Positions 1-35,540 of a DNA stretch of 35,540 nt are shown piece after piece. Within the stretch, counting starts at the first letter, position 1. Each line of letters begins with the position of its first letter. The DNA comes from a virus (lineage: Duplodnaviria; Caudoviricetes), in the IMG/VR virus record IMGVR_UViG_3300031716_000030, positions 1 to 35,540 of that record; one strand, given 5' to 3'. Position numbers and translations under genes: made by a program. The notes under the pieces are model-generated. The model was not told where the DNA came from. It saw only the letters and a list, made by a program, of their open reading frames with translations, and did no database searches.

Positions 1-196
1 GGCCCGCACGGAGTCCCCCACGGAGGCCCGCACGGAGTCCCACACAGAGTCCCGCACGGAGTCCCACACGGAGTCCCGCACGGAGTCCCACACGGAGGCC
101 CACACGGAGTCCCGCACGGAGTCCCCCACGGAGTCCCACACGGAGGCCCGCACGGAGTCCCGCACGGAGTCCCACACGGAGGCCCGCACGGAGGCC
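1..196 (-). repeat. 12-bp tandem repeat TCC-GTG-[C/T/G]GG-G[A/C]C encoding SV[RWG][DA]
   Basis: About 16 units directly visible; same unit at the other contig end. Confidence 0.95.
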
Positions 197-441
197 CCTG
201 ACTCCTTTGTCTTCTTAAGGAGTTCCAAGTAGATGGCTCGAGTCAGCGCCATGGACATCGGTGAATCGCACCAGACAAATCTCGGGGCTGGAAGTCCGGC
301 TGTGGCATAGGCCACAGTCATGGCCTCTTCGGCCTTCTTCCGCTCGGCACGGTCGGTACAAAGCCCAATCCGAGTCCACTTGTCCACAAACTCAGGAAAC
401 CTGGCAGACTGCTCAGGCGTCAGATATTCAATTCTGTCCAC
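1..441 (-). CDS. N-terminal part of DUF6745-like repeat protein (continues across the contig break into 34636..35540)
   Basis: Not in ORF track. AGGAG SD then GTG at 441; reads [61 protein letters not shown]...[10 protein letters not shown], open to position 1. Confidence 0.85.
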
Positions 442-468
442 AACTAATCTCCTACTTGCCTAAAAGAT

Positions 469-552
469 GTCTTGCCGCCCCATCGTATCCCGTTGCTGGG
501 ATAGAGCATAAGCCAAACCCCATGACGGGTACGGCAAGACGTGAACCAACGG
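469..552 (-). ncRNA. Structured 5' leader of the DUF6745-like gene (closing stem plus two-hairpin head)
   Basis: GTCTTGCCG/CGGCAAGAC stem (469-477 with 532-540) enclosing hairpins ACCC-GTCATG-GGGT and TATCCC-AGCAAC-GGGATA. Confidence 0.55.
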
Positions 553-562
553 CTCAAGACCA

Positions 563-622
563 ACTGTACAACCAGCGCCTTTGTTTTGCAAGTAGATTGT
601 TGATGATTTACATGAAAATAGT
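563..622 (-). promoter_or_regulatory. Early sigma70-type promoter P1
   Basis: TTGCAA (591-586), 17 bp, TACAGT (568-563); block nearly identical to 33905-33963. Confidence 0.8.
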
Positions 623-819
623 GGGGCCATGAAATCGGGCCTTTGGCGGCGTCTGGCGTCTGGTGGCAGTCGGTATCGGAAAGGATAGGGAAAACTCGCG
701 TGAGCCCGTACCAGCGAGTCATGCTACACGAGCGCTGAACGGGACTGGAGCCGGGTCTGGTTTCGACTGGGAGGTTGTTACCTCGACACCATGCTTTCGG
801 GTCTCACGCGATTTCTACC

Positions 820-847
820 AAAGAAAAAGCCCAGTGGGGACTGGGCT
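820..847 (-). terminator. Intrinsic terminator ending the late operon
   Basis: AGCCCAGT-CCCC-ACTGGGCT followed by TTTTCTTT on - strand, downstream of last late gene. Confidence 0.85.
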
Positions 848-950
848 ACCGCATAAGCGGGAATCGACGGATTAGACTGGGAGGGGGAATCCATCGACCT
901 TCATCACCTATGAAACACCGATTCGGTCCTAGTCGTCAAGATCGTTCCGC

Positions 951-1241
951 TCATGGCTTTCCGCTCTGGGTCTTTGTCATGGAATCGTACATCTTATTCC
1001 TGGCCTCAAGCAATGCATTGCGGGCCTCTGCCTTGTCCTTCGGGGCCCTAGCTAGAGTTGTGTCAGCCAGCGCCAAAAGCAACCGGTCAGAAGCCTGGGC
1101 GCGACTCTCGAGACGTTCGACACGGCGGGGGAGGCTGAAGATGTTCAGGAACCTCAATCCCAGAAATCCGATGATGCCGGTCATGATGGTTGACCCAGTG
1201 GCTGTCCCTAGTTGTTTGGCGGTCTCATCGTCGACGGTCAT
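951..1241 (-). CDS. Small membrane protein (one TM plus helical tail), putative lysis protein
   Basis: Hydrophobic TIMTGIIGFLGLRFL; ATGA overlap with upstream gene; end of late operon. Confidence 0.55.
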   Translation of the reverse strand: MTVDDETAKQLGTATGSTIMTGIIGFLGLRFLNIFSLPRRVERLESRAQASDRLLLALADTTLARAPKDKAEARNALLEARNKMYDSMTKTQSGKP

Positions 1242-1618
1242 TGAACGCCACCTGTCAGCATTCCACTGATGATAGAAGGTGCTCCGCTGATGAGCGCCTG
1301 CAAGATCGAAGGCAATGCCGCCATGATCCAGAAACCGAAGCCGAAGCCCAAGAGCAACCGAAGAGCCAGGTTCTTTCTACGGCCCGCCTTCACGTCGCTC
1401 ACCGTGACGCCGATCTTCTTGGCGAAGGCAATGCCTCGGTTCTCGGCAAGCCATGCAGCACAGACGGAAGCGACGGCCGCCAGTACGATGTACAGCCAAT
1501 CGACGTGATAGGCGGTCTTCGCTATGCGAGCGGAGTAGACCATCTCACAGAACGCTCCGAAGAACGTTGCGAGATAGACGACAGCCTCATCCCAGTTTTC
1601 GGAAATCCACTTTTTCAT
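1238..1618 (-). CDS. Putative holin (about 3 TM segments)
   Basis: 126 aa, three hydrophobic stretches, end of late operon. Confidence 0.55.
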   Translation of the reverse strand: MKKWISENWDEAVVYLATFFGAFCEMVYSARIAKTAYHVDWLYIVLAAVASVCAAWLAENRGIAFAKKIGVTVSDVKAGRRKNLALRLLLGFGFGFWIMAALPSILQALISGAPSIISGMLTGGVQ

Positions 1619-2127
1619 TAGGTCACCCTCCTCACATATCCTTCAAGAGATGCCGCTGTGCCTGTACCAAACAGTGAAACAGTACTGCCACCAGGAGCCG
1701 CACCCCCTGAAGCAATGAAACCTACTGATCCCGCTGAAGTCAGGGTATTTGCCGCTGAACTGAAAATGCCTATTGCCACTCCTATTTCATATGTTCCAGT
1801 AGAAGGAAGCCCTAGCGTAATGGTCCCTGAAGTTCTGATCAGTTGCCATTTTATCCTCGCAGTCTGGCCAACATTTAGGCTTACAACTGTTTCGGTTCGT
1901 GTACCTCCGATTGTATTTCTATGGTCATCGATTTCAGGAGAGAATAATATGCCAGATAGATTGACAATTACAGTACCATTATTGATTTGCTGCGCGGGTT
2001 GCAATTCTGAATATGTTGTGTTCAGTTTTTGCAGAATATCTAGACCCATCTTCCTTATCTTAGTATCGTCCGATGGGTCAGATAAATGACTGGGAAGATT
2101 TATGGCCTGAAATCTGTTCGTATTCAT
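1618..2127 (-). CDS. Putative small tail/fibre-like virion protein
   Basis: G/T/S-rich beta-type C-terminus; likely start ATG 2127 overlapping upstream TGA. Confidence 0.5.
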   Translation of the reverse strand: MNTNRFQAINLPSHLSDPSDDTKIRKMGLDILQKLNTTYSELQPAQQINNGTVIVNLSGILFSPEIDDHRNTIGGTRTETVVSLNVGQTARIKWQLIRTSGTITLGLPSTGTYEIGVAIGIFSSAANTLTSAGSVGFIASGGAAPGGSTVSLFGTGTAASLEGYVRRVT

Positions 2128-2285
2128 CTTCCCCGCCCCCCCCATCCGCTATCAAGCTGGAGCTGTGAGGGTTGAGAGCCCTGTTTCTGGGCCTCTATTT
2201 GTGCTTGCTGCTGGTATACCTGCTGCGCCGCCACAGTAATGGCCATGGGAATAGGCTTATATTTCGGATCATCCTTCTCGCTCAT
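2124..2285 (-). CDS. 53-aa Gln-rich hypothetical protein
   Basis: Not in ORF track; MSEKDDPKYKPIPMAITVAAQQVYQQQAQIEAQKQG...GWGGRGR*, ATGA overlaps at both ends. Confidence 0.65.
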   Translation of the reverse strand: MSEKDDPKYKPIPMAITVAAQQVYQQQAQIEAQKQGSQPSQLQLDSGWGGRGR

Positions 2286-4399
2286 AAGGCGCCCCCCTGG
2301 GCAAGAATCCCATTCTTACCATAAATCTCAGGATTCATATCGGATAGCAACTTGAAGAGCTTGGCCTTTTTCTGCTGAGGATTGAACAGCGGATTCAATA
2401 TAATGGCTGTCACAGCATCCCTGGCGCTCTTTTCATTACCAGTGGCCCTTTTCACCTCGTCCGTCAATGTCCCGATCATAGCTTGCTTATCAGCCTCGTC
2501 TTGTTGATTGAGATTGACCCAATTTGACGCCTTGTCCAATGATTGGTCCATCTTGGCAATAGTGGCAAAGCCTTCTTTGAAGGCTTTGGCGCTTTCCGGC
2601 TGGTTGGGGAAAAGGATATTACCCATGCGGAAATAGTTCAGAGAACCGTCAGGATTGGTTATGTTCTTTTTGATTTCATCCGAGTATTCCTCTTTCGCTC
2701 CGGGAGATGCGGCTTCAATTGATCCCGTGGGATCGTGGGTCTTCCATAGGGCATCTATACCATCCTGGATTCTGTCAGGCTTAGCAAAGGGGTTGGCTCC
2801 CTGGGGTGATGCTTGGAGTTGTCCATTAGAGGCGCCATTAGCATATGGGAATGTGAATTGAGGATTGGGCGCTAGTGGCATTGTCCGAATTTGCCCATCT
2901 GACTCAGGAGGGATTTGGTTGGCAGAATCATAGATGAGTCCCCCTCGCTCCGCCGCTCCTAATGCCGATGGGCCGACTACCGATCCAACTTTCTGAGCAA
3001 TGCCCGGAAGTTTGGCCATAGCCGGCCCCAGCAATTGAGGAACGCCGCGAGCTAAAAGCCGTTCGGCGAACGGCGCGGATATAGCCCCCGCAATTCCACC
3101 TAGCATCTTGTTATTGTCGTCGGATACCGAGCTACCCAAAGCGCCGCCAGCGCTAGCCAGAAGCAATTTCTGGGCCGTGCTAGAGCCCTGGCGAAGGGGG
3201 CTAGAAATATCTGCCTTCTCTGTACCCGATGCCATCTTGAGAGCCTTGATCGCGGGATATTGAGCGGCGAGTTCAGTATATTCCGGCGCTACCGAGGCAG
3301 TATGTTGAACGATGGCATCCTCGAAGGCCGAGGCAATTTCACGTTGTGCGTCCCCCTCTTCTGTGCCAGATCGGGCGCCTAATTTCTGCTTGTCTACAAG
3401 ATATGCCTTGGCTTGATTCCAGTCCGGACGTTTGGAAAGATCGTCCATCATAGAAAGAACTTGATCTTCCACTTTCTTAGGTCCGATGGCGTTTCGTGTC
3501 ATATATTCCGCAACAGCCGGATCCTGGGTAATCTTAATGGCAAGGTTGAGATCAGTAAAATCGAGAGGATTGGAATTGTATTTAGAGGCCACCTGTTGAA
3601 ACTGAGGTCCAACCTCGTCAAGGAATTGCTCGCGCTCAACGCGGCCAAAAAGATTATTCTTGATAATCAAATCTGAGATTTTATCTTTCAGACCATCAGC
3701 ATTGTTAAAAGATGCAGTGGTCTTATCGAGACCAAGGCGCCTAGCTGAATTCATGGCAGCCTTTCTGATAGTCGAACTCGTGACATCGGCAGAATCGAGG
3801 ACGGAATCCTGGACGAACTTGTCAGCTTCATCTTTGAGATTTCTACCCACCGAAGTATTAGCCAGTGCTTCAGCGCCTTTGCCCAATAGCTTAAGACCCC
3901 CCCCAACAGCGCCACCGATACCCAATCCTAGTGCCGTTTGTTTGGCGGTTTCACCGATGTCACCAGTATCCAATTGCGTAGCCGCGGCCCTGGGGATAGT
4001 CTGCTCAGCCGCAGATGCAAGCCCCTGAGTAAGAGAGGCTGGACCTGAAGCAGCCTCGCCAAGTTTCATTAATCCTGCTCCGACCTTTTCGGCGCCCAGT
4101 GCTTTGGCGCCAGCTCCCAATCCCTTGGCAATAACTCCGCCAGGGACTAAAGAAGAACCCACAGTTCCAATGGTATCACCGACGCCGTATGCAGGATGGG
4201 ATGCCTTGTATGCATCCACGATCTGCCGAACCTTATCGCCACCGATGGCTTTAGTAACAGCCTCCGGCAATCCAAAGAGAAGGCCATTGCCAGCACCCAA
4301 GGCTAGATTGCCAAGGGAATTATCATCGGGGTTCCATTTCTTATAGAAATCTGGAGTATAACCACCCTTAGGAACAGATGCCTGAATAGAATCACTCAT
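2282..4399 (-). CDS. Putative internal virion/DNA ejection protein
   Basis: 705 aa, Ala/Gly-rich helical; position after nozzle typical of podoviruses. Confidence 0.6.
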   Translation of the reverse strand: MSDSIQASVPKGGYTPDFYKKWNPDDNSLGNLALGAGNGLLFGLPEAVTKAIGGDKVRQIVDAYKASHPAYGVGDTIGTVGSSLVPGGVIAKGLGAGAKALGAEKVGAGLMKLGEAASGPASLTQGLASAAEQTIPRAAATQLDTGDIGETAKQTALGLGIGGAVGGGLKLLGKGAEALANTSVGRNLKDEADKFVQDSVLDSADVTSSTIRKAAMNSARRLGLDKTTASFNNADGLKDKISDLIIKNNLFGRVEREQFLDEVGPQFQQVASKYNSNPLDFTDLNLAIKITQDPAVAEYMTRNAIGPKKVEDQVLSMMDDLSKRPDWNQAKAYLVDKQKLGARSGTEEGDAQREIASAFEDAIVQHTASVAPEYTELAAQYPAIKALKMASGTEKADISSPLRQGSSTAQKLLLASAGGALGSSVSDDNNKMLGGIAGAISAPFAERLLARGVPQLLGPAMAKLPGIAQKVGSVVGPSALGAAERGGLIYDSANQIPPESDGQIRTMPLAPNPQFTFPYANGASNGQLQASPQGANPFAKPDRIQDGIDALWKTHDPTGSIEAASPGAKEEYSDEIKKNITNPDGSLNYFRMGNILFPNQPESAKAFKEGFATIAKMDQSLDKASNWVNLNQQDEADKQAMIGTLTDEVKRATGNEKSARDAVTAIILNPLFNPQQKKAKLFKLLSDMNPEIYGKNGILAQGGAL

Positions 4400-5319
4400 T
4401 GGACATCTCCTCGGGCCAATGCACGAATACCACCACCCTGAGCGACGCCTTCGAGTCCCTTAATCTGGCGCTCCTGTTCAATGTTCGCCTGCATCTGAGG
4501 TTTAATAAGAGCAAGTTGCCTATCCAGTTCCGCTTTCTGTGCCACTAGAGTATTAGCCTGCTCTATCTTTCCAGTAGCTTGAGCGATAGCAATCTGATTG
4601 GCCAGATCCTGACTCTTGAGTTGCAATTCATTGGCCTGATTAACAGCTGCAATAGCCGCGGCCTGACGAGCCTGAAGTTGTGCCCCATATTGCTGTTGCA
4701 ATCGGGTCTGCCTCTGAACTCCTCCACGAGCTGATAGACTTGTTCCGATGGCATCGGCAATATTGGCCAATATATCGCCGGGAGGATTTCCGGCCAGAAA
4801 TGCCTTGAAATTGTCCATCGTCTGCTGGGGGGAGGATGTGACCGGCTGTGGCAATGCATTTTCCGCCACGGGCTTTATAGGCGTCGATGTGATGGGGATC
4901 ACTGGTACAGTTGTTGACGCTGCTGGCACTGGGCTGGCCTGTGGAGACGATGGCCCCTGAATAAGCCTAGATGATGCAGGAGAAATGCCAGACGCTGGAA
5001 CTGGTGGAATAACTCTTCCGTATTGGTCCGCTGCGGGTCCGGTCGGCTGATTCCTGGGAAATGGAGCAGCTACTGGTATCGGTCCCTGTTGTTTATTGAT
5101 TGTGATCTGCTGAGGAGACAACGCGGGCGACGAGCCCTTTTGGCCAGGCTGATTCTTGAGAACATTAACATCATTCGAAGTCGCTCCCCATGAAATAGCC
5201 TGAGCTTCCTCCGGGTTTAGAGGTTGTCCTTTAGCCATTTTATCCTTGGCAATAGAAAGAACATCTGAACCCTGTTGGGGGGGCGGGGATTGAGTATATG
5301 CAGCGCCTGAATTAGGCAA
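4396..5319 (-). CDS. Putative internal virion/ejection protein
   Basis: Pro/Gln-rich N-terminus, coiled-coil C-terminus. Confidence 0.5.
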   Translation of the reverse strand: MPNSGAAYTQSPPPQQGSDVLSIAKDKMAKGQPLNPEEAQAISWGATSNDVNVLKNQPGQKGSSPALSPQQITINKQQGPIPVAAPFPRNQPTGPAADQYGRVIPPVPASGISPASSRLIQGPSSPQASPVPAASTTVPVIPITSTPIKPVAENALPQPVTSSPQQTMDNFKAFLAGNPPGDILANIADAIGTSLSARGGVQRQTRLQQQYGAQLQARQAAAIAAVNQANELQLKSQDLANQIAIAQATGKIEQANTLVAQKAELDRQLALIKPQMQANIEQERQIKGLEGVAQGGGIRALARGDVQ

Positions 5320-6163
5320 TTTTTCCTCCCGATTTCATGAATTTCGCCAGATTATCGACTTTTCGGCTCAATTCAGAGATCATGCCCGTATTAGCGGTAG
5401 TAAGCTGATTAGTGTCGACCATTTTGCCCTGTGGAGTATCAATAACTGTCGATTTTAGGGGCGTTTTTTCGAGATCCTGCGCGAGAATGCCCTGTCGCTG
5501 AGTATCATCGCCCTTGTAGTTGAAGCTCTTCGGCGAAACACTCCTGGTAACATGCTCCAAAATGCCCCATCCATCCTTAATGTCAGTCTTGACATTCTTA
5601 TCTGAGAAAATCAACGCGGCGGCCGAGGCGCCAGTTCCTAGCGCATTCCAGACATTATTCTGATTCTGCTGATTAAGTTGATTTTGAGCTTGCTGATAGC
5701 CCTTATCAATGCCGTAGGTCTGGACATCTAGACCCATTTTGGAAGCTAGATTACTTCCATAGGCTGTCCCATAGGTTGAACCGGCAGTGCCTCCGGCCAG
5801 CAGAGCCGCCTGCGCCGGGCTAATGCCCTGAGCCCTGGCATATCCAGCGGATTCTCGTCCGGCATTAGCTGATGCTATTCCGGCCTCGGTTCTGGCAAAG
5901 TCTTCTTGGGCGGCTAATTTTCTAGCAGCCTTTTGTGCCGATGTTTCGTGGGGCGCCGAAATATTCGTATGATTGCCTTGGCTGGGATGCCCCATTGTCT
6001 GTCCGTTTGCCCCGGGATTAGAACTATACGAACTAGTCGATCCTGCCGGAGTCCCCTGCGTTCCGGCCCCGGAACCCATAGCTCCAGCGGCTCCAGGCGT
6101 ACCGGGAGCGCTCCCCATGCCATCAGGCGAATACATGATCCTGAAAATCCATTCCCGTTCCAT
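5312..6163 (-). CDS. Putative ejection protein with C-terminal peptidase S74 (intramolecular chaperone)-like domain
   Basis: FSDKNVKTDIKD...SFNYK...GILAQDLE motif; AGGAGG SD. Confidence 0.65.
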   Translation of the reverse strand: MEREWIFRIMYSPDGMGSAPGTPGAAGAMGSGAGTQGTPAGSTSSYSSNPGANGQTMGHPSQGNHTNISAPHETSAQKAARKLAAQEDFARTEAGIASANAGRESAGYARAQGISPAQAALLAGGTAGSTYGTAYGSNLASKMGLDVQTYGIDKGYQQAQNQLNQQNQNNVWNALGTGASAAALIFSDKNVKTDIKDGWGILEHVTRSVSPKSFNYKGDDTQRQGILAQDLEKTPLKSTVIDTPQGKMVDTNQLTTANTGMISELSRKVDNLAKFMKSGGKIA

Positions 6164-6172
6164 GTCTTCCTC

Positions 6173-8929
6173 CTAGGGAAGCGTATTTGACCCGGCAATT
6201 GCATAGGCCAATCCGCCATCAGTGCAATACATCGTAATCCCATAAAGGAACACTTTTGCCGAGCACTGTATACCAAATGATACACCTAAGCCCTTTGTTT
6301 GAGTAGGCCTGAAATCGAGATAGACATATCCGTCAGCGGTAGCGGTATAGGAGCCACCGACCTTAGTCGAGGTCTCGGATGTTTTTGTTCCGGTATCGAT
6401 GATCTGATAATTGACCGTAATATCCGTCGAGGCAGGCGCCGGCACCTTCAAGGCAATCGCGATGCGTGTCACCTGGATATATCGAGTTGCCCCAAAACCG
6501 ACAAATCCAGACTGCCATTTAAGCAAGATGGGTGTCCCGGAGCCCGCTTCATAGGACCATAGCGCCGATTGATTGGGATTGGCCGTACTGACAAAATAAG
6601 TGCCTTGATCCGTGGCATAGACCGTCTGCGCCGAATAGGCGTTCGGCAACTGAGACGCTAGACTTTCATCGCGGATAATCAACGTCGTCGAGTCGGCCAA
6701 TTGCAGATAGAGCGCGTTTTCGATGACTGAATAGGCGCCAGACTGCACGTTTGCCAATCCCGTTAACTCAATCCACTTGTCAATGGATTGTCCCCCGGAG
6801 AAGACGTAAAGCGCATTGTCGAAGGCCGATAGGAAGGCGGCATGAGTGGGGGAATTAGCAAGTAATGTTAGGCCAGAGGCGAAAGCTACTTGCTCGGGCA
6901 CGCCAGCAGTGCCACCATTGATAGGCAATCGGAAAAGCTTGGTGCCATCGAATCCATAGAGTTGGCCAAAAAGATTGAAGAATGAATAGGCAACGGGGTA
7001 TTGGTTCGCAACCTGATACCCGGCATAATATTGAGCAAATCCATCGGCATCATCAAAATTGACCGTTTGAAGGGCGGACTGTCCCAAAAGTGCGACGCCA
7101 CCATCATGAAAAACAGCATCTATTGGAGTTGGCAAATTGGTATTCTGAACATAAGCTACTGTGGGGTCGGTATATATCTGATCCCCGGATAGAACGACTT
7201 CCTTTACAATTGCAAACAATGTGCCCGTGGTAGCTTGATACCATATCTTATTGTAATTGAATCCAGCCCATGTAATAGTCGTTGTTCCGGTGGCAGGAAA
7301 TCCAGCAAATGCAGCAGGAGACCCAGAAGTGCCAAGCAACAAACCTCTGTCAACCGCATTGCTATAGATTCCCGTTGTCTGCCATGCTAACTGATTGGTG
7401 CCAGTGAGGAAAATATCAGATATGCAAGCCATTGTTTGTGCGCCATAGTTGTGTTCGATGATATTGTTCTTGGTATCAATGATCGTTCCGAAAGAATCAT
7501 TGAGCTGGACAACATCTTTAGAGATTGATTTGATGGCAAAGTTTTTGTTCGTGATAGTGCAAACCATGACCCCATTCATGGTTGGGATGGAAACATAACA
7601 CGGAAACGATCCATTAAAATCTGGACACCAGAATCCAACAGGCGATGATGAGGACATATTTCCTATCTCACATATTGGAGCACCAACCGCGACTGGACTT
7701 GATGATGTATCGCCAAGAACCACATAAGCCGGATTGTTATCAATTCCATAGATGCGCAGAGTCAATCCGCCAGCGATGCCGTTGTTAATAAATGATGCGG
7801 ATTGTGGGAGCATTCCATAATCTGTGACCGTCTGATCCTTTCTAATCACAACCTGATCGACAATATACCCGCCAAACTTGGTAGAGGCAGTAGACTTATA
7901 TATGCCAGAATGCAAATTAAAACTAGTTCTTGCATTGGCTGGGATAATAGACAATCCGGCTACGGTACTAGGAGAGGAAACGATGGTTCCAATGGTAGTG
8001 ACGGATATCCCGGTTGAAAACGTGGTAAAATTGGCACTTGATTTACTAGATGGTATGCCTGTCAATGACACGTCGTTTGATTGGGAATATGTGATGGCTC
8101 TTTGCTGATATAAATAGCTTGTTTCTGCAATAGGGGTCCAAACAGTATAGGGTGAGACAGAAGAATAAGATCTTGGCATGGAACTAGTATCCGGTATTCC
8201 TCCCACAATATATGCACCATTATTCGTATAAGCAGATATGCCTGTAAAGTTTCTATTATTTGCGGCGGCGGATCCAAAGACATTTTTCACGACGCCAGAA
8301 ACAGTTACTTGAACCGTTGCGAAGCCAATTGCATTGAAAAATATGCAAGCGACATCAGCATTAGACAATGTCATCTGGGGGCCTTTGACAAAACAAGCTT
8401 GTATATAATTGAAACTGGTTTGGCCGCCGGTAAATGTTAGAGTCTTGCTCCCGACTATGGTCCCAGTATTCTGATTGTATTCATATATTACAACCACAAA
8501 CGCAGCCGTATTGGTCGCCTCGGTTTTTGCGAGCAATAACCAATTTCCAGAAGATGCCATAGCAAAATCAATGGCACCTAGCGGGGCCATGACGCGGGAT
8601 GATAGTGTGGGATAGGTGAATACTCCCATGGTTCCAGATATTGTGTTCCCATTGATGAAAATTCTTCCATATCCTGAGGCATTTGATGCATCAAGGGAAA
8701 TCTTAGCCCCATTCTGTGCATACATGACATATTGACCATTGGAATCCGTAACAGCAGTCTGATATAGATTCGTTACGCCGTTGTCATGAAGAATACCGGT
8801 ATTGGTCAGGAGTGCCGCGGGACCATCATTGATGGGATAAATATTCTCGTTAACGTTGTCAGTATTGATGGATTTCCTGATGGTGAAATCATACTGCTCT
8901 CCATCGGGATTGGGAGCTTGCGCGTTCAT
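6173..8929 (-). CDS. Putative tail nozzle / large beta-rich tail protein
   Basis: About 918 aa, beta-rich, follows adaptor; start refined to ATG 8929 (ATGA overlap). Confidence 0.6.
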   Translation of the reverse strand: MNAQAPNPDGEQYDFTIRKSINTDNVNENIYPINDGPAALLTNTGILHDNGVTNLYQTAVTDSNGQYVMYAQNGAKISLDASNASGYGRIFINGNTISGTMGVFTYPTLSSRVMAPLGAIDFAMASSGNWLLLAKTEATNTAAFVVVIYEYNQNTGTIVGSKTLTFTGGQTSFNYIQACFVKGPQMTLSNADVACIFFNAIGFATVQVTVSGVVKNVFGSAAANNRNFTGISAYTNNGAYIVGGIPDTSSMPRSYSSVSPYTVWTPIAETSYLYQQRAITYSQSNDVSLTGIPSSKSSANFTTFSTGISVTTIGTIVSSPSTVAGLSIIPANARTSFNLHSGIYKSTASTKFGGYIVDQVVIRKDQTVTDYGMLPQSASFINNGIAGGLTLRIYGIDNNPAYVVLGDTSSSPVAVGAPICEIGNMSSSSPVGFWCPDFNGSFPCYVSIPTMNGVMVCTITNKNFAIKSISKDVVQLNDSFGTIIDTKNNIIEHNYGAQTMACISDIFLTGTNQLAWQTTGIYSNAVDRGLLLGTSGSPAAFAGFPATGTTTITWAGFNYNKIWYQATTGTLFAIVKEVVLSGDQIYTDPTVAYVQNTNLPTPIDAVFHDGGVALLGQSALQTVNFDDADGFAQYYAGYQVANQYPVAYSFFNLFGQLYGFDGTKLFRLPINGGTAGVPEQVAFASGLTLLANSPTHAAFLSAFDNALYVFSGGQSIDKWIELTGLANVQSGAYSVIENALYLQLADSTTLIIRDESLASQLPNAYSAQTVYATDQGTYFVSTANPNQSALWSYEAGSGTPILLKWQSGFVGFGATRYIQVTRIAIALKVPAPASTDITVNYQIIDTGTKTSETSTKVGGSYTATADGYVYLDFRPTQTKGLGVSFGIQCSAKVFLYGITMYCTDGGLAYAIAGSNTLP

Positions 8930-9576
8930 ATGTAGGGCCAAAATCCTTGAGCAAAGACGTTTTTGATCGGCTCGGGCTTGTTGTCATCGCGTGGTAATTG
9001 ATCCATCATTGAATTCCACAAATCCATTTTCTTCTGGAGCTTATCAGTAAAATCCAGGTTCTGTTTCCGCCTAGCCTCAATGGCAACATCCCACGCCAGA
9101 ATCTCAAAGATGACAGTTTGCGGATAGGTCAGATCGGTACTAGTCGAAAGCGTGGCAGCTACGGGATAATACCAGATACAAAAATTAGTATATGGCGTAA
9201 TGGTATAGAGTGCTAGATTAGTTCCCACCAACCGATAGCCCAATTGAGCCTGAGTATTGCCGAAGTTCTCGATGGTCATCTTTTCGATGGGCTGAAAAGT
9301 CTGGGCGTTGTTCTGATATTGGAATAGCCGCAAATGGAAAAAATCGGACGGCAATGCGTAGTTATATAGAAACTGCCGATTGGCATCTGGAGTGAACGCC
9401 GAGAGCGTGGGATAGACTGTCATTACAAAATAGTCTGAGTTACCTTTGCAAAGGGCAGAATAAATCTCCTCCCATCCCTGCTGAACCGCATCCAACTGAT
9501 CTTGAGCTGTGAAAAAATTGGTAGCCGGAAGCGCAGCATACGATAGACCTTTGCTGATGATAGTAGAAACCAGCAT
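8926..9576 (-). CDS. Putative head-tail adaptor (tail tubular protein A-like)
   Basis: 216 aa after capsid gene; YALPSDF motif. Confidence 0.65.
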   Translation of the reverse strand: MLVSTIISKGLSYAALPATNFFTAQDQLDAVQQGWEEIYSALCKGNSDYFVMTVYPTLSAFTPDANRQFLYNYALPSDFFHLRLFQYQNNAQTFQPIEKMTIENFGNTQAQLGYRLVGTNLALYTITPYTNFCIWYYPVAATLSTSTDLTYPQTVIFEILAWDVAIEARRKQNLDFTDKLQKKMDLWNSMMDQLPRDDNKPEPIKNVFAQGFWPYI

Positions 9577-9588
9577 GACGCACCCCCT

Positions 9589-9634
9589 AAAAAATCCCAG
9601 CCAGAGCCCCGGAGGAGGTTCGAGGATGGCTGGG
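9589..9634 (-). terminator. Possible terminator or stabilising hairpin after capsid gene
   Basis: CCCAGCCA/TGGCTGGG stem with large loop followed by ATTTTTT. Confidence 0.5.
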
Positions 9635-9645
9635 GACCAGACAAG

Positions 9646-11013
9646 TTAGAACAGACCGACGCCGTTATGGGCCGGGTTGGTCACGGCAAACGAAGCATAG
9701 ACCTGAAGGTCATAGCGGATACCGGGGCCGGACTGGAGATCAACAGGCTTCGTGGTATACATGTCATCAACCAAGAACTGATATTGTGTCGTCAGCTCAC
9801 CCTGGTCAGTAGCCTCAGGTCCGCCGGGCTCATTGTTGGTCGGGATATCATCGATGATGGGAGCGGTGTTGGATATGCCGAACAGGCGCAACGAATCCAT
9901 ATCGAACGCGTAGAAAGTACCGCGCGGACAATAAGGGTCATCATAGACCATATTGATCCACGAGGTGCTGAACGCCATCTGGAATTGAGTAATACCCTGC
10001 GTAACCTTGTTTTTCTCGGTCGAGGGGATCTGCTGCATGAAGGTGCGGTTCGCCAGGGCATCGTTGACAACCTGCTGGTAGTCCTCATCGTTCACGACGA
10101 TCATGTTAGGCACACCGCCGCCACGTCGGATCTGCTTAATCAAGCGCAGGATGGTAGCCGTATAGGTCTCTCCACCCGAGGAGTTGCGCTGGACAAAGTT
10201 ACCGGCCAACCGGTCGGGGGCCTGGGAGCGATTGACACCGAAGAACGGGGTGGCAATGTAGTTGTTCCAGGTTGCACCGGTTCTGTTGGCAATCGTCGGG
10301 AGCCAGGACGCCATGCCCACAGGGGCATTGGGCTGAAGGTTATTATCGCGGCCACCCTTGAGCATCAGAAGGTCGCCAACGGCTACCGAGGCCACATACT
10401 GACTGATGAAAGTCACACGCACGAGACCCGAAGTCTGAATCGTCTGAATCGACTGAATCACCACCGCATTGGGATCCCGGTAGTTCGTGGTCACGGAAGG
10501 CGCAAACATAATTTGCGACTGAGGACTAATCGCCATGACGGTGGAGGGGTCGACGTCAACATAGAGTCGGTTGGTATCCAGGGCTACGACAGGACCCATT
10601 TCGAGGGCGCCCGTGCGGTAGAAGCAGGTAGCCAGAGTCTTGCGCAGATCGTCCAGGGAAAGCATTGCACGGATAGCAAACACCGACCGGTAGGCCGCCT
10701 TGTCGCCCTGAGACGCCAAGAACTCCTTGGGGTCGAGCACAAAGGCACTGAACAGCTGACCTGGGGTCACCTGCATAGTCAGGCCAAGGTAGGTGTTAGC
10801 AGCCTGGTTATTGAGCTGCGTATAGTCAGCCGTCACGGCACCAGAGCCGTAAGCAAGCATCGGGAGTGGGACATATTTGCCCCCCACCCGGACTTTCTTA
10901 ATCTGAGCGAGTACCGGCGAGTTGCGGAAGACCAGCGCTTCCACATCCTGTACGCCATAATACTCTTTCAGGACTGCAATGACGCTAAGGTCTTGCGTTA
11001 CGCCAGTAGCCAT
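9646..11013 (-). CDS. Major capsid protein
   Basis: 455 aa after portal and scaffold; strong codon bias; C-terminal YASFAVTNPAHNG and DDPYCP motifs typical of HK97-fold capsids. Confidence 0.8.
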   Translation of the reverse strand: MATGVTQDLSVIAVLKEYYGVQDVEALVFRNSPVLAQIKKVRVGGKYVPLPMLAYGSGAVTADYTQLNNQAANTYLGLTMQVTPGQLFSAFVLDPKEFLASQGDKAAYRSVFAIRAMLSLDDLRKTLATCFYRTGALEMGPVVALDTNRLYVDVDPSTVMAISPQSQIMFAPSVTTNYRDPNAVVIQSIQTIQTSGLVRVTFISQYVASVAVGDLLMLKGGRDNNLQPNAPVGMASWLPTIANRTGATWNNYIATPFFGVNRSQAPDRLAGNFVQRNSSGGETYTATILRLIKQIRRGGGVPNMIVVNDEDYQQVVNDALANRTFMQQIPSTEKNKVTQGITQFQMAFSTSWINMVYDDPYCPRGTFYAFDMDSLRLFGISNTAPIIDDIPTNNEPGGPEATDQGELTTQYQFLVDDMYTTKPVDLQSGPGIRYDLQVYASFAVTNPAHNGVGLF

Positions 11014-11025
11014 ATTAGGACTCCT

Positions 11026-11586
11026 TTACATTCCCATTCTTTTTCGGACGTCAGCCTTTAGCTGTTCGAATGGCAGAATATTTTGTTTCTCTTCTTCGGG
11101 TTTCTCAGAAGCAGCCTCGGGTTCCGCTTCCGGATTCTCGCCTTCGGCCGGCTCGGACTTGGCCACCGTGATCGATGATTCACCAGGGAGATATTTGCCG
11201 AACTTGCCTTTCAATTCCTCAAGGAACGCCGGCACCTTTTCATCCATGGCTCCATCGGATTCCATCAGATGGCTAATAAGATCTTCCATAAGATCGCTGC
11301 CACGAGTGTCCGAGTAAATACCCTTGTATGGCTCCAAGTCTCGGCCGTATTTGGAGGAAAGGTCGTTCATCAGCCCATTTTTCTTATAGCTGCTGACACC
11401 CTCGTCCATGGCCGTAATCATGGAATAAACAATGTCTTTCAGTTCCGAGTTTTCCTGTTCCAAGGCCGAAAGGCGCTGTCCGATCATGTCAAAGGCCGGA
11501 CCAACTTTCTTGCCGATAACATCCATGATCTCGGAATAATCTTGTTCTGCATCCGGGTGAGCCGGAGTATTTCTAATGTCGCTCAT
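11026..11586 (-). CDS. Putative scaffolding protein
   Basis: Acidic, helical, between portal and capsid. Confidence 0.6.
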   Translation of the reverse strand: MSDIRNTPAHPDAEQDYSEIMDVIGKKVGPAFDMIGQRLSALEQENSELKDIVYSMITAMDEGVSSYKKNGLMNDLSSKYGRDLEPYKGIYSDTRGSDLMEDLISHLMESDGAMDEKVPAFLEELKGKFGKYLPGESSITVAKSEPAEGENPEAEPEAASEKPEEEKQNILPFEQLKADVRKRMGM

Positions 11587-13490
11587 GCGGCTTGTCCTCC
11601 TATGGTCTGAGTATTAGGCGGGGCCTGTTCCGTGGCCCCTTGGATAATGAGAGCAACCAAATCCTGTGGGGAATTGGGAAACGCTAGGGACAGAATTGCA
11701 GAAGCGGACTTAGCCGAGAGTGCCCCGCTCATAACTTGCGATGCTACGTCCGAAATTGCCTTAATCTGCCCGGCGTCGAGAACCAGTTTCCCTGGTTCAG
11801 AAGGCGGAGGCGGGGTATCGGCCTTGGGATTCATAAGCGACCCAACATTCTCGATATCCTTCAAGACCTTGGCCAGCAAGGCATTGAGCCGGTCAACATA
11901 GATCGCATCATCCGATGCGGCCAGCATCTTGTTAGATTCTGCTAGACACTTGGCCTTGAGGAGCTGAAGATCAACGGATTCGAGGTAATCAGTTTTCCCG
12001 GTTTTAATGGCCTGATAGATGATCGAGTCGCAATATTCCGAAGCAGCACGGGCCACCGTATAAGCCCCCTCAAGATCGGGCTGCTGGTAAAACCTGGCGA
12101 CATCATTAGGACTTATCACATTGTTCTGGATAAGGAATTCAATCTCCCGACGTTTCTCATTGGGATCTTTAGAAAGATTGTTAGCGGCAGAGAACTGGAT
12201 ACTCATGAGATCCCGCTGTTTACGCAGCTCCCCCCAGGTCATCTTAGCGCGGCCAACATCGGCAGGAAGAATGGAGTCACCTTCAGGGAAAACATCAATC
12301 GCCACGCGGATGGTATCGACAAGAAAATGCGTGAACTGCTGGAGGACGGTATTGAACCGGTCAGATTCAATGTCCTCCATGGTCTGCAATGCTTTACCAG
12401 AGTCGACACCCACGGGCTTTTCACCCTGCGCAGAAAGTTGGCTCACACCGCTAAGGTCATGCGCATACCCGATGTATTCTTTCAACAGTTCAATATATTG
12501 CGGATGCATAGCGGGGGGCGTAATGACCTCCGGCTTGCCACCATCTGGATTATTCTTATATTGATAAGCCCTGACGCCATTTTCAATGTTCGAGGCTTTA
12601 ATCCCAGAGTTATCTGGAACCATGAGCATTGAAATAACGCCGAGGCGAGTGGCCTGGTCCATCCTGCGCACAAGTTCATCAACCTGGCGCTGTATCGGAT
12701 AGAGATCATCCACTAGCGACACGGAGTAGAATCCGCGCATAGGTTTGGTAAAGAACATTTCCACGAAGGGGCGGCGATAGAGGCCGCCATACTGCTCAAA
12801 TTTCAAGTCAATGGCGTCTTCGAGCTGTTCACCATTGAATACTCGCCAAGCTTTGCCGTTGTAAAGATCATAGTAAATGGCGAACTTGCCCTTCTTGTGC
12901 GGGTCATCGGCAAAAGTTTTCTTGAGTGACACATTATCCGTGTCTCCAATCAAGGCGGCAAGCGGATAATATTTCCGGTAATACATGGCCCGGGTGACGG
13001 CGCCATGATAATATTCGGACGGATCGACAAAATACTCCCATGGCGCGATTCTCTGGAGACTCTTCGAGAATGGATCAATATGCATAACTCCGACATCGCA
13101 AACGGTAGCATCTCGGAAGCACATGACCGACTTCGGATAGGCATGCTGCTCATCAAGCCAAAGGTCTGAAAAATGTTGGGCTTCCTGACAGGCCATGCGG
13201 ACCTCCCAGTTGCCATTGAGTGGAGTCATGAAGGGCCTGACATTGGCCTGCGAGATTTTAGAGACTAGGGTATCAGGGATGGACTTGCAGAGATTCAATT
13301 GAGTCTGGACACCATCAGCGCCCTGGGCGGGATTGACATAGGCCAATGGGGCGGTATTCATCTGCCAGATATCTTCACGTCTCGCGCCGTTGTTCATATA
13401 CCGGTTCATATTCCTGGTATATTTCCCCTCTCGCGCAGAGAGTTTGGCATATAGATAGCTCATGTCCTCACGGACTTTATCGAAGGTCAC
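11583..13490 (-). CDS. Portal protein
   Basis: About 635 aa; start refined to GTG 13490 (GGAGG SD, GTGA overlap); LYPIQRQVDEL and LSGVSQLSAQG..SGKAL portal-like motifs. Confidence 0.8.
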   Translation of the reverse strand: MTFDKVREDMSYLYAKLSAREGKYTRNMNRYMNNGARREDIWQMNTAPLAYVNPAQGADGVQTQLNLCKSIPDTLVSKISQANVRPFMTPLNGNWEVRMACQEAQHFSDLWLDEQHAYPKSVMCFRDATVCDVGVMHIDPFSKSLQRIAPWEYFVDPSEYYHGAVTRAMYYRKYYPLAALIGDTDNVSLKKTFADDPHKKGKFAIYYDLYNGKAWRVFNGEQLEDAIDLKFEQYGGLYRRPFVEMFFTKPMRGFYSVSLVDDLYPIQRQVDELVRRMDQATRLGVISMLMVPDNSGIKASNIENGVRAYQYKNNPDGGKPEVITPPAMHPQYIELLKEYIGYAHDLSGVSQLSAQGEKPVGVDSGKALQTMEDIESDRFNTVLQQFTHFLVDTIRVAIDVFPEGDSILPADVGRAKMTWGELRKQRDLMSIQFSAANNLSKDPNEKRREIEFLIQNNVISPNDVARFYQQPDLEGAYTVARAASEYCDSIIYQAIKTGKTDYLESVDLQLLKAKCLAESNKMLAASDDAIYVDRLNALLAKVLKDIENVGSLMNPKADTPPPPSEPGKLVLDAGQIKAISDVASQVMSGALSAKSASAILSLAFPNSPQDLVALIIQGATEQAPPNTQTIGGQAA

Positions 13491-13720
13491 CACGACCTCC
13501 AAGAATCCGAATTCTGCGGGGTTTCGATGCCTTCTTTCATAAAGAGCATGCGGGATCCATCCTTCTGGACGAACTCCCAGTGGTAGGCATAATCTCGGCA
13601 AATCTGACGGATTAATTCCACGGTCATGGGATTATCGGACAGAATCTGAGCAACTTCTTCAATCTTCTTTTGTTGCTTGAGTTCTTTCATGGTCTGCCGA
13701 AATCTAGAGAGCCATTTCAT
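13487..13720 (-). CDS. Hypothetical protein (77 aa)
   Basis: Start refined to ATG 13720; stop/start overlaps at both ends. Confidence 0.6.
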   Translation of the reverse strand: MKWLSRFRQTMKELKQQKKIEEVAQILSDNPMTVELIRQICRDYAYHWEFVQKDGSRMLFMKEGIETPQNSDSWRSW

Positions 13721-14289
13721 CCGATCACCTCTACATACCCTGTATAGACCGTGATGGTGTTGGCAGGATTGGCAGTGCCCCAAGTAATCTGAAAATCCAG
13801 ATTAGACGCTACAGTTGTATTGATAGTGGCGACGGAAGGCGATGCAGACAAAGCGGTTTGAACGAGCGAATTGAGCCACATGACAGAGCTAGTCAGGGCA
13901 GATCCACTAGATCCGGCAGATTGGCATTGAATAGTCGTGGTGCATTCGAAGAACACGGGTCCAACAAGCTGAGCAGCAGGAGTAACCGCCACGGATATCA
14001 AGGACGTAGCACCAAATATTGGAGTCAGAGTAATGAGCGGAACGGTGACCAGGGTACCGATAGTTCCAGATAGATAGATCTTGATGTATGTACCGGACTG
14101 CAGATAATTGGCTGGTATTTGAAGAGACCCGAGAGCTCCCGAGGTATTGAATAATGTAGTAGGCGCCGTTGTATTGGCCACCGTCTGGGAACTGACCATC
14201 GAGAATGGAGATACAACCCTATTGCCGGTGAGCCCGTTGTATAGGCTAGAACGGGCCGATGTCAATGTGGGCGTTAGGAAGCTACCCAT
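13717..14289 (-). CDS. Beta-rich virion protein, paralog 3
   Basis: Shares PAN.L and TINTT...TWG...NTIT motifs with 14655..15281 and 15291..16241. Confidence 0.65.
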   Translation of the reverse strand: MGSFLTPTLTSARSSLYNGLTGNRVVSPFSMVSSQTVANTTAPTTLFNTSGALGSLQIPANYLQSGTYIKIYLSGTIGTLVTVPLITLTPIFGATSLISVAVTPAAQLVGPVFFECTTTIQCQSAGSSGSALTSSVMWLNSLVQTALSASPSVATINTTVASNLDFQITWGTANPANTITVYTGYVEVIG

Positions 14290-14655
14290 TTATGCCCTCG
14301 CCGAAAGTTTGGCATTCGTACCAACAGTGATATTCACGCGAAAAGCCGTAAATCCTTGAAGCAACGCAGTCGTGGCCGCCGTAACCGGCCCAGCACTCCA
14401 AGTCACAACATTCGGCGATCCAGAAGCCACAACACTGGGGGGGCTATCAGTAGCTTCGATCTGAGCTGTGGATCCAGATGGCGTAAGTGTCACGGAGATC
14501 GGATTGATATCAGGGCAATAGACCCATTCCTGCGCTCCGGCGGTGGTATATGTAGTTTCATACCATTGGTAATTCGGCTGGGCCGCGTGAGGCTGGAGAA
14601 CATTGGAAAGCTCTCCATTTCCACCCCCGGAATTGCGCAAGAGAAAGGCTGCCAT
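14290..14655 (-). CDS. Small beta-rich putative virion protein
   Basis: T/S/A-rich 121 aa, tightly packed with neighbours. Confidence 0.55.
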   Translation of the reverse strand: MAAFLLRNSGGGNGELSNVLQPHAAQPNYQWYETTYTTAGAQEWVYCPDINPISVTLTPSGSTAQIEATDSPPSVVASGSPNVVTWSAGPVTAATTALLQGFTAFRVNITVGTNAKLSARA

Positions 14656-15281
14656 TAGATCAACCCCAACTGGCCATAAGCCAAGGTCATGGTATTCGAG
14701 GCCGATGCCGCGCCCCAGGTAAGTAGGACATCCCAGAGATAAGCCTGAGTCGTATCAATCGTAGTGGTCGCGAAAGGAACCGAAACAATGGTGCCTGCAT
14801 ATCGGAATGCACAACGTCCAAGAATCGAACCCGTGGCGCCAATCGAAGCAATAGACGAACTGAAATCAATCTGAAAATCCGATGAACTCACGCTAGTCAT
14901 GGCCACGGCCCCGGTATCGGCAACCGTATAGACAATTGCCCCGGTGCTAGGGTTCTTCATGACCACGCGGACGCGCAGGGTCGGAGTGCCGGTATTGGCA
15001 ATAGATCCGACAAAGTTTCCAGTGACACCCACTCCCACGCTAAGGAAGTTCGCCGGAGATGCCCATAGCGAAGTGGAGGGAGCATAGACATAGCCAGAAA
15101 CCCCGGGACTGACCTTAGCAGTATTTAATACCGAGGTTTCGGCGGCGCTGTTGGCAATGGCCGCCGAAGTGCCATACTGCTGCCAAGGCACCATGACCGT
15201 TCCAGCAGGGACCGCGCCTGCTGGAACGAAGGCCCTGTTAAGCAGAGCTTCCGTTGAAAGATCGTTTTCGCTCTGAACCAT
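14655..15281 (-). CDS. Beta-rich virion protein, paralog 2
   Basis: TTIDTTQAYLWDVLLTWGAASASNTMT. Confidence 0.65.
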   Translation of the reverse strand: MVQSENDLSTEALLNRAFVPAGAVPAGTVMVPWQQYGTSAAIANSAAETSVLNTAKVSPGVSGYVYAPSTSLWASPANFLSVGVGVTGNFVGSIANTGTPTLRVRVVMKNPSTGAIVYTVADTGAVAMTSVSSSDFQIDFSSSIASIGATGSILGRCAFRYAGTIVSVPFATTTIDTTQAYLWDVLLTWGAASASNTMTLAYGQLGLI

Positions 15282-15290
15282 GATGAACTC

Positions 15291-16241
15291 CTAGTTCAGC
15301 AGCTCGATATAACCACCCTGACAGGTGATCGTATTCGAGGCCGAGGACACGCTGAAGGTAGCGCGAGCGTCAATATAGTAGGGCTGAGTCGTATCGATGC
15401 TAGTCGTAGTCGGAGCCAGACCGAGCACTGTAGCAGCCGCACCGGCAGCGCCGCCAAGCTTGAGCCAGCCCTGAACATAAAGCTGACCACCGACAGCCGT
15501 AGCCGTGATCGCGTTGCCCTGGGTCGCGCCAGTACCGCCAGCGACCACGCGGATATCAACGATAGCGCCGTTGACAATCGTGGGGATCAGAATGGCACCC
15601 GAGGAACCAGATGACGCGAAGGTGGGCAAGCCGACATAGCCGGTACCACCATTGGTAATCGTCACGCTGGTGATAGCGCCCGAAGTGACGTTGACGGTGC
15701 CAGTGAAGCCGGAGCCCGGTGTAGCGGTCGAGGTGACAAAGTTGGGGTTGATGATGTTGAAATCAAGCTCCCAGGGCTGGGCCGAAACTGCGCCGAGGGT
15801 GAAGGCGGTAGAAGCCGCGAGCGCGGTATAGGTGGGAGTCGTACCATTCAGGATGACGCCAACCTCAAGAGCGATGGTCGGTGTGCCGGTCGCGCCATAG
15901 ACGCCGAACAGTTTGCCACGCGCTACGGTGCCAGGAAATCCGGTAGTCTGAACGTTCCAACTGCCAGAATAACCCAATGAGTTGGCCTGAAGCAGCGGCG
16001 AGCCGGGACCGTTGGGCGGAAGCCACGGGGCCACGTTGCCCGTCACTGGAGTATTGGTATTGACCTGCGTATAAAGCACCGATGACTTGTTGGTCGTGGT
16101 ATTGACGGGGTTGGCTGCCTGAATCTGTACATAAGTAGTACCGCCAAGATCGGTAAAGTTCTGGCCGTTTCGAACACGGCGGATAGGGCCTTCCTGATAG
16201 GAAAGCGGGATAGGGTTAGTGCTGGGGACGCCTGCGGACAT
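15291..16241 (-). CDS. Beta-rich virion protein, paralog 1, with inserted GxGY-type repeats
   Basis: TSIDTTQPYYIDARATFSVSSASNTIT; insert GAITSVTITNGGTGY...GAIVDIRVVAGGTG. Confidence 0.65.
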   Translation of the reverse strand: MSAGVPSTNPIPLSYQEGPIRRVRNGQNFTDLGGTTYVQIQAANPVNTTTNKSSVLYTQVNTNTPVTGNVAPWLPPNGPGSPLLQANSLGYSGSWNVQTTGFPGTVARGKLFGVYGATGTPTIALEVGVILNGTTPTYTALAASTAFTLGAVSAQPWELDFNIINPNFVTSTATPGSGFTGTVNVTSGAITSVTITNGGTGYVGLPTFASSGSSGAILIPTIVNGAIVDIRVVAGGTGATQGNAITATAVGGQLYVQGWLKLGGAAGAAATVLGLAPTTTSIDTTQPYYIDARATFSVSSASNTITCQGGYIELLN

Positions 16242-16252
16242 AAAATTTCTCC

Positions 16253-16642
16253 TTACTGCGTATTGAGCTTGACCAGCACTTGCCGAAGAACTCGGTAGCC
16301 GTCTGGGTTGGGACCGACGATGGTCTGAATTGCGGATGTGAGGGCAAGGGTCTTGCTAAAATCGGTCAAAGGCTGACCGTCATTGTGTTCAACGGAGAAC
16401 CAGGCGAAGGCATCTTCTACCTGCTGGTTGCCTTTGGCGGAAAGCAGTTTACCGATCAGCAGACCGGCTTTGCGTTCCTCTTCGGAAAGATTGTCAAACG
16501 CTTCTTTGAGCGTGGGCATCGGGAACGAGGGATCATGCATAGCTTCCATGAGAGCCTGCCGCCCCGTACCGATGCGGTTGTCTTTGTTTCGGATCGGATC
16601 AAGCAACTTGAGGCGCTCGGCCTCTTGTTCGATTGCCGTCAT
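16253..16642 (-). CDS. Hypothetical protein, first gene after late promoter
   Basis: 129-aa ORF with purine-rich SD. Confidence 0.6.
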   Translation of the reverse strand: MTAIEQEAERLKLLDPIRNKDNRIGTGRQALMEAMHDPSFPMPTLKEAFDNLSEEERKAGLLIGKLLSAKGNQQVEDAFAWFSVEHNDGQPLTDFSKTLALTSAIQTIVGPNPDGYRVLRQVLVKLNTQ

Positions 16643-16671
16643 TCTTCCCCCGGGTGTCTATTTTCGTATAC

Positions 16672-16729
16672 GTGTATGAAAAAAGATACACTGTCAACGA
16701 AATGATACACCTGTGGAAATATTTGTCAA
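16672..16729 (-). promoter_or_regulatory. Sigma70-type promoter for the structural operon, with GTGTAT operator-like repeats
   Basis: TTGACA (16729-16724), 16 bp, TATCAT (16707-16702); GTGTATC at 16710-16704 and 16691-16685 plus inverted GTGTAT at 16672-16677. Confidence 0.65.
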
Positions 16730-16754
16730 GGGAATCTGTACGATTTTGTAGACA

Positions 16755-18197
16755 TTACCAATCCCGCCAATTGTCGCTACCGAAAGCCTCGGCGAACCGT
16801 TCATTGAGCACTTGTTCGGTCTCGCTTGGAGCTGGAGGAGGGGGTGGTGGATCGGGGAGCCGCTTGTGCTCATCTCCCGCATAGGTCCAAATTTCCCGCA
16901 TGGGATATAGAATGGCGTCCATCAGATCGGGATGATAGGCTTCGTCGTCAATGATACGCTCGATGGTACCAGAGGTGTTTCGGGTCCAGATCGTGTTCTC
17001 CGTCTCTTCCATGAATGGTCCTAGTCTTGGGATATGGAATCGCCCGGAGTTCACCGTATCCTGTAGTTGCTCAATGCCGAGCTTCTTGTCCCGCTTATAG
17101 GCAGGGTGGATATCGAATCCGAACATCTCTGCGAGCTGCTGAGAAGTCTTTTTGTTGTCGCCCTCATGGCCGTATCGGATCGTGGCCGTCTCAGCATAGA
17201 TAGGGCATGAGTGGTCTCGCGCTGGAACATTAGCCCTCAGCCAAGCAAGCCCCCCACGCATTGCATTGGCAAGCTCCTGCAAGCTCTGGCGCCTGGCCTT
17301 GTGTTCGAAGATGAGCCATACCTCTGGTTCATCGGGCACATGGGCTAAGATTACGAATGCGTCAGCATCGTTATAGCCCAGGTCGAGGCCAGCAGTAAAC
17401 TTGACGATGTTCTGCCTAGTCGAAAGCCATTGCTCGAACTCTGGCCATTCATAAATGGACTTGGGCGAGAATACCCGCAGTCCGTCGCTAGACTGATATT
17501 CGCCCAATAGGAATCGCTGGCGTGCATTCCCGACCAATGATCCTAGTTGCTCATCGATATAGCCCTCTGGTAGGTTTTCGACATTATCGACCGCGTTCAT
17601 TTGCAATCGGCCATAGAGCGCCGCGTTCAGCGGATCCTTGGTCTCGGGGTGAACGTTCTGAAAGAATAGCTTATAGGTCCAATGGGCGTCCGTTGTGGGG
17701 TTCAAGTCACAGACGAAACGATTCTGGAATCCAGGAATGTTCTGGCTTAACCGAGTCTTCAGCGTATTGACCGTTGACCATGGGATGTCCTGGGATTCGT
17801 TGATATAGATGACCGCATATTCCTGCCCTAGAACCTTATCGACACGTTCCTTGTCATCGAGGCCAGCACAGATAATCATACCGCCGCCGTTGAAGCGGAT
17901 GGTCATGTCCTGCTGGTTGATCGTGTAATCTTGACCGGCCACGAAGCCGTGTTGTCTCAGGATCTCGGGAATGGTGATGGCCCAGATGCTCGCCCTGATG
18001 TCCACGGCATAGCGGCGACAGATCAGAATGCGAAGACCTTCAAATGAATAGGCCCATAGACAGCAGCCATCTATCGTGACAAAGGTTTTGCCTGAACGTG
18101 ATCCGCCATATAGCAGTGCGTTCTTAACACCCTTAAGGAGTCTTGCCGCCTGCTTCTGTCTTGCCGTCAGCTTCACTTTCACTCCATTCGGGATCAA
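16755..18197 (-). CDS. terL: Terminase large subunit
   Basis: Walker A YGGSRSGKT, Walker B IYINE, motif III DLNP, nuclease GLDLGYND and C-terminal HPDLMDA; exact start uncertain. Confidence 0.92.
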   Translation of the reverse strand: MIPNGVKVKLTARQKQAARLLKGVKNALLYGGSRSGKTFVTIDGCCLWAYSFEGLRILICRRYAVDIRASIWAITIPEILRQHGFVAGQDYTINQQDMTIRFNGGGMIICAGLDDKERVDKVLGQEYAVIYINESQDIPWSTVNTLKTRLSQNIPGFQNRFVCDLNPTTDAHWTYKLFFQNVHPETKDPLNAALYGRLQMNAVDNVENLPEGYIDEQLGSLVGNARQRFLLGEYQSSDGLRVFSPKSIYEWPEFEQWLSTRQNIVKFTAGLDLGYNDADAFVILAHVPDEPEVWLIFEHKARRQSLQELANAMRGGLAWLRANVPARDHSCPIYAETATIRYGHEGDNKKTSQQLAEMFGFDIHPAYKRDKKLGIEQLQDTVNSGRFHIPRLGPFMEETENTIWTRNTSGTIERIIDDEAYHPDLMDAILYPMREIWTYAGDEHKRLPDPPPPPPAPSETEQVLNERFAEAFGSDNWRDW

Positions 18198-18438
18198 AGA
18201 GCACGGGACGGCGCTCGGTTATATTGGCGTCAACTTGCTGGACTGCTTTGCCGAATCCACGATCAATCAAGATCTCTGCCGCCTTGATGCGATGTTCCGG
18301 TCTGGCATTCTTGTCTTGGCTCACCGTGGCTAAATACTCCAATGCCTTGGCCGCATGGCCCTGAACAGATTTGCGAAGCTCGAGACTCATTGAGGGACGA
18401 CCGCCAGGATTACCGGATTGTCCCTTAGCAAAAGGCAT
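18133..18438 (-). CDS. terS: Terminase small subunit (DUF5681-like)
   Basis: FAKGQSGNPGGRP and AAEILIDRGFGKA motifs directly upstream of terL. Confidence 0.75.
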   Translation of the reverse strand: MPFAKGQSGNPGGRPSMSLELRKSVQGHAAKALEYLATVSQDKNARPEHRIKAAEILIDRGFGKAVQQVDANITERRPVLFDPEWSESEADGKTEAGGKTP

Positions 18439-18462
18439 TGTTCCCTCTCTGTTTTGAGCACT

Positions 18463-18618
18463 TCAGTTCGTCGAGAATGGCCCTATCCGTCCCATGCCAT
18501 AAACGACACCGACTAGCGTCTCGGCTCGCATCACAAGGTACCACCCTCGCTCATTCATGGCAAGTATCCAATTATAGTCATCTTTAAGATGTTCGAAGTA
18601 AATGATATCCGGGATCAT
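18463..18618 (-). CDS. Small hypothetical protein
   Basis: MIPDIIYFEHLKDD...; fills gap in gene chain. Confidence 0.4.
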   Translation of the reverse strand: MIPDIIYFEHLKDDYNWILAMNERGWYLVMRAETLVGVVYGMGRIGPFSTN

Positions 18619-18632
18619 ATTTTGTCTACCAG

Positions 18633-18818
18633 CTAGTATCGCTTGAGCCCTGGTTTGTATCCCGCTCGGCTTTGCTCCGCCGTCTTCGCGCTCCACCAGA
18701 ACCACCAGCGACGATGGTAGTCGAACCATGGTTCGTTGGGTTCGCGTTCGGGGCAATCTTCTTCGGGCTCATGGTTAATGAGTTCATCGAGGTTGGGAGT
18801 GTAGGGCGTGAAGCTCAT
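18633..18818 (-). CDS. Small hypothetical protein
   Basis: MSFTPYTPNLDEL...; ATGA overlap. Confidence 0.5.
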   Translation of the reverse strand: MSFTPYTPNLDELINHEPEEDCPEREPNEPWFDYHRRWWFWWSAKTAEQSRAGYKPGLKRY

Positions 18819-19090
18819 TCTATGCCTTCTAGCAACTTGGCGAGTTGGCAACCGGGGGCATGTTCAATAGGCCCTAGTGTTGAACTGCATTCTTGGCAAT
18901 AAAAGTCGTCATACCATTCATGTTTCTTCAGCATCGCCTCAAGGGCGCGAGTACGGGCGAGCAGAGCCTTGGATTCCGAAGGACTGATGCTCATGGCGAC
19001 GTTGATGGTCTCCCTCAATCCCTTGATTTCCCAGGCCTGCAATCGGGGTACCTTTGCCTTAATGATGGCGGTCAGGGATTCGAGGGTCAT
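18815..19090 (-). CDS. Hypothetical protein with CxxC...HxxxC metal-binding motif
   Basis: YCQECSS...EHAPGC. Confidence 0.55.
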   Translation of the reverse strand: MTLESLTAIIKAKVPRLQAWEIKGLRETINVAMSISPSESKALLARTRALEAMLKKHEWYDDFYCQECSSTLGPIEHAPGCQLAKLLEGIE

Positions 19091-19284
19091 GCTTTCACCC
19101 AGGCCCGTGAACCATCTTTCTTGATAAGTCTGAGTCGTTCAAGGACCATGACTGTGTCAAGATTGCAGATTCTCTTACCGTTGCATTCGACCACGGCACC
19201 CCGGGTACACCAGATAGTCCAACCTCCATTGATCCACTTCATCACACGCTCTTGGGTGGCCGACAACTTCTTAGTCTTTACCAT
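19087..19284 (-). CDS. Small hypothetical protein, possibly winged helix
   Basis: AGGAGGAAAGGA SD; LSATQERVM...LERLRLIKK. Confidence 0.55.
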   Translation of the reverse strand: MVKTKKLSATQERVMKWINGGWTIWCTRGAVVECNGKRICNLDTVMVLERLRLIKKDGSRAWVKA

Positions 19285-19311
19285 GTTCCTTTCCTCCTGA
19301 CCTTCAATTCT

Positions 19312-19458
19312 TTAACCATCAGCGCCACTTGGCCCCGTGGCCGGCGATACGTAGAGCGGCCACTCAAAGCCGTCTTCGGCCCGTATGTGATGCCGTCTGT
19401 CCTGGAGCTCTGTCTCCAACTCGTCCAAGTCCGTTGCCGAAATGAACTGAGGCGCCAT
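19312..19458 (-). CDS. 48-aa hypothetical protein
   Basis: Not in ORF track; ATG directly after upstream TAG; MAPQFISATDLDELE... Confidence 0.4.
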   Translation of the reverse strand: MAPQFISATDLDELETELQDRRHHIRAEDGFEWPLYVSPATGPSGADG

Positions 19459-19932
19459 CTATATGGCCGAGTCGGGCTTATATCCGTTGTCTAGAAGCCA
19501 CGCCGTAAACCCCGTCCATCTTTCGCCGTCGCGGTCTACGCCAGCACGGATGCAGAACGTGGCCAGTCTGTCGCCGACGCGAATGCCCGAGCTAAGCTGG
19601 CGATTGAGCGCCGTTCTGGTTTTCACGTAGCGAAGCACGATTCCAACGGTGAAAACATCGAGATTCCTCACGCCATCATCGGACCATATCTTGCGCCATT
19701 CCTCTCGATTCCTCTCGAACGACTCATTGAACTCTCGGAACCGCTTGGCGCGTCGGGCTTTCCACGCGTCCAGATGCTTGTCGATGAGCTCGATATCGGA
19801 ATCCGTGAGCATTGTCCCGACCCTGCCAGCGACGACAGTCTTGCCGATTTGAGCGAAGACTTCTTTGATCGCCTTGTTGGCTGTGTTGTAGGTGATTCCG
19901 CGGAGTGCGGCATACTCTCGTATTCCGATCAC
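19459..19932 (-). CDS. Putative HTH DNA-binding protein
   Basis: IGIREYAALRGITYNTANKAI N-terminal HTH-like. Confidence 0.5.
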   Translation of the reverse strand: MIGIREYAALRGITYNTANKAIKEVFAQIGKTVVAGRVGTMLTDSDIELIDKHLDAWKARRAKRFREFNESFERNREEWRKIWSDDGVRNLDVFTVGIVLRYVKTRTALNRQLSSGIRVGDRLATFCIRAGVDRDGERWTGFTAWLLDNGYKPDSAI

Positions 19933-20297
19933 ATTTCCCTCGTGGTCTTTTTTAGGATGCTAACAGTTGCTGAACCAGCACGGTCGCCAGCAATGAGCGC
20001 AGCCGCAACGATACCATCGCGTTGCTTCCGCGGCATATCTTCGGTAAGGGGATGTTCATCCAGATATCGTTCCCGAGCAAGCAGGGACTCGGGCGGAATG
20101 GCGCCGACATAAATTTCTCCTGCGAAAGACATGGACGAAAACTGCCCGGCACGCTTGTTGCGCTCTTCTACATCATGAAAGTGCTCTGCATATGTAACGC
20201 CATAACGGACAAGAACTTTTCCATCTTCAATGATCGCAACGTAATGGTACATCAGTCCCCCTCCATAGAGTGTATCAGCACCACCTTTATTTTGCAA
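19929..20297 (-). CDS. Hypothetical protein
   Basis: Probable start at MYHYVAII after GGAGG. Confidence 0.55.
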   Translation of the reverse strand: MQNKGGADTLYGGGLMYHYVAIIEDGKVLVRYGVTYAEHFHDVEERNKRAGQFSSMSFAGEIYVGAIPPESLLARERYLDEHPLTEDMPRKQRDGIVAAALIAGDRAGSATVSILKKTTREM

Positions 20298-20322
20298 TGA
20301 CTAATGACGCCGGATTCCGAAA

Positions 20323-21270
20323 TTAGATAGCGGTCGCGGCCCGAGGCGATTTCCCCTCTGTGAACAATTGGTAGTCTATGCATTCTTGGCGCAACTTCCT
20401 GGCTTGCCGTTCGCTGATGCCTAGCTTTTTCGAGACGCCCTCGCGCCCCAGAACCTTACCATCAGTTCGGCCCTCAGTCGCTGCCCGATAGTAGTCCTTG
20501 TACGTCAGCATGCGCTCTTGCACCTTTGGGATCTCTGATTCTACGCCATTGGGCGATGGAACGCTTGGCACACGGGTGCGTTGAGCTGGAACAGGTTTCT
20601 CGGAACGGCGCCAAGTGTTGGCCATGGCGACCGCCTGATCGCCCAAGGCTAACAGGAGGAACACGATGCCCTTGATCCACGGTTCTGCGTCAGAGCCAGC
20701 GAAGCCGAACAGGCTATCGACAGCGCGGACCTCAGCGGCTTTCGGTATCTGCGGCTCGAGAGCCAGCAAGTCGGCCTTGGCCTTCTCGAAAACCGCTTTC
20801 TTTTCATCGCCGGCGGCCTTATTTTCCCGTGCGCCGGTCGTGAAGTCGCCGGGAATGGTGGAAACACGGGCCGCCGTGCCCTCCCAGTCCGCTTTAGCTA
20901 TGTTGTACGCATCCAAGGTCGTCTGGTAGGAAGGCGAAGCTAGAAAGGCTTGGCGAGCTGCGTTTGTCGTGTCGTCCTTTCCGCGTTCAAGCTGCCATTC
21001 GATCATCGCCACACCGCAAAGCAGGATGATGACCTCGAGCGGCACCACCAGCCAGCGGCGGCCGTCTGGAAGGCGCCAGCAAAGAATCATCCCCGCGATC
21101 AGCCACACGGGGCCGGCACCAGCGATGTACCAGCCCAGTATCCAGCCCATCCATTCTGCGGTTGGAACACGGGCGATGCTCACCAGCAGAGCGGCGACGA
21201 TGGCCCAGGACACCGACCACTGGCCGGCCGAGACGATGCTGCGGAGTTTGTCTTCCTGCTCTCTGGTCAT
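20323..21270 (-). CDS. Multi-TM membrane protein with coiled coil and C-terminal HTH-like segment
   Basis: 3-4 hydrophobic helices; GREGVSKKLGISERQARKL at C-terminus; ATGA overlap with methyltransferase stop. Confidence 0.65.
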   Translation of the reverse strand: MTREQEDKLRSIVSAGQWSVSWAIVAALLVSIARVPTAEWMGWILGWYIAGAGPVWLIAGMILCWRLPDGRRWLVVPLEVIILLCGVAMIEWQLERGKDDTTNAARQAFLASPSYQTTLDAYNIAKADWEGTAARVSTIPGDFTTGARENKAAGDEKKAVFEKAKADLLALEPQIPKAAEVRAVDSLFGFAGSDAEPWIKGIVFLLLALGDQAVAMANTWRRSEKPVPAQRTRVPSVPSPNGVESEIPKVQERMLTYKDYYRAATEGRTDGKVLGREGVSKKLGISERQARKLRQECIDYQLFTEGKSPRAATAI

Positions 21271-22292
21271 CTCAGGGTTTTCCATGCGAGTCGAGCCACT
21301 GCTGGAACCTGTCCGTTTCCAATGGCTTTAAGTCGGTCCACCCGAGCGGCCACCCCATGAGCCACTCGACCCACTCGGGATTCAAAGAGCCGTTGAGTTC
21401 CTCGGGCGTCACCACCTTCCGCAGTTGCGCCCTCGCTCCCGATCCTCCCCATTTGCATAGCGCCGCTCCGCCTGTGTTCGTCACCGCTGTCGGCGTCGGG
21501 TAGGTCGGCGGGATCTTGACTCCACCAACCGCCGTCGCCAGGCCGTCGCCCGATTTCGCTGAGGCTCCCTTGCGGTTGTAGTTCCCATCCACGGTCGGCG
21601 TCGGCCAGAGTTTCACCTGCGCCGATAGCTTCGGTTCGCCTCGGCTGTTGATCTTCCCGTTCTCCCGGTTCACCGAGTCGTCGGCTACCGGGGTTTGCCA
21701 TCGAACGTGATCGTTCAGATTGCTCATCCCATGGCCCTGAGATTTCTTCTCGGCGATGTATTCCTGAGACTGCGCCGGAAAATGGTCCCTCGCTTGCGGT
21801 GTCGGAAGCAACAATCCAGATTCGTTCTCTGAGGTGCGGCGCTCCGGCGTCGGCAGCGGATAGAACTCCCCACCGGCAGTCATACCCCAGCGCGGCCAGG
21901 TCTCCGAGAACGGTTCCAAGTCCCCGAGAAGTGAGAACTGGGCTGTTTTCCACGAACGCGAATCGGGGTCGTACTTCGCCAATGATCCGGGCCATTTCTC
22001 GCCAGAGGCCCGACCGTTCTCCGTCGAGTCCGGCACCTCGGCCGGCGGCGCTGATATCCTGGCATGGAAACCCGCCCGAAACCACGTCAACAATTCCTCG
22101 CCAAGGTCGTCCGTCAAAAGTCCGAACGTCATCCCATATCGGGAAAGGCGCGAGAATGCCATCATTCTGTCGCTGGGCAAGAACAGCGGCGGGGTAGGGC
22201 TCCCACTCGACAGCGCAGACCGTGCGCCATCCGAGGAGCTTGCCGCCGAGTATGCCTCCACCAGCGCCCGCGAAAAGTGCCAACTCATTCAT
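21267..22292 (-). CDS. C5-cytosine DNA methyltransferase, alpha-like polypeptide (motifs I-VIII and X)
   Basis: LFAGAGG (I), GFPCQDIS (IV), ENS (VI), PHLRERIW (VIII), RLKAIGNGQVP (X); motif IX absent. Confidence 0.9.
   Translation of the reverse strand: MNELALFAGAGGGILGGKLLGWRTVCAVEWEPYPAAVLAQRQNDGILAPFPIWDDVRTFDGRPWRGIVDVVSGGFPCQDISAAGRGAGLDGERSGLWREMARIIGEVRPRFAFVENSPVLTSRGLGTVLGDLAALGYDCRWGVLSAADAGAPHLRERIWIVASDTASEGPFSGAVSGIHRREEISGPWDEQSERSRSMANPGSRRLGEPGEREDQQPRRTEAIGAGETLADADRGWELQPQGSLSEIGRRPGDGGWWSQDPADLPDADSGDEHRRSGAMQMGRIGSEGATAEGGDARGTQRLFESRVGRVAHGVAARVDRLKAIGNGQVPAVARLAWKTLR
21272..22288 (-). CDS. Overlapping-frame beta-like polypeptide of the methyltransferase (motif IX, xPTP repeats)
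   Basis: 338-aa open frame; LPTP/WQTP/WPTP/YPTP repeats; LNPEWVEWLMGWPLGWT resembles motif IX. Confidence 0.75.
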   Translation of the reverse strand: MSWHFSRALVEAYSAASSSDGARSALSSGSPTPPLFLPSDRMMAFSRLSRYGMTFGLLTDDLGEELLTWFRAGFHARISAPPAEVPDSTENGRASGEKWPGSLAKYDPDSRSWKTAQFSLLGDLEPFSETWPRWGMTAGGEFYPLPTPERRTSENESGLLLPTPQARDHFPAQSQEYIAEKKSQGHGMSNLNDHVRWQTPVADDSVNRENGKINSRGEPKLSAQVKLWPTPTVDGNYNRKGASAKSGDGLATAVGGVKIPPTYPTPTAVTNTGGAALCKWGGSGARAQLRKVVTPEELNGSLNPEWVEWLMGWPLGWTDLKPLETDRFQQWLDSHGKP

Positions 22293-23092
22293 ACCCTCCT
22301 CGATGCCCAATTCATCTGTACGAACTTTCCACCACCCTGTCGTAGACGGTCCATGATGGCCTCGCCGACGTACGCCTGGAACTCGGGGGTAACTGCAGGG
22401 TCAGGATGGGTTACGGCCATGTTCGTGGTAAACAGCGTCGGCTTACCTTTGTTGTACCGCTCGTTGATCAGGTCGAACAGGTACAGCTTCTCGGCCTCGG
22501 TGTCGAACTGGCGCCCAGCATCGTCGATGACCAGGAGGCCAACGCCGCTGTACCGAGCCAAGATCGCGCTCTCGGGCTCGTGGCTGTCTTTTCGGTAGCT
22601 CTCTCGGATCAGGCCGGTGTACGCCTTTGCCAGCGTAAACATCCCATCCTTGCCAGCGCGGAGACGGTCAAGCAGAATGCCGCAAGCAAGATGCGTCTTG
22701 CCGACGCCCTTGGCGCCTTGCAGAACGCGGGACGGACACCCGGGCTGTCCGATCATCGCTACCCAGTCGACGAGGCCTTGGCGTACGCGTTGCTGGTCGG
22801 GCTCACTCGGAGACCATCCTGAGAGCGTGGCGTCGAAGTACCGTTCCTCGATGCCAGCGGCCCTGACCTTCGTGAACCACGCTTCCTGTTCGGCCACGCG
22901 CCGAGCAATGTCAATCGGCGACTCGCCGCGCGGATTCTGTTCGGCGTCAGCTATGGCCTCGTCAAAGCGGGCCATGAGCGTGGCCATCTGCTCCTCGCGC
23001 ATTTTCTCGCGGGCGGCTTGCACGGACAAGCCGTGAGCATTGGCGTATCGGCGGACCTCGAGTTCGTAACGGTCGCTGACGTTCTGCATCAC
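22289..23092 (-). CDS. DnaC/IstB-like helicase loader ATPase
   Basis: GAKGVGKTHLA Walker A, LLVIDDAG Walker B, LINERY..KPTLFTTN, IMDRL. Confidence 0.9.
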   Translation of the reverse strand: MMQNVSDRYELEVRRYANAHGLSVQAAREKMREEQMATLMARFDEAIADAEQNPRGESPIDIARRVAEQEAWFTKVRAAGIEERYFDATLSGWSPSEPDQQRVRQGLVDWVAMIGQPGCPSRVLQGAKGVGKTHLACGILLDRLRAGKDGMFTLAKAYTGLIRESYRKDSHEPESAILARYSGVGLLVIDDAGRQFDTEAEKLYLFDLINERYNKGKPTLFTTNMAVTHPDPAVTPEFQAYVGEAIMDRLRQGGGKFVQMNWASRRV

Positions 23093-23826
23093 ATGGCCCT
23101 TTCTTCGTAGGCAGGCCGGCTGGGATCGTGGTTGACTCCAGAAAGCTTGGGTTGCGTGTAATCGTTCAGGTAGGAGTCGAAGTGGGAAGGCGCGAAAAGA
23201 GTTGACGGCCGTAGGTATTCGCGCATCTTCGGATCGTTCGCCCACTTGGCAACCCTAGAATCCACGACACGCTTACACTCTTCGATAGTGAAGCCGTCCT
23301 TGAGTCTGGCCTGGATCAGCTTCAAGTGTGTGTCGATGGGTTTGAAACTCTTCCCGGCTTTCTGGTTCAAGTAGTCGAGAATCGACATAGAATCTTTCTT
23401 TTGGATAGTTTCTTTTGGTAGTTTCTTTTGTGGGTCAACGTCGTTGCCTAGCACTGGTCCACCACGTTGACTAGTCTGGTCAACGTCGTTGCCTAGCGAT
23501 TTCTCCTGCTGGCCCATCACGTTGACCATGTATTCATTGCCCTTCGGCGTCTCGAACACGATAACAAACTTCCTTGGAAGTAGTCCGCCATCGATGGGAG
23601 CGCCGGCTTTGGCCTGCCGACCATACAAGCCATTAATGACCGCTGACCGCGAAAGTCCCGTCATATCGGAAATCTGCGTCAGGGAGATTCGGTCACGGTA
23701 TTTTGACCAGCCGAAGGTCTTTCGGACGATGGCCAAAAACACGCGCAGCTCGGATTCATTCATGGTGGCCATTATGGAATCAAACAAGGCATTTGGAACT
23801 TGGGTGAAGTTTGGACTCTCGATCAT
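23089..23826 (-). CDS. Phage replication initiator (lambda O-like N-terminus, conserved phage C-terminal domain)
   Basis: FTQVPNALFD...VFLAIVRKTFGWSK..DRISLTQI; ILDYLNQKAGK...YLRPSTLF. Confidence 0.85.
   Translation of the reverse strand: MIESPNFTQVPNALFDSIMATMNESELRVFLAIVRKTFGWSKYRDRISLTQISDMTGLSRSAVINGLYGRQAKAGAPIDGGLLPRKFVIVFETPKGNEYMVNVMGQQEKSLGNDVDQTSQRGGPVLGNDVDPQKKLPKETIQKKDSMSILDYLNQKAGKSFKPIDTHLKLIQARLKDGFTIEECKRVVDSRVAKWANDPKMREYLRPSTLFAPSHFDSYLNDYTQPKLSGVNHDPSRPAYEERAM
23390..23527. repeat. Putative replication origin: iterons inside initiator gene plus AT-rich tract
   Basis: GGTCAACGTCGTTGCCTAGC at 23433-23452 and 23478-23497; inverted CACGTTGAC at 23463 and 23518; adjacent TAGTTTCTTTTG twice. 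Confidence 0.7.
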
Positions 23827-24416
23827 TTCCTACCTCGACCAGTTTCACCAAATTCGAACCTGGCTGACTTTGAAGCGACCACGGCCGACTCAATTGTATT
23901 GGCCACCCTCTCTAGCTCACAGATAACGTCTTCACTCCAGGAAGATACGGACCTTGCGAAATGCCATTTAGAGACTTTTTCGTCCCACCATGGCGAGTGT
24001 GGTCCTTCCATAAGAAGTTGAATGACAACGCCACCCTTACTGCTTATTGGTCCAAAGAAGACCGGTATGCAATAATTGTCCATGTCGGTGTTTTCATCAT
24101 CGGGTGGTAAATGCAAATCGTAGAAGTCAAGGCTTGGAACATCGCGAAGAATGACAAGTAGATTGCCAGAGTCGGCGACAAACTGCTTTGGCTTCGAAAT
24201 GTCACCAACGGGTGATTTTACTTCCGCATAAACACCAAGTCCCGGAAGATTGAAGTCGGGCAAATAGAGTTGCCCGTCGCTGAGGACGTAGCCTTCTTGT
24301 TCGTATTCCCACTTAATCCCACAAGCATCGAAGAACACCGCCCACCGCGCCTCAAGCCGACTACGGAATCCGTAGCCCTTGTACCATGTTTCTATTGCCT
24401 TGATGACAGGCTTCAC
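23823..24416 (-). CDS. PD-(D/E)XK-family nuclease
   Basis: FRSRLEARWAVFFD...WEYE...YLPDF...YAEVK; start refined to GTG 24416 after AGGAGG. Confidence 0.75.
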   Translation of the reverse strand: MKPVIKAIETWYKGYGFRSRLEARWAVFFDACGIKWEYEQEGYVLSDGQLYLPDFNLPGLGVYAEVKSPVGDISKPKQFVADSGNLLVILRDVPSLDFYDLHLPPDDENTDMDNYCIPVFFGPISSKGGVVIQLLMEGPHSPWWDEKVSKWHFARSVSSWSEDVICELERVANTIESAVVASKSARFEFGETGRGRK

Positions 24417-24429
24417 GCTAAACCTCCTG

Positions 24430-24585
24430 AAAATAGAAAACCGCTTGAGAGAAGAAGCCCGTGGCGGCGGACGGGCTCCAAGGCGAGGGAACCCTGCTTC
24501 TTCACTCAAGCGGTCTTGGTTAAGATCACTCGAACAGCCTTATGTGCGAACCGCCGGACCCCGCCAAGGTTCCAGCTGCTCAAAT
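24430..24585 (-). ncRNA. C4/CI-like structured leader or attenuator
   Basis: 18-bp stem (24440-24514, one mismatch) with branched head, then TTTCTATTTT and SD; upstream GGAACC and TGGCGG complementary to head. Confidence 0.55.
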
Positions 24586-24586
24586 C

Positions 24587-24817
24587 CTACTCTACGCCCT
24601 GAACTGAGTCAACCCGCACTGGAGTGCCCTCGAGCCTAGATGCCACCGCGCGCCACTCTCGTTCCTTCATACGACGCTCTTTCATGGCGGCCAGGAAATG
24701 CGTCTTGAACAGGAACGCCCCGCGCCCATGCTCGTCAATCGCGGCGTCGAAGCTGATCTCCACTTCTTCGCCGGTCTTCTTATGCCTCATCGTGAAGAAC
24801 TGTGTTTTGGCGTTCAT
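24587..24817 (-). CDS. Hypothetical protein
   Basis: GGGAGG SD, start overlapping upstream stop. Confidence 0.55.
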   Translation of the reverse strand: MNAKTQFFTMRHKKTGEEVEISFDAAIDEHGRGAFLFKTHFLAAMKERRMKEREWRAVASRLEGTPVRVDSVQGVE

Positions 24818-25422
24818 TATTTCCTCCCGGTCAGTTTGTCAAAGTCGATCACGTCATGCATCTTGGCTAGGACCGCGATAGTGGGCAGTCCATCGAACAG
24901 CTCGGACTGGATGTCGGCCTGGCGGTGCTCTCGGCATATGGCGTCTTTCATGAACACGATCCAATGTGTTTTTGACTTCTTGCCCGATTGGTTGCCGAAC
25001 AACGGTTGATGAGGTGTGAGCGCTAGAATCTGGCTTACAGGAATGTCCTGTTCATTCCATTTGAAGACAAGGGTGCCCAACGGGCGCAGAACGCGGAAGC
25101 ACTCGGCGAAGCCCTTGCGGATGTCTTCCTGCCAATCCTCACCTAGCTTGCCGTACTTCTTCGCCAGCCAGCCAGAGCGGCCATTGCGGACGAGGTGTGG
25201 CGGGTCGAAGCAAACAAGGGCGAACGACTCGTCTGGGAATGGCATAGCCGTAAAGTCGCCGAGTATGTCCGGATCAATGACTAGTGTCCGGCTTCCTCCG
25301 GCGCTGGACGAGTCTGTCAATTCATGAGTCTCCCGGCGATTGTCCATGAATGTCACGCGAGGGTCAGTGCGGTCAAACCAGAACATGCGAGATCCGCAAG
25401 CTGCGTCAAGAACTTGCTTCAC
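24817..25422 (-). CDS. Phage SAM-dependent (amino-type DNA) methyltransferase
   Basis: VLDAACGSRMFWFD, FDPPHL, KKYGKL, LVFKWNE. Confidence 0.85.
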   Translation of the reverse strand: MKQVLDAACGSRMFWFDRTDPRVTFMDNRRETHELTDSSSAGGSRTLVIDPDILGDFTAMPFPDESFALVCFDPPHLVRNGRSGWLAKKYGKLGEDWQEDIRKGFAECFRVLRPLGTLVFKWNEQDIPVSQILALTPHQPLFGNQSGKKSKTHWIVFMKDAICREHRQADIQSELFDGLPTIAVLAKMHDVIDFDKLTGRK

Positions 25423-25688
25423 GACACTCCCCCGAACATTACCCAGTCCCGGCCCTTGGGCGTCAGTTCGAGCACACCGCTCCGACCGAGAGTGCGCCCG
25501 GGGCCGACACCGCGCGTCACCATGCCACGCTCACGCAGTCGAATGGCCATGGCATGGACGGCTTGACGGTAGACGCCGAGCCGATCCGCAATCTTCTGGT
25601 ATGAGGGACGCTCGCCGGTCTCGGACACGTGGGCGAAGATGGCACGGAGCACGGCTTCGGCCTTGGGAGTCATCCAGCCGAGTTTCAT
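25419..25688 (-). CDS. LexA-N-like winged-helix regulator
   Basis: MTPKAEAVLRAI...GERPSYQKIADRLG...LRERGMVTR; start refined to ATG 25688. Confidence 0.7.
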   Translation of the reverse strand: MKLGWMTPKAEAVLRAIFAHVSETGERPSYQKIADRLGVYRQAVHAMAIRLRERGMVTRGVGPGRTLGRSGVLELTPKGRDWVMFGGVS

Positions 25689-26221
25689 GACTTCACTTCG
25701 TAGTATTCGATGACCCAGAACCAGGCGTTCTTCTCGACGGCTTCGGCGCCGTTGATAGCCGCGATCTTGTCGAAGAACTGATGCCGATTCTGGAAGCCTT
25801 CTTTCTTTGCGTCCTCGGCACTGATATCCTTGAGTCGTTCGACGCGAATCGAAATGATCTCGGCCCAGAAGCGGGCGGCCCATTTCGGCATCAGCATAGA
25901 CGAACGACGTTTCCATGTTCCGAAGGTCGGTTTGTCTTCGTCGAAACAAACCTGTTGTTCGGCGTTGACCCGCATCCATGAAACTTCTTTCTGGTAGATC
26001 AGGTCGCCGACTTTCCAGGGGCACTTGATGCCGAAGAGGTCGCCGCGTTCATCCTTGAAAAAAGCCTGAAGGCCGTGAGGATCTGAGTACATTTGCAGTT
26101 CGACAAACGGCCAGTCCTGAATCGGCAATGTCGATTTCACTCTCCGCCGCGTCATCGTCTTCAATCCGGCAACGTTGGCCCGCGCCATGTCAGGTTGGAA
26201 AAGTAGGCCATGGTGTTTCAT
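25685..26221 (-). CDS. ASCH/PUA-like phage protein
   Basis: GLKTMTRR, CPWKVGDLIY, MPKWAAR..IRVERLKDISAEDAKKEG. Confidence 0.7.
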   Translation of the reverse strand: MKHHGLLFQPDMARANVAGLKTMTRRRVKSTLPIQDWPFVELQMYSDPHGLQAFFKDERGDLFGIKCPWKVGDLIYQKEVSWMRVNAEQQVCFDEDKPTFGTWKRRSSMLMPKWAARFWAEIISIRVERLKDISAEDAKKEGFQNRHQFFDKIAAINGAEAVEKNAWFWVIEYYEVKS

Positions 26222-26646
26222 TTCAGCAGCTCCGGGTTCTGGTGGATGTTGCCGCGCACATGGAAGTCATCACCCTCAAAGCGCCAAAAGGCAAAGGCCG
26301 AAGTGTCTTCGCCGCCGACGTGTTGGCACCATTCCTTGTTCTTGACGCCTTTGAGCGCGAAGGACAGGAGTTCAGGAAGGTAGACAACCTCACCAGACAG
26401 CGACGTCTCGCGTTCGCTTCCGTCGAACCACCAGTACGTGAACTCGACCCAGTCGCCTTCATACACCTCGACGCCTTCCGAGTCCTTGATGCCGGTGAGC
26501 TGTTCATCGCCCTTCGGCGTCGTGAAGTTCGTATTAGAAGGCGAGCAGAACTCAGAGCCATGAATACCTCTTCCCCAGTAAGAAAAATGGTCAAACTCAC
26601 CCGTGTCAGTCCTATAGTGAGGAACTCGAAACTTGATCTCTCTCAT
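26218..26646 (-). CDS. YopX-family protein
   Basis: MREIKFR, QLTGIKDSEGVEVYEGD, VRGNIHQNPELL; GGAGGAG SD. Confidence 0.85.
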   Translation of the reverse strand: MREIKFRVPHYRTDTGEFDHFSYWGRGIHGSEFCSPSNTNFTTPKGDEQLTGIKDSEGVEVYEGDWVEFTYWWFDGSERETSLSGEVVYLPELLSFALKGVKNKEWCQHVGGEDTSAFAFWRFEGDDFHVRGNIHQNPELLK

Positions 26647-26655
26647 GGTCTCCTC

Positions 26656-26755
26656 CAAATAGGAAACCCCTCGGAGTACTCGTCTGCCGCACCACACGGC
26701 CATCCCGCAACGACACGGGAAAACGAGCACCCCCAGGGGTCTCAATGGTTCGTTG
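26656..26755 (-). ncRNA. C4/CI-like structured leader or attenuator upstream of the YopX gene
   Basis: About 17-bp stem (26666-26740, G-U pairs favour - strand) with two hairpins; followed by TTCCTATTT and SD. Confidence 0.6.
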
Positions 26756-26951
26756 ATGTTGTCAGGTGGTTGGGCTGACGGTTGAATGGTAAATCAGGCT
26801 CACACCCGAAGTCAAGCGGAATCTGGCGCCGGTCGTCGCGCTGGTGCTGCTCGACGTGGATGCCGAGGATGACTACCGAGTGGAGCTTGGAGCCGCACCC
26901 TGGCACTGGACAGGGCCAGGAGGTGCCGCGGTGCCAGTGCTCGGTTTTCAT
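26742..26951 (-). CDS. Small zinc-finger-like protein
   Basis: CPVPGC...HVEQH; ATGA overlap. Confidence 0.5.
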   Translation of the reverse strand: MKTEHWHRGTSWPCPVPGCGSKLHSVVILGIHVEQHQRDDRRQIPLDFGCEPDLPFNRQPNHLTTSTNH

Positions 26952-27457
26952 TCCGAGAACACCCGGGCGATGTGCGCCAACGTGCGCTCCGGAAGTTGCC
27001 CAGTCCTCCATCGACCAAGGCCCGCATTGTAGGCCGCCACGGCCCCATGCCACGTCTTTGTCACATGATGGAGAGTGGCCAACAGACGCAACGCCACACG
27101 AGCATTGGTCCATGGGTCGAAAGGATCAATGGGCACGCCAGCATTGAACCTCGTCGAGAACTCGTCAAGATAACGGGAGTTGAGCTGGAATAGCCCGAGG
27201 TCCGCGGTGCCGTTCTGGTTCTGGCTCACGCATAGCGGATCAATGCCAGACTCGGCATCAGCCAGAGCGAACGCCAGCCACACAGGGACGCCGGCCGAAC
27301 GGGCTTCGGTTATGATGACATCGCCCAGGTTCATGACAACGGGCCTTGACGGCAACTCTTGGCCATGTGCGTCAACTGCGGCACAGAGGTAGATAGCTAG
27401 AGCGGTGAGGCCAACTACCAGCAATATCAGGGCGCGACGCCAGAAGGGGCGGCTCAT
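26948..27457 (-). CDS. SLT-family lytic transglycosylase with N-terminal signal/TM
   Basis: AESG, DLGLFQLNS, AVAAYNAG; hydrophobic ALILLVVGLTALAIYL. Confidence 0.85.
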   Translation of the reverse strand: MSRPFWRRALILLVVGLTALAIYLCAAVDAHGQELPSRPVVMNLGDVIITEARSAGVPVWLAFALADAESGIDPLCVSQNQNGTADLGLFQLNSRYLDEFSTRFNAGVPIDPFDPWTNARVALRLLATLHHVTKTWHGAVAAYNAGLGRWRTGQLPERTLAHIARVFSE

Positions 27458-27828
27458 GGGACTTCCCTCGTCGTCGCCACGCCACATTCCTGACAGAGTT
27501 GGTCCAGGGTTTTGCCGTTGGCGACCGCTATGACAAGTTGGACGTGCGTGACTCTTGGGCAACTCAAGAGCGCGTCGACTTTTTCCTGTTCCGTTAAATC
27601 GCGCGTTTGGGGAATGCCTTCAACGATCTGTCCAATTGCTGTTGTATGAACATTAACACGGATCCTGACCTCGTCTCCCACCTCGAACCGCTTGCTCTCG
27701 GGCAGGATCACGGAGTCGAGGGCGGCATTCCAACCAGCCGCAAACGCATTGGGATATAACCTACTGTCCTGGTTCTTAAAGGCTTCATCGACACTCACCC
27801 GCGTCTTTACTTTGTTCGGTTGGTTCAT
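27454..27828 (-). CDS. Hypothetical protein
   Basis: ATGA-coupled ORF. Confidence 0.55.
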   Translation of the reverse strand: MNQPNKVKTRVSVDEAFKNQDSRLYPNAFAAGWNAALDSVILPESKRFEVGDEVRIRVNVHTTAIGQIVEGIPQTRDLTEQEKVDALLSCPRVTHVQLVIAVANGKTLDQLCQECGVATTREVP

Positions 27829-27989
27829 GAGTGATCTCCTTGCACTGAGGTTTCAACTGCGATCATGACCAGAAGCATTTCTTCTGCCATTCGTCTGACA
27901 TCTCTCGGCCTCCATCGGTCATTGGCTTGTTCAAGAATGGCCTTGCGCATTTGACGCCAGCATTTCGCGTCTCGTTCATCAGTTGTCAT
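27825..27989 (-). CDS. 54-aa hypothetical protein
   Basis: Not in ORF track; MTTDERDAKCWRQMRK...; fills gap with ATGA overlap. Confidence 0.55.
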   Translation of the reverse strand: MTTDERDAKCWRQMRKAILEQANDRWRPRDVRRMAEEMLLVMIAVETSVQGDHS

Positions 27990-27990
27990 C

Positions 27991-28371
27991 TCATCCTTCC
28001 TTTTTCGCGAGGGCTTCGCGGGCGAGTTCTTCGTTGACTTCTTTCATCAGCAAACGCATGACGTTGGGAACAAGATCCTCAAGTTTTGATCTCATGCGAC
28101 GCCAAAACTCTTCGCTGTCTCTCAGCCGCTCCACCTCACCCTCAGCGGTTACCAGGGCTTCGTCAATGCGGCGGTTCCACACTATGATGGCCTCTTCAGC
28201 AGTGGTCTTTGCGGCACCACTTGATGCGCATCCATCGCATTTGACTCGCTGTCGCCGTCCCAACCATTCGAGATGTAGCATAGGGCTTCCCTCGTCATGA
28301 TCTCGTTCAGTTATGCCGCAAAACGGACATGGTTTCAGTTCTTCCGTGATTCTTTCGCCAGTGGTTTTCAC
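27991..28371 (-). CDS. Lar-like (restriction alleviation) zinc-ribbon protein
   Basis: ELKPCPFCG...VKCDGCASSG...AIIVWNRR. Confidence 0.75.
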   Translation of the reverse strand: MKTTGERITEELKPCPFCGITERDHDEGSPMLHLEWLGRRQRVKCDGCASSGAAKTTAEEAIIVWNRRIDEALVTAEGEVERLRDSEEFWRRMRSKLEDLVPNVMRLLMKEVNEELAREALAKKEG

Positions 28372-28802
28372 GTTTTCACCTCGATATCGGGAAGCTGGGC
28401 ACGAATAGTTGAAAGCTTGACTAACACTTCTGTGTTGTCGCATTCAATGTCTTCGATCCACTCGCCAAGGGTGGCCGCGTCCTCTGATAAATCCAACGTC
28501 CGCTTCTTCGACAGTTCGGCGTCGATACGAGAGGCGAGGTCCGGGTCAGGTTCGTCCGCGTCGATATAGACAGGAATGAAGTTTCCGGTTTCCGGTTTAT
28601 TTGCCCAGAATCGCGGTTTAACAGTAGGCTCGGTCGAACCCCACCAGCCGATCTGTTTCAATTCCGGCGCCAACAAGCATGCAGATTCGACGCGATCGGC
28701 AAACTCTTTTGGATTCGTCGGTCTGTTGCCCTGAATGGTAGACATAACCAATTCGGCTGCCCATTTGTCGGCCATCTCTGCAAGTCGTTCCTTCGCGTTC
28801 AT
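28368..28802 (-). CDS. Hypothetical protein
   Basis: Coupled ORF in early/middle chain. Confidence 0.55.
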   Translation of the reverse strand: MNAKERLAEMADKWAAELVMSTIQGNRPTNPKEFADRVESACLLAPELKQIGWWGSTEPTVKPRFWANKPETGNFIPVYIDADEPDPDLASRIDAELSKKRTLDLSEDAATLGEWIEDIECDNTEVLVKLSTIRAQLPDIEVKT

Positions 28803-28945
28803 ACTTCCTCCTGTTTCTTCGGAAAAAGCTTCCGGTTAGCCCTCTTGATGATTTTCCATGGCGTGAACCCGACTTCACCATCAAGGTAGGCGCCCATCCA
28901 TCGCTCGCGCTTTGTGCGCCTGACGTTCTGCTTGTGGATGCTCAT
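28799..28945 (-). CDS. Small basic hypothetical protein
   Basis: MSIHKQNVRR...; GGAGGAGG SD. Confidence 0.5.
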   Translation of the reverse strand: MSIHKQNVRRTKRERWMGAYLDGEVGFTPWKIIKRANRKLFPKKQEEV

Positions 28946-29529
28946 GCCTCCTCCGTTTCTGGGGTTTGGCGGGTGATCCATGAATCACGCCAGTCGCCTG
29001 GAAATGGTGGTAAAGCGCATTCTGGCAACGGGTCTCCATTGACTGACCAGATTCCTTCATCGAGAGGTTCACCGGGACCAGTAGCGCACAACCACTCTCC
29101 ATTGTCATCCATCGCCACACCCCCACCCTCTGGCAGATTCAGCGCTTCGATGATGCGTTTTGCATCACGGATGATCTCGATGCGCGGAGAAGCGTGAGTC
29201 GAAGGGATGGCTGCCAATTTGTCAGCGAACAGCCGTTTTGCCATAAGAACAGCGTTTGCTGAATCGAACTGCCCTTGACTCATAAGGAAGTTTGCCGCGC
29301 CTTGGAGTACTTCGCCAAGAACGCCCACGTCAGGCCATTTCGACTCCGCGGCAATCTGTGCTTCGATGGTGGCGATGAGCTTCGATGTTGAGAAATTGAT
29401 AGCATCAACGATTTCCTGAAGTCCCAACAATGTCAGAGTGTGCTCAGGGTTTTGTATCAATTTGACAATTTCTATCAAAGCCTCGACGGCCTTATCCCGC
29501 TGTTCGCGGATGGTTTCGAATTTAGTCAT
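28942..29529 (-). CDS. Hypothetical protein
   Basis: C-terminal VAMDDNGEW...DWRDS motif resembling other phage early proteins. Confidence 0.55.
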   Translation of the reverse strand: MTKFETIREQRDKAVEALIEIVKLIQNPEHTLTLLGLQEIVDAINFSTSKLIATIEAQIAAESKWPDVGVLGEVLQGAANFLMSQGQFDSANAVLMAKRLFADKLAAIPSTHASPRIEIIRDAKRIIEALNLPEGGGVAMDDNGEWLCATGPGEPLDEGIWSVNGDPLPECALPPFPGDWRDSWITRQTPETEEA

Positions 29530-29887
29530 CGTGGTTGTCCTTGGGTGCGGCGGGGAGATGTTGAAAGTGGGTAGGGATGCTGTCAGCGGAAACGCACTCC
29601 GATGTGAAGCTCAGACGCCAGTTCTCACCATCGAAATAGCCAACATATCTCGAACCGTATTCCGATTTGCAAAGAATCGAGTCATCAGCCGGAATGACAG
29701 CGGTTGCCACTGGAATCCACTCGGGCGCCAGGACATTGGCTGCGGCGATGGCGTCCGCAAGAGACTGAATCTCTACCAAAGATAGACCAGAGGTGTGTTT
29801 GGCGATGATATCGCGCAACAGTTCCTTATTGTCCATGCTTGGCCTCCAAATACGCGAGAAGTGCGCCTCTTTCAAAAGCTCTTTCAT
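29522..29887 (-). CDS. DUF551-like protein
   Basis: EWIPV...P, PTHFQHLPAAP. Confidence 0.6.
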   Translation of the reverse strand: MKELLKEAHFSRIWRPSMDNKELLRDIIAKHTSGLSLVEIQSLADAIAAANVLAPEWIPVATAVIPADDSILCKSEYGSRYVGYFDGENWRLSFTSECVSADSIPTHFQHLPAAPKDNHDD

Positions 29888-30249
29888 CCTCTTCTCCTTT
29901 CATACTCGGCCCTCAGTGACCGATATTCTTCACGCATATCAGGCTCAGGCTCATCATCGTTCAGGACTCGCTTTATTCTGGCCAACAACTCGGCTGATTC
30001 CGCACCGCTGTTGCCAATGTTGCACGCATCATTGCAGCGAAGGCTGCAGACTGGCACTAGGTTAAGAGCGTGATGAATAACCTCGGCACCATAGATCGCT
30101 AGGCGCCCCTTGGTCTTGGCTACACGGTGGGCCAGTTGCGAAGTTCCCTCGATGCCCAGAGGCCATTTACAGACCACGCACGACCACCATGCCGCCGCGA
30201 ACAGTTCTTCGCGCTTCTCTTCGGCCTCGAGCTTCTGGCGGCCGTTCAC
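29884..30249 (-). CDS. HNH-like zinc-binding nuclease
   Basis: CVVC...QLAHR...NLVPVCSLRCN. Confidence 0.6.
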   Translation of the reverse strand: MNGRQKLEAEEKREELFAAAWWSCVVCKWPLGIEGTSQLAHRVAKTKGRLAIYGAEVIHHALNLVPVCSLRCNDACNIGNSGAESAELLARIKRVLNDDEPEPDMREEYRSLRAEYERRRG

Positions 30250-30506
30250 CACACACCGCCGTTGAGCAGCTGCCACGCCTCAGCCGCTTCCGTAGGAACC
30301 TCGCCACCGTCCAGCCAGCACACGGCACCCGTCTTCGAACGGTAGACGCCCGACTTACCAAGATGACGACGGAGTGCGGATCCAGGAGCACCAGTCACGC
30401 CCATACGGGCCGCGGCGAGTGGGATGCTTGATGACAGAAAGACACCGCCATCAATGAAGACCCAGCACGCCTTAGGCGGATGCCCACCGGTATGGGGGCG
30501 GTTCAC
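30246..30506 (-). CDS. Small putative DNA-binding protein
   Basis: FLSSSIPLAAARMG (NUMOD1-like); GTGA overlaps. Confidence 0.4.
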   Translation of the reverse strand: MNRPHTGGHPPKACWVFIDGGVFLSSSIPLAAARMGVTGAPGSALRRHLGKSGVYRSKTGAVCWLDGGEVPTEAAEAWQLLNGGVW

Positions 30507-30889
30507 GCGACCGTCTCCCGACCGAACTTGTCCCATGCTTGACGTTTGTTGCGAGCCCGGAAAAACCATCGCTGCTTGATGTCATGCCGAGCCATGATTT
30601 CTGCGAACTCTGGGTCATCGCCGATCATGGCCTGCGTCGCGTCCCTAGCTTCTTCGTTCTCGACGAGGATATATTTGCCGTTGGCTAGCTGGGCCATCTG
30701 CATGTTGGCGCGGATTTCGACGCCAGTGGCGAACCAGCCGACGAGTGGTGACGGTTGCTTATCCTGTCGTCCAAAAGGCCAGCGGAGGCGCTTGGACGAT
30801 GGTTGGGATTTGAGCGCGGCGTCGAAGATCTTGCCGTCGAAGCCCATAGCGTAGGTTTTGTGGAAAAACGGGTGTCGGTCAGCGTTCAT
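30503..30889 (-). CDS. Hypothetical protein
   Basis: Coupled ORF. Confidence 0.5.
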   Translation of the reverse strand: MNADRHPFFHKTYAMGFDGKIFDAALKSQPSSKRLRWPFGRQDKQPSPLVGWFATGVEIRANMQMAQLANGKYILVENEEARDATQAMIGDDPEFAEIMARHDIKQRWFFRARNKRQAWDKFGRETVA

Positions 30890-31409
30890 TGTGCGCTCCT
30901 TGTTGGTCACCGGAGATGGTGGCGATGATCTCTTTCCACTTTTTTGTGTTCACCCCGACCTGTTCACCCTCAGTGACGATGTTATCGATGGCCGTTCGCA
31001 GTTCCTTGCGCGTCCAGTCCGTGCGCGACTTCAGGCGCCCGTATGCCAGTTTCGACTTGTTGGGGCTGTTCTTTATGGCGTCGGGCAGATCGGCGGCTTT
31101 GGCGCATTCCTTGAGCAGATTGGTCTCGGGGTCGATATAGATGATCTTCTCGAATCCCGGCCCCAGCTTGAGCTTGACCTGTTGCCGAAACTCCGTGAGC
31201 GTCATCCCTGGCCGGTAGCCGGAGCTGGGGTAGGACCATGCGTTGGACCGCCAATACTCCTGGACCAGCGCTTCGAACGTGCGCCCCTGCTTGGCGCTGG
31301 GGTCATCCCAGTCGGCGAGTTCGTAAACACACCCGATCAGCGGCGCCTCTTGCCCCTCGACGACGAATTGGCCGACGCGGTCGGAAACTTCGATGATACG
31401 GATTTTCAC
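30879..31409 (-). CDS. Hypothetical recombination-associated protein (NinB-like?)
   Basis: SAKQGRTF...LKSRTDWTRKELRTAID pattern; follows annealing-like gene. Confidence 0.45.
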   Translation of the reverse strand: MKIRIIEVSDRVGQFVVEGQEAPLIGCVYELADWDDPSAKQGRTFEALVQEYWRSNAWSYPSSGYRPGMTLTEFRQQVKLKLGPGFEKIIYIDPETNLLKECAKAADLPDAIKNSPNKSKLAYGRLKSRTDWTRKELRTAIDNIVTEGEQVGVNTKKWKEIIATISGDQQGAHNER

Positions 31410-31410
31410 G

Positions 31411-32277
31411 TCAGAAGTCTCCGGCCTTGGCTGCGGCCATCTCCTGAGCCCGATCCAGAACTGCGTCTAGCATGCGCGAGTTCTCGCCAGCCATCTTCAG
31501 CATTTCCTTGAGCTCGGCCAGATGCGCTTCGGACAGGTTGGCCTTCATGGCTTCGATGGTTCGGATCACGTCGGCACGATTGACCACGGGAGCATCCGGA
31601 GGCGCGGTCTTGCCGCCGAACTCTGGCATGTCTTCTACATCCTGGGTGAAGAAGTCGCTGGCGGCCGTCGCAGTGATCGTGGCATCGATGAACGCCCTCT
31701 TCTTGGCCATCTTGAGTACGGTGTTGTACTGGTCCGCGATGTCGGGATTTTCCATCCGTTCCCCATCACCAGTCACCTTGAGCACGGTCCAGTTACCATC
31801 GACCTTCTTGGCGCGGTATTTTCCGGGCCCGTACAGATCAGCGAGAACCTTCTCGCGCTGGGCACGGTCATCCTTGGGCGCGTCCCAGTATTCCTTAGGG
31901 ACCGGACCCATCTCTTCGGTAGTGTCCTGGTTGCGCCATCGGTACTTAGATTCCATGGTCGAGCATGAACCGACTCCCTGACCGACCATGACCCCGCTGC
32001 CCATATGAATGAGCTTGCAGAGCACTTGGAACTCGCGATGGCCGTTGGGAAGATCGGAGCGATCCACCGTGAACTCGGGAGCCAGGCGGAACAGCACACC
32101 GATCTTCTCGGCGCCGGCCTTGTACAGGCTGGGCTTGTTCGTGCCGGGGATGGTGCCGTAGTGGTCACCTTCCTTCATGACGGCCTGCATGAGGGCCTGG
32201 ATTTTCTGCACCTGGCCGTGAACGTCGCTGACGGAAAGCTCTTGAACGCCGTCGCCTCGGATTACAATATCACCCAC
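31411..32277 (-). CDS. Putative single-strand annealing / recombination protein
   Basis: HYGTIPGTNKPSLYKAGAEK, GVGSCSTME, NTVLKMAKKRAFIDA, FTQDVED. Confidence 0.6.
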   Translation of the reverse strand: MGDIVIRGDGVQELSVSDVHGQVQKIQALMQAVMKEGDHYGTIPGTNKPSLYKAGAEKIGVLFRLAPEFTVDRSDLPNGHREFQVLCKLIHMGSGVMVGQGVGSCSTMESKYRWRNQDTTEEMGPVPKEYWDAPKDDRAQREKVLADLYGPGKYRAKKVDGNWTVLKVTGDGERMENPDIADQYNTVLKMAKKRAFIDATITATAASDFFTQDVEDMPEFGGKTAPPDAPVVNRADVIRTIEAMKANLSEAHLAELKEMLKMAGENSRMLDAVLDRAQEMAAAKAGDF

Positions 32278-32280
32278 AAT

Positions 32281-32499
32281 CTACTCCTTGATCTCTTCCA
32301 GAACTTGTTTCACCAGCTCGTCGCGCTGGGCATCGGTCATCATCTCGCTGATGTCGTCCTGGTGAGCTGTCGTAGCAGAGTGAAGACCCCAACGATATGG
32401 GATGCCTGGACGACTTGAGTATATCGGACTTGGAATTTGCTTGATGCACACGGTCAGCGACACGCCACGGTAGACAGTGCGTATGGTTCTGGTAGTCAA
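32281..32499 (-). CDS. Hypothetical protein (72 aa)
   Basis: AAGGAGG SD then TTG at 32499; the longer ORF-track call runs over RNA elements. Confidence 0.55.
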   Translation of the reverse strand: MTTRTIRTVYRGVSLTVCIKQIPSPIYSSRPGIPYRWGLHSATTAHQDDISEMMTDAQRDELVKQVLEEIKE

Positions 32500-32517
32500 T
32501 TTGCCCTCCTTGAGAGA

Positions 32518-32584
32518 AACCGAGCCAGGGGATTGAACCCTGCTGCCTGACGCGATGCCAAGTCGTCTACCCTCAACGCTCGGT
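32518..32584 (-). ncRNA. tRNA-like element 2 (acceptor stem and T arm; degenerate D and anticodon arms)
   Basis: ACCGAGC/GCTCGGT 7-bp stem stacked on CAGGG-TTCAATC-CCCTG. Confidence 0.6.
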
Positions 32585-32685
32585 GAAAAACAAAGCCGCT
32601 TCATTCCCAGCGGAGTACCCCTGTTCACGCCTCTGGACTTTGGGGCCGCTTTTTACACGGCCCAGACATGAACTCCATCCCCCAG

Positions 32686-32785
32686 TCGGGTGGGCTGGAT
32701 TCGAACCAGCGCGGATTGGTTTCGGTGCCCCTATCTCCAATCACCACGTTAACATGGTGCGGTCGACCACTACGCACATCACCCG
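32686..32785 (-). tRNA. Atypical tRNA-like element 1 (Leu-TAA-like, long variable arm, non-canonical anticodon loop)
   Basis: CGGGTGA/CCACCCG acceptor (6/7), D arm TGCG-TAGTGGTCGAC-CGCA, CCAT-GTTAAC-GTGG, GATTGG..CCAATC, GCTGG-TTCGAAT-CCAGC, discriminator A, no CCA. Confidence 0.6.
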
Positions 32786-32789
32786 AAGT

Positions 32790-33262
32790 TCGGGGTATCG
32801 TCGCCCCCCGAGTGCCTAGCCGGTTTTTCATCGGCGGCCTTTATTAGCTCCCGCCTAGGGACGCCACTTGTTTACGAGCTAGGCATCTGCTCGGCCTGAC
32901 ATGCACAGGCTTCTTGAAAGTGTCCGACGTTGACTCGGAAAGCCTAGGTGACGAAGATTTCCACCAATTGTCCGCCAGCCTTCTATGGCGTACCGCCTTA
33001 CCCTTGCGGTCTCACTTCCACCTGCTTACTCTCTACAGGACGGCATAGCACACCGTAGCCTTTTCCGATTGTTACCGCTTACGTCGGTAGGTCCGCGTCA
33101 TCAGCTTGGACCATGCTGAAACAATGTCGCCGGTCAACGCGTCCAGTGATGGTACTGGCACCCGCGCTCTATTCATCCGGAGCGAACCCGTTTAACATCC
33201 TCCTTGCGCTTGTGCTAACTTCACCCCAAACCCGCCTCGTGTGAAGCGGGAATGGGCTGGGG
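32790..33262 (-). ncRNA. Large structured non-coding RNA candidate
   Basis: No credible ORF; more than 12 short hairpins, multi-branch closing stems and loop complementarities. Confidence 0.65.
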
Positions 33263-33448
33263 TTAGATTCTGCCGCGAAGTTCAAGAAGAACGGTCAGCT
33301 TCGCATTGGCAATCTTGAGCATGCCCATTAGCTTTTCCACGCGAGCGAAATCACCCCGTCCAGCAGACTCAGCAATTTCGAACTCATGAGAACGTCCGGA
33401 ATTCTGTTCGCGTTCGATCATTTCGTCAACAATCTTCTCCATTCCCAT
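33263..33448 (-). CDS. Small early hypothetical protein
   Basis: 61-aa helical ORF. Confidence 0.55.
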   Translation of the reverse strand: MGMEKIVDEMIEREQNSGRSHEFEIAESAGRGDFARVEKLMGMLKIANAKLTVLLELRGRI

Positions 33449-33470
33449 CTCTGCTTTCTTCCCGCTGGGG

Positions 33471-33593
33471 CTAGATCCCCATGAATTCGTAGGTCAAGTT
33501 CGCGTTCCATCCGGCGGGAGCATTGATCCAGACCCAAGCCGCAATGACTTCACCAGTCGAGCGACGCCTAACCGTATAAAATCCGCTTTTCAT
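33471..33593 (-). CDS. 40-aa early hypothetical protein
   Basis: Not in ORF track; MKSGFYTVRRRSTGEVIAAWVWINAPAGWNANLTYEFMGI*; purine-rich SD continuous with twister 3' end. Confidence 0.6.
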   Translation of the reverse strand: MKSGFYTVRRRSTGEVIAAWVWINAPAGWNANLTYEFMGI

Positions 33594-33601
33594 CTTCCTC
33601 T

Positions 33602-33659
33602 CCTCCCTCCGCTTTCTCTCACCCTGGGACTTGGGACCGCAGGCGTTGGCGCGTTGAGG
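33602..33659 (-). ncRNA. Twister ribozyme, type P1 (copy 2)
   Basis: CCT-C^AA-CGC-GC-CAACG-CCTGCGG-TCCCAAGT-CCCAGG-GTGAGAGAAA-GCG-G-A-GGG-AGG: P1, P2, P4, T1 CCC/GGG, T2 GC/GU and catalytic A/G present. Confidence 0.75.
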
Positions 33660-33683
33660 CCCGGCGCTTGGCCGGGATGGTTG

Positions 33684-33866
33684 TTAGCTGTTCGCTTTGT
33701 CAGCTGCCGTCTTAGCCTCTGCCTCGGTTTCGAACAGCCACTTACGTAGCTCTGTTCCGGGCTCAAGGAACTTGCCATTGTCGTATTCGACGGCAAACTT
33801 TCCATCGACTCGTTTAACCACGATGTATTTGCCGCTCACTTTGCCAAGATCGTAAAACTTGATCAT
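33684..33866 (-). CDS. Small early hypothetical protein (60 aa)
   Basis: AAGGA SD then MIKFYDLGKVSGK; first gene after P2. Confidence 0.6.
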   Translation of the reverse strand: MIKFYDLGKVSGKYIVVKRVDGKFAVEYDNGKFLEPGTELRKWLFETEAEAKTAADKANS

Positions 33867-33904
33867 TTTCTCATCCTTTGGCGTTTCCGCCGTCCACATC
33901 TCCA

Positions 33905-33963
33905 ACTGTACATCAGACTCTTTTGTTTTGCAAGTAGATTGTTGCTATGTTTGCGAAAATAGT
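33905..33963 (-). promoter_or_regulatory. Early sigma70-type promoter P2
   Basis: TTGCAA (33933-33928), 17 bp, TACAGT (33910-33905); duplicate of P1. Confidence 0.8.
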
Positions 33964-33964
33964 T

Positions 33965-34180
33965 TCACGGTAATTCTCGCACAGTGCCAACACCAGAGGC
34001 GCCACATGTTTGACACATGCAACGCAGACTTGAGGGCTTAGTCATACAGTTCCACCACCAGTCGGTACCGCAGTGGGTGAAACACACACGGAACTTGGGC
34101 TTTTGCTTATGCGTGACCCGGGTTCGGCTAGTCAGATGGCTCGACTGTCCGTTGTGGATCAGCTCGACCATTAAGTTCAT
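33965..34180 (-). CDS. Small zinc-ribbon-like protein
   Basis: CFTHCG...CMCQTCG; start uncertain (ATG 34180 overlapping stop of a short upstream ORF). Confidence 0.45.
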   Translation of the reverse strand: MNLMVELIHNGQSSHLTSRTRVTHKQKPKFRVCFTHCGTDWWWNCMTKPSSLRCMCQTCGASGVGTVRELP

Positions 34181-34227
34181 GACCATGACCACGATGGTGT
34201 GTGCTTGATGATGATCTTCATAGACAT

Positions 34228-34280
34228 CCTCCACTCCCCATTGCTCGCGGACTTGTGACCGCCGTTGGTTGGGTTAGAGG
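34228..34280 (-). ncRNA. Twister ribozyme, type P1 (copy 1)
   Basis: CCTC-T^AA-CCCA-AC-CAACG-GCGG-TCACAAGT-CCGC-GAGCAA-TGGG-G-A-GTG-GAGG: all helices and both pseudoknots (CAC/GTG, AC/GT) fully paired. Confidence 0.9.
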
Positions 34281-34306
34281 CCCCTCCGAAGAGGGGTCTG
34301 CACGGG

Positions 34307-34639
34307 TCAGTCAGCCACGCGACGAATCTCGGCCGGCGTGTACTCAACCTGGAAGGCCTGCCGATACTTGCCGGGAGGCACGGCGATGGTCGCGTGCTCC
34401 TCATGCACAAGTTCCGCAGTCTTCTTGGCCCAGATGCTCTGGGCCCCTCCTGTCGCACCGTCAAGGAACAGCTTCACGCCGAAACCTTCCTCAAAGCGAT
34501 GATGATGACCGGTGACTTCGCCCAGGGCGAGGACCACCTTCTTGTCGGGCTGTTCCTTGCCCGTGATTTCGTCAGTGGGGACGAGTAAGACGTCTCCCTG
34601 GCGTACGATCTGCTGCTCCATGAGCAACCTCCTTTTCAC
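34307..34639 (-). CDS. Conserved His-rich partner of DUF6745-like proteins
   Basis: RQGDVLL, LALGEVTGHHH, LVHEEHATI..PPGKY..QVEYTP..RRVAD. Confidence 0.75.
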   Translation of the reverse strand: MKRRLLMEQQIVRQGDVLLVPTDEITGKEQPDKKVVLALGEVTGHHHRFEEGFGVKLFLDGATGGAQSIWAKKTAELVHEEHATIAVPPGKYRQAFQVEYTPAEIRRVAD

Positions 34640-35540
34640 GTTTCTACCGCCGGGAGGTATTCCCGGTAGTCTTTGAACTCAAGCGAACCGTCAGCCTTTC
34701 GCCACGTAGACGCCATGGCTGCGTGAACATCGCGTGATGCCATGCCGTTGTAGGCACTGGGATCGATGCGGATATGATAGAGCTTCGTGGTGCCATCAGG
34801 CTCTGGCGTCGAGTTACGGCACTCGATCATCACGATAGGTTCATCTTCCGGAATCTCGCGATATAGTAGACGGGAGCCGCGCAATCCCTTGACCTTGTGA
34901 CGCGAATTGCCACGGTGGACAACCTTGGCTCCAGCGCCGACCAGATATGCGGCGAGGCCACCTGGGAACCGTTCCAGCATAACACGACGCACCTCGGCGT
35001 TGCGTTCGGCGTCAACGGCTTGGACGGTGATCTGTTCGGGATTCATGATGACGAACTCGGGGACTCGCACGCCATGGACGGCATAGATGCTCCAGCCATC
35101 AGGATACCGTACAGCCGGACCCGTGACTGAATGAAGGCGATGGAGTTCGTCCTGGTTGACGATCTCATGACGTTCGGAAATCCAGCAGACCTTCTCATGA
35201 GGAATGGCCCACCCCGCCGAATTGGCAAGAGCTGTCAGACCCGACAACTTCTCGGTCTCTGCCGATAATCCCGTCACCTCACGGAAGAACTCGTAGAATG
35301 CCAACCAGTTGGCGTCGTGTTGCCCATACATGGAGTCCCACACGGAGGCCCCCGCGGAGTCCCCCACGGAGGCCCCCACGGAGTCCCCCACGGAGGCCCC
35401 CACGGAGTCCCACACGGAGTCCCGCACGGAGGCCCGCACGGAGTCCCGCACGGAGGCCCCCACGGAGTCCCACACGGAGTCCCGCACGGAGGCCCGCACG
35501 GAGTCCCGCACGGAGTCCCCCACGGAGGCCCGCACGGAGT
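34636..35540 (-). CDS. C-terminal part of DUF6745-like repeat protein
   Basis: [60 protein letters not shown]. Confidence 0.85.
35333..35540 (-). repeat. 12-bp tandem repeat SV[RWG][DA]
   Basis: About 17 units; last 36 nt match positions 3-38. Confidence 0.95.

What the first reader, a model, noticed from the sequence alone, without database searches (positions are those of the whole stretch)
32790..33262. Large ornate ncRNA candidate in the early region
Seen: ~470 nt without a credible ORF, packed with unique-sequence 4-6-bp hairpins, e.g. TCCGA-GTCAACG-TCGGA, GCCTG-TGCATGT-CAGGC, CGCCA-TAGAAGGC-TGGCG, ACCGC-AAGGGTAAG-GCGGT, CCTG-TAGAGAGTAAG-CAGG, TACCG-ACGTAAG-CGGTA, CCAGT-ACCATC-ACTGG. 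Closing stems form multiloops (32813-20 with 32878-85; 33068-73 with 33120-25). Loop GTCAACG has a perfect 7-nt partner 200 nt away (33133-39), loops ACCAT/ATGGT could kiss, and GTAAG recurs in three loops. Known: GOLLD and ROOL are large phage ncRNAs often next to tRNAs. Inference: a member of such a class or a new one; with the tRNA-like parts the non-coding block is ~750 nt.
Basis: partly seen in the sequence, partly recalled or inferred. Interest (0 to 1): 0.82.

Follow-up and report, generated by a model that had tools for sequence, protein, structure and literature searches.

The report
Anticodon-less tRNA-shaped RNA in phage cassette
The stretch is likely a string of small folded RNAs rather than one giant RNA; its centre is a motif predicted to be tRNA-shaped with no anticodon, kept by compensatory base changes in about 40 phage and metagenome sequences and matching no Rfam family, which would most likely act as a decoy for host proteins that handle or attack tRNA.

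Summary
The hairpins are real and lie on the minus strand (11 perfect 5-bp hairpins vs 2.8 in shuffles), but whole-region folding energy is at chance and GOLLD, ROOL and raiA models do not match. Homologs show a cassette of separable modules. The core (32915-33019) is an RNA motif not in Rfam: a 7-bp closing stem, a hairpin with loop AAGGGUAAG, a 9-136-nt variable insert and a hairpin with loop GUCAACG. Searching with the first hairpin alone, 29 of 31 metagenome hits carried the second hairpin and the closing stem (null 4 of 20,000); all seven closing pairs change on both sides. It reads as a tRNA frame without an anticodon arm (0 of 41 copies have one), usually beside tRNA or tRNA-like genes, with no shared phage protein. 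A second module (33068-33125) occurs in phages lacking the core, and a close relative lacks the whole 470 nt. The proposed kissing and long-range pairs are not supported by covariation. Most likely a host-processed tRNA mimic acting as a decoy; function and expression are untested. The scan noted anticodon-less mimics in other phages, but not this sequence family.

The parts
32915..33019 (-). Core motif: 7-bp closing stem (33019-33013 with 32922-32916) plus base 32915, AG linker, 5-bp hairpin with loop AAGGGUAAG, 52-nt insert with two hairpins, 4-5-bp hairpin with loop GUCAACG; predicted tRNA-shaped, no anticodon arm
33068..33125 (-). Module B: closing stem, hairpin whose loop (GGUCC) can pair with a GGACC 6 nt after the stem (H-type pseudoknot, predicted), then a hairpin with an RUAAG loop; 32 nt identical in two other phages
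   Evidence: a further short match in run X4
33058..33158 (-). Module X (5' part 33158-33126, 3' part 33067-33058), enclosing module B here; shared only with L002 and L134, both of which also carry the core downstream
33021..33039 (-). Hairpin with AGAGUAAG-type loop just before the core; no homolog found in the loci held
32808..32910 (-). Module D: hairpin 32910-32894 and a 13-bp closed multiloop 32894-32808; a 94-nt stretch recurs with 4 differences in another context in run X4; short similarity to the sequence after the core in L002 and L134
   Evidence: no IMG/VR homolog with the pattern
32791..32810 (-). Terminal G+C hairpin before the first tRNA-like element
33215..33266 (-). Module A: long imperfect hairpin starting at the stop codon of the 61-aa ORF; possible processing site marking the 5' edge (inferred)
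   Evidence: z -5.84, 0 of 200 shuffles
32686..32785 (-). tRNA-like element E: canonical T arm, 4-nt loop where the anticodon loop should be, long variable arm; not called by ARAGORN; kept in the X3 relative with a re-paired stem and a different loop
32518..32584 (-). tRNA-like element G: 7-bp acceptor, canonical T arm, shrunken D arm; not called by ARAGORN
32596..32613 (-). Terminator-like hairpin with U tract between E and G (consensus match only)
33263..33448 (-). 61-aa ORF directly upstream of the cassette; no PHROG match
33601..33660 (-). Twister-P1-like match upstream of the cassette (19.4 bits; below cut-off)
34228..34280 (-). Twister-P1-like match (40.1 bits, E 3.5e-9 for this genome; below the 67.2 cut-off)
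33905..33933 (-). Promoter-like site (8 of 12 consensus bases, 17-nt spacer), read by eye; candidate start of the early transcript
   Evidence: sequence; not listed by the stricter scan

Best explanation
The 470 nt are likely a cassette of separately inherited small RNA modules on the minus strand, and its core (32915-33019) is a conserved motif predicted to fold as a tRNA frame without an anticodon arm, which host tRNA-processing enzymes would release and which would most likely act as a decoy for host proteins that bind or attack tRNA. Shown: the motif, its three helices, its free-varying closing stem, its swappable insert, its place beside tRNA-like genes on the same strand, and its independence from the other modules. 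Inferred: (1) the GG of the first loop docks on the UC of the second loop as in the tRNA elbow; (2) RNase P, or transcription start, sets the 5' end at the first base of the closing stem, and 3' trimming plus CCA addition finishes it; (3) with no anticodon it cannot decode or be cut at an anticodon, so it would soak up elbow- or acceptor-reading host factors (tRNA nucleases, tRNA-modifying toxins, uncharged-tRNA sensors) early in infection.
For: Motif: 29 of 31 non-self metagenome loci found with the first hairpin alone carry the second hairpin and a fully paired 7-bp closing stem (28 distinct cores); null 4 of 20,000 random positions. In 37 aligned copies the closing stem is 99.2% paired and all 7 pairs change on both sides; G-U pairs occur, which points to RNA. 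The window's own copy has double-sided changes in both hairpins. tRNA shape: order acceptor-like, D-like, insert, T-like; closing helix 7 bp, with an 8th pair in 26 of 40 and chance-level pairing beyond; C at the T-loop 56 position and A at 58 never vary in A2; 0 of 41 copies have a canonical anticodon arm; insert 9-136 nt, often a single-stranded linker then a helix abutting the T-like arm, like a long variable arm. The commonest closing stem (GGAAGYG/CRCUUCC) and the start of the D-like arm match E. coli tRNA-Ser(UGA), and the same stem closes neighbouring elements that have a canonical T arm (L088, L116, L122, L129, L141); 5 of 41 have G3-U70. Context: canonical T-arm words within 350 nt in 23 of 40 loci on the same strand, 0 on the other; 13 of 16 motif-bearing viral records vs 8 of 22 controls hold such a word; tRNA or tRNA-like genes start within about 2-9 nt of the core's 3' end in L089, L119, L131, L135, L139. 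A sigma-70-like promoter sits 3-13 nt before the stem in 4 of 40 (control 233 of 8000), 3 of them at 6-7 nt. No shared phage protein: the widest cluster covers 5 of the 18 records and 25 short loci compared. Modularity.
Against: The T-like loop is not canonical (G where tRNA has U54; G60 in most) and the pair next to the closing stem forms in only 13 of 37, so the arm is 4 bp plus an unpaired A. Rfam's tRNA model and ARAGORN do not see the motif, and model R1 gives real tRNAs only 7-13 bits. The near-invariant stems of both hairpins are more constrained than tRNA stems are, which fits a specific ligand or a catalytic fold as well. No CCA is encoded in 0 of 41 (neighbouring true tRNA genes also lack it). 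17 of 40 loci have no canonical T-arm word within 350 nt. The insert folds only slightly better than shuffles (mean z -0.9; 10 of 39 below -1.5). Nothing here tests processing, charging, binding or the decoy role; the shuffle control ignores relatedness.
Confidence: 0.45

Rival explanations
1. The core is a tRNA-shaped processing and stabilising frame only: RNase P and 3' nucleases cut at it to mature the early transcript, and the variable insert or the neighbouring RNAs are the working parts (as t-elements do in plant mitochondria).
For: Closing stem varies freely while its length is kept; inserts of 9-136 nt with unrelated sequence; tight spacing to the next tRNA; the window's early region also holds two twister-like matches and a long hairpin at the cassette's edge; t-elements as RNase P/Z signals (PMC1920247, abstract).
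Against: Copies with a 9-10-nt insert carry no cargo (L092, L120); a processing signal does not need two invariant non-canonical loops, and canonical T-arm elements sit next to it; copies that start at a promoter need no 5' cut.
Confidence: 0.2
2. In this phage the modules fold together as one large RNA (X + B + core + D), with the CGUUGAC segment of X pairing to the GUCAACG arm.
For: X upstream of the core, and similar short words downstream, are shared in the same order by the window, L002 and L134; all three X-bearing loci carry the core; the X segment is complementary to the T-like arm over 7 nt, or 9-10 with one bulge (sequence); best flank duplex beats 40 of 40 shuffles in L002 and 37 of 40 in the window.
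Against: 37 of 40 loci carry the core without X; no compensatory change, and the window's A at the loop-closing position is not matched in X; the L134 duplex is at chance (21 of 40 shuffles as good); spacing X-to-core runs from 3 to about 150 nt; B travels without X or core; whole-region folding at chance.
Confidence: 0.13
3. The core is a cis-acting element of the nascent early transcript, such as an RNA-polymerase-binding antiterminator (like phage HK022 put RNA, recalled) or a 5' stabiliser.
For: Starts at a predicted transcription start in some loci (4 of 40); one copy per record in all 18 records with a match; invariant stems and no phage partner suggest a conserved host target; a terminator-like hairpin lies 300 nt downstream in the window.
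Against: In most loci it lies inside or at the end of RNA arrays, not at the transcript start; it is patchy, in 1 of 80 loci around homologs of the neighbouring recombinase-like gene, and absent at this place in a close relative.
Confidence: 0.1
4. The core is a new small self-cleaving or RNA-processing ribozyme that cuts the cassette apart.
For: An invariant core with a free closing stem and an optional insert is how small ribozymes look (established knowledge); ribozymes cluster near each other in bacteria and phages (PMC10085705, passages) and two twister-like matches lie 0.6 and 1.2 kb upstream.
Against: No twister-P1 match in the other 40 records searched, 16 of them motif-bearing; no ribozyme family matches the motif; the helix lengths, order and closing-stem sequence follow tRNA.
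Confidence: 0.1

Closest known systems
Phage T4 stable RNAs rnaC and rnaD (species 1 and 2)
   Same: Small structured RNAs inside a phage tRNA cluster, function unknown (annotation; PMC9697503 passage); rnaC ends in a T-arm-like hairpin.
   Different: No sequence or model match (R1 gives rnaC 7 bits, rnaD nothing); rnaC has a canonical T loop; the T4 RNAs are late, this cassette lies among predicted early genes.
Class II tRNAs (Ser, Leu, Sec) and the allo-tRNAs / irregular tRNA polycistrons of Mukai et al. 2017 (PMC5389517)
   Same: Acceptor-like stem identical to E. coli tRNA-Ser(UGA) in the commonest form; long D-like stem and a helix before the T-like arm; occurrence in polycistrons of irregular tRNAs, some charged but not used in translation.
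   Different: No anticodon arm; non-canonical GUCAACG loop; 7(8)+4 bp with an unpaired A between; base after the stem A 26, U 12, C 2 of 40, never G, whereas most allo-tRNAs have G73 or U73 and an anticodon.
Bacterial and phage Y RNAs (YrlA; PMC4201824)
   Same: tRNA mimic with D-like and T-like hairpins, some cut by RNase P and given CCA.
   Different: YrlA has the T and D arms in permuted order around a looped acceptor stem and lies next to Ro60; here the order is that of tRNA, no TROVE gene in 17 of 17 records and no Rfam match.
GOLLD (RF02032), ROOL (RF03087) and raiA (RF03072)
   Same: Non-coding, structured, in phage tRNA neighbourhoods (GOLLD, ROOL); short loop words such as ACGUAAG, AGUAAG and GUCAAC also occur in ROOL or raiA.
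   Different: No model match at E 10; those are single RNAs of 200-800 nt with covariation throughout, whereas these modules are inherited separately.
tmRNA tRNA-like domain and plant mitochondrial t-elements
   Same: Acceptor stem plus T arm without anticodon; G3-U70 in 5 of 41 copies; neighbouring elements score weakly as tmRNA; t-elements act as RNase P/Z signals.
   Different: The core has a full D-like stem, which tmRNA lacks (recalled), a non-canonical T-like loop and no tag reading frame; it is not hit by the tmRNA models.

Membership tests
GOLLD (RF02032) | Match to the covariance model of the conserved 3' region | tested here: not met
   0 matches at E<=10. No GOLLD-positive control was run.
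GOLLD (RF02032) | Location near phage tRNA genes | tested here: met
   tRNA-like elements E and G follow; homologs beside tRNAs
ROOL (RF03087) | Match to the covariance model | tested here: not met
   0 matches; the same route finds ROOL on pMP118 at 130 bits
ROOL / GOLLD-type large ornate RNA | One RNA of 500 nt or more conserved as a unit | tested here: not met
   Core alone in 37 of 40 loci; B without core; block absent at this place in the X3 relative
ROOL / GOLLD-type large ornate RNA | Kissing loops supported by covariation | tested here: inconclusive
   ACCAU/AUGGU not conserved; GUCAACG partner kept in 3 loci without compensatory change
ROOL / GOLLD-type large ornate RNA | Homo-multimeric cage | not testable with these tools
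   Needs mass photometry or cryo-EM
raiA motif (RF03072) | Match to the covariance model | tested here: not met
   0 matches; no positive control was found in the two Clostridia samples searched (41 and 151 genomes), so sensitivity of this route is unproven; short shared words only
Canonical tRNA (RF00005) | 7-bp acceptor stem | tested here: met
   99.2% paired, all pairs covary
Canonical tRNA (RF00005) | Anticodon arm: 5 bp, 7-nt loop with U33 and purine 37 | tested here: not met
   0 of 41 copies; insert as short as 9 nt
Canonical tRNA (RF00005) | 5-bp T stem with UUCRA loop | tested here: not met
   4 bp plus unpaired A (fifth pair in 13 of 37); loop GUCAACG, with YCRA kept but G at 54
Canonical tRNA (RF00005) | D-loop GG contacting T-loop UC (elbow) | not testable with these tools
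   The residues are present and invariant in A2, but the first hairpin was the search pattern and no 3D test is on hand
Canonical tRNA (RF00005) | RNase P processing, CCA addition, aminoacylation | not testable with these tools
   CCA not encoded; needs biochemistry
YrlA Y RNA | Ro60 (TROVE) gene adjacent | tested here: not met
   0 of 17 records, control rings in 2 genomes; 12 of the 17 are under 90% complete
YrlA Y RNA | T arm, looped acceptor stem, D arm in permuted order | tested here: not met
   Order here is open stem, D-like, insert, T-like; YrlA layout
Known small self-cleaving ribozymes | Match to a ribozyme model | tested here: not met
   No match over the core or module B; module B holds CUGAUGA but no conserved GAAA block
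Known small self-cleaving ribozymes | Site-specific self-cleavage | not testable with these tools
   Needs in vitro transcription

The most novel reading that the evidence does not exclude
A 61-nt RNA chassis, shared by unrelated phages and needing no phage protein, imitates the tRNA elbow with two non-canonical invariant loops, accepts any 9-136-nt insert in place of the anticodon arm, and is an RNA-only counter-defence that sponges tRNA-targeting immune nucleases or stress sensors; in a few phages an upstream module pairs with its GUCAACG arm as an on/off switch.
Probability: 0.2. Interest if true: 0.85.

Novelty: new variant of a known kind. Interest (0 to 1): 0.62.

Why it matters
Phage tRNA clusters hold stable RNAs whose job has been unknown for decades (T4 rnaC and rnaD are still 'of unknown function'), and many anti-phage systems cut tRNA in the anticodon loop. 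This family is small (minimal natural copies of 61-62 nt), sharply defined by covariation and found in unrelated phages with no shared protein, so it makes the question 'what do anticodon-less phage tRNA mimics do' testable in a few in vitro and laboratory-strain assays. Its invariant non-canonical loops may also show a new way to build a tRNA-like elbow, or a new small RNA fold if the tRNA reading fails. It also warns that hairpin-dense 'ornate' blocks in phages can be cassettes of small modules.

Tried and rejected
Rfam scans of the window at gathering and E-value thresholds and of 42 related loci: no family over the core, B, D or X. blastn of the 821-nt block and of two minimal copies against cultured phages and plasmids gave only 18-35-nt chance or T-arm matches. 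Sequencing runs: no RNA holder listed; no evidence either way on expression. A 151-nt contig of run X2 identical to 32837-32987 was seen but not used: it cannot show context. Loci around homologs of the neighbouring recombinase-like protein: 1 of 80 has the core. A relaxed two-loop pattern gave 18 loci: 6 already held, 1 new, 11 chance. Module X pattern: 13 loci, 1 true (same contig as L002), 12 chance. Open-loop pattern for module B: 5 loci, 2 already held, 3 chance, so pseudoknot covariation could not be tested. Module D pattern: 9 loci, all chance. nhmmer of the other segments against the loci gave nothing but T-arm matches (one search printed nothing and is not counted). Hammerhead readings of B and of D were considered and dropped (no conserved GAAA block; no valid cleavage triplet; sequence). 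A retron reading was dropped (no reverse transcriptase among the window's PHROG matches; 9-nt inserts). A DNA-level element is disfavoured (G-U pairs; strand bias). raiA likeness rests on short words only; no raiA locus could be fetched for a fair comparison. The terminase search gave no host clue. Literature searches did not show this motif; one search looked for four motif words in full texts and found 0 papers.

Full report
Setting. The window is a whole 35,540-base virus record, estimated 93% complete. Its genes run on the minus strand: terminase, portal and virion genes at lower coordinates, replication and methylase genes in the middle, small unknown ORFs at the high end. The finding lies between a 61-aa ORF (33448-33263) and, after two tRNA-like elements, a 288-aa gene of unknown family (32277-31411; I call it recombinase-like from its position and look, not from a call). 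The host is unknown.

Observation. Perfect 5-bp hairpins number 11 against 2.8+/-1.6 in 1000 shuffles. Two results go against reading much into that alone: other phage loci reach 12-18 hairpins per window (23 of 80), and the folding energy of the region is at chance (z -0.56). No Rfam family matches, nor GOLLD, ROOL or raiA when searched singly; the ROOL route works on a known plasmid copy.

Finding homologs. Among 80 loci around homologs of the 288-aa gene, one, L002, shared the hairpin at 33010-32992. That 17-mer found 20 IMG/VR loci: 11 carry a complete module, 4 a diverged one (L087, L094, L095, L096; model scores 34-44 bits for the three scored) and 5 are chance. The same hairpin then found 32 metagenome loci and 2 genome loci. 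Leaving out L133, the window's own contig, 29 of 31 metagenome loci carry, 43-169 nt downstream, a 4-bp hairpin with loop GYCAACK followed by one base and a strand that pairs 7 of 7 with the bases before the first hairpin; the same test passes at 4 of 20,000 random positions. The two misses are a diverged copy (L123) and one whose closing stem is out of register (L126). The genome hits are a full copy in a 6-kb contig of a Clostridia MAG and a diverged one in a Gammaproteobacteria MAG.

The core motif. Alignment A2 holds 37 distinct copies. Left out were exact duplicates, L125 (near-duplicate), L126, L134 (188 nt), L142, the second copy in L136 and the diverged copies. The closing stem is 99.2% paired and all 7 pairs change on both sides; 56 cells show double changes against 9.6 in shuffles, and slid controls pair only 29-47%. 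That control ignores relatedness, but the records share few proteins and the closing stem was not in the pattern that found all but one of them. The first hairpin was the pattern, so its invariance is built in; the second hairpin was not, and is nearly invariant. The window's copy changes one pair of each hairpin on both sides. Each of the 18 records with a match has one copy; L136 has two.

Why tRNA-shaped. The order is open 7-bp stem, two linker bases, a hairpin with GG in its loop, an insert, a hairpin with a 7-nt loop carrying YCRA at the positions of tRNA 55-58, then the stem. The stem has an eighth pair in 26 of 40 loci and chance pairing beyond. Its commonest sequence, and the start of the first hairpin, equal those of E. 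coli tRNA-Ser(UGA); the same stem closes neighbouring elements that have ordinary T arms but odd middles. None of 41 copies has an anticodon arm; inserts run from 9 to 136 nt, often a short single strand and then a helix against the second hairpin. T-arm words lie within 350 nt in 23 of 40 loci, always on the same strand. A promoter consensus directly precedes the stem in 4 of 40 loci against 2.9% of random sites, 3 of them at the spacing that would start transcription at the first stem base (weak, and noticed before it was counted). Against the reading: G at loop position 54, a 4-bp arm with an unpaired A, no hit by tRNA finders, and only 7-13 bits for real tRNAs under model R1, with T4 tRNA-Ser scoring best. 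The elbow contact rests on established tRNA knowledge and is not tested.

One RNA or a cassette. Module B (33125-33068) has 32 identical bases in two other phages whose records give no convincing core match (one 16.6-bit hit elsewhere in G195). A 48.9-kb contig of run X3, about 89% alike over the 288-aa gene, keeps 32518-32787 and joins straight to 34306 with 55 other letters between, so it lacks the 470 nt there. In that relative the arm of element E at the anticodon position is re-paired and its loop changes from 4 to 5 nt (my reading of the tables), so E is also a non-decoding mimic. Run X4 has pieces of B and D flanked by other sequence. But 37 of 40 loci lack X, there is no compensatory change, and the best flank duplex is unusual in L002 and the window but not in L134 (7 of 41 copies have 2 or fewer of 40 shuffles as good).

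Mechanism. No phage protein travels with the motif (widest cluster 5 among 18 records and 25 short loci; no Ro60 in 17 records), so its partner is probably a host factor (inference). I commit to this: the cassette is transcribed early, host tRNA enzymes release the tRNA-shaped units (a 7-bp acceptor stem is a major RNase P determinant, PMC4201824), and the core, which cannot decode, serves as a decoy for tRNA-binding defence or stress proteins; anticodon-cutting defences are common (PMC13434031). I give this 0.45; a pure processing frame 0.2; one large RNA 0.13; a cis antiterminator 0.1; a ribozyme 0.1. That the core is a real conserved structured RNA motif I put above 0.95.

Novelty. The family is not in Rfam 15 and eight paper searches did not show it. 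It could be among the 8,495 IMG/VR candidates of Fremin et al. 2023 (PMC10690425): three of its supplementary files were searched without a hit, three were not searched, and the large zip and PDF files, where alignments may lie, could not be read. The kind, tRNA-like RNAs of unknown function in phage tRNA clusters, is known (T4 rnaC and rnaD; irregular tRNA polycistrons; YrlA). The scan has no look-alike of this sequence and no notes on this genome but has noted other anticodon-less mimics in phage cassettes; I did not test those notes and they are not support.

Papers seen: PMC5389517, parts 1-3 of 5 of the text; PMC10690425, passages and three supplementary files; PMC10085705, passages; bioRxiv 10.1101/2024.12.08.627333, passages (its supplements are closed); PMC10861870, passages and supplement hits; PMC13434031, passages; PMC9697503, passages; PMC1920247, abstract; PMC4201824, passages. 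Recalled, from no call: tRNA elbow contacts and numbering, the lack of a D stem in tmRNA, HK022 put RNA, the hammerhead and twister consensus beyond what cmscan printed.

Noticed in passing
window 34228-34280 and 33601-33660, minus strand: Two twister-P1-like elements below Rfam's cut-off (40.1 and 19.4 bits), each just before or inside the start of a small early ORF. In the first, both pseudoknot pairings appear kept by compensatory changes and P3 is missing (read from the alignment). The X3 relative keeps a piece of the second. None in 40 other records.
   Followed up: partly
L088, L116, L122, L129, L141, L143 (within 600 nt of the core): A second family of anticodon-less tRNA-like elements with a canonical T arm and the same or a similar acceptor stem as the core, 58-133 nt long; some score weakly as tmRNA.
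   Followed up: partly
L083 (after the core), L098 (before the core), L218 1410-1490: Another recurring module of about 100 nt with 'GUGUCAAU/A...GACGGG...CCUUGUAGA' words, seen by eye in three unrelated cassettes; no Rfam match.
   Followed up: no
nine of 40 core loci, e.g. L090, L115, L117, L136, L140: A recurring GGAAAGAC hairpin on the same strand as the core (9 vs 0 on the other strand); L092 has a weak abiF match.
   Followed up: no
window 32614-32680; L093, L116, L141: A hairpin with a GCGUGAA-type loop closed by CCCC/GGGG recurs next to the core in several loci and is kept in the X3 relative.
   Followed up: no
L136 603-730 and 859-944: Two tandem copies of the core with the same closing stem but different inserts; one has GUCGACG in the second loop.
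   Followed up: partly
window 34636-35540, minus strand: A 300-aa ORF running off the contig end that begins with a tandem 20-nt-like repeat array, followed by a 110-aa ORF; both match PHROGs of unknown function.
   Followed up: no
L012 633-959: A tight four-tRNA array (Thr, Ser, Pro, Ala) upstream of a homolog of the 288-aa gene, without the core.
   Followed up: no

Follow-up and report, generated by a model that had tools for sequence, protein, structure and literature searches.

The window analysed here is the IMG/VR contig IMGVR_UViG_3300031716_000030 at its full length of 35,540 bases, which is the whole available assembly. Its main open reading frames all lie on the minus strand. Scanning 48 ORFs against Pfam and PHROG identified a terminase, a portal, an O-like initiator, a DnaC-like loader, methyltransferases, a Lar-like protein and a DUF6745 protein, and by this gene set the contig is that of a tailed phage. 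The ORF at 441-1 ends in repeats identical to those that open the DUF6745 ORF at 35538, so the contig appears to be near-circular, with the assembly break falling inside the DUF6745 repeat. This repeat is a long tandem array of units of about 12 nt (441-1 and 35540-35330).

Two candidate self-cleaving ribozymes, Tw1 and Tw2, lie in a group of small genes that precedes the replication genes (Table 1). The small Cys-rich protein encoded by orf71 has no Pfam or PHROG match, and a search by its homologue gave no viral locus. The leader ORF that follows Tw1 is predicted from the overlap of its stop codon with the orf71 start to be translationally coupled to orf71. For orf60, the first gene after the promoter-like element P_B, the sole match in a homologue search was its own record.

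Table 1. Features of the ribozyme region and of the putative promoter that feeds it
Feature	Position	Strand	Description	Basis
DUF6745 gene	34636..35540	-	5' part apparently at 441-1	Pfam scan
phrog_27831 gene	34307..34621	-	upstream gene, 104 aa; stop 11 nt before Tw1 hairpin	PHROG
Tw1 hairpin	34281..34296	-	6-bp GC stem, UUCG loop; abuts P1; no U-tail	
Tw1	34280-34228	-	type-P1 twister, compact (without long P3)	structure, Rfam, own model
Leader ORF	34177..34221	-	14 codons, after Tw1; stop overlaps orf71 start (ATGA)	
orf71	33965..34180	-	Cys-rich small protein	77% identical homologue P0002
P_B	33905..33965	-	promoter-like, between the ribozymes; -35 TTGCAA 33933, 17-nt spacer, -10 TACAGT 33910, AT-rich upstream	
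orf60	33684..33866	-	first gene after P_B	ORF list
Tw2 hairpin	33660..33676	-	6-bp GC stem; directly 5' of P1	
Tw2	33660-33601	-	type-P1 twister, divergent	structure, own model; TJE1 homologue
40-aa ORF	33471..33593	-	directly after Tw2	ORF list
P_A	563..625	-	promoter-like, TTGCAA-17-TACAGT at 591; upstream of DUF6745 start	

Tw1 can be folded into P1 CCUC/GAGG, P2 CCCA/UGGG, T2 AC/GU, P4 GCGG/CCGC and T1 CAC/GUG, with a predicted cut at U^A (34276^34275) and a putative general-base G, by consensus position, at 34236. Tw2 folds into a P1 of only 3 bp (CCU/AGG), P2 CGC/GCG, T2 GC/GU, a bulged P4 and T1 CCC/GGG, and its predicted cut is at C^A (33656^33655). The distance between the two predicted cuts is 620 nt; a first-pass annotation of the same DNA had given these two sites, and the folds give the same positions. 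Both motifs carry the conserved core (N^AA at the cut, GU-NNN-AA-NN-C in L4 and GA before the T1 3' strand) and match the invariant columns of twister alignment A1. Both have the P1, P2 and P4 stems of type P1 with the termini in P1, a T1 of 3 bp and a T2 of 2 bp, P1 and P2 being 4 bp each in Tw1 and 3 bp each in Tw2. With the published type-P1 twister (Roth et al. 2014, RF03160; via PMC5408937 and PMC6154101) they share P1, P2, P4, T1 and T2, the cleavage-site A, the L1/L4 nucleotides and the termini in P1. They differ from it in being compact, without a long P3, and Tw2 differs also in its C at N-1, its G.U pair in T2 and its bulged P4. With these three departures and its short P1, Tw2 is the weaker fold of the two, and being divergent it may cleave slowly. 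A C at N-1 is found in 3 of the 119 other twisters among the matches listed, for which the main search pattern favoured one subfamily.

In the Rfam twister-P1 model (RF03160) Tw1 scores 40.1 bits (E 1.7e-6) and Tw2 19.4 bits (E 1.5). Neither reaches the gathering threshold of 67.2 bits, and at that threshold Rfam gives no match in the window. The threshold is likewise missed by four clear compact twisters of other phages (41–56 bits), and such compact forms are sub-threshold because the model expects a long P3. We also built a covariance model on 29 compact twisters, all from contigs other than the window, and it gave 63 bits for Tw1 (E 1e-15) and 26 bits for Tw2 (E 5.7e-5), these E-values being rough. 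A full structural descriptor (P1, P2, P4, T1, T2 and the core letters) found exactly two sites in the window, Tw1 and Tw2, whereas all 100 dinucleotide shuffles of it gave no site; the descriptor had been loosened to permit G.U in T2 after a stricter version with Watson-Crick T2 matched Tw1 alone. A descriptor for type III hammerheads had no match in the window.

In alignment A1, which holds 29 of 31 compact twisters (two with a longer P3 were omitted), two-sided changes occur at 14 of 18 pairs. This count is largely circular since the descriptor enforced most of the pairs, and it was not used as support. Between Tw1 and Tw2 themselves, T1 and P2 differ by two-sided changes, in agreement with the compensatory changes reported in the first-pass annotation, while the change it had also listed for T2 is one-sided (A-U to G.U). 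Its central observation, a pair of type-P1 twisters on the minus strand, is borne out by the folds, the core letters, our own model and the shuffles. We assign both motifs to the twister class by structure and not as members above the Rfam threshold, and their cleavage is a prediction.

At each ribozyme the order of elements is the same: stop codon, hairpin, ribozyme, ribosome site, start codon. A stable hairpin directly 5' of each cut had been noted before, and both are present and abut P1. The Tw1 stem is 6 bp and not 8, because its final CC belong to P1, and the stability of either hairpin alone is not unusual against shuffles (z -0.5 and -1.8). The Tw1 hairpin is predicted to be the 3' end of the upstream cleavage product. 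On the other side of the ribozyme, the P1 3' strand GAGG of Tw1 doubles as the ribosome site of the next ORF, and that of Tw2 overlaps the ribosome site of the 40-aa ORF, the best ribosome site covering 4 of 4 and 3 of 3 nucleotides of the strand, respectively.

The stretch after orf71 that holds P_B has a GC content of 35%, and less than 1% of the 60-nt windows along the contig are that low. The element recurs at 591 with 23 identical bases, and a third copy lies at 20297. Together with two sites in a related phage locus, L001, these form a promoter-like family with TTGCAAAA(C/T)AA, a 17-nt spacer and a TA...T hexamer (window 33933, 20297 and 591; L001 3537 and 1561). P_B has only 8 of 12 consensus matches, and a stock promoter scan missed it for that reason. 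Its repetition and position make P_B likely to be a promoter as far as sequence can predict one, with transcription starting near 33898. P_A is the likely source of the transcript reaching Tw1. The stock scan called no terminator between Tw1 and Tw2. The layout is consistent with two transcription units, P_A-DUF6745-phrog_27831-Tw1-orf71 and P_B-orf60-Tw2-orf40-orf61. Between P_A and the DUF6745 start there is a long stem-loop leader (window 545-462, minus strand), and L001 contains a close copy of the terminator-like hairpin that the window has at 847-828.

L001 is the nearest relative found. It has a homologue of orf71 (35% identity, E 8e-9), and 241 nt of its downstream non-coding region are 74% identical to the window. 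Its early region starts with a terminator-like hairpin, a promoter (TTGCAA-17-TATACT), an ORF, a hairpin with a type III hammerhead (Rfam E 1.1e-5) and two ORFs; a hairpin with a twister, a 46-aa ORF, a hairpin with a variant twister and further ORFs follow, and the region ends with the orf71 homologue, a second promoter (TTGCAA-17-TAGTAT) and the non-coding region. The variant twister (2325-2265, minus strand) has P2 as in Tw1 and extra unpaired bases around L4; it was missed by Rfam and by the descriptor and was found by model R1 (E 1e-5). L001 thus contains three cassettes in a row, one with a hammerhead and two with twisters, each after a stop codon and hairpin and before a start codon. 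As one of these cassettes carries a hammerhead, the ribozyme class is interchangeable within the cassette, and the promoter after orf71 is conserved, since L001 has it after the orf71 homologue. L001 retains the first twister, the Cys-rich gene and the promoter after it. The orf60-Tw2 block is absent from L001, and no ribozyme follows its orf71 homologue. What is conserved between the two sequences is therefore the single cassette, with an interchangeable ribozyme, and not the 620-nt bracket.

A close homologue of Tw2 is found in a cultured phage, Tetrasphaera phage TJE1, where it is unannotated (locus L184 4972-5060; HQ225832.1 at about 40,990-41,050). There, one Tw2-like twister lies in a stop-hairpin-twister-start cassette before an ERF gene, and it is the single cassette within the 10 kb examined. 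Because this phage is in culture, the function of the cassette could be tested in a real infection.

Pattern scans of viral, metagenome and genome collections, whose main search pattern favours one subfamily, yielded at least 119 non-redundant twisters outside the window. A locus that is the window's own DNA (L188) was left out of all counts, and loci L004-L007 were left out of the pair and strand counts and of the cassette counts on the 119 twisters. Among the matches listed, 86 of the 119 have a hairpin of -8 kcal/mol or lower in the 30 nt before P1, and in 81 of these 86 the hairpin ends within 2 nt of P1. A U-tail follows the hairpin in only 3 of the 86, which argues that these hairpins are not terminators. 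A ribosome site with an ORF of at least 25 aa lies within 55 nt downstream in 82 of the 119 among the matches listed. In a control set of 98 twisters among the matches listed, the window's two included, the hairpin before P1 is present in 70, against 12 and 16 of the 98 in windows further upstream. An ORF ends just upstream in 76 of the 98, and the same is true of 546 among 1960 random positions; for a ribosome site followed by an ORF the counts are 60 of the 98 and 313 of 1960. This enrichment of stops and starts is overstated because the random positions are mostly coding, and part of it reflects the intergenic location only. The stop-hairpin-ribozyme-ribosome site-start cassette is, on these sequences, the norm among twisters and not peculiar to the window.

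A twister is present in 163 of the 230 loci examined, and none of the 163 has twisters on both strands. At least 39 adjacent pairs were found, all on the same strand, of which 25 are non-redundant and 24 lie outside the window. The spacing in these other pairs, at least 24 in number, is free and ranges from 250 to 1923 nt. The pair counts are lower bounds, as variants, the second L001 twister for one, escape the descriptor, and neither they nor the strand counts are independent, because loci overlap. In the window, both motifs are intergenic and co-oriented within a phage contig, which is the layout of clustered ribozymes. The flanked genes vary between genomes; L001 brackets other genes, and the span differs among the other pairs. 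Loci selected for the 288-aa gene that lies downstream as a neighbour held a twister in 0 of 80 viral cases (model R1), so the twisters are not tied to that gene, and Rfam on 16 of these 80 loci gave tRNAs only. A search by the phrog_27831 protein recovered four distant loci, none with a twister. An Rfam gathering scan of 20 twister loci found one type II hammerhead and one FuFi-1. Mixed-class clusters were seen in two loci, one with a pistol ribozyme about 500 nt after the twister (L003 3014-3084) and one with a type II hammerhead about 1.4 kb after it (L041 2916-2986), each on the same strand as the twister.

The reading that we favour, with a probability of roughly two in three, is that the window carries two separate copies of a common phage cassette, each of which would cut a passing message once and so leave linear pieces, a hairpin-capped upstream mRNA and a downstream mRNA with a structured leader, uncoupling the small early genes from one another. 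Transcription starting from P_A at 591 would cross the assembly break and continue over DUF6745 and phrog_27831 as far as Tw1. The upstream piece is predicted to end in a protective hairpin and the downstream piece to open with a folded 5'-OH leader before the next ribosome site. With a second start at P_B, orf60 would be carried on an RNA of about 240 nt whose 3' end would lie at Tw2. The likely benefit is that stability and translation of the small early genes could be set independently of their neighbours, which would allow genes to be gained and lost as modules. Any stabilisation of the downstream piece is doubtful, because in an E. coli reporter cleavage by a twister in the 5' UTR, with the ribosome site free, is described as leaving mRNA and protein unchanged (PMC5052635). 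The protein-independent mRNA segmentation put forward in the first-pass annotation fits both the anatomy and the comparative data, with cleavage as its inferred step; the part of that proposal concerned with a circular RNA does not fare as well.

That part held that the two cuts excise a circularisable RNA of 620 nt. In full, a read-through transcript from P_A would be cut at both twisters, host RtcB would close the piece, and an out-of-register junction would resist recutting, giving a natural and functional phage circular mRNA with orf71 and orf60. We consider this very improbable. The ends of the piece, 5'-OH and cyclic phosphate, would indeed be of the kind that RtcB joins (PMC8782182), and at the window junction P1 would re-form by only 1 bp in register, which might slow recutting. 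However, the promoter-like P_B lies inside the piece, L001 lacks the closing ribozyme, and the whole Tw1 core from A+1 would be retained intact as the 5' end. A twister is reported to cut off a single nucleotide at an almost wild-type rate without P1 (PMC5408937), and with P1 dispensable and the core intact a circle would likely recut itself. The 3' fragments of hatchet and HDV removed the adapters that RtcB had ligated, an analogy only, as that account (PMC8782182 section 5) makes the statement for these two ribozymes and not for twister. Nor do the ends of the other pairs suggest ligation. Among at least 24 of them the junction re-forms three or more P1 pairs in 7, against a mean of 3.4 in swapped pairs, so re-formed P1 is not avoided, and the end-to-end duplex energy of -12.0 kcal/mol (swapped pairs -11.4 +/- 0.5) shows no pairing beyond chance. 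The window pair, at -11.8 kcal/mol, is inside the swapped-pair range and has no ligation stem. Within the 620-nt piece the first 60 nt form 3 pairs with the last 60, folding as a circle (-193.0) is no better than as a linear RNA (-196.3), and the piece is not unusually structured (z -1.4). Pfam and PHROG found no RtcB-like gene among the 48 phage ORFs. For clustered hammerheads, Perreault et al. (2011) state, with the data not shown there, that a search for spliced or circular products detected none (PMC3088659). Contigs from four sequencing runs contain no joints; three of these are DNA runs, two of which hold short pieces of the region in small shares, and the contig from the RNA run, 192 nt identical to 34929-35120, covers neither cut and does not reach the ribozyme region, so that these runs speak neither for nor against cleavage or circles. 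A viroid-like or rolling-circle arrangement is likewise not seen, the window having two divergent same-strand motifs in a DNA phage genome and no locus of the 163 having both strands occupied. The pair is probably not one circle-making device, and a 620-nt piece, which would come only from P_A read-through, is best interpreted as a side product of two cassettes that are independent of each other.

The remaining alternatives accept single cuts and differ as to their consequence. Cleavage might mainly switch on translation, the P1 5' strand (CCUC, CCU) masking the ribosome site until the cut frees it. The complete overlap of ribosome site and P1 3' strand in both window twisters fits such a role, as does an engineered twister with the site in P1, whose active form raised reporter output 5-fold over the inactive form (PMC5052635). 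Yet the overlap occurs in only 13 of 82 other cassettes among the matches listed, where the median start lies 27 nt downstream, masking by a P1 of 3–4 bp that is also dispensable would be weak, and constitutive fast cleavage gives no evident control point; we judge it unlikely. Somewhat less likely again is that the cassettes are near-neutral passengers of small mobile genes, their cleavage of little effect and Tw2 perhaps decaying. Their distribution is patchy, as in the 80 loci of the 288-aa gene without a twister, the orf60-Tw2 block is missing from L001, and Tw2 departs from the consensus at several points, but all pairings of both folds are intact, with T1 and P2 changed on both sides, and a ribozyme of another class is found in an identical hairpin-ribozyme-ribosome site order, which suggests selection. 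Lower still we place a destabilising function like that of glmS, by which cleavage would open the early message to host nucleases and shorten the life of the downstream mRNA. Cleavage followed by degradation in glmS is the one well-understood bacterial case (PMC6765202), whereas both new ends look shielded rather than exposed here, the 3' end by the hairpin and the 5' end by the folded core, and a twister 5' end is described as buried in one discussion of such ends (PMC8782182 section 5).

The segmentation of phage messages by ribozymes has precedents. Perreault et al. (2011) described hammerheads that flank single genes or short blocks in prophages, proposed processing into shorter, operon- or gene-length mRNAs, and observed cleavage of clustered or tandem hammerheads in vitro and in E. 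coli (PMC3088659). A 2019 review extends this idea to twisters while calling the purpose unproven (PMC6765202), and its section 13 cites Felletti, Bieber and Hartig (2017) for the processing of polycistronic mRNA by bacterial twisters; the reporters in that study, according to the review, had twisters in the 3' UTR, unlike the arrangement here. Bacterial ribozymes are also said to lie in clusters and close to phage genes, for reasons not understood (PMC10085705). As in the clusters of Perreault et al., several same-strand self-cleaving ribozymes lie here between small, variable phage genes (PMC3088659), with the differences that these are twisters and not hammerheads (L001 uses both) and that an internal promoter-like element splits the pair between two transcription units. 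The window pair is one more example of a layout known in phages since 2011. Two further papers, on eukaryotic RNA viruses (PMC13725137) and on human cell reporters (PMC10761166), have no bearing on the locus.

The window pair can also be compared with an engineered circularisation cassette. Tornado, the engineered twister system, reportedly removes both catalytic cores and joins the ends through a long stem. The two resemble each other in that two ribozymes would leave 5'-OH and cyclic-phosphate ends on one RNA; the window piece differs from what is said of Tornado in keeping a complete core and having no end stem.

The optional twister stem P0 is a hairpin 5' of P1, and we take it that the upstream hairpin of the cassette may be the same element. 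P0 is given for 21% of annotated twisters (PMC6154101). A literature search, made without Roth et al. 2014 and Felletti et al. 2017, found no published count of the stop-hairpin-ribozyme-ribosome site cassette. The purpose of self-cleaving ribozymes in bacteria and phages is still open (PMC6765202 section 13; PMC10085705), and this locus alone does not move the question. The cassette counted with controls (86 of 119 with the hairpin, among the matches listed), together with a hammerhead in the place of the twister, points to a natural insulator-like module.

Downstream of Tw2 there is a stretch of about 800 nt (33260-32450, minus strand) that is ORF-poor and hairpin-rich. It has no Rfam family and an overall folding z of only -1.7, and it is a possible cluster of non-coding RNAs. 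The 241 nt that are 74% identical in L001 (1297-1068) are the last of this stretch, and in L001 the ORF-poor stretch begins directly after the promoter. The window stretch includes two tRNA-like elements (32785-32690 and 32583-32520, minus strand) with clear T-arms and acceptor-like stems. Their D and anticodon arms are irregular and ARAGORN calls neither, with 0 genes reported in the window. True tRNAs occur 1.8–4.4 kb upstream of the 288-aa gene in loci L235 and L245.
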